A stretch of 64,000 nt of DNA from Octopus vulgaris. Lineage: Eukaryota. The translations under genes were made by a program, and so were the position numbers. The stretch spans positions 17,422,001-17,486,000 of the forward strand of contig OX597822.1 in the NCBI GenBank assembly GCA_951406725.2. The letters run 5' to 3'. Below the pieces are notes generated by a model. It was not told where the DNA came from, did no database searches, and saw nothing but the letters and a program-made list of their open reading frames with translations. Below, piece after piece: positions 1 through 64,000 of the stretch. Positions within the stretch are counted from its first letter, which is position 1, and every line of letters begins with the position of its first letter.

Positions 1-153
1 GTTTGCTGTTAGGAAGGGCATCAGCTGCAGAAACCATGCCAAATCAGGCAATACAGCTTGAAACAATACTCTGACTTGCCAGCTCTTGTAAATTCATTCA
101 ACACATGCTAGCATGGAAAATGAACATTAAATGATGATGATGATGATGATGAT
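1..153 (+). mobile_element. 3' tail of RTE-type LINE/SINE family ending in (GAT)n
   Basis: aggaagggcatc..gaaaccatgccaaatc..catgctagcatggaaa..ttaaatgatgatgat; the same tail recurs many times in the window, attached to RTE ORF2 ends. Confidence 0.75.
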
Positions 154-2289
154 ATATATATATATGTATGTATGTTTGTAGCCACACACACATATACATA
201 TAGGCACAAAAGAGAGTAATGAAAATCTTTTAGTTCTGAGACAAAAATTTACAGAGGCTAAAAGGAGTAATGAATCAACCATGATAGACCTACTCATCTG
301 TCCCAATTGTTTAATTAACAGGATTTCTCTTCCACCTCATCCTAATTAAATGGAAGCATAAATGATTGTGCACAATTTTTTAAGATTTAACTAACTTTTT
401 CTAAATATTCCTTTAGTGTATCTTATCTATCTGTATTATGGCTGTTCTTTGCTATCATTTCAAAGCATTTTCACTTAAATGGTTATTCAGGGACATTATA
501 TATATATCCATCACATTGCTGCCACCACTTACACTTATTTATTCAATCCCACAAGTTTAGTTTGATTAACCATCAAATCCTATTGAACTTGCTTCTATTA
601 TGCTTTCTATTATGTTCCTGGATTTCACTGTTTGTCTATTGCTTAACATTTCCAAATTATCAGAGATACTTGAAACAGTCTAGTTTTCCCTATACAGTAT
701 GAAATAATTTGCTCTTACTGGATAAGACCAATCACTTCTGATTGAGAGGTTGAATAAAACAGATGTTTTATAATTTCCTTCATATAACCACATTATCTAA
801 AATTTTAAAACCTGAAATTTAGAACATGTAGTATTCATTTGAAGTATGAAAAATTTTGGAAATGGTATTTAATTGTAACTTTGACTATGTAAAGTGAGTC
901 TCTAATATTACTTCAAATTTTTTAAACCAATTATCAATATAAATGAAATAGAAAACTATAAATGTTTACACTTTTTTCTTTAAATTAAAAAACAAAAGAA
1001 AAATGAGAAATAACATACATGTACATGGAAGCAGCATTAGTTGTTTTTAGCCAATAATGATGTTACTGAATGCTACAGATAAATATAGTACATTTTCTAT
1101 ATAAAAACATGGTTGTGAACTGAAAGCTAAAATTGGTTAATTTTTGAAATTTCACTTTATGATTTATTTCATGATTAGATCAATAGCAAAAATGTTTTTA
1201 AAAAAATAAAACCTCAGGTAAATTTTACTTTTATTTTCCAATTTATTACTTACACATACATAAAAATATTCTTTTGTTACATTATTGTTACAATGAAATG
1301 AAATTATTCCTACATCAATCATGTGATAAATTTGAAAGTTACCATTAAAAAAGAAATTTTAAAAGTTGATAAAATACAATAGGTACATCTAAGACAACTT
1401 TGAAAAAATGCTTTGACATGTTTCTAACAAAACAAAAAAATAATAAATAAATAAATATAACTTTTACATGTTGAATCAAATCAATAGCAATTACCATCAA
1501 AGACTTATATAGTTTATATAATTTGATGTTTGTCTGTTACCAATATAGGTATATTCTTTGTGTCAATGGGTAACATCTTCAAGTATTCATCACAATTTTA
1601 AATACATCAATTTAGAGACACAGTGACTGAGTACATGATATACAGAATTACTTCTCCTTAGGACACCTTATGCTTATAGTATACAACTTTGCTCAGTGAA
1701 ATGAACAAATACTAGGTTGTCCCTCCCCCATTTATATCACTGAAATTGTGTATATTACACACTAAATTAAGCTAGCAAAGAAACAACAATGACTTTATTT
1801 GTTCCATTTGCATTTTGTAATTTGTACCAATATTCATTTACTTCTTCTTTAAATCATTGTATAAATAATATTCAAACCAGATATGTTCCTAACTCTAACA
1901 GTGAATGAATTATCTTAATTTTCAAAACTATGTCAACTATAAGAGGACTATGCCATCATCACAGAGATAAAAATAAAAGAAAAAAGTCTAACAGAGAGCA
2001 TTTGGTTTAATGCTCAACCTACTGTGAAAAGCATCACATGAAACTATCTTGTGCAGATTAGCATATACTATCTGGGAGGTGTTATTGTTCAGCTATGTGT
2101 GTCATTGGAAACAATCCCACATGCAAAGAAACGTTTTCTATAAATCATTCAACTGGGACAGAGAACTCCAGTGCAATAATGTGCGCATGTGTGTGCGTGC
2201 ACACATATGTATAACTGCACAGGAATAATGTACATATAAATACATTTATCCCTCTCTCTATATATAAATCTCTATATATTACTATATAT

Positions 2290-3273
2290 CATCATTTAGC
2301 ATCCATTATCCAGGCATGGGTTTGATGGTTTGACCAAGGCTGGCAAGCAGGAAGGCTGCTGCACCAGACTCCCATCTGATTTGGCATGGTTTCTACAGCT
2401 GGATGCCCATTTACTTGGCTTGATGGGTCTTCTTCTCAAGCACAACATAATGCCAAAGGTCTCAGGCATTGCCTCCATGAGGCCCAACACTCAAAAGGAG
2501 CTTTTCATGTGCCACCGGCATTGACCACTTTGCCTCTGTGAGGCCCATTGCTTGAAAGGAGCTTTTTATGTACCACCACACAGGTGCCAGTTACGTGACA
2601 CCAGGATCAGCCACGACTACGATTTCACTTGGCTTGACAGGTCTTCTCAAGCAGAGTATATTGCCAAAGGTCTCAGTCACTAATCATTGCCTTTGTAAGT
2701 CCTAAAGTTCAAAGATCATGCTTTACTCCTTGTCTCATGTCTTCTAAGGTCTACCTCTACCACAGGTTCCCATTACAGTTAGAGATTGGTACTTCTTTAC
2801 ACAGCTGTCCTCATCCATATGCATTACATGCACATACCATCGCAGTCGTTTCTCTTGCACACCACATCTGATGTTTCTTATGTCCAACTTTTCTCTCAGG
2901 ATGTTTATACTCTGTTGAACATGCATCACTGCACATCCAGTGAAACAAACTAGCTTCATTTCTTTCAAGCCTATGCATGTACCCAGCTGTCACAGCCCAT
3001 GTTTCACTGCCATGTAGCTTAGCTGTTTGCACACAGGCATCATCCAATCTGCCTTTCACTCTGAGGGAGAGGTCTTTGTTGGCAGCAGAAGTAGGAGCTC
3101 TCTGAACTTTGCCCAGCCTATTCTTATTCTCATAGCTACACTCTCGGAGCATCCACCTCCACTACTAACTTGGTCACCTAGATAACGGAAGCTATCTACC
3201 ACCTCTAGCTTACCCCTTGACAGTTGATGGAGTCTATTTTCTGTACATTTTTAACGTTTATTGTACCTGTGCA
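2290..3273 (-). mobile_element. 5'-truncated RTE-clade non-LTR retrotransposon (ORF2 C-terminus pseudogene plus 3' UTR)
   Basis: Minus-strand frames give LEVVDSFRYLGDQVSSGGGCSESVAMRIRIGWAKFRELL, LSLRVKGRL..ACVQTAKLHGSETWAVT..RLERNEAS and LREKLDIRNIRCGVQEKRLRWYVHVMHMDEDSCVKK..GTCGRGRP; frameshifted; tail at 2290-2410. Confidence 0.9.
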
Positions 3274-3274
3274 T

Positions 3275-3321
<47 letters not shown>

Positions 3322-3414
3322 CTGCACATAGTTAATGTATGTATATATGCATACAACTGTCTGTCTGTCTCCTGGGATATTTAGCAGGAGTGTTTCTCTG
3401 ACCCAGCATACATT

Positions 3415-3458
3415 GATGATATGTTCTGAGTATGGGGATGATATGTTCTGAGTATGGG
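3415..3458. repeat. 22-bp perfect tandem duplication (gatgatatgttctgagtatggg x2)
   Basis: Read directly from the sequence. Confidence 0.9.
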
Positions 3459-4573
3459 TATAATGTGGATCTTGATATTTCTAAACCAACAGCTTTATTA
3501 AAGGGTTACAACTAATGATGAAATACAGCATACAAAGTAGTTTGTCATATTTCTGCCTGTGAATAGCTTGTAGAACACAATAAAACAAAATCAGACAAGT
3601 GCATTACTTATACTTGAACTTATACAAATTTCTTCACTGGTTAGAGGTTGATATGTTTAAGTAACTATTAAAAAAGATCAAAGAAATGTAAATAAGTGTT
3701 TACTTTGACAAGATCAACTGTCTGGCATGAATGATGATAAAACCATTTGAGCAGAGTAGAGTCCTGCAAACAAAACTAATATAGGGGAAAAAAAACATTA
3801 ATGGTAAAATGTTTGAATCTGTTCTGTATAGCCTAGACAGAAATTTCACTTTTTCAAAATTCATTAATATGTTGCCATACAGAGAAAATAAAATAAATTT
3901 CATGAACAGAACTAATATGTACAAGATTATGTATTTAAATAAATGCACCATATTTCAGTAGAAGATACTATAAATAAAGTATTAGAAAAATCATGGTTCT
4001 GCCATGTATACTATTAACTACAATACCAAATTCTTTTTTCTTTTGCACCAATAATTTTGATCAAATAATAAAATAGTAATCAGAACAAGGTATATTTTGA
4101 TTTAAAATCAAAGTAACCATCAGAAATAGATAAGATCATTTTTGGAAACTTTATACCTAAAGGTAAATTCCAAAACCATATGCACTAAAAAATATAAAAA
4201 TGAAAATAATGGTAGTCATCTCAATGATATAATTAACTTCAATTTCGTTCTTTGATAAAAATTCAATTTGTAAGATTTACATGTATTCTTTAAGACTATC
4301 TACTTTTATTATTATCCCTATAACTTAATTATTTATCCATCTTTGTATTCATTATTGTTGCCTAAATGATAAAATCTTACAGTTTCTACTTTCAGAATCT
4401 AGATTTCTTTACCTATTCTTTCTCAGAAAATAAGTTTTTATCTGTTGATTGCTATATACTTTCTAAATATATTACTCATTCAATTCTACTTGATATATGT
4501 TGAATACAGTCTATACAAAAAAAATTTAAAGACTTGGAGTTAATGTTTTCAAAATAGCATATTTGCACGCATA

Positions 4574-4716
4574 TGGCATTAGGAAGAGCATCCAGCTAGA
4601 GAAACCAAGCTTGGACTGCTGAATTTTGTCAAACTGTCCAACCCATACCAGCATGGAAAATGGACAATAAATGTTACTGATGATGACAATGATGACAACA
4701 ACTACAATGATGATGA
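4574..4716 (+). mobile_element. Degenerate RTE-type 3' tail fragment
   Basis: tggcattaggaagagcatccagct..tcaaactgtccaacccataccagcatggaaaatggac..gatgatgac. Confidence 0.7.
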
Positions 4717-7238
4717 TAAATAAAAGACTGTAGAATAAAAAATATCAACCCTCCATGAAGCACAAAGATTATTCTACCTAATTATATAAAAAAAACACAT
4801 ACACATACATCTACATATTTCATTGATTAAATCAGAGAAAATTAGCCCCAGATCTATTCTTTGCAATACTTGTGGTAGAATATATTTTAGCGTAATCATA
4901 AATACCTAAAATAAATTAACAATCTTTTTATCCATTCATTTTACAACCCTTAAGCAAATATATCTTAGTTGGATGGGTCAGTTATTGACATACCATACAT
5001 CAAAACTTTTTTCAAAAACTTATTTGTGCACATTTTATTAAAATCAATGCATAATTTTCTTGTATTTTAATTAATATTACCTGAAAAAAGATTTTCTTTG
5101 GGAACTTTCATCAATCACCATATACTGAAAGTATCCCTTTATATTTTATTGATTTTATAGGAATAATACAAAATGAATTTAATGAGCTATTGAAGTTTTA
5201 TTTTTCATTAGTAACCCATGAAAAACAAAAGATAACTTGCAACAATCAAGCACAATTTGATTAATGCCTTTCAGAATAGTTCCAATGGAAAGCAATTAAT
5301 GAACCTAACTAATAATCAAATAACATTACTTGTGTCCTAAAGAGTATAAAGAAATATAGACATCTACATTGAAGATATCAATCATATAAATACCTTTACT
5401 CCATGATACTCACAGATGATATTAAGGGTGGAGATGTTTAAATAATTATTTTATCACTGTTAAATATTTTCTCTAATAGATGAAAAATTTTATTTTATAT
5501 TTGCTTTAAATTTTTAAGAATAATTTATATATTTATTGCTGTATAAATCTTCAGCTCAAATTAAGTTTACTAAGAACACTCATTAAAAAATTGTCAAGGA
5601 GGTGAAAAATGTTTGTTACTTTGGCTATGTTAATGTTATGGTACTCTATAACAACAGTAACTTTGTGTTGTATGGATCAAAAATAATAAGCACTGCAAAA
5701 TTATATTGCAAATTAGAAAAAAAGAAAAAATATCCTACTTTAATTTTGATCTTCATGTTTAGAATTAATGATTTTCTTGAAGCATCATTTTTTTTTAAAG
5801 TGAAATATATTTAAAAACAAATTTATTGTCACTTATAATTCATTTCATTAACTTTTTATTACTGGTGCAGAGCATCATTAGCTTCATTGAACTCTAGTTT
5901 ATTCATTTATTTTTTCATTTAAATTGTTTTGATTTTGGTATAATTAAACACCAAACTACTTATTTTTCAATTAGCTCAATATTATAAAAAATAGCTGAAC
6001 TTATGTTTGGAACCAATTATGCTATGACAATAAATGATCAAAGCCTAAAGTCTATTTAAAACCTTCATTTTCTACTCAAAAATATTTTCAAACTGTAATA
6101 TCACTAAAGTAACTTGATATTCATGAATAACTGTCTATTATAAATAGAATATTTTGATAATTGTCCTACATCATATTGGAGATGTCTATGACCTAAAACC
6201 CATTTAAAATACTTTTTGTGATTTGTTAAATACTAAATATCATAAAACCATTCTCATTATTCAAATTAGATTTACAAAAAGAATTGTCCCTCCTTACTTT
6301 ATTCATTGCATTTCTAGATTTCTGAAACAAATGATAGATATTTATGTTAATAATATGAGAAACATGATATATTAAAGGTTTTCCTGATGAGTGATATTTG
6401 TGGAAAAGAAACTGAATTAGTTCATTACAAATAAAAATTTCTTCACAGCTTCATAGGCCCCTTTTACATATATCCACCCACTCAATCAAAATATTTTCTC
6501 CCTAATCAATAGTTGGAACAACAAACAATTCTCAAAAGAGAAACCTCTTTTAAGAGATAACATTTTGACCAATTATCTCAAAGGAAACATAGAAATGAGC
6601 TATAAAATTGTAAACTTTCCCCAAAGAATGATGGAAAGCTATTCAACAACGAACAGTAAAAGGTTGATAGAGGAAATTATAGAATTAATGGTTGATGTTT
6701 TATAATTTATTCCAATAATTATTTTTCTTGATTTAAAAAGGAAATGCAGGTTGAGTGATCAAACAAATAAATATATCTTTCAGCATTAATACTTTTTTCC
6801 TATTGATTATGGAAATGTGTGTGTGTTTTTTGTATAATCAACAAACCAAAGACAGAAATGTAAACTAAAAAGTTGCCAATATTTCTGAAGTGCAACATTA
6901 AACATAATAATTCAAAAATTAAATGTGCACTCATAAAGAAGTAAGTCTTAATAAAATACAAGATGTAAAAAAATATTTTCCTCGTTTACGTACAATATTT
7001 TTTTAATGTTAAAGCTGCTCACTAAAAAATACTTTTAGTTGTAAAGTATTATGGTTTTTTTTTAATGCTGATATGGATTAGAGTAGTCATCTGATTTGGA
7101 TACTGTAAATGAGATATTATATTGGAACAACTGCTTTTATAGTTGAATGTTCACCTTAATGTTAATCTTGTTAGTTTAACTTTACATGAAGAGCTTGAAA
7201 ATATACTCTACTGTAGGTAAATTTTTTCGCATCATAAA

Positions 7239-8397
7239 CTGATAGACAAAATGGTGCTGAAGAACTGCATGAAAAGACATATTAATCTGGGTATGGCATA
7301 GATCGATTATAAGAAAGTGTATGACATGGTCCCCTTGGCTCCATTCCTGGATATTAGGAAGTCTTCAGTTGCTACAAGTGTCTGATGACATCTTAAATTT
7401 TATCAGGAGATCAATGAAGAACTGGAATAGAGTTAATATGAGACATATTTCAAGGAGATAGTCAATCATCATAGCTGCTTGTGATTTGTAAGAAACTCCT
7501 CACACAGATACTGTGGAATGTGACATTGAGGTACACCTTGAAAAATGGAGGAAAATTAAATCACATGTTATAAATGGATGATTTAAAGATCTTTGGGAAG
7601 AATGAACATGAAATAAATGGTCTGGTTTCAACAGTGCAGATTTTCAATAAGGATACTGGGATGGAATTTGCGATCAAAAAGTGTGGTATGCTTATTGTAA
7701 AAAAAGGCAAAGTAGTGTCGTCTGATGGTGTAGAACTACCCAATGGCAACGGAATCAAGGATGTTGGGATTGATGGATATAAGTATCTGGGTATTTTGGA
7801 GTATGACAAAATCAAGGAAAGTGAGATGAAGGAAAGATTTAGGTGAGAATATCTCAGAAGAACTAAATTAATTGTGGAAAGTAGACTTAATGGAAAGAAC
7901 AAGATCAGAGCAATGAATACATAGGTTGATTCTTTAATGTGATATGGCACAGGTGTTGTAAGGAGGGAAAAGAATGGGCTTGAGGAAACGTATAGTAAAA
8001 CCAGGAAAGTTATGACTATGAACAAGGAAGTGCATCTCAAAAGCAATATTGATAGACTGTATGTGCCTAGGAAGAAGAAAAGAAGAGATGTAAGATCCAA
8101 GTTGTCAATGAGAAGAACAGTCCAGGATGGTACATCAAATAACAGAATGAACCTCCACTTGCCACTGCTAGATATAACACAATATCTACCAAAAATGTGA
8201 TGCATCCAAAAACATTTAAGAAACAAAATGGAGAACAAAGAATAAACAACTAGAAAAAGAAAACAATGCATGGACACTACCTCATAGAAATCAAGGGGAA
8301 CAACAAGATGAACATCTAGAAGTGGCTAAGGAAAGGGGATTTGAAAGATGTTCTGAGATATTGATATGCAGCATCCAGGAACAAGTTGTGAGAACTA
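7239..8397 (+). pseudogene. Reverse transcriptase fragment of an R4/Dong-clade non-LTR retrotransposon
   Basis: LIDKMVLKNC..GMA*IDYKKVYDMVP, IFQGDS, LNHML*MDDLKIFGKNE (YMDD with a stop), GMEFAIKKCG, YKYLGILE, LNGKNKIRAMNT, IDRLYVPRK, KTMHGHY, WLRKGDLK; multiple stops and deletions. Confidence 0.85.
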
Positions 8398-8498
8398 TCG
8401 TTCGTCGTTCGCTTAACGTCCACTTTCCATGCTAGCATGGGTTGGACGATTTTGACTGAGGGCTGGCGAACCAGATGGCTGCACCAGGCTCCAATCTT
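8398..8498 (-). mobile_element. Young ~100-bp RTE-type 3' tail at the 3' end of the Dong fragment
   Basis: cttaacgtccactttccatgctagcatgggttggacgattttgactgagggctggcgaa, closely matching 53508-53595; CpGs retained. Confidence 0.8.
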
Positions 8499-11184
8499 CA
8501 ATATGACAAAATAACACAAATTACAAGACAATTGTCTCTTAAGTGTTAAAAACACAATGAATACTACTGCCATTCTTGTAATAAAAACATTATTTCACCC
8601 ACAGTCAAACAATATGCTTATTAGCCAACTCTTTCTTTCTTTCAAACCACTTGCTTTTCTACATTTTTTCTTTTAGTAGCTGATTTTCTGTTTCAAAGCT
8701 TATCGGTTTCAGTGAAAATTAGCAATATACTATATCTCTGTTCTGTTTTTTTTTCCCCCTAACCACTTCAACTCACAAAACAAGTCTTGATATTAACTAA
8801 TATGTTGTCAATTACTTCACTTCCAATATTTTAAATGTAAAATTGAGAAAGAGTCCATTTCTCATAAGCTATTAACAGGCTTAAATCAAAATATTTCTCA
8901 CATTTGTGCTTCAGGATATTATCACTCAAGACATCTACTGAAATATTTTCAACTTTTCTTATCCCTCTCATTGTGGCACATTTGATAAAGAAAAAGACAA
9001 GTAAAGGTTAAGTATTCCTACAGGTCAGCTGTGACATATGTCACAACTTACACAAGAGTGCATACTGTTGAACATTTTCTGATTTTCTTCAAGCTAAGTC
9101 TCATTCACCATTTTTCTCTGTTTTTAATAAATATTTTAACAAGTATTTTACAAATGACATGCCTTAGTTTTTTGTTGATTCAAAGCTAAAACATTATCAT
9201 TGCCATACGAAATTTGTGCAATGTGAATATGTGTGCATGTACATGAATGCATGTGCATGCAAAAGTGTGCATATATGTGAATGATGCATGAATATGTGTG
9301 AGTGTGTGCCAAGTATAGTATGCTTGCTGCTCATTGATGACTCTACAATGAAAGCTTTCCCAATTAAGCACTAGTTCTTTACCTTGCTACACTTGTCCAA
9401 CCAGCTCTTGATATTATCCAGCTATTACATTCTCTGCCTGCCTCTTGATCTACTGCTCATAAAGACCATAAATGTGTGTGCATGTGTAAAAATTCGAACG
9501 TAGATGATTTATCAAGAACTGTGCACTTTCATTAAACCAATTTCCTCTTAGCCTCTAAATTTCAGAAATTAAATATATTGTCTTCATCCTCATTATCACC
9601 ATCATTCTTACTATAATCTGAGCATAAAATTCAAAGCTTAAAAAAATATTGTGAAATTCTAAGGTATCTAATATACAAGCAAAAAATAAAATGTTGAATT
9701 CATGTCATATGTCTTCCATAGCAGATAACTATAAAAGCATTAATTAGTATTCTGTATATACATTTTGCATTTGATAATTATTGTTTAGGAATTAACTAAT
9801 TAAGAAGGAAAAAAATTATTGTGAAGAGAATTCAATTCTTTTATGTGAGAAGTCCTTCACTACAGGTATCACAAGACATTTCTGATACAGCAGCTCTGTT
9901 TCACTCATTTGCTATTCATATATATATATACATATAAGTGTGTGTGTGTGTGTGTGTGTGTGTCTGTGTCTGTGCACACACATGTATTTGCACAAACATT
10001 AATACATTTTTTAAATGAAATATTACATTGATGATAACTGAGAGCATTTTTATGGTTACTTCATCAACGCCTCAATGAAATTCTAAAAATCTGTTGACTT
10101 TACAATATTCTGGGTTTTTTGTTTAAAAAAAAAAAGGTGCAATAGAAAAATATTACAGATAAGACTTTTCTTTTTAAAAGAAATACATAGAGAGAAATAG
10201 TTGGAGATTTTGGTTTGCACAAACTGATAATCAACAAAACATTTATAACAAAAACTATTATCAATGAATATCATTTAAAAGTAGCATAGACATATTTATG
10301 ACAGGCTCACTGAATTATATAATAAGCTGACTCTTTAAAAGCTGCAAAATATGAGCAGAATAGAAATAATGTTTAAACGGAAGTTTCATTTAATACTATA
10401 TTTTTAAAAAGAAATAACATAGATTTTGTATTTATAACAATAAAAATATAAAGTTTAGTAGATCCAGTAGTATTCTTTAAGTATTTTCTTTTTTCGCATT
10501 TACAAATAAAAGTATTCTGATAAAATATAAAGGAGCTAAAGGATATAAATAGGCCAATAGCATGAATTTAGACTACTAAGTTAAGGACCGATGTAATGTA
10601 TGTGAAAAATTTTCGATTTCTATATTTTTCTTAGATTACTTGAAATTTCTGTCTTAGTTGCAGAAAGAAAACAAAAAAACCAATGATAATATTGATGCTC
10701 AAAGAGAAAAATGGAAGGTAAAATAATTTCAAGTGACTAAGAATTACTTTTATAAATTTCATATATATGTTTTGAGAGGTGATATCTTCAGGCATGTTTC
10801 AGTCTTATTGGATCTTATAAGCACAAAGCATACTCTTCTACTGATTTCCGATATGTGTGCTACTTTCAAAAGTTTCTAGTCTATTTCATTGTGTCCTGTA
10901 TTTTGTAGGATGCTAATCTTATCAATCTTTACTTAACCTTTAATGTGCTGCGGTTGCAATAAGTTGTTCTATGAGTTTTCTCCCTTGTAGCTGCAGGCAC
11001 ACTGTGTTGCCTTGAGGGGTGCTTAAAATAAACACTTTACAAAGTTTTATTTCCAGTATTTTAAGCTGGAAACAGCCTACTTTAGATTCAGAATGAGGTT
11101 AAACTTATATTTTCTGATGCTATTTGCATCGTTAATCACTTGACACAAGGTACACAATCTTTTTAATTGATTGGAGTTTTCTGG

Positions 11185-13405
11185 ATGTTTTGCCAGATGA
11201 AAAATAGCTTCTCCTGTATTTCACCAAGCTTTACTTGAAAAACTTTTCTTTGACTTGGACTGAGATGATAAGTTTGAAGGATTCAATCAGGCAGGTATTG
11301 ATGTTGAAGTAGTCAGAGGTGATGGCGAGGATGGTGCCAGTGTGATAGTGAGATCGGTGTATAGAATGGATACTATAATCCATGGCTGGCTGATTTCAAG
11401 GAAAATACTGACCCCAAGGAGGTACCTGATGGTATATCAAAGAGGCAACTTTTTCGTCTCTTCTTGAACGACAAAATTATAACTATGTTCGTCAATGAGA
11501 CAAATATATATATATATATATATATATATGCTAGTCAGGTGAAGGAAAAAAAAGAGGGAGAAATGCTGGTGCTCAATCATATATCAACATGTTGAAGGAC
11601 ACCACTTTTGAAGATTTGAAGGCATTCATAACAATTTTGCTTCTGATTGGGCTTATTAAATGCTCATTTGATTTATACTAGTTTACTGATGATCAAGAAT
11701 TATGTTTGAGTTTTATAAAAACAAATAACCAGACAAAACTTGGACACATAGAAATCTTATTAAAATTTCATGAAATAATAATTTAATAGTTCTAGTATTA
11801 AGTATTATAAGTAGAATTTGCTATGATCTACTTCTTGTATGTTTTCAGTTCTTCACTGTAGTATTCACACCCCAGTGTAAATAAACCTATGCAAAGTCTA
11901 TAATTATGACAGAATGGAAACATTGTAAACTGCACAACAGCTGCACTTTTTCTCAATTCTAAAAATGATTAACATCTACTTTATAGTTGTATAAGATGTT
12001 AATTGTATAATAGCTCAGATCTAGAAACATTACATTCAAAATTCCAAAACTGAGAGATTTCTGAGTGAACAGTATGCTCGGTAATTTAATCTGTCAACCA
12101 ACAGATTTGTTAAAACTGTATGCTCAATGATCATATTATTCACACACTAATTTGGTTGCTGGAGTGAACATAGTCACTTCTCTGATGCTATTATATGGAT
12201 GTTAAATGAACATGATTACACACACACACACACACACACACATGTACAATAATATACTTCTCTACTGATGATTTTCTTGAGATGCCAGACTTCAAGCACA
12301 TCATGGTAAGGGACAGTTTTCTTAAGAATCCTGTATTTTTACCATCATTTCGACAAATCAAAAAGAAAAATCAAGAAATCAACCTGTGCATGATAGAGCA
12401 CGTAAGATCCAGTCATACTCTGAAATACTTGTGTCACTTTAGCAGAAATACTTTTATAACAGAAAGGAACTTTCAGTGGATGAAAGCATGATTCCTTTCA
12501 AAGGAAGTACAAGTCTACTGATCTAATCTAGAAGCCAGTAAAACCAGCCAAGTGGGGCCTGAAAGCCTGAAGGCTGGCTAGTGTGAAAACTGGTTACATC
12601 TACAATTGCTGGCTGTACGAGGGCACTTGGTGTTGCACATAAAGTGATTTCTTCCTTCTTAGAGACTGTGCAAAATAAGGGACATGTTCTTTACATGGAC
12701 ATTTTTTCTCATTACCGGCATTATTTTATGATCTAACCCCACACAGAACAAGAGCATGCAGCACCAGAGTGTGCCTAATGAAATCAAAGCAGGAGGTCCC
12801 TGAGCCGAGAACCACTCCTTTAATCACACATAGGAATGGGTTCCTTTTGTACATTTTTTGGTATGACAAAAGGTCAGTGAGTCTTCTGATGACTGCCCAC
12901 TCTGCCAAGACCTTTAGAAAAGAAGTGCGATCAAAGTGTCATGAAGATCATACCTGGATTGTGTGCAAACCTTGTACTATGCAGTCCTACTCTCAACACA
13001 TGGTGGGGAAATAAACAGAGTGGACAAGCAGATGACATACTGCATGGTGCTGCAGAAATGTACCAATTGATGGAAGAAAGTTTTCTTTTAACTTTTCAAA
13101 ATATGTTTCTGCAATGTTTGGAAAGCCAAGTCAGCTCACTAGTAAATGCTGAAAAGTTCATACTGAAAAGTATCCATTCTCTACTGGAGGGATACCAGTT
13201 GCAGGAGAGGTAGTAGGACAGATGCCCTCCCACCAAAAGGCTGGTATTTACAGAACACTACCTTATCTTTAACCCCAAGTGCCTTCTTGCCGAGATTGTG
13301 CTGTTTGTTTGAACCAAGACATGAAGTGCCATATGACCCAGTTCATGAGCTGAAAGTGTGATGTAGTACTCTGCCCATACCCAACTTCCAAAGGTACCAC
13401 AGTCT
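11185..13405 (+). pseudogene. piggyBac (PGBD4-like, DDE_Tnp_1_7) transposase pseudogene; start position approximate
   Basis: Acidic N-terminus DDKFEGF; LFRLFLNDKIITMFVNETN; DLKAFITILLLIGLIK; STDDFLEMPDFKHIMVRD; ELSVDESMIPFKG; KPAKWGLKA; TGYIYN; NKGHVLYMD; WYDKRSVSLLMTAHS; C-terminal Cys-rich DCAVC..KCDVVLCP..RYH. Interrupted by (TA)n at ~11505 and by an insertion at 11699-12250. Confidence 0.9.
11699..12218 (+). repeat. 520-bp direct duplication, copy 1 (inside the piggyBac ORF)
   Basis: Matches 23748-24267 with only 2 mismatches seen by eye (accaGaca/accaCaca, gctCggt/gctTggt). Confidence 0.95.
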
Positions 13406-13860
13406 GGAACTCCATAGACAATGATCAAGGTATGATAAATAACATGTCAATAACATGTGGGTTTTTTTGTTGTTGTTACTGTTGTTTTCAATATCAAAAC
13501 ATGTATGCAGAACATAATGCATTACATCAAAATATTACTCATCCATTCCTTTATCAGTATATAAAAAGATCAAGTCTGTACACACAATACAAGGAAAGTT
13601 ATATCAATTTTAAAACAGTAGGCACTCGTGTTTTTGCTACATCAAAAAACAAAACAATAATAATGCAATGCCAGGGTAAAGAATTCTAGGAGCAATGCAG
13701 TGTACTAAAGGTTAATGAATGGGCTAAGTACACTTAAGAGAAACTCAGAAAACTAAATACCACAATGTATTTTTATTGAATACATTTTAATTCTCTTTCC
13801 TCAAGTTGAAACACACACACAAACTCATATATAAATGCTGTACACAAGCACATAGATACT

Positions 13861-13985
13861 ATGGGTCTCTCCACAGTTTCTGTCCACTAAATTTCACTCA
13901 CAAGGCATTAGTTAGCTATAAGCTATTGTTGATGACATGTGCCCAAGGTATGATGCAGTGGAATCAAATCTGGAATCATGCTGTT
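13861..13985 (-). mobile_element. Degenerate head/core of tRNA-derived SINE
   Basis: cagtttctgtccactaaatttcactcacaaggc..tgcccaaggt..gcagtggaatcaaatctggaatcatg, similar to 63435-63550. Confidence 0.55.
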
Positions 13986-15868
13986 GTGATAGAAACTGAA
14001 ATTTCTGAATTATATGCCTAAGCCAGCAACCCGATGATAATTCATTAATTTTAATTTTTTAACACAAGGATATCAAAGTACCTCATTAAGAAACAGAAAT
14101 TGCAAGTCAAGATAAAAATCAAATTAATGTTTTAATACATTATTTTATCATTTATTCATCAATACAAAAATATTATCTAAGGTTACTTCTAAGATAACAG
14201 ATAACAATTTACAAATAAAGTTTATGTGTAAAACGAACCATGTGTACTAAACTTTCTATTTTCTGAATAGGCTTACACAAACTTTAAGAAGTCTTTACCT
14301 TCACTCATTATAACATAGCAAGCACCAGGATGAGAATGGTGAAAGACTAGAGAACAGTATATTTTCATGGAGGATATCAAAGGTGTCATGAAGGTGTCTG
14401 GTTAAGTAGAATTGAGTTCTTGTTGCAGTTACCCCAATGGAAGTCCAATATCTGAATGTGAGTTGAGATGGTACAATGGCTTCAATTCAAATTGAGTTGA
14501 ACTTGAAATTTTAGAGGAGAGTTTGGTCATGAGTACTGTGTCACAGAAGAGCAGTTTGCATTCTGTCCAGAATACGATTCCATGTCAAAAACATTTTCCC
14601 ATTAAAACCAGTTTATTCTATTCCATATTATTGACTACAGTCATAAATCAGAGGTACACACAGTGACATGAAATGATACAGCATGCAATTGAATCTGTAT
14701 TGCAAATTCAAACTGCATTTATTTTATTACAATGTTTTCTGACAACTAAATAAGGTATATATCTTTCAAAAAATATTAAATCATAGACAGATGTACATAG
14801 GGAAAGCAAACATATCAGCAATTGCTACTACTGTTATCTATACAGAGTTTAAGAACCACTTAAGTTATCTATCAGTGTTCATCCATTTAATACCTATCTG
14901 CTTGAAACAATATGTATGAAAGTATTCATATCTAAAATAAAGTTTTATTCAAACCTACTTAGCATGAATGAGAGTGAGATTTCAGTCAGTCAACACAATA
15001 TATCAACACAATATATATCAATTTATAAACTTACAACAAAATCTTGACTATATTCAGAATTGAAACACAAAGTGTGTCTACTAATTAGAAACATAGTCTC
15101 AGAATGGTTAAGCATAATAACCTTTTGCAGCTGTTTCATATTTATTTATGTCAGATGAAACAATTATTGAAATAGAATATTTAGATTAGAATGACAATAT
15201 AACTGAGTTTTCATCAATGGAATAAGTATTACTGTGAATATTTTGTGTATCCTATCATTTCCACAGAGGTGGTCAGTGAATATATTGTAGTATTCCGCTG
15301 TCTTGTTTAAGTGCACAACTATGGTGATAAGCACTGATTTTATGGTCATGTGGTCATTAGATTAAAGTTTCACAAAATCATAAGCTCATAATCTATGATC
15401 ATGTTATAATTACAATAATACAGAAAAGTTAATTATGCAACAATTTCCAAGTAAAAGTAAATCCTGAAACAGTAAATAGCCTGACGATAACAATGAAACT
15501 TTAAAAAAAAATTTTTTTTTTAAAGTCTATACCTAAAAATACTGAAACAATCATTACTGCAATACTAAAGCCCTTGCAATGTAGAATGCAGACCTTTTTA
15601 TTCATGTTCATGTTGAAATAATTGAAGAAACTTCTAGTACTGGTTACTTTTCATTGCAGTTACCAGTGACTCAAGATTACTCAGTTCATTTTCATGGATA
15701 ATTTAAGTAGACACCTGGACCACGTCAATTAGTTTCATTTTTTCATGTGAACATATGAAAAGACTACAAAACAAAAGTCTGACAAAAGTCTGAAACACTG
15801 AGATACATAAAGAAAGATATTTTGGAAGGCATCAAGAAATCTCCAGTAATTAGCTTCGGATTATAAAC

Positions 15869-16264
15869 AGGTACAGGTGTGACTGTGTGGTAAGAAGTCT
15901 GCTTGTCAACCATGTGGTTTTGAGTTCAGTTCCACTGTGTGGCGTCTTGGGCAAACGTCTTCTACTATAGCTCCAGGCCAACCAAAGCCTTGTTAGTGGA
16001 TTTGGTAGACAGAAACTGAAAGAAGCTAGCAGCATATATATGTTGTGTGTGTGTGTGTATGTGTGTGTTTGATCCACCACCACCACCACAGCTTGGAAAC
16101 TGGCGGGTCTGTTAACATCCCTGTAATTTATCTGTTTAGCAAAAGAGACCAATAGAAAAAGTACCAGGTTTTCCAAAAATAAGAACTTGATTTGTTTAAA
16201 TAATCCTTGAAAGCAGTGCCTCAGCATGGCTGCAGTCCAATGACTGAATCAAGTAAAAGATAAA
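15869..16264 (+). mobile_element. tRNA-derived CORE-like SINE (octopus OR/OK-like), full length
   Basis: A-box-like tgactgtgtgg, B-box-like gagttcagttcc, cttgggcaaa core, internal (TG)n, tail cagcatggctgcagtccaatgactgaatcaagtaaaag; homologous to 63125-63590. Confidence 0.8.
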
Positions 16265-18497
16265 TGTAGAAAGATTCTGCAAGTCAGTTATAACATGAGT
16301 ATGGGTTTTAATGTTACATAAATCATACATAATACCTAACAGCATCATTACCAACAGGTATATGGGGAAGTCCTAGTATGTGTCATCTGTTTGAAAAAAC
16401 TGCAAAAAATCTTCAATCAAAAAATGTTTTAATCTAAGATACAAAAGGATGTGTTTAGATGTAATACTTTTAATATTTTGTGGAGTTACTTGATTATGTT
16501 GCTAAACACATATTTGTTACAAAGAGTTCAGATAGTGGAATAAATTTTATGCAGCTAGAAAAATGAAAAATGAAAAAAAAGTGTTTATGAAATTTCGTGT
16601 AGAGAAACATCAGTAACAGCATAATGTATGAACACATATATAGTTACAATAGAATTAGACTATTTCCAAATTTTTATAAGCAAAATTCATGATTTGGTTT
16701 CAAAATCAATTTGAAGGAGTTGCTGGTGACCTTACAGACATGCTCTCCATAGTTTATCATTTTACTGTGGTAAGTAAAGATATATGTACAAAGACACAAC
16801 AAATCTGTTGAAGCATGGAAATAGAAATCCCTTTCATGTTTGCAGTAATATTTATTATAGAAATAACATTTAAACTGGTATCTCTTCTACTCACCCACAG
16901 TGTATACCTAAAATATTATTTGAAATGAATATAACCAGAATACACTTCAAAGATTTGCCAGACAACTCTACTCAATACAACCTGATCCATTCCAACATTA
17001 CAAGTGTAATGTTCCACATATCACAAAAATTAGAAATCCAGATTTTAGAGTAATTCATTGCAGATTTATGTAAAAAGACATTCACAACACGGGTGAAAAA
17101 CAACTCAGGTAGTTAGGATTTAAGCTTCACCCTCCTTCAAAAATGTTTACAAAAATGTCTCATATCCATTTGATCACATATATGATATAACAAGTAAAAT
17201 ATAATTTCTCTTTGTCATTAATTGTTGATAGTATCTTTATAACATAGGCATAGAAAATATAACAAAATGCTCTTAGAAGCATAATCTACAGAAATATCTT
17301 ATTATGTGCATAATAGACTAAGAACTAAATGAAATGAGTGCAGATTCAAACATGTATAACACAAATAAAGTTTATCAAAATAAAATTGCATAAATTAACA
17401 TATAATGTATTTATCAGATAGGGATCAGTAAGTATACTATTATTGCTCTCTTCTTATTCCAATAAAAGGAAACAATGTTTTTACTTTATGGGCCTAATTA
17501 CTATGAAAAAGCCCTAGAAGCAGTACATATATATATAATTGCTAGTAATTAAAAAATGTTATTGCCAGTAAAATCAAGAGTTAATTTGCTATTAAGCTTA
17601 CAGTGTTAATAACAAAAATGATTTTTAATAATTGCAACTAAATACAAAAATTTCAAAAAACAATATGGCATCCTGAAAGACAAGAGAGAAAAAGACCAAA
17701 GTAACTATAGCAAGCTACTCATCACTTAAGTCCATAAATAATAACACAGCATGTCAAGCTAGTATACTCTGTAGGACTAAATAATATCTAACTGTAACAG
17801 TCAAAGTGTGATCAGAAGAGCAGGAATATCTAAAATGAAGAGTGAAGCAAATGAAAAATAGCCATTTCATGACTAAATGTCACTTGAAACAGCAAAGAGA
17901 AAATAAAGCAAACAGCTATTTTATTTGGTTTGGATATAATAGATAGCCAACTGGAGCCAAACTGGCTTTTAGAAAAGTAGATCAAGCTCTGAAGCAACAC
18001 TTAGTCAAAATTTCAAGAGAATATATTTAAAAGAGCTGTTCTAGTAGCATATACAATACTACGTAAATGTCTGAGAATGAGTGAGACATTTTCTTTCCCA
18101 TATAAATGATGTACGTACTATAATAAAGTTATTTGTTGTATATAAAGCAGAATTTCATTTTATATGATAGCATGTCAGTGGCAATAAAAACCTGTTTTAC
18201 AAAGCTCAAAGTAATTACAGTGGCTGTTTAATATCTCAGGTGACAAAATTATCTTCACACAGGAACTATATAGGAGAAACATGAATCGGTAAACAACCAA
18301 CTTACAACAGTCATAAAGCTATTCTATTTTTACACAGTTGAACAAAGATAGAATTCAAAGTCCAAAAATTTTATTGTGACTAAATTTATTCACACATATT
18401 GATCATTGGTATAAAACATTATCAAATACCAATAATATATAAACTTAAACATGCAAACATAAACATGGTTGTATCATTCCAGAATCCCATTCTTTAC

Positions 18498-18499
<2 letters not shown>

Positions 18500-18574
<75 letters not shown>
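18500..18574. repeat. (GA)n microsatellite
   Basis: Perfect dinucleotide run. Confidence 0.98.
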
Positions 18575-18576
<2 letters not shown>

Positions 18577-18819
18577 AGGGATATTTGGAATAAACAATAA
18601 AATTTTTTCAATGACAGTTTAGAAAACAATTACTTTTAATTTAATTGAAGTGTATATGGTGGCATTCTCCTGCTGCTCTTAAAACACTTTGCTTTCTGCA
18701 TTCGTATTTTATCCTAAACTCAAATTTATCGAGTTTCATGAAATGTTTACTGTATGATTCGATAATGAGTTTTAACATAGGTTCAAAGCTACAAATTCAA
18801 GAGGGGCAATGTAATTGAT

Positions 18820-18940
18820 TATATCAACCTCAATACTTGATTTATGCATATATAATCGACCCCCAGAAAGATGAAAGTCAAAATTGATGCCAACAGGATT
18901 TGAAATAGGAACATGAAAAGACATAGCTAAATACTGCAAT
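18820..18940 (-). mobile_element. Degenerate Deu/Nin-domain-like SINE
   Basis: atcgacccccagaaagatgaaagtcaaa..ggatttgaa resembles the reverse complement of 40610-40670. Confidence 0.5.
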
Positions 18941-21360
18941 ACTTTTATTTATTTCTCTCTCAAGTTTACCATCTCTCACTTTTATGATTTAATAATACGA
19001 ATATTTTAATGTTGATAATAAGTATACCCATTACTCTAAAGCAATAAAAGTTTGGTTTGAATTTTCCAAATTAGAAACATCTGCAGCCAGAACATCAGTC
19101 TCACTTAACAAAATAGAACCTAGGTGCATATTGCCATAGCATTCTTATAAGTTCTATATGTTCACACATGTTCTTTGTAGTTAAATATGCAAATGAGCAA
19201 GTAGACACAAATTCACTGCAGTCAAAACTGCAGATATACTAATAGGAATTGGTATCACTAATGAAGAGATTCTATGCAGAGCCAGTTCCACAAGCATTGA
19301 ATCAAAGACTCTGGAAAGCATAGTTTTCACTATGCTTTCTGAACATGGCAACTGCATGGATAAATAAAGAATTCTTCAACAAAAAAAAAAAATAATAATT
19401 CTTGGGCAACAAAAAAGAAGCTACAGTAAAGCTATTTGAGCAAAAATAATATTTTCATATAAATCTAAATTTCTTTAGTTTCTAAATGTCTGTCTGATAT
19501 TGTAAAGTCTATGATCTGCTCTGCTTAAACTTAGGCATTATAATATTGGCAATTCCTACCTGCCAACACTTAAGAAATATTTAAAAACACATCTCTGCAC
19601 CCAATTCTATATATTTTATTACAGTGTTTCAGTAAGGTTCTAAATAAACAATCTGCAATTTTTTCTCTTAATGAAAAGATAATATGTATTTAATATTGAG
19701 TCAAGCAATTCTATAGGGTTGTAAGCAGGACTCAAAATTACAAGAAGGACGGAAGACCAACTTTTTTTTTTTTAACATTTTAGTAACATCAGCAACATTT
19801 GTAAACAAGCATCTTCTTGTTATGAGTACAAAAGCTAACCAAATGGAACCAGTAAAAAAGACTGAACCTTTAAATCATCTTGCAACTTTAAGTGATTCGT
19901 TTAAGGAGGACTAAAAATAAAATCCAAAATAGCTAATAACTATACACTCAAATTTAGCCTGGTTTCAGCAACATTTGACAGTGCCATGACACTAAAATGT
20001 CAAATGGCATTTAGTTTTATTTGTTATTTACTAATTCTTATAATCTTAAAGTTTAATATTATTTTGCCTTCAAATATTATTGTGATATAGTAAAAAATTA
20101 AATCTTGTTAAATGGTTAAATATCTGCTATAGTGACCTGTAAAGAACCACTACAAGAAATGTTCCCAAAACAATTGTTTTGCCTTAGGAAACCTTAATAC
20201 ACTATGATGTCTGCCTAAAACACTGGCACTTACTTTTCTGTAGAATTCATGTTCAAAATTTCATGCCCATGCATTTCATGAAAATACTTAAATATGAAAT
20301 AGCAACTAACCCAGAAAATGGAAACCAACATAGAAAACAGTCATTATTGAGTTTTCCTTTTCAGTATTTTCTTCTCAGAAATGTCTTTCACAGACCATAA
20401 GAGCCATGTGCATAGTTGTAGTAAGTTTCAACTTCGGCAGATAAAAGACCTCACAAAACGTAACATGGAATGTTAATTTGCATTCCAATGTCCAAGAGTA
20501 AAATAACATAATTAGGTAATTTCTCTTCTAAAAAATATTATACTTTTGCCCATCAGGACAAATTAAGATAAAATAAATCTCTTGTAATCTACCACTGCAT
20601 ATCAAAATTATAATTAACAGAGAAGCATTTAAAACTGATTTAAGGAGAATTGTGACTGCTCCTTAGAAATGAAATAATTTCTTAAATAATATTTAAAGAC
20701 TTACAACTATCTTTGACAGTTTTCTAATTAGTGCTTAGAGTTCTCTAATTAAGAAACTAAACAAAGAATAAATAAATGAACTGTCTTTCAACAAATATTG
20801 ATAAAGTGCCTTGTCAAAAATGTTGAAAATCACAGAAATTTAATTGCCTTATGTCACTATCAATTGCATTTGTATGAAACAATATTAAACAAAGAAATAT
20901 CCTTAAAATTGACAATCTCGTGTTAATTTAAAAAATCAGTTTCAGTTGTACATAAGTGATACTCTAAAATATTTCTATTATTATCCCTGAAAACAATGTA
21001 AAAATTGCCAAGAACAAAAAAAAAATGCTAAATCTGGTAAACTATTTTATTTCTCCTCTATCATGAATATAACCTCTAATTTAAATCCCACTCAATACTT
21101 GCTATCCAGTATGCAAGGTTCACTGATTTCTCTTAGGCAAATACTATACCTAAAACCCATAATGCTTTCTGAGGGATACACAAATAGAAAAAGGAAAAAA
21201 AAAATAGAGTTTCTACTTATTTAGCTTACTCCCAACCAAAACCCTTCTATGGTTTCTCAACTTTGTAATTCAGAGGTTTTGCTTTGCAAATTTCACCAAA
21301 TAAGGTATGTAAGAAGAGAAAATAGAAGTTGTAACAGCATAGATGGAATGACACATGTAT

Positions 21361-21560
21361 TTAACTCATTAGAATTGAAATCTACTTTATCCTGTCCCAA
21401 AATTCCTCAGGCTGTATGGTCAAACAGGCCAGATCCAGGCATCATACCTCACCTACAATGTCATTCCCAAAACAAACAAAAGCTACAAATTAATGTATGA
21501 TTAACTCAAAAGAATGTGAATTACTAAGCATTACATTTGACAGAGTAATCTAAATGCATC
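21361..21560 (-). mobile_element. Short non-autonomous element, reverse copy of 36279-36512
   Basis: caaacaggccagatccaggcatcatacctcacctacaatgtcattc is the reverse complement of the core of the 36279 element; begins ttaactcattagaatt. Confidence 0.5.
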
Positions 21561-22291
21561 CAGAGAGATGAAATCCTATTCATAGGAAAGACACCTTACT
21601 GTTCATCCAGCTAAAACAGGTTAATTTCTTCTCCATGCTTGACTATTTTGTAGGAGGATGACAAAAGCATCAGAATCACTTCTAACAAAATGCAGCTTCA
21701 GGAACCATTTCATTTGTACAAGCACGGAAAACAAAGAGCAGAATAGTAACAAACTGTTCATCAGAAACTGTGTCATCTGAATGTTACTGAAGATGGAAAG
21801 ATTTTTTCTGTTTCTTTTCTCTTAATGGCTTAGTTCGAGCAGGAAAGGTAGAGACTGATAGAAAGATAGATGTAAGTGATCCTCAGATCAGAGACCAGGT
21901 CTAAATGCTTGCAACAGAATGCATTCTGTTAAAGATACCAGCAATGAGGTGGTGTGTTGTTTAAATGGGAAGATAGAACCAAAAAACAGGAATAGTCTCC
22001 TCAACAGGCTTCCACCCAGTTTCCATTTACCAAATATCACTCACACAGCATGACAGTGGGATTGAACTTGAAACCACAGGGTTGCAAATTATACTTCTTA
22101 ACTGTATACTTGTGCACATACTGTCATGTAGTTGTAAAGTATCCCCAATAAGTCTTATGGCTGTAAATCATCTTAGAAAACACAGAATTGTAATTTATCA
22201 AAGTGCACAAATCTAATTACATTTAAAAACGCATTAAACTCTGTTTCTGTCTGTCTGGGTGTCTGTCTCTCTCTGTCACTGTCTGTCTGTT

Positions 22292-22294
<3 letters not shown>

Positions 22295-22334
<40 letters not shown>
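22295..22334. repeat. (CT)n microsatellite
   Basis: Read directly from the sequence. Confidence 0.95.
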
Positions 22335-22337
<3 letters not shown>

Positions 22338-23264
22338 AGTGCATGTGTAAAATACCTACCAAAAAGAAATAAATAAAAAAGAGAATTAGTGAATTGAATT
22401 CTCTAACAATATAAGTTAATGATGATGATGCTCCAAACCCATGCAATATTGTTTACTTCAATGGTAGACAGACAAGATGTTTTATAGAAAGATGGTAAAG
22501 AGAAAAACAAAGGATTGGTATCATGAGATGCTGTTGACATAGTTGTCTATGAACAGATCTATCAAAATGATATTACAGTGCAAGAGCAAATACAATATAT
22601 GTCAAAGTCAGGAGAAGTCCAAAGGATAAACTTTCACCACTCAAATTGAAATTGCATCATTTCATCCATACTAGAAGCAATAAGATCTTTCTTTGTTCAC
22701 TTGTCATCAGTTTTGATTGCATAGTTTTATTGAAGATGATAAGTAAATAAGAACTTACAAGCAATGCTAGCAAAGAGGATAAATAAAAAGGAATCATTTG
22801 TATTGATGATCAAATAAAATGCATTGTCATAGTCAGAAGTTAAATTATAAACAATGACAAGTTTTTGAGAACTTGGAGTACATTAGTGATGCTATCTCAA
22901 TGAATAGCTTTCAGTGTCAATAGTAAAAGTGAGGGTCATTTTTTTTTTTATCTTTGGATTTCTTTTTTTTTTACAATAAACACCATTGTCTTATAGGCAT
23001 TAAGTACAGGATACAACTTCTCAAAAATCTATGACTAAATAAGAATGCAACAGAATATTTAAATGCTTCCACTAAGAATTAATATTCTTGAAAAGTTATT
23101 CTTTCAATTACAGCTGATTGCAATAAAGAAGTTTATGTAAACATGACTTTTTAAAAAATATATTTTAAAACATGACTTTTAAAAAAATATATTCTCATTC
23201 ATTCAGAAATGTAATAATAGATTCACTTTGAGAACATTAAAACTGATATTTAAAATTATTATAA

Positions 23265-23445
23265 TTGTTTAGCTTCAGGCCACCTCTAATTCAGCAGAAC
23301 TATAACCAAAGGCATTCTACTCATCATCACTTGACCTTCCTTCAGATATCTAAGATACATTATTTAATTTGTTTCCCACCTAATTCTTTAAGACTATAGA
23401 ATGTACACTATAGATTTAGCTTCAATTTCTAGCAAATAGAGCCTC
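23265..23445 (-). mobile_element. Old interspersed repeat (3' tail family; also at 38775-38965 and 42918-43085)
   Basis: ttgtttagcttcaggcc..ttcagcagaactataaccaaaggcattc..atttctagc resembles the reverse complement of the other two copies. Confidence 0.45.
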
Positions 23446-23747
23446 TTAAAAAATATCAGCTAAATTCCATCTGTACTTCACAGACACTGGCTAATTATCT
23501 GGGCAATACAAGACAAATAGCAGAAATCAAACCTATACTAGATACAGTAGTTAATGAGAAACAGATATAGCTATTAGAATTAATCACTATAGCATTCCAC
23601 TGAAGTATGAAAACCCTGTTTTAATTAAAATGTTTTACTCATTTTCTGGTGATAGGTTGAACAAAAATCCATCCTACTTAGATTTCTTTTTCATTTTTTT
23701 TTTGTTGTTTCTCACTCAATCATCCACTTTCAAAAAATTAGTCAAAT

Positions 23748-24263
23748 ATTATGTTTGAGTTTTATAAAAACAAATAACCACACAAAACTTGGACACATAG
23801 AAATCTTATTAAAATTTCATGAAATAATAATTTAATAGTTCTAGTATTAAGTATTATAAGTAGAATTTGCTATGATCTACTTCTTGTATGTTTTCAGTTC
23901 TTCACTGTAGTATTCACACCCCAGTGTAAATAAACCTATGCAAAGTCTATAATTATGACAGAATGGAAACATTGTAAACTGCACAACAGCTGCACTTTTT
24001 CTCAATTCTAAAAATGATTAACATCTACTTTATAGTTGTATAAGATGTTAATTGTATAATAGCTCAGATCTAGAAACATTACATTCAAAATTCCAAAACT
24101 GAGAGATTTCTGAGTGAACAGTATGCTTGGTAATTTAATCTGTCAACCAACAGATTTGTTAAAACTGTATGCTCAATGATCATATTATTCACACACTAAT
24201 TTGGTTGCTGGAGTGAACATAGTCACTTCTCTGATGCTATTATATGGATGTTAAATGAACATG

Positions 24264-24267
<4 letters not shown>
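23748..24267 (+). repeat. 520-bp direct duplication, copy 2 (probable donor, in non-TE sequence)
   Basis: Matches 11699-12218 at offset 12049; followed by (TA)n(CA)n. Confidence 0.95.
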
Positions 24268-24312
<45 letters not shown>

Positions 24313-24512
24313 CAATAAAAAGAAGACAAAGAAAATTCTTTAACACATTTTTAATTGTAAGTTACAAACGTTTTCAAAGCAAGTCCATTTGCAACACCAG
24401 TTTATGCAAGAATTCTAAGATAAAAATCACATAATGTCTGTGCTTTTAGGCATTGGAGAGGCACATCCTCAGACTTGCAAAGGCATGCTATTACATTGTA
24501 CCACACACACAC

Positions 24513-24586
<74 letters not shown>

Positions 24587-24970
24587 AACACACACATATA
24601 AAATCATATTTAACTTAACACATTCATGTATGCTTGAACACAGGAAGGCCTTTGACTGTGGAAATAATCCTGGGAGAAATTTAAAGAAAATATTGTGAAA
24701 ACGCATTAGGCTATGATTGACAACATCAGATCATAGGGTACATGCATTTCTGTATCATCCTGTTTCATCAGCTATGAATACCAAATTAGCCTTTTGCAAC
24801 CATACAAAAAGGACTGTTTATATATATAAGAACAGGAAACAGTACATTTGCCTGATGTGTACAAAACTTAGTCGAGTGAGTACAGCCACAAGAAGCAGCA
24901 CTGTATGAAATTTATGCATGTAATATATATATATATATATATATATGATGATGATGATATATATATATAT

Positions 24971-25360
24971 CCTTTTACTCTTTTACTTGTTTCTATCATT
25001 TGATTGTGGCCATGCTGGAGCACCATCTTTAGTCAAACAAATTGACCCCAGGGCTTATTCTTTGTAAGCCTAGTACTAATACTATCAGACTCTTTTGATG
25101 AACTGCTAAGTTACGAGGATGTAAACACACTAACATTGGTGTCAAGCGATGGTGGCGGAACAAACACAGAAATACAAATACACACACACGCATACACATA
25201 TATATTATGATACAACAGGCTCCTTTCAGTTTCTGTCTACCAAGGCTTTGGTCAGCCCGAAGCTATAATAGAAGACACTTACCCAAGGTGCCACGCAGTG
25301 AAACTGAACCCGGAACCATGTAGTTGGGAAGCAAGCTTGTTACCATACAGCCACTCCTAC
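24971..25360 (-). mobile_element. tRNA-derived CORE-like SINE, full length
   Basis: ttttacttgtttctatcatttgattgtggccatgctggagcacc ... cccaaggtgccacgcagtgaaactgaacccggaaccatg..ttaccatacagccact. Confidence 0.85.
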
Positions 25361-25390
25361 ACATACATATATATAGAAATTCTTTTATAA

Positions 25391-25622
25391 TTTTACTTGT
25401 TTCAGTCATTTGACTGCAGTCGTGCTGGAGTACCACCTTTAGACAAAGAAATCGACCCCAAGATTTATAAGCCAAGAACTTATTTGTAAGCCTAGTACTT
25501 ATTCTTTTGGTTTCTTTCGCCGATATGCTTAGTTACAGGGATGTAAACACACCAACATCAGTTGTCAAGTGATGGTGGGGGACAAAAACAGACACACAAA
25601 CACACGTGCGTGCACACACACT

Positions 25623-25675
<53 letters not shown>

Positions 25676-26470
25676 TCCTCATCATCACTTAACATCTGTT
25701 GTTCATGCTGGAATGGGTTGGACGGTTTGACTGGGCTGGCATGCTGGAAGGCTGCACCAGGATCCAGTCTGATCTGGCAGGGTTTTCTACAGCTCGATGC
25801 CTTTCCTAATGCCAACCACTCCAAGAGTGTAATGGGTGCTCTCACGTGTCACCTGCACAGGTGCCATTTGCATGACACCAGAATGTTCCATGACTGCAAT
25901 TTTGCTTGGCTTGATGGGTCTTCTTCTCAAGCATGACATAATGCCAAAAGTCTTGGTCACTGCCTCTGTAAGGCCCAACACTCAAAAGGAGCTCGACCAC
26001 TTTGCCTCTATGAGGCCCATTGCTTGAAAGAAACTCAGCCACTTAACCTCTGTAAGGCCCACTTGAAAGGAACTCAGCCACCTTGCCTCAACACTCAAAG
26101 GGAACTCAGTCACTTTGCCTCTGTCAGGCCCAATGCTCAAAAGGTACTCAACCACTTTGCCTCCGTCAGGCATGAAATTCAAAGGTTGATTATTCTATGT
26201 GCCACCGGCACCTGACTTGACAGGTCCTCTTAAGCAGAGCACATTGCCAAGGGTCTCAGTCACTAGGTTCAAAATTTGAAAGTCATGCTTCACCACTACA
26301 CCCCATGTCTGGGCATCTTTCAGTTTCTGTCTCCCAAATCCACTCACAAGGCTTTGGTCAGCCCGAGACTATAGTAGGAGACATTTACCCAAAGTGCCAT
26401 GCAGTGGGAGTGAACCTGGAACCATGTGATTGGGAAGCAAGCTTCTTACCACACAGCCACGCCTGTGCCT
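25391..26470 (-). mobile_element. CORE-like SINE split by a nested RTE 3' fragment
   Basis: SINE tail 25391-25670 and SINE head 26308-26470 are collinear once 25672-26307 is removed. Confidence 0.8.
25672..26307 (-). mobile_element. RTE LINE 3' UTR fragment with internal ~42-bp tandem repeats
   Basis: Tail atcatc..catgctggaatgggttggacggtttgac; homologous to 2290-2740; repeat units tgcctctgtaaggccc..aaaggaactcagccactt at 25961-26170. Confidence 0.85.
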
Positions 26471-26739
26471 ATATATATATATACAAACCTTTCATCAAGT
26501 AAAAGATTAAAGTTTATATCATAAGTATTCTTCAAATTCTTCTGAAACTATTGCATTAGAGCTGTCTGTGATAATGTTTTTAAATGAATATTAAGTATCG
26601 AATATAAAATTATCCTTCGTGTTCTTGTATATTTGAATTGTTGCTCATGGCTAAACTTCCAGATAAGGAAACTATTTTCTCACTTAAGACTTTTGAGAAT
26701 TTGCTGCATTCAATCTCTTCTCCTTAATTTCACATTTTA

Positions 26740-26842
26740 ACCATTAGTGATGGACATAAAGAATAGACTAAATGAAGGAAAGTCATAGATACCATTAGAG
26801 ATGGACAGAAAGAATAGACTAAATGAAGGAAAACCATAGATA
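26740..26842. repeat. 51-bp tandem duplication
   Basis: accattagtgatggacataaagaatagactaaatgaaggaaagtcatagat / accattagagatggacagaaagaatagactaaatgaaggaaaaccatagat. Confidence 0.9.
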
Positions 26843-28996
26843 AGTCCAAATTATATAATTATAATGCAGACAAAATTCTTTACACATTTAAAATCTTTCC
26901 ATTTCAATGAAGTAATAAAAAAGCAAATAATTTATCTACTGCTTGCTGTTTGCTCCTGAATATAAGAATGCTCAGGTAATAGATATAGTAAAGATTAACT
27001 GGAGGCACTTGTACAGAATTTGGACATAGTAGGCTAATAACATCAATGTGTAAATGTATTTTATCTCTAGAATAACATTTTTTCTCAAAATGTGGAGTAT
27101 GACTCTGAATGGTAGTAAGTCTGGATAAGCAACTATATACCATGTTTAGATAGGTAAACAAAGAGAAACTTATATCTCTTATGTATTTAGACTGCATATG
27201 ATTGATGTCACTTTAATATGTAGTTGTTGAAAAAAAAAACCTTCTGTGTATGCTATCTGGATGTATAAAAGCATAAAATATACATCACTTTTAAAGGAAA
27301 ATAAATTGGGAATGAAATGTCATAAAATAATATATTACATATTCCTCATACATTTTCATACTCATAACACAAATTATTTTTAACTTTTCTAGCAAAATAT
27401 TTAAATCTATTTCAATTCCATAAAAAAATTTAGACTCATAGAGACTTCAATGAATTTATATGCGACAAAGGAAACTACAAATCTTGAGAGAGATTTCAAG
27501 CAATTTAAATTAATATACTTTTTCTTTCAATGTTTCAACCACTTAATGTCAAGAGTTTCATCATAGCTTTTACTATCAAAGATTATTGCAAGTGAAAATT
27601 ATAATATATGAAATGGATTGGAAATTTCCTTAAAATATTTCTTTTATTTCTCTAAGATTTTTGACTATTCAGTTGAGTTAGTATTGATCAATAAAAAGCA
27701 AGCAGAAAGATGATCAAATAAAGGATTTATGGAGGCAACATATTTCATTTAATATGAAATAAAGTTTTTAGTATACTAATTTTTAAAGAGCTGCTATCAA
27801 ATTAAAATCTGAAAATATTAATAAAGGGATGTTAAGTAAAGAAATTAAGTAATGAGAAAAACACCAGGACATTCTAATAACCAGCATATCTGAATAAAAG
27901 AAATTCATTCTAAGGCAGCATTTAATCAATTTAGTTTACCCAAATTTGTTTGTATAAAAGATAGTTTTTCAACTGATATAAATAAAATCATATAGGAGTA
28001 AACGTTGAATGTGACTTAATGGATAAATCTAAGATTTATGAAATGTAATGAACAACTTTCATAAAGTTATGAAAGATATAAATGCTTTCTCACCAAGACC
28101 ACATACCTTTCTACAGAGTCATTGAATGTATAAAACTCGTTTGCAAATATACAAGCAGAATAAAATTTATAAGAGTATTTTATTTCAGTATATAATTCTT
28201 CATATACTTTCATTTTTGTATTTTACTTCTAGATTCGTCAAATAAATTTTCACATTCTCAAGAAGTAATACCTAATGAAGGATATCTATCAATCTATCTA
28301 TCTATCTATCTATCTATGTGTGTATGTGTGTGTGTGTAAGTATACATATATTCTAATGTATACCTAAACAGTATTTTATATTTACAGTTTATACCCCACT
28401 CCATCCCCAAAACTTCAAATTATTATGTAACAATAATTTGCATTTTATGGAAGTTATTGATTTATATTTATACAAGATAGGATTTTATCTATCTATCTAT
28501 CTACTCATGTGTGCATATGTGCATACATACACATATGCAAAAACATTCCTACAAGTAGATCTTAAAAATCACTTCAAAAGGCTTGTGATAAGTTTATAGA
28601 TTTAACAGCTGCAAAGCAGTTAATTATATATATACATATATATATCCAATAATAAAATATTGCAAGAGAGTTTCAAAGATTATATGCATACATATACATG
28701 TAGAATGTGTTGTGTAAGGCATTATTTAGCACTGAATTAATTTTGAATGCTTCTTTACTAATGAAACATCTGGCACATGTGTGTATGTGTATCTGTGTGC
28801 ACATAATAAACACACACAGATACACACACACATATATATACGCATTTTATATTTTATATTACACACACACATTGTAAATGGAATTACAAGCTTTCGTTGT
28901 ATATTGACTATAGAGAATACTCTAATATTAGGGTATATTAGCTCGTGTAATGAAAGGAAATGGGCATTAGTATGTGTGACATATATATGTGTGTGT

Positions 28997-29129
28997 ATCA
29001 TCATCATCATCATCATCGTTTAGCGTCCGCTTTCCATGCTATATATATATGATTGTATGTATATATATGTATGTATATATGTGTGTGTGTGTATATATAT
29101 ATATATATGTATGCATGTATATGTATATA

Positions 29130-29168
<39 letters not shown>
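28997..29168. repeat. Short RTE tail stub (28997-29040, minus strand) followed by compound (TA)/(TG) microsatellite
   Basis: tcatcatcatcgtttagcgtccgctttccatgct then atatatat... Confidence 0.8.
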
Positions 29169-29171
<3 letters not shown>

Positions 29172-29385
29172 GTTAATCCAAACATGAAAACACAAAGAGA
29201 AAACACAACAACGTGAGGACGTGGATCAAGTAGTGTTATTGGACGCTCGGGACAGGAAAGAAAGAAGGAGGATTTAACCTTTCGAGCGGAGCTCTTTGTC
29301 AGAAACATAGAAAAAGGAAAGGTCCAAGGAAGGGAAGACGGAGAAAGAAAATCACCAACGATTCACACACGGTCACATATTGAAT
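29169..29385 (-). mobile_element. Short microsatellite-embedded element carrying a hammerhead-like motif (Penelope pLTR-like)
   Basis: GC-richer island between microsatellites; minus strand gtttCTGAcaaaGAGCtccGCTCGAAAggttaaat. Confidence 0.5.
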
Positions 29386-32302
29386 ACACACACACACACA
29401 CACACACACACATATCAGTTAATGAATATTAGTGTTTATGCAGATTTATTACTTCCCTAAGTAAGTTGTTTTCACTGCAGCTTGCACAGTCTATGCTTCT
29501 TTCATTTCTTCTTCACCATTTTAGCATGCTTTTTAGACCAACTATTTTATCATTTCATCATGCTTTATAATGACAAAATTATTTTATTGAATTATTCATT
29601 ATTTTCAAAATTAACTGTAAAAAAGGCAGTGTAGTTCAACAGAAACATGGTAACAAATGGGTTAAACGTTTCAATATAAATAAGTTTCTAAAAAAGAATA
29701 AACTCACATTATACTACATTTTTTTTATATTCCAATGAAACTTATACTGGGAAGAATGTTAATACTTTGGAATGTAGGCTGCAATTATGACAAGATAAAT
29801 GGAATATATATACAATATCCAGTATATCATTCATCATCTCTAAAAGATGGTGTATGAAAATTAAGAAACTCTTTAAAAAAAAACAAACTATGATAATGAC
29901 AGAAATTTAGTCATTTTCACGAAAATTAAATTTGTTTTGATGATACCTATTTTCCTAAAAAATAAAAAGTTAAAAAAAATTAGAAATGCTAGTTTTATTC
30001 AGACAAATGATAATTTTTACAAAGTCAAATGATATTTTATCAATAATTTACAATGACAAATTGCATTATGTATAGTTTAAAAACCTTATATATATTATGT
30101 TCAATAATATTTTACCAATATATGCTGCAACAATATACATACTACTGACTGTATAAAAAAAACAATTGTTGGTACCATATTACCAATAACTTAATGTATT
30201 CCTTGTGAAGATGAATTCTAAAACATCAAAGTACCATGGTGAAGTAAAGATTTTACAATGTAATCTGTGGAAAGATTACATATTAATAAACATTTTTTAG
30301 CTAGATGTGTCAGGTTCAACCCTACTACGCATCCCCACCTGGTTGACTGGCAGTGGATACACTTCATGAAGTGAATGCCCAGATAATAGTCAACCTCACC
30401 CATCTTTTTTATAGTCACAATATCCAGCTATTATCAGTACTGTAAAATATACTTTAAAATGAAAGATCATGCAAACTGACATGTTTGGAGATAGTTCACT
30501 TAGCTTTAACAAGTTGACAGTGCATGCAGATGTAGCAGTAAAGTGAACTTCTCCCAAATAAAATTAAATTTTTTTAAAAATCATCAAGCCATAGTATTTA
30601 CAAGTGTCTTTTTCTTATCTTTTTTTTTTGTTGTGTTTTTTTTAATGGCTTAGCCAGAAGGAAAGGGCAGTTCAGTAGCATAGCTAGTCCTTAACTTTTC
30701 CCATAGATATTCCCTGAATTAGCCCACACACCTCCTCACCTTAGCATAAAATGAATGTAAATCATAATACATATATAAAATGCTGCCCTCTTAAACATCA
30801 CCCAGTGTAGACTACCTTCTCTTTAACAATGCAAATGAGGCAGAACCAATGACCTTTGCAGGTCATCCAAGATTTATTCAGTTAAATAGTTTGGACATTT
30901 GCAAGTTGTTGTCAGTGAGGAGGAAGGTTTGTGCAAGCCTAGAAGTGAGACACAATACAAATGAAAATAGGAGGGGAAATGGATATGTTTGTGTGAGCCT
31001 GAATGGAGGTGGTATGCAACAGACCAATTTTGAAAAGCAGAGGTCATTATACAGGCAATAGATTACACAAAGTGAGGAGACAAGACATTTGTGAGTCAGA
31101 AGTTGGAGCATGTTGGTGTGTGAGTCTTCTTTTCAATACCGTCAAGGTTGTTCATGTGTGTTGCAGAAGCCACCAGAGATATGAGAGTAATATGACGAAA
31201 TTCACTAGAATAAAATATAACTGAAAGTTATTCGATAAATGTATTCAGTGTTTGAAGTCAAATTAACACAAAATGAAAATAATAAAACAGAAGTAAATAT
31301 TTCAAAATATTTTGTTTATATTTCTTTTAATGGCTTTCTACCCCCAACATCAGCATCACCACTATACGTATATGTGTGTGCACGAAGATAAATTTTTTTT
31401 AAACAGCTTTATAAAAGGGAAATATTCAATAATATTTGATCAAGTGTACAACTAATGTCAATGATATGTGAGAAAGTATGTAAAGCCTAAAAAATACAGA
31501 TAATTTCTGAAAATTAATACATAGAAAAAAAAATTATCTTATGTACATATTTGTAGCTGTAATGCAAGGTAAATGGCTTCATATGTGATTTATTATTTTC
31601 AATAGAATTGATAACAAAAATTATTCTTTTTTTACATTTTTGAAATTGGTCTTTTTCTAGTTTTCTCCGAGTTTAGTAAACTTTCAATGCAAATTGAAGT
31701 TTATTTTAAAGTGAATCATAAATGCCCTTTACAAAGATAACTACGTTAACAACTTATTGTAATACTTATCGTACATGAATGGATTCATGGATGATACAAT
31801 GGTAATTCAGAATTAAGACAGGAAGCAGCCATAAATCATTCATTTAATGAAAAGATATTCCTGTAAGTATTTTTATCAAATAAATGAAAGTTTGAGGTTC
31901 AAATATATATATATCAGTTTCATGGAATCCTTGTAAAAGTTGATATCTTTGTTCCAAATAACATTATGTATTGAAGGCAATCCTACTTAGCAAAAAGCAC
32001 ACACACATAAAATTATAAATGATATGAGCTACATGTATATTTTGAGCAATGCATATAAAAATTAAAAATAAACTTAAATTAATTTTTAAAATTGAATAAT
32101 TAGATATTTTTGAAAAAAATTGATTTTTGTGAATACTGAGCCTAAAATTATCCTTTTCAGACAAAATAATTACTTGTAATTCAATTTTTCAGATTATTAA
32201 TGCCAATTGAACAGATGCTTGATCTCTTAAAATCATGATATTGATTCAGAAAATATACAGAGAAAAAAAGTGGTTAATCACATATACTGTACATACATGC
32301 AT

Positions 32303-32341
<39 letters not shown>

Positions 32342-32345
<4 letters not shown>

Positions 32346-33070
32346 GTATGAGGGGTTTAGTTCACTGGTGATCTAAACGAATAGGTACGCTGAGTAAGTG
32401 CTATAATTGGTCATCCATTAGGTTCCAAGTTCACAACTGAGGCTGGAGCTAGAGATTAGCAGGTGTTATCCTTTTTCCTCTAATATATATGTATATCATT
32501 GGTAAAACATGAATCCAAAAAAGAACCACACTCTAAGTTACAGAGCAGTATATTATATAAGTAAAGTTAGATAAGGCTGGTTTATGGAATCCTCTGGGTT
32601 TCACACCCATAAAGCACTTAGCTTTACAGCATATCATCAGATCCCAAACCTGTTGGCTTATGGCCTCTCTAGAAAATGGAGGAGGAATGACAACAACAAG
32701 GGATTGTCTCCATTTGGCTATCAATTGTAAGTGGCCCCGTTATTTTGTGGGTTCTTATAGGGCAGAAGGAATTTCTTGAAATGCAGTCATGGTCAGAAGA
32801 CCTCTATTCTGGAGTTAAGGATGTTCCCCGGGTCGAGGGAGTCCTTTACTATCCTTACCTGTTCCACTATGCACAGTTTACAACGCTTGGTCCTGTTTAT
32901 GTATGTATTTTCTAGGATTCCCCATGATATTGTGTATGGAATCCCATTGTCCTTCAGTTGGCATAACATGGCTGGCTAATGATGTAATATATCTCCTTTC
33001 TGGTATTCCAAAGGAGGATCTGTGGTTGGAGAGGCATTGCTTGAATGTGTTACCAGAGCAAGTGATGTGT
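32342..33070 (-). mobile_element. Penelope-like element 3' end: GIY-YIG endonuclease remnant plus pLTR
   Basis: Minus frames 33070-32760 give SGNTFKQCLSNHRSSFGIPERRYITSLASHV..QLKDNGIPYTISWGILE..TKRCKLCIVEQVRI..NILNSRIEVF..LHFKKFLL, matching the Penelope endonuclease C-terminal pattern; downstream boundary approximate. Confidence 0.75.
32579..32650 (-). ncRNA. Degenerate type I hammerhead ribozyme-like motif
   Basis: ggtttgggat-CTGATGA-t-atgctgtaaagc-taagt-gctttatgggtgt-GAAA-cccagagg-attccataaacc; helices I and II can pair, NUH cleavage triplet not clearly intact. Confidence 0.55.
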
Positions 33071-34074
33071 GTTAATATTTATTTCTAAAGATATTTATTT
33101 CTAAAGATTTGAGGAGAAAAATTGTTTAATTTCAGCTACAATTCACACACACACACACACACACATTTGTCCCTGGCATGACTTTTCTTCTACATGGCTT
33201 TTTTTTTTCATACTTTACATTTGTGTTTCTGTTAAGGCTTCACATTCTCCTCTCCATTTTTACTTTCATTTAACTTCCTTCATAGAGTGTCAGATCACAC
33301 AATAAACTAATGTCTAAGTTACAAATTTGCTTAATGTTTTAGAAAAAGTTTTTGAATTGAAAAATAAAGTTTCAATTCTCATTAAAGTCAGTTTCTCTAG
33401 AAGTAATAACATATTAAAATCATCTTCAAGATGGAAAGGAGATGGCAACAGAAACTTTAAAACAGTTTAATGTAAACAAAGCAACTGTTAGAATAGTTTA
33501 AAAGTTACAAAGAAAAATTAGAGTTAGTATAATCACTGAATCCTCAATAAATTTTAAAATACAAATCATAGAAACGTAACATGGAAACAATGGAAGAAAC
33601 TGTTATTTTATATACTAGATAGGACACAAAATTATAAAGTACTAATAAATATATTACAAACATACCTCTCTCTCTCTATATGTTTTTTTTCACATGCACA
33701 TACCCCCCCCACACACACACACACACAATGAAAAATCATATTTATTATCCAAATTTCAATAACAGTTAAAATTTTCATTTCTAATTAATATCTTTAAAAA
33801 TATATCATATTATAGAATTTTGATTTGTGATATGACTCATGGAACTGACTCAATGAGGAAAAATTCAGTGTGTGTGCATGCATGCATGTGTACATGTGTG
33901 TGTATATCTGTCTTATGCGCACACATATATATATATAGTTATATTCTTATTCATTATATAGACAACACTGTAAAATGCTCAGTTAGACAACTTGAGGCAT
34001 GTGTATATGGGTGTGTGTGCGTGTGTATGGATGTATGTTTATGTGTATGAGTGCATATGAGAAAGCCAACTTAC

Positions 34075-34270
34075 ATCATCCTCTTCATTAAGTAATGTAT
34101 GTTTTCCATGGTTTGGGTTGGACAGTTTGATCGGAGCTGGCTAACTGGAGAGCTGCATCTGGCTCTAATAGTCTGTTTTTGTATGGCTTTCATGGTTGGA
34201 TGCCCTCCATAATGCCAGCCATTTTACAGAGTATATTGGGTGCTTTTATATGGCACCAGTACAGGTGCTT
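34075..34270 (-). mobile_element. Degenerate RTE-type 3' tail
   Basis: tttccatggtttgggttggacagtttgat..ggatgccctccataatgccagcc..gggtgctttt. Confidence 0.65.
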
Positions 34271-34637
34271 TTCAGTGCTTTTTGTAAAATATTTTGGCTA
34301 ACAAAATGATTGTTATATTGAAGTTATTGTATAAGGTATTACTGAATCTATATTTTAAGATGCAATCATTAATTTAAAAAGTAAGGAGATTTTGCTAAGA
34401 ATATTGTGGCACATTTAGTTTCAATTACAACAAACAGCAAACAGGTGTCTAAATGTTTTAGATTAGTTGTTAAAAGGATTAACTTTCCAACTAATTAACC
34501 TCATCTTTACAGGTGAAAAATGGTTTAGTATTTGTATCAATAGTACATTTAGATCAGCTTTGTCTTTAAATATTAAGTGCAAATATGAAAATATTGTTTT
34601 ATCTCAATAAAATGAGGTTATAGTCTAAAAAAAAAAA

Positions 34638-34717
34638 CAAGTGTTTTCTACTATAGCCCCAGGCTGACCAAAGCCTTGTGAGTGGATCTGGTAGACAGAA
34701 ACTGAAAGAAGCCTGTC

Positions 34718-34764
<47 letters not shown>

Positions 34765-34995
34765 CATGTATGTATGTGTGTGTATGTGCGTGTGTGTATG
34801 TTTGTCCCCCCAGCATGGCTTGACAACCGATGCTGGTGTGTTTACGTCCCAGTAACTCAGCGGTTCGGCAAAAGAGACCAACAGAATAAGTACTAGGCTT
34901 ACAAAGATTAAGTCCTGGGTCGATTTGCTCGACTAAAGGTGGTGCTTCAGCATGGCCACAGTCAAATGACTGAAACAAGTAAAAGAGTAAAGAGT
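34638..34995 (+). mobile_element. CORE-like SINE, 5' truncated
   Basis: caagtgttttctactatagcccc..aaagccttgtgagtggatctggtagacagaaactgaaagaagcc..(TA)n..cagcatggccacagtcaaatgactgaaacaagtaaaagag. Confidence 0.85.
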
Positions 34996-36278
34996 ATATG
35001 AAATAGGTTTTCATTTGAAACTAAATACAGAAACTAATCTGATAAATTTCTGATTTTCTCTATTCTTGTCTTAGAGAATACGCAAACATTAAATATGACA
35101 ATATGGTTGAACTGTTACATGTGGTATTGGTTGTGGTTCAAGATAGGCTGTAAATGTAATTTACTACACATTCTCTGAATACATCAACTCCACTGGGGTA
35201 ATGGCAGTCAACATTTACAGGTTGATACCGTTGTTTTATTGCATCTTCAAGTAAATTCAGTGTAATTGTACTAAGATGCATAACAACAAAGACCAAACAC
35301 AGATGGCATATGTAGGCTGATGCACTTTAGTTTCAAGCAAAAACAATTCAAATCTTTTTTTATTGTTTCATAAAGAGAGAAGAAAATCTTTATATGTCAG
35401 CAATATAACCATCATTCAATTTTTGTTCATTTTTCTTTTATGCTTCATGTTTATATACAATATTTCTATTAGAACGAAGAAAAAGAAGTAAACTATATCA
35501 TAAAATGACTGCATAACTATCAAGTGAAAGTATATAAAAGTGTCCTTGAAGTTAAACAATAAGAAAAAAGTTTCTATAGTACGGGAAAATATGACTAATA
35601 TAGTAAAACCAGATAAATCATTAGGCATATTGTTTAGCTGGTATTTAAAAAAAAAATCAACAAATAATACACAGAAATGGTCTTGTTATGAGAAGGGAAA
35701 CTAATACTGCTTATTGTCGTAAAATAGGATTTTATTTTGACATGTTTCACTAATGCACTACATTTCATATTTTCTAAATCTTTTTCTTGTTGAAGAGATA
35801 CACAAACATTCCAAAGAAGCCTTTTACTTATGAGAAGAAAAAATTATTGATAAAATATATTTGTTTATATATTCACACACACATATATATTTTCCATTTC
35901 TATAAGAAAGATAGATATTTATAACTCACTGTTGGAAGTAACTAGTTATGTGCATGTAACAAAATTGAATATACTGTTCTTATCAAAATTAGATATGACT
36001 ATAATCCCAAAATCAGATCAAATTCATAATTATGAATAATAAATTTCTCACTCTTCCTCACCTAAACAAAAAAAAAAAACAAAGAAAAAAAAATTTCCAA
36101 TTCTCCTTCTTGTCTAGTTTGGCAAATCAAATGCAAATTCAAAATTTTGTTAAAATTACAGCCCAAAATTGACCAAAATACAGGATGATATCATAAAAGG
36201 CATAGTTGATTTTCCACTCACCATATAAAGTAATCCAATTAACAATACACCACACTTAATAAATCATATTGAGCATGT

Positions 36279-36512
36279 TTAATCCTTTAAATTACTCTGC
36301 CAGATGCAAAGCTTATTTATTCGTATTGTTCTGAATTAATCCTGTATTGTTTCATAAGCTTTGAGATTTTGATGATGCTATTGTTAATTTTTAGAACTAT
36401 TTTTAGAATGGCATTGTAGGGTAGGTGTGAGATGTTAGATCAGGCTAGTTTGAACATAAAACAGGCAGAATATTTGGGCTGTACAAGTCTGGTTTAAATG
36501 CCAAATGGTTAA
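36279..36512 (+). mobile_element. TTAA-flanked short non-autonomous element (piggyBac-type MITE candidate)
   Basis: ttaa-tcctttaaatt ... aaatgccaaatgg-ttaa degenerate inverted ends; second copy at 21361-21560. Confidence 0.45.
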
Positions 36513-36595
36513 ATAACCAAATCAATGTTTATGGTCTAATGTTTACTTGTATGCTGAAGAAAATCATTGTAGAAGTTTGCTTTAAGGGATTGCAA

Positions 36596-36634
36596 ACATG
36601 ATGGCTGATTAGCATACATGATGGCTGATTAGCA
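36596..36634. repeat. 20-bp tandem duplication (acatgatggctgattagcat)
   Basis: Read directly from the sequence. Confidence 0.9.
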
Positions 36635-37419
36635 ACTCAGCATTTTTAATCATTGTTAATGCAAAGACTTTTCATAACTATGTATTTGCTATCTCTGACT
36701 ATACATCATCAGTATCATACGCACACACACATTATGAATTAATGTGTGTGTCTACATACACACACACACACATACATTTGTATATATGTAATGAATTCCT
36801 TGGATAGTGAAGGGAATCATGATTTGATCTTCATTAATTTCAATGGCTAAAGTTATTATGTGAAATATCCTAGCAACTTAACTTCATTATTGATGTTTCA
36901 TAATAACTCTAGGGGTAAAAGATACTAAACTGCACAGCAGGAATGGTACAAAGTAAATCATTAAAATTAAATTGATTATATTGTTTGGCAGGTATTAAAA
37001 AAATTGCAAAATGCATATAATTTAGCTAATTGTACAAGGAAATTAATTGTACTCATTGCCTTAAAATAGAAATTTATTTTGACTTGTTGAACTTAGAAGA
37101 TAAATGCTGGCATTTGTTCTGACTCTTTATATCCTGAGTTCAAATTCCATGGAGATCAACTTGGCCTTTTGCTACCCCAACTCCAAAGAGTTAAAACAAT
37201 TAAGAATTAGTTAAGAAGTATGGTCAATTTAATTAACCCTTCCCCTCTCAATTTTATACAGTACACTTTTATTTAAAACATTATCAATGTAATAAGATTC
37301 ATCATTACTTTTTTGATTGACGACTTTTTGTTTACTCATATTCCCGGAGATTTGCACATGTAAACAATTACACGCACGCACACGCACACACACACACACA
37401 CACACACGCGCACACACTA

Positions 37420-37545
37420 TGGGCATTGTCCAGTTTCCATCAACTAAATTCACAAAACATTGGCTCATCCAGAACTAACATAGGAGGAGTGAATCTGAAA
37501 GCATGTGGATGCGAAGCAAATTTCTTAACCACACAGCCTGTGCCT
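37420..37545 (-). mobile_element. Degenerate SINE head
   Basis: cagtttccatcaactaaattcac..gcgaagcaaatttcttaaccacacagcc. Confidence 0.5.
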
Positions 37546-38774
37546 ATTTAATTATATAATTTCATACAATCCAGTAATGTATTTTTTAACAATTATTGAA
37601 AATATGACTTAGTAATAAAACTTATGAAACAATTCCATCTCTAAATTCAATCTTAAAATATATAAGATGATTGTTTAAGTTGTTGAACTCCATAACAAAA
37701 TATACCAAGTACAATATTTAGATATAAAATAAAAGATATTTGGCAAAATATTTGAACAAGCAGGTTCTAAAACTTACAAAGTACAGAAACTCAAATTAAA
37801 AAGTTATATAAATTGATTATTATATTTATATGCCTTAATAAAACAAAAACAAATGCTTTTATTTTTGATACAAAGCAGACCGGGATGGATATGCAACATT
37901 GTTCTTGTTTACTCATTTATATATAACTACAATGCTAGGCAAAGAAAAAGATAGAAAAAAACTGGAATTAAACTATATATACAAAATAGAAGAGAAGTTT
38001 TTTCATCTTTATTTATTTTTTCACTGAAGAAAAGAAATAACTAAATTAATCGATAAAAACAAAGTTTTTTTATATAATTTTCTTTTTATTAAAATACCTT
38101 TCAGACAGACAGTCAATAGCTGGAGAAATATTGCATAAGATAAAATTTTAAAAGAATACATAAAAAAGATAAAAGGGAGATATAATAAGCAATTAAAAGT
38201 TTTTTATTTATATATTTTATAAAAAAAGATATGCCTTCAAAATTAGTTAATTCTTTCTCAATAATAATAATAATTGAACAAAATGGACTTTAAAAAATAA
38301 AACATATTTAGTAAAAAAAAATCTTCCATCATGAGGATTGGCACTGCTATTTGTCACAAAAGATAGGATTATTGATTGTTGGAAGTTTGAAGAAGTCAGG
38401 TTCAATAAAGTATGGAGAAAAAACAGTATGTGAAGTTTTCATTTATTTATCTTTGTATACAAATATCTGAAGGACACAAAGAAAATCACTTTACAGGGTT
38501 ACATAAAAATAAAGTGGCTATGTATAATTGATCATGGCTTTTATATCATAAAAGATCAATACAGACTTTCTTTTTACTTGCCCAAAGTACAGATTTAAAT
38601 TCAAGAGCATTTGGAAAGCAAAAGTTTAGAGCTCTTAAACCAGGCACAGACCCAAACATTTTTATTATTTCATTGTTTTTTGGTTTTTTTTACCTTTTTT
38701 CATGTGCTCATCTGTCAGAAAACAGCTCCCATCTAAATCATGCACTTGTACCACTAGCCAACTAAAGAGCCATT

Positions 38775-38965
38775 GCATGGTCATTTGACCTATTAGAAAC
38801 AGCAGTCAAATCTTCCTAAAATCACATATCCTACTATCTTAAAAGAACTTATTCAATAAAATAGTCTAAAGCAAATGTCTTATTTAGATGGGATTATCAT
38901 GGAGAAAATATTTTTAGCATAGGTTTATCAATGAGATTAGGTCAGACCTGGTGTTAAACAAGCAA
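38775..38965 (+). mobile_element. Old interspersed repeat
   Basis: tggtcatttgacctattagaaacagcagtcaaatc..taggtttatcaatg..gacctggtgttaaacaagc, similar to 42918-43085. Confidence 0.5.
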
Positions 38966-39986
38966 AAATATGAAAACGAAGAGCAAGATATGAAATTCCA
39001 ATATCTAGAAAAGTCAAAATTTACAAAAACTAAAAGCAAAAAGAAAAAAATAATTATGAACACAAGTCAGAAAGATTTTGTAAATCTACTAAAAGGATGT
39101 AAAGAGGGACTTAAAGAGTAAAGCAAAACACTGGAAACTAATATGATATAAACAAATGTTACACAATATGTATGATATGAGCACACTTTAGCAGAGATTA
39201 ACTTCAGAGTTTTCAATAGATAGAGAGATAACTGGATCAAGAGAAGTATGTAAAGAATCAGTTGTTCAATAGTGTATCAGAATTATAGGAATATAAAATT
39301 AACAGTTGTTATAAAAACCTGTAAATTTTTTCAGATAAAATATTTTCAGGTTTACTTATTTCATTTCACTCAAGTAGCCTCATACAAAATACTAGCAAAT
39401 GTCCTTTGGATGGTGTAATCTATTATAATGGTGCACTCCTGTGGACGGTTTAAGTTGAAATAGCCCACAATTAGAAGTCGTTTCAAGTTGATAAACGTAA
39501 AATGTATAATTACCATTTTTGTTACCAGTTTAAGATATGGTACTAAGCAACTTAGGTAATGAATAAAATTTTTTGAATACAAATTTGGCAGTTAGTAATA
39601 AATGAAGTCCATGAAATGAGATCGCAATTGCAGTAGGCATTAGAGATGCTATATCTTACCTGAAATGTTTTGTATCATGTACTTATTTTTCTCGTAATGC
39701 CTGACACAACCACATTGAAGTTTTTTTTCAATGAAAGTCATGCATGATAAAGAAAAGCAAACATTTATAGCAAACACACAAATAGAATAATGGCATGTAC
39801 AAAAATAAATGTCAGAGCATGCTTATGAGTGAAGGGTGTGCATAAAGTAAGAAGGGTCATTGAAGGTAATGTACTGTTAACAGCAATCACGGAAATGAAG
39901 CAAAATATCAATGAAATGCTTGCAGGAAGTCTGATTGCTAACGGCTACAGTTTGATGTAGATGTGAAGATTGCAGTAGAGGAATAA

Positions 39987-41130
39987 CTACTGTAGGGCTG
40001 TTTTGTAGACGACATTTTTGGTTTTTCTTTCAGAAGTATAGATGATTAAGTTGTCAGGATGACCGACTCTGGAACAACTGATGTAGAACTGTCCATGTGA
40101 AAAGCACAACATTCAAAGGTCCAATCCAACAACTTTCAGTGTGCTTTGTTAATTGTCATGGCAAAGCTGAGTTTGAGAGGGAACTGAAGTCTCTGCATAG
40201 GGTAGGGGTAGTCTGTTGGAGTTAGCAGAATTTGGGGAATGAAAATATCGTTTTTGCTTGTCCCATGATAATTTGGGGTCCAATGATATGGTCCATCATT
40301 TTTTTGACCACAAAGCAAGTTCCATTACCTAGTGTGGGTGCATTTAAATTGCGTAGGAGGATGACAGGGCAACCGATTTTAAGTGAAGTTTGTAGGGAGG
40401 GAGTCCTGGAGGATCTTGGGAGTTGAGAAATTCTGTTGGAAAGTGTGTAACCTGATTAAGGTCGATAACGGTGTCAACTGATCTGTAACAACATTCTTGA
40501 GAAGATAGCTGAGTAAGTCATAGTTGAGAGTGTTGAAAAGCGGTGAGCTGGCGGAAACATTAGCACGCCCAGCAAAATGCTTATTGGTATTTCGTCTGCC
40601 ATTACGCTCTGGGTTCAAATTCCACCGAGGTCGACTTTGCCTTTCATCCTTTTGGGGTCGATAAATTAAGTACCAGTTACGAACTGGGGGTCGATGTAAT
40701 TGACTTAATCCCTTTGTTTATCTTTGTTTGTCCCTTCTGTGTTTAGCCCCTTATGGGCAATAAAGAAATAAGAGTGTTGACAGCTTTATTTGTAGGTGCA
40801 AGAACAGCCCTGTCACAAAGCCGATCTGGTTTTACATATTCCATTGTAAGATTTGGGTAAACAGCAGAACATAAGTCATCGAGGCTGGAGACAGTGTGGC
40901 CAATGGTGGTAGTATCAATGTATCCATTGCCAATCTTTAGGAGCATTTTCAAAAACTAAGTTGTAGGCTGGCCAATTTCTAGGAGTGATTCTATGTTGAT
41001 GGTGAGTTGTTTCAATTGTACATGCAACCAAAGGAGGGATTTTTTCAAGGCCGTCATTAAGTTCATGAGTTGGTGTTCCTTTGGGTATAACAGGCAGAGT
41101 TTGTTGCACCTCCACCAGTTATATTGCCAT
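39987..41130 (-). pseudogene. Helitron RepHel PIF1-like helicase C-terminal pseudogene
   Basis: [116 protein letters not shown]. Confidence 0.92.
40537..40770 (+). mobile_element. tRNA-derived SINE with Deu/Nin-like domain and 10-bp TSD
   Basis: B-box gggttcaaattcc; gcctttcatccttttggggtcgataaattaagtacc; TSD agagtgttga at 40527-40536 and 40771-40780. Confidence 0.88.
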
Positions 41131-41723
41131 AACCAAGTCTTCCAAGGGAAGAAGACCTCCGTTGTAAACAGCAGAGGTAGTGGGAGTGCCAATGCTTTAT
41201 ACCTACAAAGAAAAGATGCTTTTGTCCAGTCTGGTAGTGGTGGCGTTACTCATTATGTTCCTTTAAAGCAACGATTATCCATATTGTTTATTTACATACT
41301 ATGAAAAGTTGTTTAAGGGATACAAATGTAAAGGAGACAATCAATGTTGGAATGTTACTTCACCTACCTAGTCCAAAATAGATATGAACCCCAGGAATGG
41401 AACTTTTTCTTAACCTAGAAGCCCCATTACTCCATATTACTCTAAAAATGACAACTCTGAAGAGTGTAGTACCATCTCTAGAACATAAGTGATGTATGTG
41501 CCAAGTGTGAACGAAATCAGACAAAAAATATTGATTTTAATGGGGTTCAATTAAATGGCCTGTCACACACACACACACATCTTCTGTCTTATATATTATA
41601 GATGAACATCACAAATTATGTTTTCTAATTCCTTGTAATCAACAGGGTTAATTTCTACTTGATATGAGAAGATAAACATGATAAACTAATGACAAATGTG
41701 ACTGTTATGCAAATATTTATGAA

Positions 41724-42157
41724 TCATGATCGTGATCATCATCATCATTTTAATACTTTCTTTTCCATACGTGCATGGATCAGATAGAGTTTCATTAAGA
41801 AAGAATTACTATGGCCAGAAGCCCTTCCTGTTGCTAACCCTCACTTGTTTCCAAGCAGGATAATATTTCCCCATGGCCAGATGATTCTGGCAGAATATTG
41901 GAAATAAATTATACTGCTTGTATGATAATGGTACTCAATCACAACAAGACAAAGAGATATGTACACACATACTCACACACATACATTACATAAATGCATG
42001 TAAAAAAGAAGCTTTTTTCAGTTTCTATCTACCAAATCCACTCACAGAGCTTTGGCTGGCATGGGGCTATAGTAGAAGACACTTACTCAAGGTGCCATTT
42101 AGTGGATCTGAACTCAAAACTAAGTGGTTGGGAAGCAAACTTCTGAACCACAAAGCC
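41724..42157 (-). mobile_element. SINE with CORE-like head and RTE-like (GAT)n tail
   Basis: Head 42010-42157 matches the other SINEs; tail ccatacgtgcatggatc..gcccttcctgttgctaacc; homologous to 59100-59536. Confidence 0.75.
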
Positions 42158-42917
42158 AAATAAATTACTTATTACCAACCCATTTTAAAAGTATATTGGA
42201 CAATGCATTTACAACAATTTTATACAAATGATCATATAACTTTAATTTTTCTACGTATGCTTAAGAAAAACTTTCAAAAATATATTTAAACAGGTTATAT
42301 AAACTAGTGTTAATTCACTTTTTTCACATGATAAAAATTATGATATCATATCAAATAGATATGTAAAAAGAATTCCAAACATGCAAATCTATTAGAAAAT
42401 AATTAAATAAACGTTATTTAAATTTGGAACACAGAATTAGCTTCATAAAAATTTTCTAAAATTACTTCCATCAATCAACTTCTTATGTGTGAACGAGCTA
42501 TAAAGAAGATGAAATTTGAAAAAGTGAGATCTACAATATAAAACATATTCTTTATAGAAATCTTTTGTTTGAGTTATTTAAAGAACACAAGCAACTATTG
42601 TAGAAATTCAAATATAACTTAATGAAAGAAGAGAGCCACCAATTGAGCAGAATTGTTTGTTAAGCTAGATGAAAGAGCATTACCTTTTAAATATAATGAT
42701 CTGGAGGGAAAAGAAAGAGATTTTAGGATTAGAGTAAAGGAGGATTAGAAAATTGAATTTTTGGGGTTTTTCCCCCCTTTCCTGAAGGAAAGCAATTTAA
42801 GTAAAGCAATATGACATGAGTGGGAATCAATTTGTTCCGAGAACAGCAACAGTAACAGGAAGGATGTTATTTAACAGTTGATATACAAAAGCAACCTAAG
42901 CCAACAAGGGAACATCT

Positions 42918-43085
42918 CAGTGGTCACTTGACCCACTGGACATAGTAGGTAAATCTCTCTCAAAAATACACCATATTATCTTGAAAAAGAATGTATAATG
43001 TCACATGATGGGGCAGTCATGGTCAGAAAGTCTTTGATGATAGGTCTAATCAGTTGAAGCTAACCTGGGGGTTAAACATCAACAA
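42918..43085 (+). mobile_element. Old interspersed repeat
   Basis: agtggtcacttgaccc..tctttgatgataggtctaatcag..acctgggggttaaacatcaac. Confidence 0.5.
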
Positions 43086-44541
43086 AAAACTGCAATCTGG
43101 AGCAGCATCAATTACATTGCTGTGTGATTAAAAAAACTGACAAGTATCTAGATACACACAGCACTCTCTAAAATTGCAATTTAGAGCAATGATAAGTTAA
43201 ATTCCTCATTTGTGCCTGGAATATGCAGTAACATCATTCTAATGGTATCATTGATATATAATTTTAGATAAAAAGATTACTCCATTTTTGGTAAGATATC
43301 TCTTCCCAAATTGACCTTCATCAATATTAGTGGCATATCTAGCTGAAGTAAACTAGTATAATGACTTTCGCTTCATAATTTTCACATAATTTTCCAATTA
43401 AAACTGATCAAAAATCATAAAAAAACTGGATCAGTTATTGTATTAAACTAAATGTCATATTTAAAACATTAAACTTTACTTTTAAATGTTTACTTCATAA
43501 GAATTCAGAAATTTTGAGAGTCATGAAGTAAATAATTTTCCATGGTGGAGCTTGAAATAGATAAAGCTATAAATAATAGCACGAAAAATATTGGGTTATA
43601 AAGCCTCTTGGATGGAAAAGAATTGAAGGCTGCCCATTGGAATGAATCTACATCTTCTGTGAACATAACAGATGTACTACCATTATACCAAAGCAACCCT
43701 GCAGATATTTTCCATCCATTTTAGAAGCTGTATTTTTACTAGTGAGAATTGCATGTTCTTTATATCATAAGAATTTAGAAACTTCAAGAGATATTAAATA
43801 AGTAAACAACAGATAATTCACCAAGTTCCACTGTTAAAAACAATTCATTACAATTAAAAATATTTATAACATTTATTGTAGAAAATGTTTCTTGATGCTA
43901 CATCTTTATATTTGAGAAGTGTTTTAGTCCGCAGGTTAAATATTAACTGATACTAAAATATAACGATTTTACATTTCAAGCAGGGATCACATCACATTTT
44001 CACTTCCTCTAAACAATTCCTAAATTTGAGTATCCACTCCTACTACTCACAGAAAGACTTAATCTGAAGCTGTGGTCTTTTTGGGGTTTTTTCTAAGATT
44101 CCTAAGCTACAATTTTGCCCTAATTTTCTAATTTTCAAGAGCATCCACATATTTTGACAACATCTTAGGTGGTTAGAAATAATTAACCTTTAAAAAGTAT
44201 TACAAAATGGCATAAATGGATAATTGTCATCATTGGCAGTGGTGACATGATTTTACATTCACTTTCCATACTGGCTTCAGTTGGATAAATTTCATAGTCC
44301 TAATCAGCTACTATTTGGTGTTTCTGCCCTTCCATACAGATCAAGTGATTACATCTTGCTTGTACTTTTTATTTGCTATCATTTCTACAGCTGAATACCC
44401 TCCCTAGCACCACCCACTCTACTGAATGTAATGTAGTAATTATATTTATCGAAATAGAAAATAAAGCTTTAAAATTACATTTGTGCAAAGTTTTCTTTAA
44501 TTTCTTACAAAGCAATCATGATATTTATCAGATATTGTCAG

Positions 44542-44545
<4 letters not shown>

Positions 44546-44595
<50 letters not shown>
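44546..44595. repeat. (TA)n microsatellite
   Basis: Read directly from the sequence. Confidence 0.97.
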
Positions 44596-44598
<3 letters not shown>

Positions 44599-46017
44599 AC
44601 TATTTTTAAATGATGGCTTTCTCCAGAGAGCAACTTTGTTTTTATGTTGCCTTAATTCAATCAAAGCAATACATTTTTAGAACTTGCTTGAATAATTAAT
44701 ATAATTTTCAAGAAATCCATTACATTTTGGCTTAAGTATCAAAACTAGTCCCTGAAGTAATTGTCTGAAGATCTTGAGCTTAGGGTTGAAAAAAAGGTTA
44801 GGGAAACAAGCTGACCCAAAATTTTTAGTAACCAGGTACAGGAAATCATGACCAAGATGATCTGACAAATAAATTCGAGAGTTTGCTACAGACTATGTAA
44901 TTGATCTTCTAACATTTTATAGTATATAAAAAAATTTAGAAATGTCAAAATTTAGACAGGTCTCCCACAAATTGAGTGGTACTAATAAAGGGTATTGTAG
45001 GGATATTTCAAGTGTGCTGTTTTTATATAATAATAATGAGCCATTTCTGAATCAGAGTGAAAACCTGTGTTAAAATGTAGATCCATTTACACACACACAC
45101 ACCTAAATATACGCAGTACTATTGTTGGCTAAGTCTGAGACTGAGGAACTTCTCTTGGTCAAACAAAGGATGTAGTCACAAGATGGTACACAACAGAAGT
45201 AATATACTTTATCTGTTTCCTTGGTTCCAGAATACTCTATCAATGCAAAAAAGTATTGAAAAATAACACATTGCACCAATAACTGGCTGAAAGCCACTGT
45301 CTTTGATCAACAGAAATGAGTTGATTTTCTGTATAACAATGGTTGGTTAAATACATAGCATGAATGACTTATCAAAGACATTGAGGAGATAAAGTTTTGA
45401 GACACTTCCACCTGTTCAAGCATTACAGTATTTTCCTACAGCATAAAAAGTTCTAAAAATGGGTAACCACTAAGGAGTATTTCAATAAATTAAAGTAGCT
45501 TAAAAACTAATTCTTTCTGAAACTTGACAAATAGAACAAAAGTAATGCAATGAAACTTCACCTATCAAAAAAAAAAAAAAAAAAGATGGACATCTTTTTA
45601 AATGAAACACTGTCCTAAATGAAGCACTTTTGCCATAGGTATTAGTGTGCAATAGTCTACTTGAAACACCAAAAATAAATTGAACTTTTTTCACTTCACT
45701 ACCTCAGTTATTTTATTAGCTAAAATATCATTGTCATAAACATAATTCTTGGTGTGGACATATTTTACGACATTATTCTTTGGTTGTAGTATTATTACAA
45801 AAAGCAACTCCATGAAACAAGCTACTCAAAAAAGAAAGTATATTTTAACAAGACAGCAAAATATATATTTCAGTAATCTTTTTTGGGAATAAACAATTTT
45901 CCAAAGAATTCTAAAACATAACACACTGACAATATATATCAAATGCACAGCTGCTCATCATGCTGTTTTTGTGAAACAAAAACATTATACAAACAACTGG
46001 ATTCTTACCTATGACAT

Positions 46018-46049
<32 letters not shown>

Positions 46050-46109
46050 CACAGGTATACATACAAGCATAAATATACATACACACACACACATATATAT
46101 ATATATAAA

Positions 46110-46846
46110 TAACAGCTATGCCACATGGAAGTGCGACTAGTGAGGACATGTGAATGCTTGAAAGAAATGAAGCCATCACATTCACTGGATGGGTAATGTT
46201 AATGTGCATGTACGACAGAGGATAAGTGATTTGAGAGAAAAATTGGGTATACAAGGCAGATGTAGTGTGCAAAAGAGAAGCTGCACTGGTGTGGTCATGT
46301 GATGCATATAGATGAAGACAGCTGCATCAAAATGTGTCAATCTCTAATTGTGGAGGGAACATGTGGAAGGGGTAAACCAAGGAAAATGTAGGACAACGTG
46401 GTGAGAAAAGAATATTCAGTTATTGGATTTCACAGAGGAGATGGCAAGAGACCAAGACTTTTGCCGTGCTCGAGAGGACACATCAAGATAAGTAAAATTG
46501 TAGCTGTCCATGCCGGCATGTCCTTTACATCCCTCTCTCAGCCAAGAGATCCTAGTCTTGTGCACTCTTGGGTGCTGGTGCCATCTAAAAACACCTATGT
46601 TGGTGTCACATAAAAGTATCCATGCTGGTGCCACATAAAAGTGCCTGTACCAGTGCTTTCAAAAAGCACCTGCGCTGGTGCCATATTGTACAATCTGTAA
46701 AGTGGCTGACATTAGGAAGGGCATCATGCCATAGAAACCATGCCAAAACAGACAAATGGAGTGCAGGCAACTCCCTGGCTGGCCAGTTCCTGTTAAACTC
46801 TCCAACCCATACCAACATAATATAGTGATGATGATGAAGATGATGT
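46110..46846 (+). mobile_element. RTE LINE ORF2 C-terminus and 3' UTR, degenerate
   Basis: TAMPHGS..MLERNEA..LREKLG..WCGHVMHIDEDSCIKMCQSLIVEGTCGRGKPRK; tail aggaagggcatc..tccaacccatacc..gatgatgatg. Confidence 0.85.
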
Positions 46847-46934
46847 TATATGTATGTTAGGAAGTGTCTCCCCAGATGCTGCAGTGAATTCAGCAAATAA
46901 ACAAAATACATACATTGTGTACAAGTGATTCATC

Positions 46935-47135
46935 ACCACCATCATTGTCATCATTTCATGTTCACTTTGCCATGGGTTAGACGGTTTGACTGGAATTGGT
47001 AAGCCGGAGAGCTGAACCAGGTTCCAGTCTGATTTGGCATGGTTTCTATAGCTTGATGCCCTTCAAATGTCTACCACTCTGAGAATGTAATGGGTGCTTC
47101 TGCTTCTTACATGCCATTGGCATGGGTGCCATAAC
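46935..47135 (-). mobile_element. RTE-type 3' tail
   Basis: catgggttagacggtttgactgg..tctgatttggcatggtttctatagcttgatgccc..tgtaatgggtgc. Confidence 0.7.
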
Positions 47136-47222
47136 GATTGATAATATATATATTTTATTTTTTTATTTTTATTTTATCTAGTTTCAGCTCACGAGCTGTG
47201 GCCATGCTGGGGCCATATATAT

Positions 47223-47497
47223 ATTGCAGCGTGGAAGGTGTTTATAAGCCATTTAAGAAACACAAAAAAACCGTTAGATTCACTTCAACATTAAAATTTA
47301 ATTTGTCAAAATATTTTCATCGCTTTGAGACCGTGACCTGTTCACTGACAAAATTCTGTGCTGCATCTCAGAGATGCAGCACAGAATTTTGTGAAAGCGA
47401 TGAAAATATTTTGACAAATTAAATTTAAGTGTTGAAGTGAATCTAATGGTTTTTGTGTGTTTCTTAAATGGCTTATAAACACCTTCCATGCTGCAAT
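47223..47497. repeat. 275-bp inverted repeat (fold-back element) between TA runs
   Basis: Outer arms 47223-47326 / 47394-47497 (104 bp, 5 mismatches by eye); perfect 22-bp inner arms 47348-47369 / 47371-47392 around a single A. Confidence 0.95.
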
Positions 47498-47558
47498 TGT
47501 TTTTGTTCCAGCACACGATCTCAGATCAGGTCACTTGCTATGCAAGTACATCTCCCTA

Positions 47559-47559
<1 letters not shown>

Positions 47560-47601
<42 letters not shown>

Positions 47602-47644
47602 ACACATATATATATATACACATATATATATACATACATATGTA

Positions 47645-47707
<63 letters not shown>

Positions 47708-47759
47708 ATGTATGTATGTATGTATGTATGTATGTATGTATGTATGTATGTATGTATGT
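47560..47759. repeat. Compound (TA)/(CA)/(TG)/(TATG) microsatellite
   Basis: Read directly from the sequence. Confidence 0.97.
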
Positions 47760-47866
47760 TCTACAGAAAATAAAGGAATTCTTAAACACAGGATGGCTAT
47801 GAAGACAGCTTAGAAAATCAGGTAAATACCTTTAAAATGTGTGTGCATGTGTTTGTGTATAAGTGA

Positions 47867-48160
47867 AGGTGCATGGCTAGTGGTTAGAACGTTGGGCTCA
47901 TGCTCATGAGGTAGTGAGTACAATTTCTGGACTGAGTAGTGTGTTGTGTTCTTGAGTAAACACTTTATTTTCATGTGACGTCACTGGTGCCAAGCTATAT
48001 CAGTCTTTGCTCTTGGATGACATCAGTGGCATGGAGAGTGGAGGCTGATATGCATGGGTGACTGCTGGTCCTCCATAAACAACCTTGCATGGACTTGTGC
48101 CTTGGAGGGAAATTTTCTAGGTGCAATCACATGGTCATTCATGACCAAAGGGGGCCTTTA
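47867..48160 (+). mobile_element. tRNA-derived SINE, third family
   Basis: A-box tggctagtggtt, decayed B-box gagtacaattt, gtgttcttgagtaaacac; GC-richer body ending catgaccaaagggggccttta. Confidence 0.6.
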
Positions 48161-48241
48161 TAAATATACAAACATATTACACAGAAACATATGTATATAG
48201 AGTGAGAGATACTTCATACCAACACAATGAGTGTATGATGT

Positions 48242-48290
<49 letters not shown>

Positions 48291-49621
48291 TGAGTGTCTC
48301 AAAGATGGCAGCTTGTATAAAATATTAGATTAAAACAAAATTTTGAAAATTTTTAATTGATATCTTTTTATGAGCATAATTTTGCTTAGATATTTTTCAT
48401 GAATGAAAATGGCGAGCATGAAAGACAAAGCAACAATATATAGTAGAAGGCTGAGTATCTCAAGATTTAGAGTTGGTCCTTATACTACTTGTGTTACTCT
48501 AGCTATTTTATATTTAAGTCATGCATGCAAAGGTCTTAATCTTATCTCTCGTCAGCTTTTTTTTCCCCCGAATTTTCTCACAGATAAACTTTGTTCATTC
48601 TGCTATCTTTTCTACAATCATTAACTTTATATAATTTTTTGTACTGACAGATTTATTTTCTTCAAAAAATTTTTCTCAATTGAGATTTGTTTTATTATAC
48701 ATTTCATATTACTTTACATATTATCAACACACACAAAAAGACAAGAAAAACTGTGTGTAAGTAAGTTCAGTGTTTTTACAGCCTAATTGCTTTGAATTGT
48801 GGATATGTTTTAACATTAGTTAACATTTTATAAAAACTGGGAAGTAAAGTATTGAAATGATGTGAACCACATTTAAGTTTTGTGTAGGTTTCTTGATAAT
48901 CAATTATTTAAATTGAGATGCTTAACAAAATGCTTTTCCACCAAATGGAAATATACTAGACAGAATTAGTGATTTTTTACTATGCTTTATACGATGAAAG
49001 GTAGTGCAGAATTATATAGTAAATGGTAAACTAAAAGTAGACTTTAGTTTGAAACAATTTATAAAAGACCTGGGATTATCAAAGAAAAGTAGCCGTAGAC
49101 AGCTAAAAGAAAGCTATTTGCAATACCTAAGCCAATATAGAAAGAAGCAAAATAAATGTACTATTCTTTTTCAGCTTACAGTTATTGGACTGCAACCAAG
49201 ATGGAGCATCACTTTAGAAGGGTTTTAATCAATTATATAGATTTCAGGACTTAATCTGGTAGTCATTTTATCAATTTTACTTTGTTGAATGATTAAGTTT
49301 ACTCACTAAGTTGCTTTCCTTTAGTGACATAAATACCACAAGGTATTTATACACACACACACACTTAAGAAGATGGCTTTGCAGTTATGAACTGGTTTTT
49401 ATCCCACTTTGTAGCATTTTAGACAAGGGTCAACCCAACTCTTGTGAGTGAAAATGGGTAGATGGAAATTGTGAGGAAGCCCAACAGAGGGATTGTACAT
49501 ATAATCGAAAAGTTTTATTTTCTGATAATTCTCAGGGAGAATTATGTCAAATGTGTATGTACCTAATGAGTTGGTAGTTCATTTAGTTGATGAATCGAGA
49601 GAAAAAGAGAGAGAGAGAGAG

Positions 49622-49666
<45 letters not shown>

Positions 49667-50207
49667 TGTGTGTGTATGCATGTGTTAAGTTTCTACAGAG
49701 TGACTATTTACCAATTGTCAACTGGTCAACTGTAGGCTATAGAAAAAGGCATTCACTTATCCCTAACTTGGAACTGCATGGTTGTGAGGTGGACTTCTAA
49801 ACCACACAAGCAAGCCTGCACCAGCTATATATTTATTATAGCATTAATTACAACAATCAAATATACATTTCTATTACATAGCTAAAAATAAAAAAAAAAA
49901 CAACCTTAAAATGATCAACTGTAGTTCAAACTAATGTTTGTTTTTTAATGTGATTTATACACACACACACACACACATATATACATATAGTATTTTTTAA
50001 TCTTTGATGGCTTTGTCTTTCCCACTTGGCTATTGATTTATCTAAAAAAAAATTTTTTCCATCAGCTAGTCTCAACAAAAGTAATAAGAATGAAAGGAAA
50101 AGAGATAGAAAGCAAACACTAGAATGGTGCAGTGAACAATTTTCAAGAAAGAAGGAACACTTGTCATAAATACTCTTTCTACAGATTTTTATTTATTTTT
50201 TATTAAT

Positions 50208-50212
<5 letters not shown>

Positions 50213-50254
<42 letters not shown>
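50213..50254. repeat. (ATT)n microsatellite
   Basis: Read directly from the sequence. Confidence 0.95.
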
Positions 50255-52442
50255 TATGTAACCTCTTAGAGCTTAAGTTTGTACTGAAACATTCCAGATT
50301 GTTTCACACAATATTCAGTAACTATTTGCTAAGTATGAAGTATTTAAACTATCCGGCTTGAATTTCTATACTACAAAAATTGTAACCATTAACTTTGTGT
50401 AAGTATTAAAATACTGTATAAAGCATACATATTACTTGCATAATCCTACCTAAGTCTTATTTTCAACCATGTGATTGTGTGTGAATGTAAAGGGATGAGA
50501 GAGAAAGAATATTTTCTTTGTTGCAGTGTCTTGCATGCTTAATGTATTGTCTTTCGTAAGGTAGAAATTTGAGCAATATTCAAAGTTATTTGGTATGTTG
50601 TTTGAGTATATTACAAGGGTGCTTGCGTAAATTCCAAAAGCTTCTTTTACACAGTAAGACTATTCATGATTTAAGCTTCTTTCAATTCTTCTGGTGCCTT
50701 TGTGTACTGGTGACTTCTTAAATGTTATTGATCTAATGCCAATATGCAAATTACCACACACGATATGCATAACTTTTCTACAGCAAAGTAATTTTGTAAA
50801 CTTTTGTAGTTATTGTAATCATTATTGGCGATGTAGTAACAAAAGTTAAATGGACTTGGAAGACCTGAGCTTTTTACCAAATATCTGAGATATATAGTCC
50901 CAAATTTTCACAGTCATACTATATAACTTAACATAGCTACAGCTTCATCAGGAGGAATGAGGAATCAGGAAAAAGGATGTACCCAAATGATATTTTATGG
51001 TTCTTTGTTATGTCCCTTTATATTCTGACTTCAGATCTTAGTCAATTTTGCTTTTCAGCTTTATGAGATAGATAAATAAAAACTACCTGCTATAAAATGT
51101 TAATGTATTCAAATATACCCAAAAAGACTTCAGCATGACCAATGACTGAAATCAGTAAAATAGTGAGAATATAGGACAATTTGGGATTTTCATGCTATGC
51201 ATATAAATGCATATGAATGTAAGAGTATGTGCAAGTAAACATGAGTGTGTCTTTGCAAGTTTGTAGGTTATGAGAAAGATAATAGTTTTTAAATAGTCAG
51301 CATCAAACATAAATAGCTGTAGACAATTACATTAATTTTTGCAGATACAATCAGTAGCATTTTATAAGTTAGTAAGTAGATATCGATTCTGATCCAGTTG
51401 AGAGTGGGTTGTACGACATATGGAATTTCTCTGCTAAGCATAAATTGGAAATCTTACTAATTTTCTGAATTGTATTACAATGAGCTGTTTATTTTAGAAC
51501 AGTGACTAAAGCAGGTGATATGTTTGCGAAAACTATTCTCGATTATTACACTGATCTCTCTTTCTCTCTCTCTCTCTCTGCATGCACATGTGTGTGTGTG
51601 TGGTACAGAGGTTAATTGCCTCAGTTTTTAAGGACAAAAATATCCAGTCTTTATAGATATCTGTAGGACTTTAATGGAAGCCTCAAAAGTTGGTTGAATT
51701 AAAATTTGAACTTAGTGTTGATGTCTTTTATCACAGCCATTGCTTAGAGGGAATGATTTTGAAATTGTACTATATCGGATATATACATGGGTTAAACAGG
51801 AACAATAATTGTTATTTCTATTAGACATACAGATGTGTTAAAATGAACTTTGCAAAGTTTAGCGAGTTATCTCAAATCTTCAACAACAACAACAGTTCTT
51901 AACAATAATTTAAATTTAGCTCAGAGTTTTAGTAAGAGATCAATTTTATAATCTTTAATAATTATTAGGCAACAATAAAAAAAAAGTAGAGATCAAAAAA
52001 ACTAAATTATGAAAGTTATAATAGATATGAAAAGAAATTCAAACAGGTTTTTTGTATGATTATAATCATATGAGTCCTGTTTATTGCAAAATAAATAAAA
52101 ATTAAAAAATTCTTTTTTGAAATTTTAAAATTCAGTAATTAAAGAATATCATAGATAAAATCAGAATAGTAGTTCTACTACATATTTAAATATATCTAGA
52201 AAAAGTTTTAAAATTAATTTCACATACAACTGATATTGTTTGATAAAATATAACCATAAAGATGAGAATAAGTAAAGAATTCTGATAATAACCTCTTTAA
52301 GAAAGCCTACAATAAGGAACTACCAGTCTATTATCTGACAATTTATTTCAGTTAAAATGGTTAGTTATTCTGAATCATTAACAATCTAAATTGATAATTT
52401 GAAAATCTGTTTAAAACTTGTGAGAGAACAATATCACATGCT

Positions 52443-52497
52443 ACTCACCAATATTTGACAAGAGCACTTACCTGCAATAAAAGAAAGGAAATCAGTA
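52443..52497 (-). promoter_or_regulatory. Candidate recursive splice site (3'SS abutting 5'SS) with a 23-nt RS-exon at 52471-52449
   Basis: Minus strand: tactgat ttcctttcttttattgCAG|GTAAGTgctcttgtcaaatattg|GTGAGT. Confidence 0.5.
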
Positions 52498-53347
52498 ATT
52501 CAATAAAATAAGCTCTCAATATATAAATATAATTCAATAATATAAACTATAGCATGAAATAAATTTTTTTAAAATTCATAATTAACTGCAGAATAATATG
52601 CGAGAATAATTTTAAAAAAAACTCGCTTGTGGTTATTAAGAGTTATAATAGTTTTGTAGAAGGAAATAGAATACAATTGGTTTTGCACTGAACGAACAAG
52701 AAAAATTGTTTTGAAATACAATTAAATATCAATTATACAACATTCAGGTGTCACAGACGTTTTTCTTATTTTTTCTTTTATTTTTTTGTGATGTGGTGAT
52801 GGTGGTGGGACATCAGTGCATTTTTAGTCCTATATCCCAAGCTAGAGATTAAATATTGTTCTTCAAATATGAGTCGATGTTACATTATGATGATACAAAC
52901 CAATGTAAGAACTAATAAACTAAATGAAAATGCCATTAACACATTCTAATTAATAATCATAACCTTCCTTTTTTTCCCCAGACAGGAACAATAATTGTAC
53001 ACAACTAGCTGAAGAGTGATATAAAAGAAGTTTTTAAAATTAACAAATAATTAGCATTTCTACAAAATGAATTGCAAATTAATTTCTGATTTGAAAGAAT
53101 GCAAAACACTACACATCAAAAAAATTTCCTCGTGGCCTTTCAATAATATTTCCTTTCCAACTTTGTCAGATTGTTATCAATTATTATTATTACTGCTTCA
53201 TCCAAAATAGAAGAAAGTAAAACAATAATAAAGTGTATACAATTTTTTCTTTTTAGATTCTTGATTTGTAACCTCCTGGGTTTCAAACTCATACAAATAT
53301 GATACTTAACTCTATATATATCTGATACATCTGATACTTAACTCTAA

Positions 53348-53380
<33 letters not shown>

Positions 53381-53494
53381 TTTTTAGAATTTTACTGCTA
53401 AAGACAAAGTATCCAGGTTTAATACTGCGTGTTGTCTCTTAATTTCCGAGAAAGATTGCTATATTTCTTTCATCAGTACTATTGGTATCAAATA

Positions 53495-54118
53495 ATCATC
53501 ATCATTGTTTAACGTCAACTTTCCATGCTAGCATGGGTTGGACGGTTTGACTGAGGGCTGGCGAAATAGGTGGCTGCACCAGGCTCCAGTCTTGATCTGG
53601 CAGAGTTTCTACAGCTGGATGCCCTTCCTAACACCAACCACTCCGAGAGTGTAGTGGGTGCTTTTACGTGCCACTGGCACGGGGGCCAGTCAGGCGGTAC
53701 TGGCAATGACCTCGCTCGAATCTTTTTACACATGCCAACGGCACAGGTGCCAGTAAGGCGATGTCGGTAACGATCCTACTCGAATAGTGCCTCTTACATG
53801 CCACCAGCACGGAAGCCAGTTAGCCGCTCTGGCAACGATCACACTTTGATGGTGCTCTTAGCACCCTACTAGCATGAGGCACAAGTGCCAGTAAGGCGAA
53901 GCTGGTAACAATCACACTCGAATGGTGCCTTTTATGTGCCACTGGCTCGGAAGCCGGTTAGCTGCTCTGTCAACGATCAGGCTCATATAGTGCTCGTTCC
54001 CGTCATCGAATTTCACTTCGATTTTGATTTCAATTTCACTTGCCTCAACAGATCTTCGCAAGCAGAGTTTAGTGTCCAAAGAAGGAAAAGGTACACACAA
54101 GTGGGCTGGTTACGCCCC
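53495..54118 (-). mobile_element. Young RTE-type 3' UTR fragment with internal ~65-bp tandem repeats
   Basis: Intact tail catcattgtttaacgtcaactttccatgctagcatgggttggacgg; CpG-rich; five repeat units at 53657-53988. Confidence 0.8.
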
Positions 54119-56012
54119 AAATAATGATGTAAAAGAAATATGGCAACTATTTCCATTATTATATGACATGAATTTCTTTGATGGACAACATATTTCATTT
54201 TTGATATCTTTAAATTTGTAAAACAAGTGTTTTTTACAATCAGATGCCCTTTAAAATACTGACAAATTAACTATGAAGTAGTTCTTCACATAGGCAAATT
54301 ATACAAAAATGGAAACTATTCTAAACTTGTTCATAATCATTGAAATCTGATTGCTTTCATTAAGTACATTGTGATTAGATATAAACACATGATTAAATAA
54401 TATCTTAAACAACATCTCTGGTAAATTCAAAGATATAAAATGCTTATTTTGCTTATATCTTTTGCTTACCTTTTCATCAGATGATTTTAAAATTACACAT
54501 ATCAACTTTCTAAATTTGTAAAAATGAACAAACACAGAGATAAAATTTAAGAAATTTATAATAGTCAAATTTAATAGTCTTATAGTTACACATTCAACAA
54601 AACAATTGATAAGGCATCAACATTTATCTATATCAATATTTGATAATGGTGATAATTTCAAACAAAGAAAACAAATCACTAGCAGATATTCATTACAGTA
54701 TTATTGTCTTTGTAATATTCCATGTGAAGTTTACATAATTCATGTAATATTATTATTAATGATTGACAGTAAAATAAATTTATGGTGCATCTCATCAATT
54801 GTATATTTTGAAATATGCAAGATAAAAAAACTACAGATAACATATATATATATCAGATGATGCATAATTAATAGCAATTAATCAGAATAATATTTTAATG
54901 ATAGAAATCTACCTACAATGCCTAATTTGCAATGGCTTAAAAGTATCAGTAATGGAAGCATAAAAGTAATTTTGTTAATAATATTAAGTACATAATCAAA
55001 TAAATATTAAAAAATATAGTTGCTGTTTAGTTTCATGTCAGTTCTGACAGAGCAGATGTATGAACATCTCATGTTATTTTTGAACAATGTATCCAAGACT
55101 ATAACTACCTGATGTATCCTTTTACCTTTTTTAAAGATAATAGGGTGTGACTTGAAGTGAACTGGGCTGCTATTTCTAACAAGTGACTGCATAGAAGTTT
55201 TCTCTCATTGACTAATTGTTAAACCTCAATTTAGAAATTGTGTGATTTGTGATGGAGAAAGTTTTAGATATTCATATATCTATAACATATTTTCATAAGA
55301 TATACAGGGACTTGTAAATTGTAGTGATTTCAATTATACTGCACTGTCCAACTTGTAAGCAGAATTTCAGTTATAATTTTTCAAGTTTAGCAAGATTTAT
55401 GTATAATAGCTTAATATTCTTACTTAGAGTTTCATCCCTATTTTCAATGAATTTTTTAACAATAAATTATCAATAAACATTCTCAAAATTGGATGCCATT
55501 CAATAATGAAAATCCAAACCAACACATAAGCAAATACATGTTTAAAATTGTAAAAACAATAAATAAAACTACATTGCTGCAAAATACTCTGAACTTCCAA
55601 AATGTGTAAGTACAAATACGAAAAGACACTTGAAATAATTTCAATTTTACTAACAATCATTTTTGGTTGAGGAGAGAAAGATACAAATTATTTCTGAAGA
55701 AATGTAGCATACATAAAGAAAAGTAGTGCCAAAAGTAAAAAATATCTAAGTTCTAAAAAAACATTACTATAAAAACCATTTCTACAATTAATTTTATGAA
55801 ATGATTTTTATGAATAAGTCAATTTAAATACATAACCAATTAAAACCTGTTCAAATAAGTTATGTGAAATTAAAGGACAATATAACTTAATTAAAGTAAA
55901 CGTTTAAGATCATAGTTAATTCTAATGAAGTGAATTACCATATTCAACATATATCTTACCTAATATCTTAATACATATTATTATTATTATTATCATTATC
56001 ATCATTATTATT

Positions 56013-56600
56013 GTCTACCTCTACCACTACCTCTACCACAGGTAGAGGTAGACCCAGGAAGAAGTGGTGAAGCATGATCTTTGAACTTTGGGCCTCACAG
56101 AGGCAATGACTAGTGACTGAGACCTTTGGTAATATGATGTGCTAGAGAAGACTCGTCAAACCAAATGAAATCGCAGTTGTGGCTGATGCTGGTAACTGGC
56201 ACCCATGCTGGTGGCACGTAAGTAGCACTTTTCATGCATCGGACTACACAGAGGCAAAGTGGCTGATGCTGGTGGCATGTGAACAGCTCCTTTTGAATGT
56301 TGGGCCGCATGGAGGCAATGACTGAGACCTTAGGCATTATGCTGTGCTTGAGAAGACCCATCAAGCCATGTAAACCTGCAGTCATGACAGATACCGGTGT
56401 GAATCAAATGGCACCCATGCTGGTGACATGTAAAAGCACCCATTACACTCTCGGAGTGGTTGACATTAGGAAGGGCGTCCAGCCATAGAAACCATGCCAA
56501 GTTAGACTGGAGTCTGGTGCAGCCTTCCAGCTTGCCAGCCCTGGTGAAACCGTCCAACCCATGCCAGTATGGACAACAGACACTAAATGATGATGATGAT
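56013..56600 (+). mobile_element. RTE LINE 3' fragment with inverted 5' junction
   Basis: GRGRPRK..VVKHDL.TLGLTEAMTSD; 3' UTR homologous to 2290-2740; ends (GAT)n. Confidence 0.85.
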
Positions 56601-57145
56601 TGAGAGAGCAGTGAATGCCATCAAAGTGACACTAAAGTAAAATATATGAGGCCCAGTAAACCCATCATGATTACCCATTTGATAAGGGTATACCAGGCAC
56701 ATTCATCACAACCATATGTGCTCGACATGGTGATCTCATATCAAGCGCATTACTTCGCAGGTATGGCCCAGTTAGGATTTTTGTCAGGTCAAGTAGCCCA
56801 TCCCACTCAAATGGTCCTTAAATAAGGGTTGTTTAAGGATGTTGAATGAGACACTCATGTTTCCAGAGGTGAATTCTTCAAACCACAAAGAATTCCTCTC
56901 AACACATGACTATGATGCTCCCCACTACTTCTGCTCGTGATCAGAAATGCACATATTGTCAGCCACCAAGGGACATGCTCAACTGGTTATAGTCAAACAT
57001 CTGACAAGCAAATCTTTGATATTGAGCAGAATATTTGCTGTAGCGCATCTTTTATACTAAGACAAAAAACATGTGCATGATAACACTTCCAATCAGTTAA
57101 GATCAGAAGCCATGATAGCCAATACCTGGTACTGCATCAGGGCAT
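56601..57145. mobile_element. Unclassified ~545-bp GC-richer segment bounded by microsatellite tracts, probable interspersed repeat
   Basis: Sharp composition change between the (GAT)n tail and (ATT)n; no recognisable peptide. Confidence 0.35.
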
Positions 57146-57154
57146 TTATTGTAA

Positions 57155-57188
<34 letters not shown>

Positions 57189-57212
57189 CATCATTATTAT
57201 TATTAGTGCGTA

Positions 57213-57373
57213 ACTGGTATTTATCATCAAAAGGATGAAAGACTAAGTTGAACCCAACAGAATTTGAAATTAGAATGACAATGATGATGATGATGATGAT
57301 GAATGTGAAGATGGATGAAATGTTGCTAAGTATTTTGCCTGGCTTGCTAACAATTCTGCCAGCTGGCTGCCTT
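57213..57373 (-). mobile_element. Degenerate Deu/Nin-like SINE
   Basis: aaggatgaaagactaagttgaacc..gaatttgaa..gctaacaattctgccagctggctgcctt, similar to the reverse complement of 40537-40675. Confidence 0.6.
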
Positions 57374-57917
57374 CTTTACGTGATCCCTATTCCTCTGAAT
57401 TTGTTAACTGTATATTGCAAAATGTGAATCCACTTGATATATGTTTCTCATGCACCTGTCATATTGTTTTATCCCTTCTTGAGCCTGTTCTAAAAACTCT
57501 GGGTCAATTCTTTCCCACATATGTCACCACTATGTTTTCACTTCAATGACCTATTTTCCACGGTTTGAAGCAGAAAATTAAGCAAAAGTGTTCTACCCAA
57601 TCTTCTGTGTTTAGACAAATCTAGAAATGCTATGGGCATTGCAATCCTGTTGCTCACTGTCAAAGTAAATAGCAAAAAAAAAAAAGAGAAGACTGGAGCA
57701 AAGCAAATGTTCTATAAAGTCTAGTTTAGAACTTTACAGTTCTAATCAATTTGAAATTTTTAAAAAAGGTACCTTTAATCTGGATTGACAACACTTTTTA
57801 GGGTTCTCTAGACAAAATGTGCTGACAACCAATGTTAGCACAACTGGATCTCAATGGGTGTCAGTACAGTTAGAACCGAATGAGTTCTCTCAAACATTTC
57901 TGTAAATTACACTAATA

Positions 57918-59000
57918 TCATCATAATCATTAAATATCTGTTTCCCCATGCTAGCATGGGTTGGACAGTTTGACAGGAACTGGCAAGCCAGAGGACTGCA
58001 TCAAGCCCTACTGCCTGCTTTGGCATGGTTTCTACAGTTGAATGCCTTTCCTTATGCCAACCACTTTGCAGAGTGGGCTGGGTGCTTTTTACATGGCATC
58101 AGCACTGGTGAGTTTACCAAGTAAATTACAAAACAAAAACCCTTAACTGAGAGGAATAATGGTACTGAGGGAGGTCGCTTTGTGGCAGGTAATAAGAGGT
58201 TAAACTATGATAGAAGGATAGAAGCAAGTGTCTTGTTGTAGAAGAGATATATGAATACTCCAGTGGAATGTTACAGAGATCTGGACATAATAGAGGGGAA
58301 GAGAAGGGTAAAGCAGTGAATGATATGCAGCAGGATGACAATGATACAATATGCAGAAAGAGGACAGGTGAGAGAGATGATAAAGTGGCAGTGGGCTGCA
58401 AGGACACAGGGAGGGAGAGAAGCAGAGTGCATGAAGAGATGTAGTTTGGTTGATTGGAGTGGGGTGTGCAAATTAATGTTATGTGTGGGTGAAATACACA
58501 GCACTTCCAGAACTCAGTTTTATGAGGTGGGAGGATCTTCTCAAAAACCTTTTATCACCAAACATCTTGGTCCGTTATCGCCTCCATTTGGCTCAGCATA
58601 TTGCAAGCAGTCCTCATTACTTCATCCCATATCTTCCTGGATTTCCTCTTCTACAGGTCCCATCCACTTTAAGCAATCATCTCTCTTTTATATATCTGCC
58701 TTCATTCATAAGCATTACTTGTCCAAAATATCATTGCATGCTACAACTGATTCCTTTTGTATCTAACTTTACTTTCACACATTTGCACTTTGTTCTACAT
58801 TGTACACTTATGTTGCATGTCCAATGGATCATGTTAGCTTCATTCCTCTAGTCTTTGCACATCCTTTGCATTCAGGCCCATATCTCACTATCACAGAGCA
58901 TAGCCATTCATAAACTAGCATCATACAATCTAGTCTGTCTTTCATTCTGAAGGACAGGCCTTTTGTTGTCAATAGACGTAATAACTTTCTGAACTTTCTC
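57918..59000 (-). mobile_element. Older RTE subfamily: tail, pyrimidine-rich 3' UTR and ORF2 C-terminus
   Basis: Tail ccatgctagcatgggttggacag; minus frame FGQVMLMNE..LKVDGTCRRG..DEVMR; ttctgaactttc/gacaggcc segment parallels 3060-3110. Confidence 0.7.
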
Positions 59001-59099
59001 ATTTCTCTATCAGTATCCAGAAAAATATTCTGGTGATGTAGACTTGAATGTTCTCTCTAGATATACCAAACAATTCTTTCAGATATGGCTAAAAATATT

Positions 59100-59536
59100 T
59101 GGCTGTATGGTTAAGAAGTTTGTTTCCTCACATGGTTTTCAGTTTGGTTCTACTACATGAACCTTTGGACAAGTGTCTTCTACTATAACTTTCAGTTGAT
59201 CAACGTTTTCTAGGTGTATTTGATAGATGGAAACTGAAAAAGGGTGTTGTCAACTTCTGTGCATTTGAGTGTGTGCATATGTGTGTGTGTGTGTGTGTCC
59301 TCATCTTGACATCATGTGATAGTAATAAATGAGTATCACACTAATACAAGCAGTGTTCTTCATTTCTAATATTCTGTGAAGGCGTGTCCAGGCATGAGGA
59401 AACATTACCATGTTTAAAAATAGGTGATGGGATGGGCATGAGGCCAGAGAACTCTGCCTTGAAACATTCTGTATGATCCATGCAAGCATGACAAAGAAGA
59501 TGTTAAAAGAAGAGGATGATGATAATGATGATGATG
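59100..59536 (+). mobile_element. SINE with CORE-like head and RTE-like tail
   Basis: tggctgtatggttaagaag..ttggacaagtgtcttctactata..gatccatgcaagcatgac..gatgttaaa..gatgatga. Confidence 0.7.
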
Positions 59537-60347
59537 AATTTCTCTTTGATGTGTTGTATAATTTTCCTAAAATATCAACTTCCAAAAGGTTTTTTTTCTA
59601 GACATGGCTGATGCACAAATAATCAGATTGAGAAAATGTGTTTAGTTTTACCCATACTGAAGCTATTAAGACCCACTAACATTAAAGTAATGATCCCTTA
59701 AGTATTAGATTCATTCTCTTTAGAGATCATATGCCCAAAATTGATTTAGAAAAAGAATGTTATAGCATGTTTAAATTTTAAAAGTAAAACAAATTAAATT
59801 CTTGCTTATCATGTCCAACTAGATATCATTTGGGGTATATATTAAAAAAAAAAATAGCTCATTAAAAAAATGTATTTGGAAGAATTTTAAATTCAAATAG
59901 CATCATTAAATATTTTAAGCCATATACCACAAATATTGATGTCATTTATGACAGAAGACATTTAGGACATGAAATGACATAAGCATTTAAATGACATATG
60001 CTTTTTGAAAATAATTTTTCAATCAAAGGTTACAAAATATGATATATTGCCACAATTATATCAATTTCTTATTGAAACCATCTTTATAAAACAAAATATG
60101 CAGGAGGTGGATGTCTTATTTTCATAAAAATTGGAAAATTCACTTTAAAAGGTTGCATTGGAAGATAAAACAAAAAAAGAATGTCCTAATTCGATAATTA
60201 AATTCAAATTCTGGAGACTATAACAAGAATTTCTTTGAAGATTATTACTGTACACCTTATTTGCCAAGTGAAGAAATTTTGAAGAGGAGAGTAATTTGAC
60301 AGTACATTAAATATATATATATAAATATAGACACATGTATACACATG

Positions 60348-60349
<2 letters not shown>

Positions 60350-60401
<52 letters not shown>

Positions 60402-60510
60402 GTAGAGAGAGAGAGAGAGAGAGGGGGGGATAGATAGATAGATAGATAGATAGATAAATAGACAGATAGATAGATAGATAGATAGATATACACATATACA
60501 TACATACATA
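60350..60510. repeat. Compound (TA)/(GA)/(GATA) microsatellite
   Basis: Read directly from the sequence. Confidence 0.97.
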
Positions 60511-60695
60511 TGCACGTGTCTGTATTAAGGAGGTAGTAATGTAGATAAACACAATTAGGCTTGACATATACATACATACACACACACACACATACATACA
60601 TACACATTTACATAGAGCACAAAATACTTAAAAACTGAAGAAAATACATAATCGTGTAGTTATTATATGTATACATATGTAAGAGTGGGTATGTA

Positions 60696-60756
<61 letters not shown>

Positions 60757-61899
60757 ATGTCTTCATATGATTTTTAAACTGTCAAATGTTTGTTTATATT
60801 CTTATAGATTGTATCATTCTGAGTAAATATTTTCAAAAACGCTTATGGTTTGTACAGCTTCACTAACTTTCCATCAATTCATTAGACAACCAGTCAAAAA
60901 CTATAAGTTAATGTTTCAAAATACAAATTTTTTTGATTTTTATAAACAAAAGTAAAATGATATCAAAAGAAAACTTATTGTTATGCTAACAGTACAGAAC
61001 TAAAACAAAAATTACTGGCTTAAGAAAATTTTAGTTACATAAGTTTCAATGGTAATATGAGACAGTGCATCAGCCATTCATTTTCCGACTTATAAAAATC
61101 TTCTAACACAACATTTTACTAATAATATTTTCAGTGAATTTAGAACAGTACCTGTTTAAGGAAATTATACTTTAAGTTTCCATATCTCATTTAGCTCAGC
61201 AGGTAGCTCAATTTGACTTATTGATAGGTATAGTGTACAAGTTGTAGATGTCTCATTTACTTTCATTTTAATATGAATATAGTAAAGATAAAAGAAGGAA
61301 ACAGATTTCATTCAATAAATTACAACTTACACACATACACTATGCATTTTTTAATAAAAGCAGTTTCCAATGCATAAATACATACACACACACAAACACA
61401 TATAGTGGATACAGTATGGCTGACTGACTTAGAAGTTCCCTTTACAATCATAAGATACAGAGTTCAATAGCAGTGAATGACATCTTGGGTGAGAGAAAAA
61501 CTTACGTAGTTGTTATCAATGTCATTTTAGCATAGATTCCATAACGAGGGGCCCTTTCCATCCCCAATCAGTTTAAAGTGCAAATAGGTTGTCCCCGACG
61601 AAAGTGAGAAGTCCCTTTACCTTATGTTGTCTCAATTCAGTTTTTCTTCTATGCCATGCATTTTATAGCAGGATACCATTCTGAACACAGAGTGTTATCA
61701 CTTCAGAGTAGGCATATTTCATAATACCAACAACACAAGAGAGTCTGTTCTCAATGACAGTGAAAAACCCCTCTCCAGAATATGCTGCTTCTCTCTCCTG
61801 GTTCCTTCCATTCTGGCATGGTTTTATAATGAGATGCCCTTTCCAACACAAATTCCTTTATATGTTATACATGTACACATATATGTACATGTAATAAGT

Positions 61900-63050
61900 T
61901 AAATTGCTGGATCAGGTGATGAAAGTTACAGAGAGAGTCATAACCCAATTAATTAGAAACAGAATAAGAGCAGATGAGAAAGTATGCTCCACTGGATGTG
62001 CAATGTGTGTGTATGACAGAGTAGAAATGTATTGAGAGAAAAGTTAGGCATTAGAGGAATCAGAGAAAACTGCATTGATTTGGTCACTTGATGTGTATGG
62101 ATGAGGAAAATTATATAAAAAATAAGTGTATGGATTGAACTCATTTGAGATGTAGACTCAGGAAGACAGGGGAGGAAGTACTGAAGGCTGATCTCCAGAT
62201 GCTGAGCCTTACAAAGGAGATATCAAAGGACCTAATGATTGACATTTTGCTGTGCTCAAGAAAACCTGCCCTTTACAGCAAAAACAATATCCTAAATTCA
62301 CTCAGTTGTGCTTGTGCATGTGAGGCACTGTCCCTCTGCCACTCTTCTTTCTTCTTGTCACAGCAAGTATTCTGACCCCTATTTTCATCCCACTCCATAC
62401 ATAGTACTAAGCAGCTGCATCACCTAGCTGAAAGCAGTATCTCCCCACCCCAATCAGTCTCCAGCACCTGGAACTATTTCCATTCCTCATCATCTTCCCT
62501 CTGCTATACTCCATTCTAAATATCTCTGTTATCTACTATCATTCTTAACACCTAGCCATATCCTACCTATTATATTCCATTATGTATCCCAATATCTCCC
62601 TCTCCACTGCTCCTGTACCTTGCACGTCATTCTACTATTTTGGCTTCTACTCTTTTTCTTGTGCCATTTCTATATCACCTGCCTTACAGACTGGTATTTC
62701 CCACCATCTGAACAATCAGCCTTGTTCATCACTTATACACTAACCTCTGTCTCTGTCCTCACACTTTTATGAAAGCATCCACTCTCTCTATCTCCTCCTA
62801 TGATCAACCTTCCATCTCCTCTCTCATTCTTTGAGAGTTTGTTCTAGCATCCCATCACTGCCTTCCTCTTATTTCCTTCAGCCATATATCACATCAAGAG
62901 CAAGACCCTCACCCCTCTATCATACTTTAGCCTTTCAATGCCTATCAAACTGCCACCTACTTCCACCCTTTCCCTTCCAAATACTTCTTCTTAGTAGTAG
63001 AAGCTTTTTCCTTTATTCTTTTTTCTCTATTCTTTCCTGTCTTGCAAGTT
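61900..63050 (+). mobile_element. Older RTE subfamily fragment with internal deletion and pyrimidine-rich 3' UTR
   Basis: KLLDQVMKVTERVI joined to SMLHWMCNV..VLREKLGIRGI..FGHLMCMDE..RKTGEEVLKADLQMLSLTKE. Confidence 0.7.
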
Positions 63051-63124
63051 AAATGGCAGCTTCACTCAAGCTTGAGAGACACTAGTCTTCCCAAAGCCAA
63101 AATTGTAACTGTTGGGTATGTGTA

Positions 63125-63590
63125 TTTACTCTTTTACCTGTTTCAGTCATTTGATTGCAGCCATGCTGGAGCACCGCCTTTAGTCCAGCAAATCGATCCC
63201 AGGACTCATTCTTTGTAAGCCTAGTAGTACTTATTCTATCGGCCTCTTTTTGCCGAACTGCTAAATTACGGGGACTTAAACACACAAGCATCAGTTGTCA
63301 AGCAATGTTGGGGGGGGGGGAAACACAGACGCACAAACATATACACGCACAAACATACACACATACATACACACACACATATATATATACATATATATAT
63401 ACACACACACACATACACATATATATGATGGGCTTCTTTCCGTTTCCATCTACCAAATCCACTCAAAAGGCTTTGGCTGGCCCGAGGCTATAGTAGAAGA
63501 CACTTGCCCAAGGTGCCACGCAGTGGAACTGAACCTGGAACCATGTGGTTGGTAAGTAAGCTACTTACCACACAGCCACTCCTACGCCTA
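63125..63590 (-). mobile_element. tRNA-derived CORE-like SINE, full length and young
   Basis: Minus head gagTGGCTGTGTGGtaag..GGTTCAGTTCCactgcgtggcaccttgggcaagtgtc (A and B boxes); internal microsatellite; tail gcggtgctccagcatggctgcaatcaaatgactgaaacaggtaaaag. Confidence 0.9.
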
Positions 63591-64000
63591 TTTTACTTTA
63601 TAAGTTCATAACCACTCCCATCAAAACATGTGAGTAACAAAAACAAGTCCAGGGAACAATATAATTTACATGGAAATGAATTATAATCTAATGAAAATAA
63701 ATTGGTCATCAAATTAGACAATCAACTAAGTGAGGGTTTATGAGTTCCTAACCACGACAGTCATTTAGGTGTGTCTATCTTTAAACAGAACATTCAGTCA
63801 ATTAATTGAAAAGTTTAGGCACAAGATCCAATGCTTCCTAGTGTCATCCCACTGTGCATCTCCTTGGCTCAGTCCCTTCTACATTGGTCTTGCAAATGAA
63901 ATTTTAGACTAAAGCTGTTCAGAAAACTTCTATTTATTCTTTTATTCTTATTTGTTCCCATTATTAGAACGCAGTCATACTGGGATACTGCAGTGAAGGA

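Follow-up and report, generated by a model that had tools for sequence, protein, structure and literature searches.

A candidate ratchet point with a cryptic RS-exon in the 239.5-kb first intron of octopus RXYLT1

The stretch of DNA analysed here, a window of 64,000 nucleotides from Octopus vulgaris, lies entirely inside intron 1 of RXYLT1/TMEM5, a minus-strand intron of 239,540 nt. We identified the host gene through an open reading frame in the flank, 141 kb above the splice site described below, combined with a homologue search. The frame matched ribitol-5-phosphate xylosyltransferase 1 of the argonaut and carried the Pfam domains RXYLT1_N and RXYLT1_C; the six RXYLT1 exons follow one another in order along 493 kb of the minus strand, and the protein sequence of exon 1 is identical to that of annotated Octopus RXYLT1. 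The exon 1 donor falls at the window equivalent of position 193062, and from window base 1 it is 46,478 nt down to the start of exon 2. A first-pass annotation made from the letters of the window had proposed that it sits inside a giant minus-strand intron and that the plus strand is A-rich. The intron exists, and the compositional bias was borne out as well: 45 of the gene's 47 ten-kb blocks have more T than A on the minus strand. Among the open reading frames of the 64-kb window we found no convincing coding frame or host exon, and a candidate exon at L010, which has no Pfam match and falls outside RXYLT1, was rejected.

Intron 1 also houses frames of transposon type. An open Tc1/Tc3-type transposase frame of 339 aa (L007:7898-8914, plus strand) has a GC content of 0.56, compared to about 0.32 for the genome; it looks recent, and was possibly acquired horizontally. 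A 473-aa PIF1-like helicase frame (L006:2136-3554, minus strand) presumably belongs to a Helitron. Head to head with RXYLT1 and on the opposite strand, another gene starts about 2.9 kb from the RXYLT1 ATG (L015:2098-2403, plus strand); it shows a weak RlmL_1st match, and we take its product to be THUMP-domain methyltransferase-like.

The features of the locus, in window coordinates, are:

1 to 64000, minus strand: part of intron 1 of RXYLT1/TMEM5, from exon and homologue mapping
52491 to 52497, minus strand: branch-point-like TACTGAT, a candidate with its A at -21; the same in the DNA of a related species, organism E
52475 to 52490, minus strand: polypyrimidine tract; one T-to-C change in organism E, which keeps the pyrimidine
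52472 to 52474, minus strand: 3' splice site CAG, joined to exon 1 in a presumed RNA contig of organism E
52466 to 52471, minus strand: putative ratchet-point donor GTAAGT; the regenerated CAG/GTAAGT scores 9.2
52449 to 52471, minus strand: candidate cryptic RS-exon of 23 nt, between the acceptor and the second donor
52443 to 52448, minus strand: second, weaker donor TTG/GTGAGT, with its GT at 52448; matrix score 4.4
52292 to 52475, minus strand: cover of the junction contig from run X20, unspliced across both donors
52342 to 52347, minus strand: AATAAA, 124 nt below the site; three presumed RNA contigs extend beyond it

Read on the minus strand, the site consists of TACTGAT, a pyrimidine tract and an acceptor that directly abuts a donor (CAG/GTAAGT) at 52472/52471, followed 23 nt later by a second donor, TG/GTGAGT. 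The first-pass annotation had reported this arrangement, and re-reading the strand confirmed each part and its position. Pyrimidines make up 15 of the 17 nt directly before the CAG. The motif AGGTAAGT is present once in the window, both strands counted, namely at the site itself; a tandem-repeat search of the window returned no repeat overlapping it, and the surrounding 241 nt have one match in the 2.8-Gb genome in a search that skips very common words. When the site was compared with a randomised background, as had been proposed, none of 200 resamples of the strand under a first-order Markov model contained an equally good one; this background underrates pyrimidine runs.

Splice sites were scored with an approximate metazoan matrix. 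The regenerated donor reached 9.2, compared to 6.6 for exon 1's own donor and 4.4 for the second donor. Within 1.5 kb downstream of the site the second donor is the only other donor that scores at least 3, which disfavours a longer cassette exon. A matrix scan of the five introns of the gene (491 kb, both strands) ranked the site as the best-scoring fusion of acceptor and donor; fusions numbered four on the sense strand of intron 1 and none on its antisense strand, and introns 2-5 had none. The site divides intron 1 into 140,591 and 98,949 nt, 59% of the way along. Intron 1 holds a second single-copy fusion, TAG/GTAAGT, 92.7 kb below exon 1 (L005:6386, minus strand, window equivalent 100386), which has no good second donor and could be a further splicing step. 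A weaker sense-strand fusion, with a long T tract and TAG/GTGAGG, lies at window position 36061 (minus strand) and is without a second donor.

Exon 1 ends in phase 1, and its final bases are CAG, so that joining it to the acceptor recreates CAG/GTAAGT. Inclusion of the 23 nt shifts the reading frame, and translation would end after 30 codons of exon 2, 81 nt upstream of the junction with exon 3; reading on past the site into the intron meets a stop after 12 added codons. At the protein level, the 23-nt insert was present in none of the five database proteins that cover the end of exon 1 (seven were aligned, two of them without exon 1). Because the 23 nt cause a frameshift and none of these five proteins contains the insert, an ordinary coding micro-exon, which the first-pass annotation had offered as its alternative, is disfavoured. 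A search for a short protein of 25-81 aa made of exon 1 plus the read-through returned no match, a result that carries no weight either way. One annotated isoform of Octopus bimaculoides (P0003 in alignment A1) skips exon 2 in frame, and the donor regenerated at the site could also feed such a path.

Evidence from RNA comes from a related species. Contigs of four sequencing runs (X9, X10, X19 and X20) were aligned to positions 52270-52740 (471 nt); that X9, X10 and X20 are RNA is our guess, and the library type of X20 is not on record. Runs X19 (DNA) and X20 (presumed RNA) derive from organism E, a relative that differs from this genome by 19 substitutions over the 471 nt. From X20, a contig of 204 nt with a depth of 3.6 aligned to 52292-52475 and carried a further 20 loose letters, whose single genome match directly precedes the last four bases of exon 1. 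Those four bases, GCAG, are also the last four of the acceptor, and the loose letters together with the shared GCAG make the contig a product of exon 1 joined to GTAAGT at canonical sites. It holds 24 nt of exon 1 and continues unspliced for 180 nt beyond the join, 157 nt past the second donor and also past the AATAAA, which is what an intermediate of recursive splicing would do. The join spans 140.6 kb in this genome. A junction from an upstream exon to 52471 that continues unspliced, as had been predicted from the motif, is thus seen in one presumed RNA contig of organism E, which falls under the multi-read thresholds of published screens.

The junction contig shares all 8 of its differences with the DNA of organism E. 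In the DNA run, a contig of 2,737 nt spans the same stretch without a loose end of exon 1, and this speaks against the junction stemming from a deletion or retrocopy in the sampled DNA. Organism E has both donors, the AG and the branch motif without change. There were 0 changes in the 37 nt of the site (P 0.18, from one close relative), and 1 change compared to 3.7 expected in the 76 nt of 52436-52511 (P 0.12), so that conservation was not significantly above that of the flanks.

Noise or artefact would here mean a rarely used chance acceptor, a template switch at the 7 nt that the end of exon 1 and the site have in common (GCAGGTA), or a retrocopied junction in the DNA of organism E. The junction is known from a single low-depth contig, the microhomology exists, local conservation does not exceed that of the flanks, and LINE-like repeats of this genome carry the same motif by accident. 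However, the two joined positions, 140.6 kb from each other, are canonical splice sites, and the acceptor belongs to the best-scoring site in 491 kb of intron; the site is single-copy; the organism E DNA run lacks the exon 1 loose end; and only about 0.001 chance matches of the strict pattern defined below are expected per 64-kb window, as estimated from a scrambled-donor control. We regard noise or an artefact as very improbable.

The position of the presumed RNA contigs raises another explanation. Runs X9 and X10, from one sample of organism A, gave one contig each just below the site and none above it; they left the site itself uncovered and yielded no junction, an outcome without weight in either direction. 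The contigs of X9, X10 and X20 all fall within 275 nt below the site, on the downstream side only, in the 471 nt aligned. Such a distribution, together with the 180 unspliced nt of the junction contig, would suit a cryptic or alternative last exon, in which exon 1 is joined to the acceptor, a poly(A) site follows a few hundred nt downstream, and the truncated transcript dampens RXYLT1. This explanation gains from the presence of AATAAA hexamers downstream of the site, from the lack of any A-rich priming site within 1.2 kb (at most 12 A in 20), and from an in-frame stop past the site, where a base change in organism E leaves a stop codon in place (a single event). PMC7997972 also describes cryptic last exons as favouring long introns. 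A last exon, however, needs neither a perfect donor at its first base nor another one after 23 nt. The contigs run through the nearest AATAAA, the hexamers are near background (3 in 1.5 kb, compared to 1.28 per kb), and AATAAA is not enriched below the genome-wide class of such sites (22 below, 40 above and 43 on the antisense strand). On balance, we consider a last exon unlikely.

To place the site in its genomic context, we counted a strict pattern of ten pyrimidines, NN, YAG and GTAAGT over the whole genome. The pattern has 204 matches, compared to 86 when reversed and 38 when the donor is scrambled to GATAGT. With ten purines in place of the pyrimidines, the counts were 193 (GTAAGT) and 138 (scrambled donor), and the resulting odds ratio for pyrimidine versus purine context is 3.8 (P 1e-11, uncorrected for repeats). 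On the strength of this purine-context control, we rejected the explanation that the 204 matches stem from donors at the ends of ordinary exons. By these sequence counts, strict-pattern sites in this genome seem to number around a hundred or more.

We fetched the first 70 of the 204 matches and the first 30 of the 38 scrambled-donor controls; 18 and 10 of these, respectively, span repeats and were dropped, leaving 52 and 20. A second donor scoring at least 4 lies at +20 to +89 in 17 of the 52 non-repeat sites, compared to 4.5% in eleven control bins (P 7e-11), 1 on the antisense strand of the same 52 and 2 of the 20 control sites, although the bin was picked after the distances had been viewed, and at a threshold of 3 the controls also exceed background (5/20). 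The lengths from acceptor to second donor in the 17 sites range from 29 to 77 nt and divide 5/5/7 by remainder of three, showing no frame preference; the 23-nt RS-exon of RXYLT1 is shorter than these, and shorter than the RS-exons of about 50 nt in flies. The non-repeat sites have T at -5 in 40 of 52 cases (8 of 20 in controls), and the branch motif is weakly raised, at 21 of 52 compared to 11-17. The whole cassette, including the second donor, has 22 matches compared to 2 when reversed; with the second donor scrambled there are 17, all of them by eye copies of one repeat, which means that the raw counts are repeat-inflated. Among the first 100 sites, 10 of the 12 pairs of neighbours no more than 500 kb apart lie on the same strand, compared to 1 of 2 in the purine control. 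Flanks lean towards T in the orientation of the motif at 44 of 70 sites (P 0.03), or 32 of 52 without repeats (P 0.13), values that do not differ significantly from the controls.

Two repeat families carry a ready-made pyrimidine-YAG/GTAAGT, one represented by L096, L098, L119 and the 17 cassette matches, and the other by L083, L084, L101 and L113. Judging by their motifs, both look like LINE fragments. These repeats inflate motif counts, and their insertion into introns could give rise to new ratchet points.

The genome-wide excess also bears on a further explanation, that the 23 nt form a poison micro-exon, included conventionally in some transcripts, which would be subject to nonsense-mediated decay, and skipped in the rest. 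Both of its splice sites exist in identical form in organism E, a stop falls 81 nt ahead of the junction of exons 2 and 3 when it is included, and the X20 contig would equally be an intermediate awaiting removal of the downstream intron. However, the regenerated donor is far stronger than the donor at the exon end, and an exon that starts with GTAAGT belongs to an excess that ordinary exons do not explain. Inclusion was found in 0 of 5 database proteins at the junction, although decay would hide it. A poison micro-exon is, in our estimate, quite improbable.

We conclude that the site is, with a probability of roughly 0.7, a ratchet point, that is, a recursive splice site with a cryptic RS-exon, in RXYLT1 intron 1. 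It combines a fused motif on the sense strand of a long intron with a weaker downstream donor and absence from the database proteins. In the mechanism we propose, the 23-nt segment would first define an exon, allowing the acceptor to be recognised, as suggested by flies and by the genome-wide excess of second donors. Exon 1 would then be joined to the acceptor, as in the one contig from organism E. The stronger regenerated donor would beat the weaker one and splice to exon 2, and we infer that this would leave an mRNA without trace, since the database proteins lack the 23-nt exon. Rare inclusion of the 23 nt is predicted to shift the frame and to be removed by nonsense-mediated decay. The 239.5-kb intron would thus leave in pieces of about 140.6 and 98.9 kb. 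Donor strengths of 9.2 and 4.4 fit the competition model as outlined in PMC8605326. The stepwise removal envisaged in the first-pass annotation is supported by the giant intron and by the exon 1 junction, and removal from the regenerated donor would complete it. In mouse, PMC8797253 lists 84 junction-supported AGGT candidates, of which 19 were recursive by the saw-tooth test and 46 were unannotated exons. A junction alone therefore does not settle recursion, and in the octopus the case draws further on the perfect donor and on the statistics of the class.

According to the literature consulted, recursive splicing has been shown experimentally in flies and in vertebrates, and the two patterns are opposite, with hundreds of fully skipped sites in the former and a handful in mammals. 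Drosophila ratchet points with cryptic RS-exons include those of Ubx, kuz, Bx and luna (10.1101/006163; PMC8605326). The octopus site resembles them in having a tandem acceptor and donor in a long intron, with an annotated donor joined to an unannotated AG/GT, and in its candidate branch point at -21 (the fly range is mostly -36 to -21). It also shares a short out-of-frame cryptic exon, a ratchet donor stronger than the exon-end donor, and membership among many sites per genome. The octopus site differs from the fly sites, as given there, in scale: the predicted segments are 140.6 and 98.9 kb compared to 63,580 nt for the largest fly segment, and the intron is 239,540 nt compared to 132,736 nt for the largest recursive intron of the fly. 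Its candidate RS-exon has 23 nt rather than about 50, and its host is a glycosyltransferase gene.

Like the vertebrate recursive sites and RS-exons of CADM2 and Hs6st3 (PMC6224609; PMC8797253), as these are summarised there, the octopus site has a very long early intron and, in the proposed mechanism, an exon-definition step and competition between donors. Fully skipped sites are given as rare in mammals in the same accounts, at about 10-20, whereas the octopus genome seems to carry strict-pattern sites by the hundred or more. The survey of Shepard et al. (PMC2773006) describes a sense-strand excess of RP-sites in introns longer than 50 kb of four insects and a sea urchin, with no mollusc among the species it names; RXYLT1 intron 1 likewise has its fused sites on the sense strand. 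The enrichment in that survey is computational and without RNA evidence. The cryptic last exons repressed by SFPQ (PMC7997972) share with the octopus site an unannotated long-intron acceptor joined to an upstream exon, with an unspliced run-on. As described there, these exons end at a poly(A) site, need no first-base donor and tend toward the 5' end of the intron, whereas the octopus site lies 59% along.

The author of the first-pass annotation was not aware of recursive splicing described in molluscs or cephalopods, and our literature search, with most subscription papers outside its scope, likewise found no report for octopus, cephalopods or molluscs. What we describe is a known mechanism in a new lineage: an RNA-supported candidate ratchet point in an octopus gene, which is part of a genome-wide class. 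We lean slightly towards the broader view that octopuses remove their transposon-swollen introns by fly-like, genome-wide ratchet points, numbering in the hundreds and using cryptic RS-exons, in segments of at least 100 kb; the RXYLT1 site would then be the first RNA-supported example in a mollusc. An RNA-supported site in a mollusc and a genome-wide excess of fly-type cassettes suggest that the fly pattern is widespread in protostomes. If this view is true, recursive splicing would be an old, protostome-wide tool, and new sites might arise from LINE fragments with a ready-made motif. The finding also suggests how an invertebrate genome of 2.8 Gb could handle introns several hundred kb long, and yields a concrete list of sites that can be tested against existing cephalopod nuclear RNA data. 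Three pairs of cassettes on the same strand, 39-133 kb apart and each with a strong second donor, are, from their sequence, good candidates for multi-step introns: C3:9636738 with C3:9754255, C6:97123276 with C6:97256261, and C22:13129054 with C22:13167642.
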